In this document: positions 1 to 24,688 of the stretch, piece after piece | Layout of the letters: each line of letters opens with the position of its first letter | Position numbering within the stretch: the first letter of the stretch is position 1 | The notes under the pieces: model-generated | The model's input: the letters and a program-made list of their open reading frames with translations, nothing else | Told to the model about the DNA's origin: nothing | The model's database searches: none | Virus record (IMG/VR): IMGVR_UViG_3300020281_000123 | Location: 1-24,688 of that record | Reading direction: 5' to 3' (one strand) | DNA from: a virus | Taxonomy: Duplodnaviria > Caudoviricetes | Length of the DNA: 24,688 nt | Translations under genes and position numbers: made by a program

Positions 1-731
1 TTTTCTTTGTCTTTAGCCGCTTTCTTCATCGGCTCTGTTTTGTTTCCGTCTTTGTCTAAATCTATATAATCTGGTTTCGCTTTCTCACTCATTTTTTTCA
101 TTTTTTTCTTTTTCATTTCGTCTATTAAATTTTCACAATCTTGTAGAGTGTATTCTTTACCATCTACTTTAAACTTGTCACCTTTTTTCATACCTGCCGC
201 TTTTGCTTTTTGTACTGCTTGAGCGAAAGCATTTCCTTCCATTGGACCATCTGGTTCGTATTCTGGTTCTTTCATTGTACCATCATCTTCAAATTCTATT
301 TCAAGTTTTTCAAGTGCTCTTTTTATCACTTCTGAATCTTCTTTGTCTGCTCTTGATTTGATATCAGCGGCAACGGCATCTTTTTTCATTTTCAATGCTT
401 CTTTTTCTGGGTCAACATAATCCCCTAACATTTCATCTGCCGCTAGGTCCACTTTTTTGTAATAACCTTCTATCGCTAATTTTCTGTCTTTTAATGCTGA
501 ATCTAAAACGTCTAGGAACATTTTTTGCTTGTGATATTCTTCGTTGTGACTTAATCCATCAAATGGTTCTGATTGTTCAATGTTTGCAATCTTGCCAGCA
601 ACGTTAGATTGTGCTGTTTGTAATTGTTCTATGCTGAATTTGTCTAAATCTATAGAGGAACCAAAGACCTTAGATAGTCTGTCGTTCAACTGCTCTGTTG
701 TTAATTCCTGTCTAAACTGCTCTATTTTCAT
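1..731 (-). CDS. Hypothetical charged protein, probable internal head/prohead-core protein (runs off the window start)
   Basis: Hand translation from ATG 731 gives MKIEQFRQELTTEQLNDRLSKVFG...KAKPDYIDLDKDGNKTEPMKKAAKDKE, open to base 1. AGGA RBS and TAAATA (753-758) lie upstream. Missing from the ORF track because there is no stop in the window. Function is inferred. Confidence 0.75.
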   Translation of the reverse strand, partial: MKIEQFRQELTTEQLNDRLSKVFGSSIDLDKFSIEQLQTAQSNVAGKIANIEQSEPFDGLSHNEEYHKQKMFLDVLDSALKDRKLAIEGYYKKVDLAADEMLGDYVDPEKEALKMKKDAVAADIKSRADKEDSEVIKRALEKLEIEFEDDGTMKEPEYEPDGPMEGNAFAQAVQKAKAAGMKKGDKFKVDGKEYTLQDCENLIDEMKKKKMKKMSEKAKPDYIDLDKDGNKTEPMKKAAKDKE

Positions 732-751
732 GCTTTTGTTCCTTCGCTAAT

Positions 752-1177
752 TTATTTATCAAATATGTAGTTGTCCAAGGTGTCTCTTAACTTGAGCAAA
801 TCCTCCCACACGATGTCATAACGTATTTTAGTCACTTCACGTTTGATATCATCGTCGGTTGTGGTCATTGTGTATTTGTAGAATATGCACTCATTATACT
901 TGTTTTGTATGCTTTCATCGGTATCTACTATGTGTTTAATGCTGTTTTTAGGGTCATCAGCCAACTGCTTTGCCAAAGCCAGTGCCGCTGTTTTGGTAAA
1001 TGTTGTGGTCACTTGCTTATTGGCATTGATATCGTATAAAAGGTACCCATGTGGATTTTTGCGTATCACATAGTTCTTTACCCTCACACTATTACCGTGT
1101 TGGATTGGCATACAGACTTTCTCAGCCTGTTCATCTATAAAACGTTGGAGTCTTTTACCTAGTTTCTTGACCTGCAT
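752..1177 (-). CDS. Hypothetical phage protein
   Basis: Track ORF 752..1201. Start moved to ATG 1177 (MQVKKLG), which has GGTGG upstream and a smaller overlap. Confidence 0.7.
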   Translation of the reverse strand: MQVKKLGKRLQRFIDEQAEKVCMPIQHGNSVRVKNYVIRKNPHGYLLYDINANKQVTTTFTKTAALALAKQLADDPKNSIKHIVDTDESIQNKYNECIFYKYTMTTTDDDIKREVTKIRYDIVWEDLLKLRDTLDNYIFDK

Positions 1178-1370
1178 TCGCAACCACCATTGTTGATCCA
1201 TCTTTATCTATTTTGCGGACCAAACTTTTTCTTACTAATTGATTTATTACTTCCTGATCTCTTTCCATAAAAGTATCTAAATTTTTTACGCTCTGTAATT
1301 TACTGAGCATATCCTTCTCTTCGTTAGAGGTTTGGATAGTAAATTCTTGTATAAGTTCGTTTATCCTCAT
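1155..1370 (-). CDS. Hypothetical protein with N-terminal MRINELIQE motif
   Basis: 71 aa, tightly coupled to its neighbours (ATGA overlap with the upstream gene). Confidence 0.75.
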   Translation of the reverse strand: MRINELIQEFTIQTSNEEKDMLSKLQSVKNLDTFMERDQEVINQLVRKSLVRKIDKDGSTMVVANAGQETR

Positions 1371-1747
1371 CTGTTGGTTGCTTTTGTTCTTCTCGATAGG
1401 TTTGTTAATATAGGATCTAAATCCTTTTTGTTTACAGTCACTTTCTCTGGTGCACCTGATGTAGGTTTTGCTGTTTTCATTGTGACTGTGTCTGTGCCAA
1501 CTTGATCTATTTCGTAATCTGTTTCTTGATTAGGACTTGTTGGCAATGGTATTGTACTTCCTTTCTTTACTAATGCTTGACTGGCTCTTTTGTTTAGTGT
1601 GTTTAATGGAGACTTTATAGCCTGTGTCTTTACCGGACCCTTAGGCAATTTGTTGCTGGGTACAGGCGCTCCAGTTTTCTGTGCAGGTGCTATCTGCTTT
1701 GTAATTTTATCAAGGTATGGTGTTTCTAATATCTCTTTAAATCTCAT
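1367..1747 (-). CDS. Hypothetical Pro/Lys/Thr-rich protein with N-terminal MRFKEILE motif
   Basis: 126 aa, TAATG coupling to the upstream gene. Confidence 0.75.
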   Translation of the reverse strand: MRFKEILETPYLDKITKQIAPAQKTGAPVPSNKLPKGPVKTQAIKSPLNTLNKRASQALVKKGSTIPLPTSPNQETDYEIDQVGTDTVTMKTAKPTSGAPEKVTVNKKDLDPILTNLSRRTKATNR

Positions 1748-2082
1748 TATCTTCTAATGCTCTTTCTTTTACCCGGTCTAAAAGTGTGCCTAGTTCTGCT
1801 AGGTCTTGCCGCTCTGTTCAGTCTACTTACTCTAATACTAGGAGCAGATGTGCGTTTAGTGAATGAACGTTTGATCTTCATAGTGGATCCACGACGTGCT
1901 TTGGCTTTTTTGATTGCCATAACTGAACCCAATCTCTTTGGCTGGGTACATACTGATGGACTGCTGACTATCCTACCTTTACGTGGACCTGCTGTGCATC
2001 TGTACTTACGTACCATTTTTCCAGCCTTGGTTCGTGACCAAATCTGTACGACTGACTCTGTTACAATTTCACTTATTTTCAT
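1747..2082 (-). CDS. Small highly basic protein (MKISEIVTE...), possibly nucleic-acid binding
   Basis: 111 aa, Arg/Lys-rich; AGGTG RBS; TAAATA at 2104-2109. Confidence 0.75.
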   Translation of the reverse strand: MKISEIVTESVVQIWSRTKAGKMVRKYRCTAGPRKGRIVSSPSVCTQPKRLGSVMAIKKAKARRGSTMKIKRSFTKRTSAPSIRVSRLNRAARPSRTRHTFRPGKRKSIRR

Positions 2083-2131
2083 GAATCACCTGCTCTATAG
2101 TGTTATTTAGCGGTGAAGGGTGGTATTATGA

Positions 2132-2368
2132 TTAACCTGGAAACTTTAATAATAGGACTACTATTGTGGATAAGAGACCTGCCACTATGGTACCAGTTGC
2201 ACCTATAATGACTTTCACCATGGATTTGTTACCTGCGTTGATGTCAGTATGGATACTCTCAACTTTCTCTTCTATGTTTGATAGACGAGATTCTAAGTTT
2301 TTGTATCTTTGTTCGCACAAATCAACGTGTGCTTCTAAATTTTGTTTTTCTAAATCAGTTGTTCCCAT
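2132..2368 (-). CDS. Coiled-coil protein with a C-terminal transmembrane helix (holin/XhlA-like architecture)
   Basis: Heptad segment followed by hydrophobic VIIGATGTIVAGLLSTIVVLLL; TAAATA at 2450-2455. Confidence 0.65.
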   Translation of the reverse strand: MGTTDLEKQNLEAHVDLCEQRYKNLESRLSNIEEKVESIHTDINAGNKSMVKVIIGATGTIVAGLLSTIVVLLLKFPG

Positions 2369-2466
2369 TTTTCTCTCTTCCGTTTCTTTATCTATTTTTC
2401 TCTATGGAAGGGCCTAAATTGTATTTGCCTAAACGAGCCTTAACAAATGTATTTATTAGGGCGGTA

Positions 2467-2877
2467 TTACTCATTATCTATTTGTTTAATGAATAGTAAA
2501 TTTGTATAATCTTCATCATCAGTGATGTACACACCATTGGTTATTTTAATTGTTTCGTCCAAGCCTGTCAACATTGGAATAAGATTAAAGTCTTCATTTA
2601 ATGTTTTTACACTGATCGCCTCGGGTATTTCCGGCTCGAAAATAAATTCCCAAACCATCTGTTCACCCCTATAATTGTCACCAAACTTGAGGTTGCTGAT
2701 ATCCATCTTTTTGCCTTTTGGCACTGTCAGTATTTTGATGTTGGATCTCAATTGTAGACAATTTTCAACTGTCATGTAGTTGGCGAACTGAGCCACAGCC
2801 TTTTGATCTTCAGCCTCTTTGTTTCGGCTGACTCCTGTTTTGGTAATGTCTATCAGTGATAATGCTTTAAATCTCAT
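2467..2877 (-). CDS. Hypothetical phage protein
   Basis: Track ORF runs to 2901; ATG 2877 (MRFKALSLIDITKTG) preferred. Confidence 0.7.
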   Translation of the reverse strand: MRFKALSLIDITKTGVSRNKEAEDQKAVAQFANYMTVENCLQLRSNIKILTVPKGKKMDISNLKFGDNYRGEQMVWEFIFEPEIPEAISVKTLNEDFNLIPMLTGLDETIKITNGVYITDDEDYTNLLFIKQIDNE

Positions 2878-2918
2878 TCTATTCGCCTTTGTTCCTAGCA
2901 CACGTACTTATATGTCAT

Positions 2919-2953
2919 AAAAAAAGAGCGTCCAGTTTCCTGAACGCTCTTTT
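2919..2953 (-). terminator. Intrinsic terminator, probably bidirectional
   Basis: AAAAGAGCGT...ACGCTCTTTT inverted repeat with A/T tracts on both sides, downstream of 3007..3351. Confidence 0.75.
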
Positions 2954-3006
2954 ATATTTTTTGTTAATAGGATAAGAAGTCTTATCTGTCTTATCTTATT
3001 GTACCC

Positions 3007-3351
3007 TTACGCAAGTCCGTCGCCTGAGAACGTAACTGCCGTTACAGTCGTTGTAGTTCCAGTTGCCGCGTCGATTACTGCTTTTAATTGAGCCGCCGCC
3101 GCTGTTGCACCTGCACCTGCGTAATTGCCTTCTAATACAACTGTTAAGTCGTTAGCCGCTGGTGTACCTACCATTACCACGTTTGCTTCAGAACTGATTG
3201 CTCTTAAAGTTTTGTGGAATACTGAGTCTGCGTCGCTTGGGTTTGTGTGGATACCTGTAGCACCTGCTATTGTGTAGATTTCTAAGTCTTTTGAAAGAAC
3301 TTCGAAATTAGATGCGTTTGAGATATCTTTACTTCCTGATATTGCCGCCAT
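3007..3351 (-). CDS. Small Ala/Thr/Gly-rich putative virion structural protein
   Basis: Start MAAISGSKD at 3351 with AAGGAG RBS; own late promoter and terminator. Confidence 0.7.
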   Translation of the reverse strand: MAAISGSKDISNASNFEVLSKDLEIYTIAGATGIHTNPSDADSVFHKTLRAISSEANVVMVGTPAANDLTVVLEGNYAGAGATAAAAQLKAVIDAATGTTTTVTAVTFSGDGLA

Positions 3352-3415
3352 TTGTTTTCTCCTTTTTTCTCTTAAATGACACACTTCGCTCCGAAGTGTA
3401 TGTTGCTATTATTTA
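3352..3415 (-). promoter_or_regulatory. Late promoter (TAAATA) plus GGAG-loop hairpin leader, copy 1
   Basis: TAAATA-ATAGCAAC-ATACACTTC GGAGC GAAGTGTGT-CATTTAAGAGAAAAAAGGAGAAAACAA-ATG. Confidence 0.65.
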
Positions 3416-3449
3416 GTGGTTTTTGGTAAAAATTAAGTGCTAATACAAC

Positions 3450-3476
3450 GAAAGGGCGACATAAAGCCGCCCTTTC
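3450..3476 (-). terminator. Probable intrinsic terminator
   Basis: GAAAGGGCG...CGCCCTTTC inverted repeat downstream of 3510..3875. Confidence 0.65.
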
Positions 3477-3509
3477 TGTATTTTAACGTGTCAATGCTAC
3501 AATTAACTA

Positions 3510-3875
3510 TTACTTGAATGTTAATTGGTCAGCCGCTTCAACGATAGTATCTGTACCGATACCATCAAGGTTCTCTATAATTGCCGCTAGAGAATCTGCT
3601 GTGTGTTGAGAATTGTCAACGATTAGCGCCAAGATACCATCATTAGCATCTTTGGCAAAGTAACCAATCGCATTTACTGATTTAACAATTAACTCAACTT
3701 TTTGATCTGCTTCGCCTGCCGCATCACCGTCTTCCGCTCTTAAGTCGATAGCCGTGTTTGAGCCATTTGAAGTTGATCTTATTGTTGCTTGATAGAAGCC
3801 AAGGTTAGCATTTTGGAACACTGTTCCCGTCACATAGTTGTTTAGGAAACCATTTACTTTAGTTAATGTTGCCAT
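3510..3875 (-). CDS. Small putative virion structural protein, possibly a distant paralogue of 3007..3351
   Basis: 121 aa MATLTKVNG...; GAGGAG RBS; size, composition and leader resemble the neighbouring gene. Confidence 0.75.
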   Translation of the reverse strand: MATLTKVNGFLNNYVTGTVFQNANLGFYQATIRSTSNGSNTAIDLRAEDGDAAGEADQKVELIVKSVNAIGYFAKDANDGILALIVDNSQHTADSLAAIIENLDGIGTDTIVEAADQLTFK

Positions 3876-3940
3876 CGTGTTTCTCCTCTTTTTCTCGTTA
3901 AATGGCGTCTCCTCTCCAGAGACACTTAATGATATTTATA
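3876..3940 (-). promoter_or_regulatory. T4-type late promoter TATAAATA plus GGAG-loop hairpin leader, copy 2
   Basis: TATAAATA (3940-3933)-TCATTAA-GTGTCTCT GGAG AGGAGACGC-CATTTAACGAGAAAAAGAGGAGAAACACG-ATG. Confidence 0.65.
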
Positions 3941-3969
3941 GGTTTACTACCGAAATATGTCTGTGTGTT

Positions 3970-4908
3970 TTATTTTTTGGTGTTTTTTGCTCTAGATTGC
4001 AATGCCTTCAGCACCTGCACAAATGAAGGGCCTGCTTTTACTATGTCATCAACAAGTTTGATTGCTGGTAGATATGCTGACACAACAGAACCAGGAATGC
4101 TTTTGCCCGACAATGCGAGGTCAATGAAACGTTTAAGTGCCACTATGTTTGAACCTCCTACAAGATATCTGTATAGGGCAAGGTCTCTACCTTGTGTAGA
4201 AATGTCTGGCACACTAATCTTAGGTTCGTTGTCCTGTACGTTGCCTGTTTCAAGATTTCTGTCAGAGGCTAATTTTTCTAGATATTCGATGATGTCTGCA
4301 CTTCTTAATTTTGCTCTCGCGGCATGAAGTAGCCTAGTCACAGTCATACGTTTGTCTCTCTGTGTCAAACCGCTGAAGTTAAGTATCTCTCTTCTCACAG
4401 TCTTGTAATCAGTGTTCCTTATGTTCAAACCAGATTCTACATTTAGGAAGAATTGTGTGACGCCTGTTGGAGTCATGCCTGACGATAATTCACCTAGAAA
4501 CCTTTGGAAAGCCATTGTAGGAAATGATGCTCTTTTACGCAACATCTTTGCCGCAATGGCATCTTTCAATTTGTCCATTGCTTTGTCATCACCAGTAACG
4601 AAATAGACAAAGTTATGCAAGTCTGTTGAATGCATTCTAAATTGTTTATAATTGGTCTTTTTAGTTTGTCTTGCGTACTGCGAAGCATACTGTCTATATG
4701 TGCTGAACTGGGATAATAATTGCAATATTAAAAGTGTAAGGTATGTTCTTTCTGTGCAATCTGTGTATGTGAGTATTCGCTGGTCCTCAGCGTCACGAGT
4801 CATTCTCGCTTCGTAAAGACTGTGAAGGAAGTCTAGATTATCTGCCGTAGTTTGTTGGTTCTGCATCTGCTCCACCATACATTGATCTAAACAATGCACC
4901 CATGTCAT
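3970..4908 (-). CDS. Hypothetical phage protein (alpha-helical); true start probably 4878 or 4866
   Basis: Long ORF in the late block; no recognisable catalytic motif. Confidence 0.75.
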   Translation of the reverse strand: MTWVHCLDQCMVEQMQNQQTTADNLDFLHSLYEARMTRDAEDQRILTYTDCTERTYLTLLILQLLSQFSTYRQYASQYARQTKKTNYKQFRMHSTDLHNFVYFVTGDDKAMDKLKDAIAAKMLRKRASFPTMAFQRFLGELSSGMTPTGVTQFFLNVESGLNIRNTDYKTVRREILNFSGLTQRDKRMTVTRLLHAARAKLRSADIIEYLEKLASDRNLETGNVQDNEPKISVPDISTQGRDLALYRYLVGGSNIVALKRFIDLALSGKSIPGSVVSAYLPAIKLVDDIVKAGPSFVQVLKALQSRAKNTKK

Positions 4909-5224
4909 CAGTCTGCAAAAACTTCTCTAATGTTTCACTATTTTGTATGTCTTTTGTGAATTGACGTTTTAGGTCTGGCTTTACTTGAGGTGCTGTTAAA
5001 AGCATTCTAATCATCTTAGCCTGTTGGAAGTTCACTTTGTGCTTCTTACCATCATCTGTGATTACAGTGTCTAAAGGTCTTGGATTGCCTCTGCTGTCTA
5101 GAATTTTGCCCAATTGGTTGAACATTGAATCCTGTTTGAATTCCTTGTCGAAACCTGCATTTGGATCATCTGCTGGGTCTTGAAACTCTTTTTTAATTGG
5201 TGTAATAAAATCTCTTGCTCTCAT
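4838..5224 (-). CDS. Hypothetical protein (MRARDFIT...)
   Basis: 128 aa; TAAGGAG RBS; TAAATA at 5240-5245. Confidence 0.75.
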   Translation of the reverse strand: MRARDFITPIKKEFQDPADDPNAGFDKEFKQDSMFNQLGKILDSRGNPRPLDTVITDDGKKHKVNFQQAKMIRMLLTAPQVKPDLKRQFTKDIQNSETLEKFLQTDDMGALFRSMYGGADAEPTNYGR

Positions 5225-5234
5225 TGTGTTCTCC

Positions 5235-6380
5235 TTATCTATTTATCGCTCTATTGGCTTTAGTGAAGCCAGAACGTCTCACCAATTTAATATTGCCCTT
5301 AGGTGATTTTAGGACGTATCCTTCGCCACCAGGCTTGCCATTGACTGTGGCATTTACAACACCTTTGGACCTATCCAGTTGTTTGATTATGTTGTCCTTT
5401 GCAATCATAATACCGGATACCACTTTCCATAACGCCATGAATGCCTGTGTGTTGCTTTTGATGTAATTCATTATCCTTGCTTTTTTAACTTCCGTCACTG
5501 CTGACGTTTGTAACCATTTAACAAAATCGTTACCCAATCCTTTCAATCCCGTGTCTACCTTGCTATTAAGATATGTGTATAACAAATTAGGAAAGTCTGC
5601 AAGTTTCATACCAGCCAATGTGCTTTTGTCTAGTAGTTTGTCCATGTTTGCTGAATTACTTGCAATTAAATTTTTAAGTTCATTCACAGCACTGACATCT
5701 ACAGGTTCGCTCTTGTTCACTGTTGTTGGCGGTATAGCCAATACATCACTGCCCTGTATCATTTTTAAATCTTTCACTGGCATGGTTCTACCTTTTTCAC
5801 TCATCATGTAATGAACGACCACTCCTGCTCTACTTGTACCGATTCTTTTACCTAGGTCAGTCTCAGCAGGCACTTGATAATTTACCACATTAGGTTGGAA
5901 CACAAAACTATTGCCCACCTTCTTAGGAGTTGTGAAGTATAGCATATCTCCAACAAAGTAACCTTGGAATGTTTCCGGCACTGCGTTTTGAAATATTTCA
6001 AACACACTTTTCATTTTACTTGCATAGGCTCTGTAGGATTTTGTTTTGCTTTTGTCTTTTGCTCTCTGCATGATTGCACCTTCCAAGTCTTCTGGATTGG
6101 TTGCTCTACCGTCATAACTTTTTGCCATGAAGCCATGCTTGTCTGTGAATATGAATTCTCCGTTTGGATTCCTTCCGAATACCACTGCTGGTGATCCGTC
6201 CCATTTGATTGTCAATGATTGAGTGCCTTTGGCAAGTTGTTCTAATTGTTGCACTGCTCTCATGGCACCTGCTGATCCTTCCCAAAAAATTAAATCCTCT
6301 GCATGATGTATTCTTGCTGGACTTAATTCTTTAAGGACTAATCTTTTCTGATCAATGTTCTTAAATTCAACTATTCTCAT
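5235..6380 (-). CDS. RNA-ligase-like covalent nucleotidyltransferase fold protein (DUF6267-like)
   Basis: Motif I-like IKWDGSPA, motif III-like FVGDML, motif IV-like GEGYVL and motif V-like IKLV appear in the expected order. Family name is from memory. Confidence 0.6.
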   Translation of the reverse strand: MRIVEFKNIDQKRLVLKELSPARIHHAEDLIFWEGSAGAMRAVQQLEQLAKGTQSLTIKWDGSPAVVFGRNPNGEFIFTDKHGFMAKSYDGRATNPEDLEGAIMQRAKDKSKTKSYRAYASKMKSVFEIFQNAVPETFQGYFVGDMLYFTTPKKVGNSFVFQPNVVNYQVPAETDLGKRIGTSRAGVVVHYMMSEKGRTMPVKDLKMIQGSDVLAIPPTTVNKSEPVDVSAVNELKNLIASNSANMDKLLDKSTLAGMKLADFPNLLYTYLNSKVDTGLKGLGNDFVKWLQTSAVTEVKKARIMNYIKSNTQAFMALWKVVSGIMIAKDNIIKQLDRSKGVVNATVNGKPGGEGYVLKSPKGNIKLVRRSGFTKANRAINR

Positions 6381-7123
6381 ATCTTAATTGCATTCAACAT
6401 ATTTCTAAACCACTTGATTGGTCCAGAACTTTCAGGCAAAGTTTTGCCTATTTTAGCAAATGAATCTTTTACATCGACAATCAGTTTGTCGTAATCTGAT
6501 CTGCTTTTAATTTTTGCGTGTATGGTTTCAACACTATTCAAATCGTTTCCTACTGCGCCTTTGCCTAGCAACAGTTCAGCAATCTTGTTTGGATCTTTTG
6601 TGATAGGTTCGTTTGTTTCTCTATTCAATAGTCCTGCCTTGTGACTCCATTTGTATCCTTGTGGCTTGGCTATGCTGGCGATCATCACGTGTCTGTCCGA
6701 ACCTTTGTATTCGCTTCCAACTTCTCCACCTCTCAAACTCCATTTCATCCAGTCCGGATCACCAAACATCAAATCAGTTTGGACGTATCCATTGTTGGCA
6801 CTGCCTTTGATCGGAGTTTTGAAGTGTACACTTATACCACTCTTCTTTACCCATTGCTTTGGATCCTGTTTGTTCTTCACTGCCCATTGGGTAAGTTTGT
6901 CTGCAAGTTCGTCTTTGCTAATTTTATTCTGATCAACTGCGATGTCTATGTCACCACTTGTAGGTGCTATACCTGTTGTGCCCAATGTGTTTGTTGCTAA
7001 TGGAAGACCTGTGACTTGTTCCAGCCAGGCTATTGTAGGACTGACATCTGCTTTATTGATTCTTCTTGTTGCAATCTGTCCGTTGGGATCTTTGAATATA
7101 TTACCGCCTTCATTCAGTATCAT
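6377..7123 (-). CDS. Pol-beta superfamily nucleotidyltransferase
   Basis: hG[ST]-x7-DhDh signature LGTTGIAPTSGDIDIAVD, with a third acidic residue in VQTDLM. Start MILNEGG at 7123 preferred over 7138. Confidence 0.65.
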   Translation of the reverse strand: MILNEGGNIFKDPNGQIATRRINKADVSPTIAWLEQVTGLPLATNTLGTTGIAPTSGDIDIAVDQNKISKDELADKLTQWAVKNKQDPKQWVKKSGISVHFKTPIKGSANNGYVQTDLMFGDPDWMKWSLRGGEVGSEYKGSDRHVMIASIAKPQGYKWSHKAGLLNRETNEPITKDPNKIAELLLGKGAVGNDLNSVETIHAKIKSRSDYDKLIVDVKDSFAKIGKTLPESSGPIKWFRNMLNAIKI

Positions 7124-7373
7124 TTTGCTTTCCTTCAATTATCTTTTTGATCCCAGTTCTAAACTTCTTTGTGTCTTGATTTCTAATTGAATTAAGAAAA
7201 CGTCTTTCTAGTTCTTGTGCTTGTTCTGGTGGATAATTCGTGTTAATAGTTTGTAGTAGATTTATCGCACTCTCTATGATATTGCTACCAGTGGTTTCAA
7301 TAAAGGCTTCCGTGTCCTTTATTCTACCTATATTTCTCAGTTCATCTAATATACTTCTAGTGCGTTTTTTCAT
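7110..7373 (-). CDS. Hypothetical phage protein
   Basis: 87 aa, first gene of the leftward operon; TAAATA at 7394-7399. Confidence 0.75.
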   Translation of the reverse strand: MKKRTRSILDELRNIGRIKDTEAFIETTGSNIIESAINLLQTINTNYPPEQAQELERRFLNSIRNQDTKKFRTGIKKIIEGKQNDTE

Positions 7374-7444
7374 AGTTTAACCTACTTTTAGTGTATTTAC
7401 CGTATGAGTGATGTTTATTAAGTAGGATTTCATTGGTTCAAAAC

Positions 7445-7473
7445 AGCATAGCACACCTTCTAATTGCTGTCAA
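7445..7473 (-). promoter_or_regulatory. Sigma70-type promoter
   Basis: TTGACA-17 nt-TATGCT. Confidence 0.55.
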
Positions 7474-7501
7474 TAGTCAATTCATTAACTAAATACTTTA
7501 T

Positions 7502-7637
7502 ATGAACAAGATGACAACCAAAATACACACTTCATTATCCAATCACAGTTGGTTGTCATCTTCATTTCTCAAGCATCAGAACTTGCCGTTGTATTGCAAG
7601 TCTGTCATGCATATTCAGTAATAGTAGTACTGAACAT
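7502..7637. other. Structured intergenic element of three tandem hairpins; candidate ncRNA
   Basis: Perfect 14-bp inverted repeat 7508-7521/7549-7562; second stem 7573-7586/7596-7610; third stem 7614-7620/7628-7634. Confidence 0.45.
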
Positions 7638-7663
7638 CAGCATTAAAGGATCTAAGTACTATT

Positions 7664-7873
7664 ATGAAGTGGATAATGATTATATTTGTGTGTATGGGTG
7701 TAGACTGCCAACAGTTTCAAACTGAAAGTCTGTTTGACACTAATGAACAATGCCAAGAGGCGGCGGGTGAAATGAAAGAATATTTCATGGAAGTGTTACC
7801 GTTGAGCACAGGTGAAATTTATTGTCTTGAATACGATGGTGCTCCACCACAGCCTGCGGGACATCCAGTTTAA
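7664..7873 (+). CDS. Small Cys-containing secreted or membrane-anchored protein
   Basis: Hydrophobic N-terminus and four Cys. Confidence 0.65.
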   Translation: MKWIMIIFVCMGVDCQQFQTESLFDTNEQCQEAAGEMKEYFMEVLPLSTGEIYCLEYDGAPPQPAGHPV

Positions 7874-7885
7874 TTAAATACTATT

Positions 7886-8314
7886 ATGAAAGAGTTAATT
7901 GCTTTTTTACTGCTCTGGATAGGTGCAGAAACAAATTACAACGTAAACTTAGAAACTCCACGGGTGGTCCAACTCACTCAACAGGAACTAAACACGATGT
8001 ACTACACAGAGGACACACATCCTTCTGGGCACCTACACGCCTTCTACGATCCAAAAACGGATACAATCTATCTAAACAAATATTTCAACATACACGATCC
8101 TTTCCAAAAAAGTGTGCTACTGCACGAACTGATTCACTATGTGCAAGACAGCAATGACGTGATCGGCCCAGGCAAGCCTTTCGAATGCATGAGAGCATTG
8201 GAAGAAGAATCATATCCATTGCAACAGAAGTATCTACTGGAAGTCCACGGCATCGCTTGGGACTACGACGAACTGTGGGTCAAACTGCTTTCATCCTGCG
8301 ACGAACTATATTAA
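7886..8314 (+). CDS. HExxH zincin-like protein (DUF6647-like)
   Basis: AFYDPKTDTIYL...SVLLHELIHYVQ...EEESY; TAAATA at 7875-7880. Confidence 0.7.
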   Translation: MKELIAFLLLWIGAETNYNVNLETPRVVQLTQQELNTMYYTEDTHPSGHLHAFYDPKTDTIYLNKYFNIHDPFQKSVLLHELIHYVQDSNDVIGPGKPFECMRALEEESYPLQQKYLLEVHGIAWDYDELWVKLLSSCDELY

Positions 8315-8497
8315 ATGCAAGAACTGGGTGACAGAATATACAGCGACGAAATGTTGCGTAAGGAATTGTGTTATATGTGCCTGACACATAGACCGTTGCG
8401 CCTAGTTTATCACATCAGTCCAAACAGGAAAAAAATTATGGTGTGTTCGAGATGTATAAAGATGAACGGTCACGAAGTCGTTAAACAAGAAAATTAG
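8315..8497 (+). CDS. Small zinc-finger-like protein
   Basis: CYMC...CSRC pair. Confidence 0.55.
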   Translation: MQELGDRIYSDEMLRKELCYMCLTHRPLRLVYHISPNRKKIMVCSRCIKMNGHEVVKQEN

Positions 8498-8757
8498 TAA
8501 TATCTATTTCTGCCTATTTCTTTACCAGTTTCTTTATCGATACATCTATGACCAGCAAGTCTATATCTTTTGCCATCTTCGCCCAACCAGTAATCACCTC
8601 CTGCCCATAAACCTTTTTCGGGATCTATATCTGCAATATACTCTACACCATTTTGTTCGTAAATGGCACTTGCATTTAGATGACAATTCTTAATAGATTC
8701 ATCATAAGGAAACTCTAACATACCTAAACCGTATATTAAGATTTCTACAACTTTCAT
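8494..8757 (-). CDS. Hypothetical protein
   Basis: 87 aa, last gene of a leftward operon. Confidence 0.65.
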   Translation of the reverse strand: MKVVEILIYGLGMLEFPYDESIKNCHLNASAIYEQNGVEYIADIDPEKGLWAGGDYWLGEDGKRYRLAGHRCIDKETGKEIGRNRYY

Positions 8758-8758
8758 A

Positions 8759-9052
8759 TTAATGGAGTGTTCGTGTCTTCATTATGATCTGCTCTTTGAT
8801 ATGTTTTAGGTGAGCCATTTCCTCATTGATTCTTCTTTGGAAATATTCTATGCAGATTTGATTCTTCCAACGTTGTCTCTGGTCTTTTGATTTCTTAGAC
8901 TTTTCTAAAAACTCATTTTGTTTTTTAAGGAATTCAACTTCTTCCTTGTAGAGGTCCACAAGGTTAATTTCCTCCATAGGAAAATCATCATCGTATGGTT
9001 GGTGCATAGTCTTAATATTTATCTTCATGTTAAGCAACAGTCTTGTTTTCAA
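8759..9052 (-). CDS. Hypothetical coiled-coil protein (start uncertain)
   Basis: Fills the gap between flanking minus-strand genes. Confidence 0.6.
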   Translation of the reverse strand: MKTRLLLNMKINIKTMHQPYDDDFPMEEINLVDLYKEEVEFLKKQNEFLEKSKKSKDQRQRWKNQICIEYFQRRINEEMAHLKHIKEQIIMKTRTLH

Positions 9053-9683
9053 TGCCTAATTGAACCACATTGTCGTAACCAAACTTACCAAAAGCAAATA
9101 GGTTGAAAGCAACCACATATCTTTCAATGTCGCTTTCGTTAGGATACACAGAATGATATAGTGTGCTAGGAAATAATATAAGCATATTATTCTTAGGTTT
9201 AATTGCCCAGCCATCTGTGTTAAACACATTTAATTTTTCATTATTGAATGGCACGTCAATGGTTGGTGTGAATAGATTGAAGTTTGATTTGTCTTTGTGG
9301 AATAGGATTGCTCCACTATCGTCATCTGTTTGCAAATACAATACGCCACTGATCATAGCATTGGCGTGATTGTGTGCACCACTCTCGTCACCTTTAATAT
9401 GTTTTGTGGACCAACTATTAGTCATTTCGAATTTACAATCTTTACGCACATCTAACACATCATGAATGAAATGTTCACAATGTTTCATCACAAGTCCTTT
9501 CAAATTTTTTAGTTCAGGCTTGTCCAATAAAAACTTATCTGTAGATCCATAACCGTTGTCGGCAGGGAAACGTTTGTATTCTGTTTTCTTAATATAGTCT
9601 ATGCTGTCTTGGTCAATCGTTTGTAGTGTCGATTGATACAAAGGGATACCAAACAAAGGTGTTACATTAAATTGATCTGTCAT
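9030..9683 (-). CDS. Putative 2OG-Fe(II) oxygenase (TIGR02466-like)
   Basis: NSW...AHNHANAMISGVLYL...LILFPSTLYHSV...RYVVAFN motifs; GAGGA RBS. Confidence 0.85.
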   Translation of the reverse strand: MTDQFNVTPLFGIPLYQSTLQTIDQDSIDYIKKTEYKRFPADNGYGSTDKFLLDKPELKNLKGLVMKHCEHFIHDVLDVRKDCKFEMTNSWSTKHIKGDESGAHNHANAMISGVLYLQTDDDSGAILFHKDKSNFNLFTPTIDVPFNNEKLNVFNTDGWAIKPKNNMLILFPSTLYHSVYPNESDIERYVVAFNLFAFGKFGYDNVVQLGIENKTVA

Positions 9684-9834
9684 GTTCCTCTATCCATTCC
9701 TTTATATTGTCTTCTGTAAAATATATTCCTGCGGGCCAAAGCATAGGCTTTTCTTTTCTTACTTGCTCATCTGTCTGATAGTCATTCATTTTCTTAAAGA
9801 TATAACTTGCTAAACTTTTCACATAATTGTTCAT
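9667..9834 (-). CDS. Small hypothetical protein (55 aa)
   Basis: Hand translation MNNYVKSLASYIFKKMNDY...EHDRSI*; ATGA overlap with the upstream gene; below the track length cutoff. Confidence 0.6.
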   Translation of the reverse strand: MNNYVKSLASYIFKKMNDYQTDEQVRKEKPMLWPAGIYFTEDNIKEWIEEHDRSI

Positions 9835-10253
9835 AGGTTCATTAAACTCCTCATACTAGGTTCAATCATTTCCCTGCCCCATTGTGGTTGCATGGTTATT
9901 TTAACCTGACAATTAGTGATACCTTCTATGGCTGTGACCTGTCCTATGATGTCCAAAGGTATCTGATCAGCGGCAGGACAAAATGCAGAAGTCAATGTCA
10001 TCAACACATGGACCACCTTGTCTTCGGTGACCTTGACATCGTATATCAAACCGAGATTGTAAATGTCTATTGTAATTTCTGGATCGTGAACTTTTTGTAA
10101 TGCTTCTTTTATCTGTGTGATGTATTGTGCTTTTGTAGGCTCATGGTTAGTGACACTATCCAATGTTGCATGGACACTTGGGTCTACACTCTGTTTAGGC
10201 TTTGGTGGCCAATCAGGAGCATACTTGACTTCTTCTTTATAATCATCACTCAT
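9831..10253 (-). CDS. DUF59/MIP18 (SufT/PaaD-like) Fe-S cluster assembly protein
   Basis: ALQKVHDPEITIDIYNLGLIY...MTLTSAFCPAA...PQW matches the DPE-x-T-CP signature. Confidence 0.9.
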   Translation of the reverse strand: MSDDYKEEVKYAPDWPPKPKQSVDPSVHATLDSVTNHEPTKAQYITQIKEALQKVHDPEITIDIYNLGLIYDVKVTEDKVVHVLMTLTSAFCPAADQIPLDIIGQVTAIEGITNCQVKITMQPQWGREMIEPSMRSLMNL

Positions 10254-10258
10254 ACCAT

Positions 10259-10287
10259 ATTATAGTATGAATACCAAAAAAAGTCAA
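10259..10287 (-). promoter_or_regulatory. Sigma70-type promoter, probably giving a leaderless mRNA
   Basis: TTGACT-17 nt-TATAAT-5 nt-ATG (10253). Confidence 0.7.
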
Positions 10288-10701
10288 TTATTTTAACCAG
10301 CCGATTTTCTTACCGTTTTTGATTCTTCTATCGTGTTCTTCTAATGTGCTAGGAAATCTCCATGCCCAGATGGCAACCAATGCCATGAATACACCTGACC
10401 ATAATACTGCCTTGATGTTACCAGTGAAGTACCATGTGAATGCTAATGTAGTGGACATAACAAATACCATTGCGTATTTGCCTTTTTGTGGGAACACTCT
10501 TTTCTGTGTCCAGTTTGTAAGGAACTTACCGAACCATGGGTGGTTGTATAACCAACGTTCCATCTTCTTGTTTGACTTTGCAAAACAATAAGCGGAGAAC
10601 ACAAGGAAGATACTAAACGGAATTCCTGGTGTAATGAAGCCTATGTATGCTATGGCTAAACTGATGAAACCTAAAGCCATAAAAATATATTTCTTAATCA
10701 T
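10288..10701 (-). CDS. ybaN: YbaN/DUF454 family inner membrane protein
   Basis: LG..SL.I..IG..PG.P...F...SAYCFAKS....WL..HPWFG pattern with several TM helices. Confidence 0.8.
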
Positions 10702-11884
10702 GATATACCTCTTTTAATTTGTCTGCTAGATCACTTATCATTGCGTCTGTGTGCAATGGTGTTGGAGCAAATCTTAATCTCTCAGTGCCTTTTGCCACTG
10801 TAGGATAGTTTATTGGTTGAACATAAATGTCGTGATCAAATAATAAAGTGTCACTTATCTTTTTACACTTCACTGGATCTCTGACCATGACCGGAACTAA
10901 ATGTGTGTCATTAGGATACACTTCAATATTGTAATCTGTTAATAGTGATTTAAGTTCCATTGCTTTTTCCTGATGCTGACTTCTTAATTCTCTACCGCCT
11001 TCATCTTTTAGATACTTAACACTTGCTAATGCTCCTGCACAGATAACTGGCGGAATGCTTGTTGTGAATATAAAGCCGGGCGATACACTTCTAATGGCAT
11101 CTACAATTTCTTTGTCTCCTGCTATGTAACCACCATGCAAACCAAACGCCTTACTGAAACTACCACTTACAATATCAACTCTGTCTTGCAATCCTATTTT
11201 CTCTAACCAACCTGCACCCGTGTCTCCATAAAGTCCTACTGCGTGTACTTCGTCAATGTATGTGATTGCTTTGTATTTGTCTGCTAAATCTAATATCTCT
11301 TTAATTAATGCAACGTCACCCTCCATGCTGTACACTGATTCAAATATTAAACAAGGTGTGCCTTTCACTGCTTTCAGTTTTTCTTCTAGGTCTTCTAGAT
11401 TGTTATGTTTAAAAATATGTCTTGGTGCTTTACTTTTTAATATACCTTGGATCAATGATGCGTGATTGTTGTCGTCACTAACAAATTCTATATCATCTAT
11501 AATTTTAGTCATAGATATAAGTGTCCATTCATTTGCCACAAAGGCTGAAGTATGGATCAATGCAGATTCTTTCCTGTGTAATTTTGCGACTTCTAATTCT
11601 AATGCTACGTGATAGTGTGTGGTTCCAGATATGTTTCGTGTTCCACCACTGCCTGCTCCAGTTGTGTCTAGTGCTGTCTTCATTGCGTCAATGACAATTT
11701 TATGTTGACCCATTCCAAGATAATCATTGCTACACCAATTGATTACATTTTTTATTCCGTACTTGCTGTACCATATAGTTCTAGGAAAGTTTCCTGCTTC
11801 ACGCAACACATCATTGAACACACGATAGTTTCCTGATTCCTTCAAGGCATCAGTTACTTTTATAAAAGGGTCTTTTGAGATCAT
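10694..11884 (-). CDS. hemA: 5-aminolevulinate synthase (PLP-dependent, Shemin/C4 pathway)
   Basis: [59 protein letters not shown] (PLP Lys), [17 protein letters not shown]. Confidence 0.95.
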
Positions 11885-11915
11885 ATATTGTATTTATTAT
11901 AATATGCGTACTTTA

Positions 11916-12455
11916 TTAGATGTATTTGTCTATGATTTGTTTACTGCAAATCTCTATTGCTTTCTCATAGATTTGTGTCGTTGGAGTTTCAAGACTTAAC
12001 TCCGGGGTAGGTATTGCTGTCATCCAACACTTGCTATTGATCTCACCTTCAAGTTGCCCTGGAGACCATATGCTTAATCCACTGAACACTCTCCAAGCCT
12101 GTGGTTGGTCCTGTTCGTGCATCTTCTTTAACATCTGTGGATCACTTGTTATACTGATGCCGTTTGCGAGTGGCAGTGTGTTTTTACATTTCCATTCGTT
12201 TGTGTGCATCATTATGATGTTTCCTTGATTCACAGGTCCACCTGAGTAAACCAGATCGCTTATGTTGATTGTTTTAAATCCTTTGACTTGAAATATCTTT
12301 TGTAACTTTGTTCTTGTTGGTTTGTTAATTACCAAACCAGCCACGTGCTGTGGAGACTCTTCATAAAGGTACACTACACTTCTGTCAAATGTTGAATCAC
12401 TCCTCATCTTTGGAGTGCTGACTAGAATTTTATTTGTCCAAACTGGTTCTATCAT
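11916..12455 (-). CDS. YqgE/AlgH (DUF179) family protein
   Basis: FDRSVVYL...GLVINKP...YSGGPV...FSGLSIWSPGQLEGEI...W. Confidence 0.85.
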   Translation of the reverse strand: MIEPVWTNKILVSTPKMRSDSTFDRSVVYLYEESPQHVAGLVINKPTRTKLQKIFQVKGFKTINISDLVYSGGPVNQGNIIMMHTNEWKCKNTLPLANGISITSDPQMLKKMHEQDQPQAWRVFSGLSIWSPGQLEGEINSKCWMTAIPTPELSLETPTTQIYEKAIEICSKQIIDKYI

Positions 12456-12688
12456 TATTTGTATAAAGGTAAAGGACCACCGTAGGGTTTTCCTTTAATC
12501 TTTTTCCCTGCTACGTAAACTCTTTTCTTGCCTATCTTGTATGACTTATCTCCAGAACGTTTTCTGAAACCCTGTGATTTGCATGATGCCAATTGACTGG
12601 CTCCTAATGCATGGTCAGGTTTTTTACTCTTGCACAGTTTCTTACTGGCTGGTCCTGCCTCTTGTGATATGAATTCAGTTACTCTCAT
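12455..12688 (-). CDS. Small basic protein with N-terminal MRVTEFISQE motif
   Basis: 77 aa, Lys-rich; TAAATA at 12694-12699. Confidence 0.7.
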   Translation of the reverse strand: MRVTEFISQEAGPASKKLCKSKKPDHALGASQLASCKSQGFRKRSGDKSYKIGKKRVYVAGKKIKGKPYGGPLPLYK

Positions 12689-12696
12689 ACAAATAT

Positions 12697-12918
12697 TTAC
12701 CTATATTGATCCGCTGGATCGGTTGATACTGTCACCGGACATAGTTTAAATGTGAGCACTTTACGGGTGCCTCTCGTGGTGTTTATCACAATGTCCCCCG
12801 ATTTATCAAAGTGTTCTATCTTTGTGATACGTGCTTTTTCTTCTTTTTTGCCAACTAATATTTCTTGACCAAGTTGTAGATTGATCTGAATGGATTTAAG
12901 GTTCATAACTTCCTCCAT
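12697..12918 (-). CDS. Small beta-rich hypothetical protein
   Basis: 73 aa; TATAAATA at 12942-12949. Confidence 0.65.
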   Translation of the reverse strand: MEEVMNLKSIQINLQLGQEILVGKKEEKARITKIEHFDKSGDIVINTTRGTRKVLTFKLCPVTVSTDPADQYR

Positions 12919-12944
12919 TAGATTATTATGAAATGTACTTGTAT

Positions 12945-13322
12945 TTATATGGTAAGTTCTGTGAAGCCTTTTTCCCTGTCCAAGTATTTGTGTTCTACCT
13001 TTGTAGGGTTAAGTTCTTTCAATATGTCTAGCACTCTTTCTGGTGCGAATGGTCCGCAAGTGTAAACGTCAAGTTGTACTAGGGCAGGCTTTACTTCGTC
13101 CCAAATGTGCATGGCAATATGACTTGTTTCGATGATTGCAAATGCTGTGATACCTCTGTTGCCAGCCATCTTGCAATATGAAGCAGTTGGCCCATACATG
13201 GATTTCATCCCTATTGCTTTTATTATCCTATTAAGAAACTTGATAGCCTTGTTCCTTTTGGTGATCGGCTCGGAAACTTCTGCTCTAATAATAATGTGTT
13301 TATGTTCTAGTACTTTTGTCAT
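12945..13322 (-). CDS. speD: S-adenosylmethionine decarboxylase proenzyme (short pyruvoyl type)
   Basis: HIII...GITAFAIIETSHIAMHIW...QLDVYTCG...R. Real start is MTKVLEH at 13322; the track's N-terminal extension overlaps a divergent gene. Confidence 0.85.
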   Translation of the reverse strand: MTKVLEHKHIIIRAEVSEPITKRNKAIKFLNRIIKAIGMKSMYGPTASYCKMAGNRGITAFAIIETSHIAMHIWDEVKPALVQLDVYTCGPFAPERVLDILKELNPTKVEHKYLDREKGFTELTI

Positions 13323-13367
13323 CCATCTATTTACAAAAAACCCAGCAAAACCAACACTTTTGCGGCA

Positions 13368-13396
13368 TTGACATTTTGGCTTGTAGATGCTACTAT
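13368..13396 (+). promoter_or_regulatory. Sigma70-type promoter, probably giving a leaderless mRNA
   Basis: TTGACA-17 nt-TACTAT-5 nt-ATG (13402). Confidence 0.65.
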
Positions 13397-13401
13397 AAGG
13401 T

Positions 13402-13629
13402 ATGAAGAAAATTTTGTCAACAATTATTTTATTTGTGACACTGACAGGCTGTTCTGCCACAATGAATGAATGGCAAGTAGGAGCCAAACATCCAGGATAC
13501 AAAGCAAAAGATGTGTGTTGGATTTGTGGTGAACAGATCAAGTTCTTTCCAAATGAAGAATATGGCATGAGTAAAGCCATTGAAGAATGTGATTATTGGA
13601 ACAATCAGGATTGCAAATTAGGATACTAG
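13402..13629 (+). CDS. Small lipoprotein
   Basis: MKK, hydrophobic stretch, lipobox LTGC; four further Cys. Confidence 0.75.
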   Translation: MKKILSTIILFVTLTGCSATMNEWQVGAKHPGYKAKDVCWICGEQIKFFPNEEYGMSKAIEECDYWNNQDCKLGY

Positions 13630-13638
13630 GGAGGAAAA

Positions 13639-13833
13639 ATGCATACTGAAGATAATAAAAAAGTAAGAATAGCGGAGTTAGAGAGACAGAAGATATCTCT
13701 TGAAGACCAATTACAATTCACAACAGATGTAAAAAGAATTATAGAAATAGAAGAGGAACTTTTCGAAGTAAAAGACACTATTAAAAAATTAACTGAACCT
13801 TGGGGAGTCACTGATGTACAATCAACTCACTAA
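13639..13833 (+). CDS. Small coiled-coil protein
   Basis: GGAGG RBS; 64 aa. Confidence 0.7.
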   Translation: MHTEDNKKVRIAELERQKISLEDQLQFTTDVKRIIEIEEELFEVKDTIKKLTEPWGVTDVQSTH

Positions 13834-13969
13834 AATGTTTGAACCTAGTAAAGATAGACTAATAAACAATGCAAGAACAATGATGCTGACAGCACAAGAC
13901 CCTTGGTTCAAAAAGTATTGGGAGAAAGTGTATAAGCATTTATTAAAAGTATATGGGAGGTTGAACTAA
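13814..13969 (+). CDS. Small hypothetical protein (51 aa)
   Basis: Hand translation MYNQLTKMFEPSKDRLINNAR...WFKKYWEKVYKHLLKVYGRLN*; GGAG RBS; TAATG coupling to the next gene. Confidence 0.65.
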   Translation: MYNQLTKMFEPSKDRLINNARTMMLTAQDPWFKKYWEKVYKHLLKVYGRLN

Positions 13970-14187
13970 TGTCAGAAGATGTATTAGGGTATTCATCACA
14001 CGATTGGAGAAAGAATACAGATGACGCTATCGTGATAGATTCAAAAAATATGAATTATGCGAAAGTGAATGATTGTAAAGTAAGTTTTAAAAATCCTAGA
14101 ACTTTACAAAAAGAAGAAGTTGATTTGTCTAGATTGATTAGAGTGTTTGTAAACAATTTTGAAAGTCATAAAAGGAGTGTAAAATAA
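13969..14187 (+). CDS. Hypothetical protein
   Basis: GGAGG RBS; coupled on both sides. Confidence 0.7.
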   Translation: MSEDVLGYSSHDWRKNTDDAIVIDSKNMNYAKVNDCKVSFKNPRTLQKEEVDLSRLIRVFVNNFESHKRSVK

Positions 14188-14447
14188 TGTCAGATGACAT
14201 TAAGAAGAAATTAGGAGTAGACGACACACATCAAAAGATGTATGACGAACTGTTCGCAGAGATGGTTAACCAAACAGTGGATCAAGATCCTCAAATGGTT
14301 GCTAGTGTGTTGGTTGCATTGGGATTGAGATTATATAGGAGTTGTTTACCACAAGAAGAATTTGCTAAATTGGTTCAGGTGTTTGCTGATAATTCCAAAG
14401 ACATCAGACCATTCCAAGAAGAATTACAAAAAAAGATATTACATTAA
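14187..14447 (+). CDS. Hypothetical protein
   Basis: AGGAG RBS; TAATG coupling. Confidence 0.7.
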   Translation: MSDDIKKKLGVDDTHQKMYDELFAEMVNQTVDQDPQMVASVLVALGLRLYRSCLPQEEFAKLVQVFADNSKDIRPFQEELQKKILH

Positions 14448-14641
14448 TGACTAGAAAAGTAACAAAAAAGAAACTGATTAAGATATTGAAAGGCGACAAA
14501 AAGAAAGAACAAATGGAAGACAGATATCAATCGTTGGCAGAATGTATAAGAAGTGATCAGGTGCCTGCAAGTGATGTTGCCAAATTCTTTAGTGACAAAA
14601 AGTTTTATGGTTGGTATAAAAGAAAGTATTTGAGGTATTAA
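14447..14641 (+). CDS. Small basic hypothetical protein
   Basis: TAATG coupling on both sides. Confidence 0.7.
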   Translation: MTRKVTKKKLIKILKGDKKKEQMEDRYQSLAECIRSDQVPASDVAKFFSDKKFYGWYKRKYLRY

Positions 14642-14817
14642 TGAAAGCATATGGATTTACAATGAAGAGAGACAATGTCACAATAGAGACATTTGTTTAT
14701 AGTGAACACGGAAAAGATATTGAAAATAGATTTCCAGAATGGAAAGTGACAGACATCAAAGAGATACCTGATCCAATGTCACAAAACAACGCAGGCGAAA
14801 AGAAGGAAAAGAATTGA
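14641..14817 (+). CDS. Small hypothetical protein (58 aa)
   Basis: Hand translation MKAYGFTMKRDNVTIETFVYSEHG...KEKN*; GAGG RBS. Confidence 0.65.
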   Translation: MKAYGFTMKRDNVTIETFVYSEHGKDIENRFPEWKVTDIKEIPDPMSQNNAGEKKEKN

Positions 14818-14842
14818 CAATGACGTTCAACGATGTTAATAT
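14814..14842 (+). promoter_or_regulatory. Sigma70-type promoter
   Basis: TTGACA-17 nt-TAATAT. Confidence 0.55.
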
Positions 14843-14866
14843 AACGAAAGGCAACAGGAAGGCAAT

Positions 14867-15001
14867 ATGATAAAAGGCATGATAATCGGTGCTATTATAA
14901 TGTACATTTACCTTGTACAGCCAGAATGGGCAGATCAAATTATTATTTCTGCTAAATCATTAGGGCAGTCAATAATAGACGCTATCCAGAACAGTCTATA
15001 A
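14867..15001 (+). CDS. Small membrane protein (44 aa)
   Basis: Hand translation MIKGMIIGAIIMYIYLVQPEWADQIIISAKSLGQSIIDAIQNSL*; AGGAAGG upstream. Confidence 0.6.
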   Translation: MIKGMIIGAIIMYIYLVQPEWADQIIISAKSLGQSIIDAIQNSL

Positions 15002-15032
15002 TACTTTTATATTCTTTCTGGGAAAGGAAAGA

Positions 15033-15272
15033 ATGAGAAGTTATAAATTTCATAAAGAAGACGAAAGAACATCGGACGATAAAATCGCGGAGAACGAACG
15101 TCTGATGAAAGAGTTCCTCAAGAAAGGTGGCAAGATCCAAAAGATCCCTTACGGAGTCACCAGTCAAGATTTAGGTTCTGGCAATGCCAACAATCTTTAT
15201 CTCCCACCAAAAACTATGTCACCAAAGCAGTGGCGCCGACAAGAGACACTCAAAAAGAAGAAAAAGAAATAA
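15033..15272 (+). CDS. Small basic hypothetical protein
   Basis: EFLKKGGKIQKIP segment; AAGGA RBS. Confidence 0.7.
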   Translation: MRSYKFHKEDERTSDDKIAENERLMKEFLKKGGKIQKIPYGVTSQDLGSGNANNLYLPPKTMSPKQWRRQETLKKKKKK

Positions 15273-15292
15273 ATCGGTAAATACTTTTATAC

Positions 15293-15661
15293 ATGAAAAA
15301 GTTAATCCTAACTACACTAATCGCTCTAATTCTATCTATCATACCAACATCGGCGGACCATAGACCTGCTTTACCACAATTAGAAGAAGGTTTCAATTGG
15401 AATGAAGTTCCAGTTATCTGTGGCTCACACGAAGCAATCATGCAGAAGATGGAAAGATTGAATATGAATTTGCTCCACGCATCTTTTGGCAAGAAGGGTG
15501 CAAATCCAGATGGCGATGTTGTGTTCATGGTATTATATTACGCAAACCAACAAGGTACAACCACGGCGGCAGTATTGACCATGCCAAATGATCCTACTGC
15601 CTGTCTATTATTTGTAACATTCGATGTCACACTCGCACCAGAAAAAAAACAAAACTTTTAG
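15293..15661 (+). CDS. Secreted hypothetical protein
   Basis: Sec-type signal peptide and two Cys; TAAATA at 15278-15283. Confidence 0.7.
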   Translation: MKKLILTTLIALILSIIPTSADHRPALPQLEEGFNWNEVPVICGSHEAIMQKMERLNMNLLHASFGKKGANPDGDVVFMVLYYANQQGTTTAAVLTMPNDPTACLLFVTFDVTLAPEKKQNF

Positions 15662-15857
15662 CAGTGCATCCACTGGCTCCAATTACGCAGTCAATCTGTA
15701 TGAGTTCATAGTACACGATGGACAATACAATGTATATGCCATGGACTACAAGGACGCATGGGCAACACTATTCGAAAATGAACCAAAAATAAAACCAAAA
15801 GACATTATGTTCATGACCGAAACCAAGTGTGCTACCAAAAACGAAACACTACATTAA
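15624..15857 (+). CDS. Hypothetical protein (start uncertain)
   Basis: Fills the gap before the dnaK promoter. Confidence 0.5.
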   Translation: MSHSHQKKNKTFSSASTGSNYAVNLYEFIVHDGQYNVYAMDYKDAWATLFENEPKIKPKDIMFMTETKCATKNETLH

Positions 15858-15872
15858 TTTCTCCAAAATACT

Positions 15873-15903
15873 CTTGACATTTCAATATTAGTGCTTATAT
15901 AAT
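15873..15903 (+). promoter_or_regulatory. dnaK promoter with overlapping RpoH-like and sigma70-like elements
   Basis: CTTG-17 nt-CTTATAT (15873-15900) and TTGACA-18 nt-TATAAT (15874-15903). Confidence 0.6.
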
Positions 15904-15948
15904 GTACTGAGCATATTTTTAACTTGCTTAATTAGGAGGAAAATAGAA

Positions 15949-17865
15949 ATGGCAAAGATAATAGGAATAGACTTAGGTACTACCAATAGTTGTGTTGCTC
16001 TCATGGAAGGTAAAAGTTCCAAGGTAATCGAGAACACAGAAGGAGCGAGGACCACACCAAGTGTGGTTGCTTATAGCGACTCCGAGATACTTGTTGGTGC
16101 ACCAGCAAAAAGACAAGCCGTCAGCAATAGTAAGAACACAATCTTCGCGGCGAAGCGATTGATTGGTAGAACTTTTGACGGTGATTCAGTACAAAAAGAT
16201 ATTAAGACTTTACCTTACGAGATAGTAAAGGCGGACAATGGAGATGCTTGGATCAAAGCAAATGACAAGAAATTTTCTCCATCAGAGATATCCGCGAACG
16301 TCTTACGTAAGATGAAAGAGACAGCAGAAAAATATCTGGGTCAAGAAGTAACGAAAGCAGTAATCACTGTTCCGGCATACTTTAATGATAGCCAAAGAAA
16401 GGCTACAAAGGACGCAGGTAAGATTGCAGGTCTAGAAGTTGAAAGGATCATTAACGAACCAACAGCGGCGGCATTGGCGTATGGACTTGACAAGAAGAAG
16501 TCAGGTACGGTTGCAGTGTACGACTTAGGTGGTGGTACATTTGATATTTCAATATTAGAACTAGGCGATGGAGTGTTCGAGGTCAAATCAACCAACGGTG
16601 ACACATCTTTGGGTGGTGAAGATTTCGATTCGGCAATCACAAACTACATTATTAATGAGTTCAAAAAAGATAATGGCATTGACCTAACAAGCGACAAGTT
16701 GGCTGTGCAACGTGTTAGAGAGGCGGCTGAAAAGGCTAAGATAGAACTTTCTAGTGCTAGTGAAACAGATGTGAACTTGCCGTTTATTACAGCAGACAAG
16801 TCAGGACCAAAACACATAGCAATGAAGATGACTAGAGCAAAACTAGAATCATTGGTAGGTGAACTGATTCAAAGAACACTTGCACCTTGTAAGCAGGCTA
16901 TCAAAGATGCAGACATAAAAGCAGGTGATATCAGTGACGTTGTATTGGTTGGTGGTATGACACGTATGCCAAAAGTAATAGAAACAGTCAAAACATTCTT
17001 TGGAAAAGAACCAAACAAAGGTGTAAACCCAGATGAAGTTGTGGCATTAGGTGCCGCGATACAGGGTGGTGTGCTACAAGGAGACGTTAAAGATGTCTTG
17101 TTGTTAGACGTTACACCATTATCACTTGGTATTGAAACACTAGGTGGGGTTGCTACCAAACTGATAGAGAAGAACACGACTATTCCAACGAAGAAGAGTC
17201 AGGTCTTTTCAACTGCCGAAGACAATCAGGCGGCGGTGACTATCAGAGTTGTACAGGGTGAAAGGGAAATGGCAAACGATAACAAGATGCTAGGTAACTT
17301 TAACCTTGAAGGTATTGCACCTGCTCCAAGAGGAGTGCCACAGATTGAAGTAACATTTGACATAGACGCAAATGGTATCGTAAGTGTAAGTGCTAAAGAC
17401 AAAGGCACTGGCAAAGAACAAAAAATTACGATCAAGGCTGATGGTGGCTTATCTGAGGACGAGATCAACAAGATGGTTAAAGAAGCAGAAGCCAATAAAG
17501 AAGCAGACAAGAAGAAAAGAGATTTGGTAGAAGCGAAGAACCAAGCAGAAACGTTGACTCATCAGATAGAAAAACAATTGAAAGAGCATGGAGAGAAGAT
17601 ATCCGCTGAAGAAAAGAAAGCGATTGAAGATGCCAAAACTGAAGTGACTGAATCAGTCAAGTCAGAAGACGCAGATAAAATCAAAGCGGCAGTGGCTAAA
17701 CTTACAGAAGCATCCATGAAACTTGGCGAGGCTGTGTACAAACAGGCACAGGCAGATCAACAGAAGCAAGAAGCACCTAGCGAAGGTCAAGACGCAAAGG
17801 ACGAAAAGGTTGTTGACGCCGAGTTTGAAGAAGTAGACAAAGACAAAGACGATAAGAAAGAATAA
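15949..17865 (+). CDS. dnaK: Chaperone DnaK (Hsp70)
   Basis: [58 protein letters not shown]-terminal VVDAEFEEV; AGGAGG RBS. Confidence 0.98.
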
Positions 17866-17866
17866 C

Positions 17867-17895
17867 TTGACAGAAGTTTCCTTTTGTTGTAATAT
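17867..17895 (+). promoter_or_regulatory. Sigma70-type promoter, probably giving a leaderless mRNA
   Basis: TTGACA-17 nt-TAATAT-6 nt-ATG (17902). Confidence 0.55.
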
Positions 17896-17901
17896 GTAAA
17901 A

Positions 17902-18189
17902 ATGTTCGGCAAAAGGAAAACTTCAAAATTCAAATCACACATAGAAGCAACAGTTCGTATCAGTGTTGATCATGACACTGAGATGACTGAAGAACAGATA
18001 CTAGATGAATTTGATCAAAATGTATCTGAGGACTTTGCTTCTGTTATGAGTTCGGAATCAAGAATACTACAACCAACATCAGTCACAGTGATGAAAGAAA
18101 AAGTTATTAAGAGTAATGGAATGTTGCCCACAATAAGTTTTTCTGCGGATGCAACTGTGGATTCAATAAAAAATAATCTAAAAAATTAA
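17902..18189 (+). CDS. Hypothetical protein
   Basis: 95 aa with its own promoter. Confidence 0.65.
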   Translation: MFGKRKTSKFKSHIEATVRISVDHDTEMTEEQILDEFDQNVSEDFASVMSSESRILQPTSVTVMKEKVIKSNGMLPTISFSADATVDSIKNNLKN

Positions 18190-18497
18190 GCGTCTAACTG
18201 ACCACTGAACTCAAGACCTTGCAGTTCTTCTGGTTTACCTTTTGGATAAGATGGTTCTATTTGAAACTCTTCGCCAGTCTCATCATTCTTACAACCAGCC
18301 ATCAGCCAATCGTATTTGAAGTTCATGTCGTTCACAAACTCCCACAACACATCGTAGGTATCTCTGACTGGATCCTTCTTTAGTAATTCTGCCTTGCACT
18401 CTGCCATGGTATCGAATGTCTGTTCCATTTGAAATGTTCTTTGGGTATCAACAGGTGACTGTCCTATGAGATAGGCTAGTATTAAAATCTTATACAT
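18186..18497 (-). CDS. Hypothetical protein
   Basis: 103 aa, TAATG-coupled to the upstream lipoprotein gene. Confidence 0.7.
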   Translation of the reverse strand: MYKILILAYLIGQSPVDTQRTFQMEQTFDTMAECKAELLKKDPVRDTYDVLWEFVNDMNFKYDWLMAGCKNDETGEEFQIEPSYPKGKPEELQGLEFSGQLDA

Positions 18498-18781
18498 TAC
18501 TCTTTATTTAAGTCTTCGTCTATCTGATCGAACTCTCTAGTGAACTCTTCGTCTGCTTCTTCTTTGGTCTGATTTGAATTTTGTTCCTGTGCTTTCTTCA
18601 TATCTTCACAGGCAGTTGGTGAGAACATACAACCTAGTATCTTGGATAGTGAACCATCGTAGACACTGATGTTTGGCATATTTGCTTTTTCTTTTGATTT
18701 ATTTGCACAACCTGACAGTCCTGCTACCAAAAGGATAACAAATAAAATAACTATGATCCATCTTTCGGTATTCTTATCCAT
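18497..18781 (-). CDS. Lipoprotein
   Basis: MDKNTERW, hydrophobic stretch, lipobox LSGC. ATG 18781 lies 5 nt after the -10 box. Confidence 0.75.
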   Translation of the reverse strand: MDKNTERWIIVILFVILLVAGLSGCANKSKEKANMPNISVYDGSLSKILGCMFSPTACEDMKKAQEQNSNQTKEEADEEFTREFDQIDEDLNKE

Positions 18782-18786
18782 ATCAC

Positions 18787-18854
18787 ATTTTAACACATAT
18801 AAGTTGTAAAGTCAATTATTTATGGTTGACTTTTGGTTTGGAATAATGTATATT
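18787..18854. promoter_or_regulatory. Back-to-back divergent sigma70-type promoters
   Basis: Minus strand: TTGACT(18815-18810)-17-TAAAAT. Plus strand: TTGACT(18826-18831)-17-TATATT. Confidence 0.6.
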
Positions 18855-18867
18855 GTTAAATACTTTC

Positions 18868-19026
18868 ATGAAATTAATTGCTATGTTGGTATTTCTATTT
18901 GTTGTGTCTTGTGCGAATAAGCCGAACGCAACATTCGTTTTAGAGATACCTCACACTTATGAAGAAGAAAAACGTGTTCACGACAAGTATCCTGTTGAAC
19001 CCGTTGAAATAAAACCTTTAGATTGA
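18868..19026 (+). CDS. Small lipoprotein (52 aa)
   Basis: Hand translation MKLIAMLVFLFVVSCANKPNATFVLEIPHTYEEEKRVHDKYPVEPVEIKPLD*; lipobox VVSC. Confidence 0.7.
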   Translation: MKLIAMLVFLFVVSCANKPNATFVLEIPHTYEEEKRVHDKYPVEPVEIKPLD

Positions 19027-19027
19027 T

Positions 19028-19225
19028 ATGGATAATTGGAAAAAATTTTATTATGATTCATTACATTTTATAATAATTGTAATGATATTGATAGGTTTTG
19101 CGTTCTTCTTTGTTGGAATGATTGCAACGACGCTAGTTCTAGAACTCCTGAATAGGATCTATGTACACCTTGGAGTTCGAAAATTTGTACATTGGGTTAA
19201 ACCCCATTTAAGATTGCCGAACTAG
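19028..19225 (+). CDS. Small membrane protein
   Basis: Long hydrophobic stretch; abuts the upstream gene. Confidence 0.6.
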   Translation: MDNWKKFYYDSLHFIIIVMILIGFAFFFVGMIATTLVLELLNRIYVHLGVRKFVHWVKPHLRLPN

Positions 19226-19291
19226 GCACTGCAATAGTTTCCACATAGTGGGCAGGCGGGAGAAGTTGTGCCCGTCTGCGAAATGAATTAC

Positions 19292-19367
19292 GCCGCTTTA
19301 GCTCAGCCGGTAGAGCAACTGATTTGTAATCAGTAGGTCCGCGGTTCGAATCCGTGAAGCGGCACCA
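19292..19367 (+). tRNA. tRNA-Thr(UGU)
   Basis: GCCGCTT/AAGCGGC acceptor stem, ACTGA-TTTGTAA-TCAGT anticodon arm, GTTCGAATC T-loop, encoded CCA; 76 nt. Confidence 0.97.
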
Positions 19368-19736
19368 TTAAGCCAACAGCACGATTGCAAGATAAGTTAG
19401 GAAGTGTAAGTTCTGATCAACGGTTGTTGCAACCCAATACATTTTACCGTCCTGAGTCCAATTATATTTTTTTACAAGACTGCTTTTTGTATGATCGATT
19501 ATGTGATGTATCACCATGTCCATCAATGCCAAGCCTATTGTGATACTCAACGGCAAAGAAAAGAACGTTAGGACTATGAATGTTCCTGCTCCATGATGTC
19601 CCGAATGCAACAGGGCCTTCTTTGACATTATTAAATGTTTATTGCTGGGTCTACAATAGATAGCCTGTAGTGCCAAATCACAAACACCGTGCTTGATTGC
19701 TAACCAGAAGAGTAGTAATAATTGTTCTGACATCAT
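19368..19736 (-). CDS. DUF3307-like membrane protein
   Basis: KHGVCDLALQ...LLHSGHHG...HHIIDHTK...DQNLH His/Asp pattern within TM helices. Confidence 0.75.
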   Translation of the reverse strand: MMSEQLLLLFWLAIKHGVCDLALQAIYCRPSNKHLIMSKKALLHSGHHGAGTFIVLTFFSLPLSITIGLALMDMVIHHIIDHTKSSLVKKYNWTQDGKMYWVATTVDQNLHFLTYLAIVLLA

Positions 19737-19739
19737 TTC

Positions 19740-20192
19740 CTATTTAAGTATGCCTGCTCGAATTAATTTTTGTTTATTCTTCATGTGCTGTGCTTCGACT
19801 AGGTTTTTGTTCTGTCCGTAGTATTGAACAGCATAACCTTCGTTACACATTTTAAGATTAAGATTAACACCGTCAGCAAACACTTCACCCAGTATTCTTC
19901 CGAACTTACCTGTCTCGGATCCTTTGTGTGTCTTGATTGTTAGTTTCTTTGCAAGTTTAATCTTATCTTTGAGGAATGCTTTGGATATCAATCCACGTTT
20001 CTTTTCTTCTTTGTTACGTGTTCTTGATTCAGGTGTGTCAATACCGAACAGTCTTACTCTACTCTTATGGAGTATATCGAAACCTAAATCCAATATGACA
20101 TCGATAGTGTCACCGTCAATTATCTTTGTGACTTTGTTTATTCTATAACTGAAGTCTGTTGGATCACCCAACGTTGGTCCGCGTCTTGGCAT
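19740..20192 (-). CDS. Thermonuclease (SNase-like) family protein
   Basis: KIIDGDTIDV...RVRLFGIDTPESRT...GKFGRILG...GYAVQY. Start MPRRG at 20192 (TAATG coupling) preferred. Confidence 0.9.
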   Translation of the reverse strand: MPRRGPTLGDPTDFSYRINKVTKIIDGDTIDVILDLGFDILHKSRVRLFGIDTPESRTRNKEEKKRGLISKAFLKDKIKLAKKLTIKTHKGSETGKFGRILGEVFADGVNLNLKMCNEGYAVQYYGQNKNLVEAQHMKNKQKLIRAGILK

Positions 20193-20353
20193 TACACTAT
20201 GCCATTCCAAGGCTCATCGTATGGACTTTTCTTTTTCTTCTTCTTTTTCTTTTTAGCCTTTTTCTTCTTCTTAGGTTTTACTTCCCAAGCAGGATCAAGA
20301 ACAAGAACTGAATCCACTGACTTCTGCAAATATTTTCTAATCCATTTAAACAT
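20192..20353 (-). CDS. Small poly-lysine protein
   Basis: MFKWIRKY...KPKKKKKAKKKKKKKKKSPYDEPW; TAAATA at 20362-20367. Confidence 0.6.
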   Translation of the reverse strand: MFKWIRKYLQKSVDSVLVLDPAWEVKPKKKKKAKKKKKKKKKSPYDEPWNGIV

Positions 20354-20373
20354 AATAATAGTATTTATTGTTA

Positions 20374-20676
20374 TTATCCACCGCAAATGACTTTTGCTGA
20401 TCCCGAAGTCATTGCACCAGCATCAGCACTATCGCCCACTCTGGCAACAGGAGAGTTCACAACAATTACTTTGGAACTGCCTGCATTAACATTCGCAACG
20501 TGATCAGGGCAAGGTGGATTGGGTGGATTAGGATGTGCAACCGTTGGGTCTCCAACTCTTGCTACCAGTTGATTTTCTACATACACTTTAGATTGTCCTG
20601 GTGCGGCAAGAACAGTTGAGCCTACGCAACCATGTCCTGTCGATAATGAATCACCTTGTCTACTTGTCTCTGGCAT
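20374..20676 (-). CDS. PAAR-domain spike tip protein (T4 gp5.4-like)
   Basis: MPETSRQGD..GHGC...VARVGD...H...H...GSSKV...PVARVGD...MTSGSAKVICG. Start is 20676 because the track's extension runs through tRNA-Cys; TAAATA at 20682-20687. Confidence 0.9.
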   Translation of the reverse strand: MPETSRQGDSLSTGHGCVGSTVLAAPGQSKVYVENQLVARVGDPTVAHPNPPNPPCPDHVANVNAGSSKVIVVNSPVARVGDSADAGAMTSGSAKVICGG

Positions 20677-20689
20677 GATAATATTTATG

Positions 20690-20763
20690 TGGAGGTAATG
20701 CCTGGAATCGAACCAGGATAAAAGGATTTGCAATCCTCCGCGTAACCATTCCGCCACATTACC
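20690..20763 (-). tRNA. tRNA-Cys(GCA)
   Basis: GGTAATG/CATTACC acceptor stem, U discriminator, GAGGA-TTGCAAA-TCCTT anticodon arm, encoded CCA; 74 nt. Confidence 0.96.
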
Positions 20764-20766
20764 TTA

Positions 20767-20842
20767 TGGCGGTCCTTACGGGAATCGAACCCGTGATCTT
20801 CCGCGTGACAGGCGGACGTGTTAACCGCTACACCAAAGGACC
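20767..20842 (-). tRNA. tRNA-Asp(GUC)
   Basis: GGTCCTT/AAGGACC acceptor stem, TCCGC-CTGTCAC-GCGGA anticodon arm, encoded CCA; 76 nt. Confidence 0.97.
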
Positions 20843-20843
20843 T

Positions 20844-20917
20844 TGGCTGGCCCTCAAGGACTCGAACCTCAAATAACGGTACCAAAAACCGCTGTGATAC
20901 CATTTCACCAAGGGCCA
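20844..20917 (-). tRNA. tRNA-Gln(UUG)
   Basis: TGGCCCT/AGGGCCA acceptor stem, GCGGT-TTTTGGT-ACCGT anticodon arm, encoded CCA; 74 nt. Confidence 0.95.
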
Positions 20918-20922
20918 ACATT

Positions 20923-21078
20923 TTCAGTCCGTAAGCAGGATTCTGTTCTATGACATCATTTATCTTTGCGTCTATACCCGGAGTCATGGTTGAGCATAAA
21001 GACTCTCTATTTGGACTCGCACTCTCAACAGTGTCCTGACTTTCCTCAAACATTTCTGTTCGCGATGTCTCGACTGAA
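20923..21078 (-). ncRNA. rnpB: Minimal RNase P RNA (catalytic domain only)
   Basis: Conserved GAGGAAAGUC and ACAGAAUCCUGCUUA motifs. P1, P2, P3, P4 (bulged U), P5, P6, P15, P16 and P17 can all be paired by hand; the S-domain and P18 are absent. Confidence 0.9.
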
Positions 21079-21083
21079 TCCTT

Positions 21084-21112
21084 ATTATACAACACAAAAT
21101 AAACTTTGTCAA
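21084..21112 (-). promoter_or_regulatory. Consensus sigma70 promoter for the RNase P RNA-tRNA operon
   Basis: TTGACA(21112-21107)-17 nt-TATAAT(21089-21084); predicted start ~21078 coincides with the 5' strand of P1. Confidence 0.85.
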
Positions 21113-21185
21113 TTATGTATACACTTAATATTATGTGGTAGTTTTATTAAATATTAGAAGCAATTAGCGGGGGCAAGTGCGACAC

Positions 21186-24100
21186 ATGAATACTCTGAAC
21201 ACGAGTGGAAAAACTTCAATCACAATAGATGGATCTGTATTATTACGTGGTGACTATTCAGTCATCGACAAGGATCTAATCATTTCTACTGACTCAGACA
21301 CGGTATTGGTGAAAGATTATTTTGTCAATTTGCCAACTCTTGTATCGCCTCAAGGCGCATCACTTACCCCCAAACTTGTGTCCTCGCTATCTGCCTATCA
21401 ATCAAACGAATTTTTAGCATTTCAAGATCCAAAAGCAATTGGTGAAATCACAGTCACCGATGGTCCTATTGTTATCACAAGGGTGGGTCAGAAGATTGAA
21501 CTGCAACAGGGAGACTTCATCTATCTAAATGACTTTGTGGATGTAGGTCAGAACACAGTTGGTATAACTTTCAAAGACGACACAGCACTATCATTAGAGC
21601 CAGGAGCCAAGATGGTTGTGGACGAATTCTATTATGATCCAGAAGCCAATCAAGGTGGAATGAATGCAGATGTAATTGGAGGATCTTTTTCTTTCGTATC
21701 AGGAAACATTGCCAAGGTAGGCAATGACGCAATGACTGTAAGCACACCTGTCTTAACGATTGGTGTAAGAGGAACACAGGTTGCGGGTAGAGCCAATCAG
21801 GAAGGCGAGGACAACGAAATAGTTTTATTACCTAACGCAGATGGCACTGTGGGAGAGATCAGTATTAAAAATGATAGCGGCGAAGTTATATTGACAGAGG
21901 CTTACCAAGCCACAACAATCACTAGTGCAATCATGCCACCAACTGTGCCTGTGATATTACCAAAAGAAATTGTGCTTAAGAAGTATGCCAAGACTATTTC
22001 CACAACACGTAAGACAGAAAAGATAAAAGAAGTTGAAAGGGAAACTGAAGAAGCGACTAAAGAAAAAGAAGAAGCAGAATCAGAAAAGGAACAACTTGAA
22101 GAGGAAGCAGAAGAACTTGAGGAAGAAGCGGAACAACTTGAGGAAGAAAAAGAACAACTAGAAGAAGAGGCTGAACAACTCGAAGAAGAGAAGGAACAAC
22201 TTGAAGAGAAAGCCGAGGAGTTAAAAGAAGAAATTGCTGAACTAGAAGAGAAATTAGAAAACGCAGATGCTGATGAGATAGAAGAGATCCAAGAAGAACT
22301 TGCTGAAGCAGAACAAGAGATCGAAGAAGTTGAAGAACAAGTTGAGGAAGTGCTTGAAGAAGAAAAGGTCATCGAACAGAAAGTAGAACAGGTTGAAGAA
22401 AAGGTTGAAGAAGTAAAACAGGAAGTACAACAGATAGAACAAAAAGTTGAATTCGTTGAAGAGAAAATTGTACAGGTTGAAGAAAAGTTTGATGCCATTG
22501 TGGAAGAATTTGAAGTGTTCCAAGAAGAATTTGTGCAGGAGTTCCAGGACTTCATACCAGAAGAAGAAATTGAACAGTTCATGGAAGAGGCACCACTCGA
22601 GATCATAGAAGAGTTCCAGGAAAAGATAATAGAGAAACTGGAGAACGATGGTGTTGAACTGCAAGAAAATATCGAAGAGGAACCTGAAGATATATTTGCA
22701 GAAGAGAACGTTAAAGAGAAATTGGAAGAGATCGAAGAGAAACAGGAAGAACTTATCGAGAAGGCTGACGAACTGATGGAGAAGGATATGCAACTCCAGG
22801 AAGAGGCACAGGCACTTGAAGAGGAAGCCAAAGCACTTGAAGAAGAGGCACAGGCACTTGAAGAAGCGGCAGAGGAAGCATATGCCAACAATGACCAAGA
22901 AGCGATCCAAGAAATCGAAGAGCAGTTCCAACAACTTGATGAAGAGAGACAACAGATTGATCAAGGTTTCCAAGAGATCGACGAGCAATACGAAGAACTG
23001 GATGAAAACTTTGAAGAACTGAACAACGAATTCTTTGCCATGGATGAAGAATTACAGGAAGTATTTCAAGATGGTCCTATGGTTGTGCGGGTACCGGAAG
23101 ATGGTCCAGGATACAATGAAAACGATGATGTGTTCAATGTCCCTGAGGATCAACAGATCAATATAAATGTGGAAGAGTTTTTAGCAGAAGAGAAACAGAA
23201 CGCACTACAAAACAATGAATTTGCAATCGAAGCCGACAATTTCTTTAACGATCAAGAAGTACAAGAGGCACTACCAGATGATATAGATCAGAATGTTCAA
23301 GACATGATGGTCATTCAGGCTGGCAATCTAGACGAATATTTTCTGGGTGCAGGAGCAGGCATAGAAACTCCAGAAGACTTCTATGCAGAAGATCCAATGC
23401 AAGACTTCTACAACATCGTGGACAACAACGAAGAATTGTACAATGCAGAAAGAGATGCCCAAGACTTCATGGACGATCTCATAGAAGATTTAGCCGCGGA
23501 GAACAACATCAACGTTGCTCCATGGTTGGATATGCCAAACGATGTCACAGTGACAGAGTCAAATGCCAAAACATCAGGAGTCGTGGTTGGTTATGTGTAC
23601 GGTTCTGATGCCAACGGAGACACATTAACCTACAGCATCTTTGATGATCCAACAGGTGCTTTATCACTGAGCGGCAACACAATCACTTGGGACGGTACAT
23701 TTGCCAATATCACTCAGGACACAACCTACACAGTCTTATTAAAAGTGCAGGATCCTTACGGTGCTTCGGACATAGACAGTTTCAATATAACCGTGACTGC
23801 TGATGGATTTGTCACATACACCAAAGCCACTGTTGGTGTTCACTATCAAGATGATGGCACAAATCAAAGTGGTGGTGAACAGGTAGCGCCAGTAATGGCT
23901 GAATTTGTGGAAGACATAGGACACACAGCGTCAATAATGAACAGTTTCACTTCCAGCAACCTCGATGACCTTGACCTACTTTGGGTCACAGAAAGTTATC
24001 ATAGTGGAAACCCTTTTGCGAGTGCCATGGCATCGGGTGGAGCAATCAACACCTGGGTCAATAACGGTGGAACATTGATATTCCATGATAGGTCGTATGC

Positions 24101-24688
24101 AACTAATGAAGTTCTGCCCAACACAGGTGGAGCCAACTTTAGTAATTCTGGTCCACAAGATTCTGATGATGTCACCTTTGCCAGTGGCACCAGTCTATTG
24201 ACCAATGGGCCTGCTGGTGTGATGTACAACACCATTACAGAGGCAATCAACAACAGTGGCTACACACTTGATGGTGGAAGTCTCAGCACACATGGTAGAA
24301 CACTAATCTCATCACTGCCATCCGATGCTGTGGCCACAATCTTCGACGATGATCAGAACACTGACTATGCCACAGACTTCTGGTATGGCTACGGTTCGGG
24401 TCACGTGTACTACTCACACATACCACTGGATTGTTACATAGGTGGTAACTGTGACCCTGACAACAGCAACGACAACAGGCCCCAATCCCAATACAGAAGT
24501 ATATGGGACGAAGGTTCTGACGTGTATGCCCAGAACTTGCTTCATTATATGTTGAACCAAGTCAAGTACACATCAACGGATCAACACAAATATCAGGGCA
24601 CTGGAGCCGCTGAGGCAATCGCAGGTACGCACAACTCGGACATCATATTCGGTAGAGATGGTGGTGACACTCTTTGGGGTGGCGGTGG
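21186..24688 (+). CDS. Giant acidic protein with FecR-like domain, Glu-rich coiled coil, cadherin-like domain and RTX-like repeats (runs off the window end)
   Basis: Frame from ATG 21186 is open to the window end (>1160 aa). FecR-like FKDDTALSL...FYYDP...FSFVSGNIAK...TPVLTIGVRGT; cadherin-like NVAP...GSDANGDTLTYSI...VQDPYGA; DIIFGRDGGDTLWGGG at the end; TAAATA at 21148-21153. Confidence 0.85.
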   Translation, partial: MNTLNTSGKTSITIDGSVLLRGDYSVIDKDLIISTDSDTVLVKDYFVNLPTLVSPQGASLTPKLVSSLSAYQSNEFLAFQDPKAIGEITVTDGPIVITRVGQKIELQQGDFIYLNDFVDVGQNTVGITFKDDTALSLEPGAKMVVDEFYYDPEANQGGMNADVIGGSFSFVSGNIAKVGNDAMTVSTPVLTIGVRGTQVAGRANQEGEDNEIVLLPNADGTVGEISIKNDSGEVILTEAYQATTITSAIMPPTVPVILPKEIVLKKYAKTISTTRKTEKIKEVERETEEATKEKEEAESEKEQLEEEAEELEEEAEQLEEEKEQLEEEAEQLEEEKEQLEEKAEELKEEIAELEEKLENADADEIEEIQEELAEAEQEIEEVEEQVEEVLEEEKVIEQKVEQVEEKVEEVKQEVQQIEQKVEFVEEKIVQVEEKFDAIVEEFEVFQEEFVQEFQDFIPEEEIEQFMEEAPLEIIEEFQEKIIEKLENDGVELQENIEEEPEDIFAEENVKEKLEEIEEKQEELIEKADELMEKDMQLQEEAQALEEEAKALEEEAQALEEAAEEAYANNDQEAIQEIEEQFQQLDEERQQIDQGFQEIDEQYEELDENFEELNNEFFAMDEELQEVFQDGPMVVRVPEDGPGYNENDDVFNVPEDQQININVEEFLAEEKQNALQNNEFAIEADNFFNDQEVQEALPDDIDQNVQDMMVIQAGNLDEYFLGAGAGIETPEDFYAEDPMQDFYNIVDNNEELYNAERDAQDFMDDLIEDLAAENNINVAPWLDMPNDVTVTESNAKTSGVVVGYVYGSDANGDTLTYSIFDDPTGALSLSGNTITWDGTFANITQDTTYTVLLKVQDPYGASDIDSFNITVTADGFVTYTKATVGVHYQDDGTNQSGGEQVAPVMAEFVEDIGHTASIMNSFTSSNLDDLDLLWVTESYHSGNPFASAMASGGAINTWVNNGGTLIFHDRSYATNEVLPNTGGANFSNSGPQDSDDVTFASGTSLLTNGPAGVMYNTITEAINNSGYTLDGGSLSTHGRTLISSLPSDAVATIFDDDQNTDYATDFWYGYGSGHVYYSHIPLDCYIGGNCDPDNSNDNRPQSQYRSIWDEGSDVYAQNLLHYMLNQVKYTSTDQHKYQGTGAAEAIAGTHNSDIIFGRDGGDTLWGGG
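22089..22214 (+). repeat. Six degenerate 21-nt tandem repeats encoding E[QE]LEE[EK][AK] heptads
   Basis: gaacaacttgaagaggaagca-like units, in frame within the giant ORF. Confidence 0.8.
22800..22871 (+). repeat. About three 21-nt repeats encoding EEEA[QK]AL heptads
   Basis: gaagaggcacaggcacttgaa units. Confidence 0.75.

Follow-up and report, generated by a model that had tools for sequence, protein, structure and literature searches.

Bacterial RNase P RNA of type A (Rfam RF00010; M1 RNA of E. coli, rnpB) is typically 340-420 nt long (PMC4919922), and the reviews searched treat RNase P RNA as cellular and its specificity domain as the reader of the tRNA elbow. As described in passages of PMC2615603, RnpA binds the P2-J2/3-J3/4-P4-J18/2 region, which lies wholly within the catalytic domain, and the isolated catalytic domain of E. 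coli is active with RnpA, no activity being detected without the protein. In the same passages, this domain plus RnpA reacts at 77 x 10^-4 per min versus 82,000 x 10^-4 per min for the full RNA, which is about 1000-fold slower. Passages of PMC11143913 report that bacterial catalytic domains cut pre-tRNA with lower affinity, and that the GGU of L15 pairs with the 3' RCCA of the tRNA.

Among natural RNAs, the closest precedent for a lost specificity domain is the type T (type P) RNA that archaea of the genus Pyrobaculum and their relatives have, and archaeal enzymes contain at least four proteins (passages of PMC4919922). The reduced RNAs of CPR bacteria and of Mycoplasma fermentans have diverged below the Rfam threshold, as has the phage RNA described here, but they are cellular and lose single helices (P12, P13, P14, P16 or P17); for the megaphages treated in the passages concerned, only tRNAs and tmRNA are reported (PMC8172020). 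Phage theta ribozymes are likewise phage-encoded and located beside tRNA genes, but they are HDV-like self-cleavers at tRNA 3' ends with a fold unrelated to RNase P RNA (PMC10879173). The engineered catalytic domain of E. coli (Ecat) and the M1 deletion 94-204 share the design of the phage RNA and are active with RnpA, but both are laboratory constructs, about 1000-fold slower, whereas the phage RNA occurs in nature and its structure is under selection. Fungal mitochondrial RPM1 RNAs are also very short, show little similarity to other RNase P RNAs and depend on the large protein RPM2. The smallest of them is near 140 nt, so the phage RNA is not to be called the smallest RNase P RNA.

No description of a phage-encoded RNase P RNA was found in the full-text literature, a scope outside which subscription journals and supplements lie, and a prior report may exist. 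Term searches over parts of the texts found RNase P unmentioned in four papers on large phages (PMC7162821, PMC13282480, PMC9123017 and PMC12619734) and phage unmentioned in an RNase P review (PMC10941002). The 156-nt phage RNase P RNA analysed here is real and conserved, and apparently undescribed in the literature searched.

Identity and anatomy of the 156-nt RNA

The whole stretch of DNA analysed, referred to as the window, is a viral fragment of 24.7 kb, corresponding to 6% completeness. A sequence-only reading of its minus strand had proposed a phage-encoded RNase P RNA of type A that consists of the catalytic domain alone, and this identity was confirmed, at the level of sequence, by alignment to RF00010 and by the intact elements of the catalytic domain. 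In a search at the E-value level, RF00010 matched the RNA with 63.1 bits (E 6.8e-19) over model positions 1-367, with the 154 positions of the specificity domain reduced to 2 nt and the 24 positions of P18 to none. These deletions agree with the proposal that the S-domain (P7-P14) has been swapped for the 6-nt P6 strand and that P18 is gone. The cut-off of RF00010 is 100 bits, below which the RNA falls, and its relatives score 67-79 bits. The archaeal model RF00373 gave a lower score than RF00010 (47.4 bits), and RF02357 (type T, 208 positions) gave no match in the window at E<=10, so that no full-length Rfam match reaches any cut-off. At the curated cut-offs only four tRNAs were called in the window and the RNase P RNA was missed, just as had been anticipated for standard models.

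The phage RNA shares P1-P6, P15-P17, CR-I, CR-IV, CR-V, the bulged U of P4 and the GGU of L15 with type A RNAs, but it is 156 nt long and virus-encoded, scores below the gathering threshold, lacks P7-P14, CR-II, CR-III, P18 and P19, and has a G at position 248. As it departs from type A in score, specificity domain, P18 and A248, it is not filed as a plain member of that type. It differs from type T in the absence of an RF02357 match and in having no remnant of the specificity domain.

The pattern made of the two motifs occurs once in the window and in none of 100 shuffles. Single-sequence folding of the RNA was non-significant (z -0.79), as expected for an RNA with two pseudoknots. A coding explanation was rejected: an ORF at 20685-21095 runs across the RNA as well as the three tRNAs, and clustering of related frames is confined to near-identical loci of the window's subtype. 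The features of the locus are the following.

21084..21112, minus: sigma-70-type promoter motif TTGACA-17-TATAAT, 12/12; putative start site near 21078
20923..21078, minus: RNase P RNA, catalytic domain only, 156 nt (motif reading and RF00010 alignment)
21071..21078, minus: 5' strand of P1, 7 pairs plus one inner pair (P1 is 21078-21072/20929-20923)
21063..21069, minus: 5' strand of P2, 6 Watson-Crick pairs plus a terminal G.U (P2 is 21069-21063/20958-20952)
21047..21062, minus: P3 hairpin, 6 pairs, GAAA loop
21034..21046, minus: J3/4 and 5' strand of P4 (CR-I), bulged U at 21039, the position of E. coli U69
21020..21033, minus: P5 hairpin (P5 is 21033-21030/21023-21020); its 6-nt loop, 21029-21024, is the 5' strand of P6
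21017..21019, minus: J5/15, CGA, with G at the position of E. coli A248
21007..21016, minus: 5' strand of P15 and 5' side of L15
20981..21005, minus: P16 (5 pairs), UUU bulge, P17 (3 pairs); 6-nt loop, 20994-20989, is the 3' strand of P6
20970..20980, minus: 3' side of L15 with GGU (20978-20976), predicted partner of the tRNA 3' RCCA, and 3' strand of P15
20952..20969, minus: J15/2 without P18 (CR-IV) and 3' strand of P2
20923..20946, minus: CR-V, 3' strand of P4 (20940-20933) and 3' strand of P1
20918..20922, minus: 5-nt linker between the RNA and tRNA-Gln
20844..20917, minus: tRNA-Gln(UUG), CCA encoded
20767..20842, minus: tRNA-Asp(GUC), CCA encoded
20690..20763, minus: tRNA-Cys(GCA), CCA encoded

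Helices P1 to P6 and the L15 GGU were all found where the sequence-only reading had placed them. P4 (21042-21034/20940-20933) has 8 of 8 Watson-Crick pairs with the bulged U at 21039, and CR-I and CR-V pair in it as a pseudoknot. P5, the P6 pseudoknot, P15, P16 and P17 are all present, P17 being restricted to the window's subtype. P15 consists of 21016-21014/20972-20970, with C.A at the fourth position. A 6-nt P5 loop stands in for the entire specificity domain, and it is fully complementary to the 6-nt P17 loop (P6, 21029-21024/20994-20989); P6 is therefore a loop-loop kissing helix. Neither P19, P18, P7-P14 nor CR-II and CR-III was found in the 156-nt RNA by the RF00010 alignment and the motif reading. 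A contact between P8 and L18 has been described for RNase P RNA in passages of PMC11143913, and in the phage RNA P18 has gone jointly with P8, its docking partner. At the A248 position, where A is reported as optimal in the same source, J5/15 reads CGA in 8 and CAA in 12 of the 20 distinct cores of the catalytic-domain-only type.

The promoter motif ends 6 nt before P1. A scan of the region found three promoter-like sites compared to 2.3 in shuffles, and only TTGACA-17-TATAAT scored 12/12. Part of the stretch is present in 14 marine RNA runs, and among the four runs examined one contig spans 20690-21066 and another joins the RNA to tRNA-Gln, although these are contigs only and DNA carry-over is possible. 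Run X1 covers 29 of 30 bins, flanking genes included, so carry-over of DNA is possible there. A fourth tRNA gene of the window, tRNA-Thr(UGU) with encoded CCA, lies apart at 19292-19367 on the plus strand, opposite to the RNA, and could therefore serve as a trans substrate only.

Host-like genes of the window include those for DnaK, 5-aminolevulinate synthase and a PAAR protein. A host-like cluster extends over 9030-17865 (2OG-Fe(II) oxygenase, FeS assembly protein, DUF454, 5-aminolevulinate synthase, AlgH-like protein, SAM decarboxylase and DnaK). At 21177-24686 on the plus strand, diverging from the promoter of the RNA, an open-ended gene encodes a very large acidic protein that combines a FecR-like domain with a long coil rich in glutamate and has one close relative only in the viral collection. 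The host of the phage is probably alphaproteobacterial, as suggested by the 5-aminolevulinate synthase of the window and by the permuted tmRNA of its relatives, which is of the alphaproteobacterial type.

Relatives and selection on the fold

Relatives were retrieved with a P4-anchored pattern, which gave 10 viral matches, 6 of them of the catalytic-domain-only type, and 49 metagenome matches, 36 of them of that type, with some assemblies shared between the two. Chance pattern matches were dropped (L009, L010 and L014, 3/10; L020, L036, L038, L039, L045 and L053, 6/39 from a longer pattern), and L107 was excluded from the alignment for its N bases. The 27 distinct sequences aligned come from marine T4-like phage DNA, are 61-99% identical and fall into two subtypes, which share 87-99% and 61-66% identity with the window.

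Over the 38 named pairs in the 27 sequences, pairing is kept in 96.5% of the cells, and at 17 pairs both partners have changed. None of 500 shuffles reached the observed level, and slid controls gave 29-38%; since sequences that are related may outscore shuffles, more weight is given to the slid control and to the fit with the known fold. The covariation that the sequence-only reading had called for was thus found among the homologues, P6 included: when the 15 sequences of the second subtype are taken by themselves, pairing in P6 is complete (100%) and two of its five pairs covary. The terminal G.U of P2 is kept in 27/27 sequences, as is GGGUA in L15, which the retrieval patterns had left unfixed. 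RNAalifold, unaided, recovered P1, P2, P3, P16 and part of P5, but not P4 and P15.

As the retrieval patterns fixed much of CR-I and CR-V, the invariance of P4 in the main alignment is largely forced by the pattern. Retrieval through neighbouring proteins (161 loci searched with model R1; 25 records) yielded only one near-identical contig that was already known and hence provided no test of this bias, for which a P4-free pattern served instead. This pattern gave 8 viral contigs, 7 of them of the catalytic-domain-only type, and P4 was canonical in six of these seven. The exception, L341, retains 8 pairs through compensatory changes, with a bulged A in place of U and a C at the G68 position, which at the sequence level confirms selection on the P4 helix. 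The same variant means that the bases of the catalytic site are not invariant, and the argument from invariance is weakened. U69 has been implicated in placing the catalytic metal (passages of PMC11143913), but the ligands at A50 and G51 are phosphate oxygens (passages of PMC4919922), so the bulged-A variant need not be dead. In the phage RNase P RNAs of L341 (749-906, minus) and L336 (752-949, minus), the base that bulges from P4 is an A, and positions of P4 that are normally conserved carry compensated changes.

Judging from sequence comparison, the 156-nt RNA is the extreme end of a continuum of shortened phage RNase P RNAs. With longer patterns, a further 39 and 41 viral matches were obtained, most of them RNase P-like, in which the stretch enclosed by P5 measures 20 and 41-61 nt (stubs) or about 70-120 nt, compared to 6-8 nt in the catalytic-domain-only type; the assignment was automatic and the longest class is uncertain. 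Two cultured phages carry unannotated copies of the stub type. In Microbacterium phage A3Wally (MZ150783.1, L157), an RNase P RNA of about 215 nt lies at 890-1110 between two tRNA genes and scores 72 bits with RF00010, and in Stenotrophomonas phage vB_SmaS-DLP_6 (KU682439.2, L156) an RNase P-like RNA at about 2305-2548, before a tRNA gene, is missed by Rfam and scores 44 bits with our own model. By eye, the P4 bulge of the latter is shifted (2 pairs, bulge, 6 pairs). Phages Zooman and Big4 contain unannotated stretches that match the A3Wally RNA. Three shortened RNase P RNAs in tRNA arrays (L016, L022 and L048), where no assessable tRNA gene encodes CCA, look archaeal-like by eye.

A GTDB scan covering 185,579 cellular genomes yielded 11 short matches, none with the catalytic-domain-only architecture, for an exact pattern by which variants could be missed. 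Most of the 11 are without P15 or P5 and have the appearance of gaps in the assembly. Metagenome contigs (L101, L104, L128 and L097) and MAGs (L145 and L154) also contain RNase P-like cores, 93-109 nt long, in which P4 is retained but P15 and L15 are missing; L101 and L104 are distinct sequences of equal length, and L145 comes from a genome labelled complete. Such cores would represent either assembly collapse or another short form.

Locus organisation across relatives

A promoter motif scoring at least 10/12 lies just upstream in 29 of 30 distinct catalytic-domain-only loci, compared to 7/63 longer viral copies, and a tRNA is found within 25 nt of the core in 27 of 29 assessable loci, compared to 20/63. 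CCA is encoded in all 36 distinct tRNA genes near catalytic-domain-only RNAs, versus 83/170 and 71/113 near longer copies. These contrasts in promoter, linker and CCA come from one phage lineage and are therefore not independent events. The tRNA downstream of the RNA varies (Gln, Ala, Ser or Asp), and so do the protein neighbours, with no family common to more than 11 of the 35 loci given. No adjacent tRNA was found in L096, nor any tRNA in the 46-kb fragment of L341. In eight loci, among them L098 and L174, a basic protein of 73 aa, by eye like ribosomal protein L33, is encoded about 520-740 nt upstream of the RNA.

One relative, G001, is a complete phage of 328 kb with a T4-like Gp23 capsid, and 12 of the 34 window proteins tested have homologues in it (23-82% identity). 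It contains one catalytic-domain-only RNA, 15 tRNA genes, of which a single one abuts the RNA, and one tmRNA; CCA is encoded in 14/14 assessable tRNA genes. RnpA (PF00825) was found in none of five related records, G001 being the complete one, and the window itself is only a fragment. The lack of RnpA in G001 fits with borrowing of the host protein, as far as gene content indicates. A search of G001 for HARP gave nothing above the cut-off, with one 10.6-bit match containing stops, and no CCA-adding enzyme was found in this genome. Neither was a separate specificity domain, as G001 has a single RF00010 match at E<=10 and lacks the CR-II/CR-III motif that 22 of 41 longer viral copies possess. 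Permuted two-piece tmRNAs with the tag ADENLALAA, likely RNase P substrates, are encoded in related phages (L162 14952-15270, L344 12238-12557 and L345 3241-3561).

Proposed function and alternatives

We lean slightly towards a trans-acting RNase P that would borrow host RnpA, hold tRNAs by their CCA end and mature their 5' leaders. Transcription from the adjacent promoter would place the RNA ahead of the tRNAs as their leader, and a cut at the 5' end of the first tRNA, made initially by the host enzyme, would release it. Host RnpA would then bind the P2-P3-P4-J18/2 surface; the P2-J2/3-J3/4-P4-J18/2 region is fully retained in the 156-nt RNA. With no reader of the elbow, the grip on the substrate would come from pairing of the L15 GGU with RCCA, from the acceptor stem and from contacts between RnpA and the leader, and high expression would offset weak binding. 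The benefit would be extra or host-independent maturation of tRNAs and tmRNA during infection. The main difficulty for a trans-acting enzyme would be the rate of the isolated catalytic domain, and the G at the A248 position in the window's subtype also counts against it. So does the fact that the host presumably has an RNase P of its own. According to passages of PMC2615603, a chimera with activity equal to that of the isolated catalytic domain did not rescue the mutant strain, and chimera activity rose linearly with concentration; the latter makes compensation by strong expression plausible.

The same low rate of engineered catalytic domains (about 1000-fold slower) would suit a non-catalytic decoy, an abundant RNA that binds host RnpA or tRNA CCA ends and, without cutting, dampens host tRNA processing or shields tRNA ends. 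The strong promoter motif in 29 of 30 loci, the position of the RnpA-binding surface entirely within the catalytic domain (passages of PMC2615603) and the variation of P4 bases in L341 and L336 with pairing preserved are consistent with it. However, a pure RnpA sponge has no obvious need of P6, P15-P16 and L15, all of which are kept with covariation, P4 is canonical in six of the seven viral contigs obtained with the P4-free pattern, and a decoy would deprive the 15 tRNAs and the tmRNA of the phage itself of processing, so we consider it unlikely. Less probable still is an active enzyme that prefers elbow-less RNAs to tRNAs, such as short RCCA-ending stems, pre-4.5S-like or tmRNA-like RNAs or mRNA hairpins. 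E. coli RNA without residues 94-204 loses cleavage of pre-tRNA-Tyr and still cuts pre-4.5S RNA with the protein (passages of PMC11143913), relatives encode a permuted tmRNA, and L096 and L341 have no adjacent tRNA, but 27 of 29 loci run straight into a tRNA gene, of four kinds, and no alternative substrate was identified in this analysis.

The short linker to the tRNA, kept while the tRNA changes between Gln, Ala, Ser and Asp, could instead reflect a cis-acting ribozyme, in which linkage to the first tRNA makes up for the binding energy lost and the RNA severs itself from the tRNA downstream. M1 RNA cuts substrates that are tethered to its 3' end (passages of PMC11143913), and for phage theta ribozymes, action in cis at the 3' ends of tRNAs has been proposed (PMC10879173). 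Against this, only one of the 15 tRNA genes of G001 abuts the RNA, L096 and L341 have none beside it, and the 5-nt linker, being anchored to P1, offers only a short stretch of single-stranded leader, while RnpA binds positions -8 to -3; cis cleavage thus seems very unlikely. The least probable explanation, with hardly any weight in our assessment, is a decaying relic, an assembly artefact or one half of a split RNA with its specificity domain encoded elsewhere. Short RNase P-like matches in cellular assemblies do resemble collapsed assemblies, but the architecture studied here recurs in 27 distinct sequences of 61-99% identity with compensatory changes, and this covariation already largely refutes the explanation. 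For a split RNA, the single RF00010 match of G001 at E<=10 and its lack of a CR-II/CR-III motif argue to the contrary.

Returning to the trans-acting enzyme, its broader form would be a natural 156-nt RNase P without a specificity domain that matures tRNAs in vivo with nothing more than host RnpA, CCA pairing and a P6 formed by kissing loops. Such an RNA would be a present-day counterpart of the catalytic-domain-only ancestor that has been proposed; we judge this to be evenly poised between right and wrong. A natural, selected RNA without a specificity domain makes it testable whether the catalytic half alone is sufficient in the cell, and what offsets the approximately 1000-fold loss seen in engineered domains, and work in vivo is within reach through the related RNAs of cultured phages, one of which has a harmless laboratory host. 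The RNA also exposes a blind spot of the Rfam cut-offs, and may provide a compact scaffold for structural work and for guide-directed RNA cleavage. RNase P would join the translation functions carried by large phages and, if the proposal is true, viruses encode their own RNase P ribozymes.
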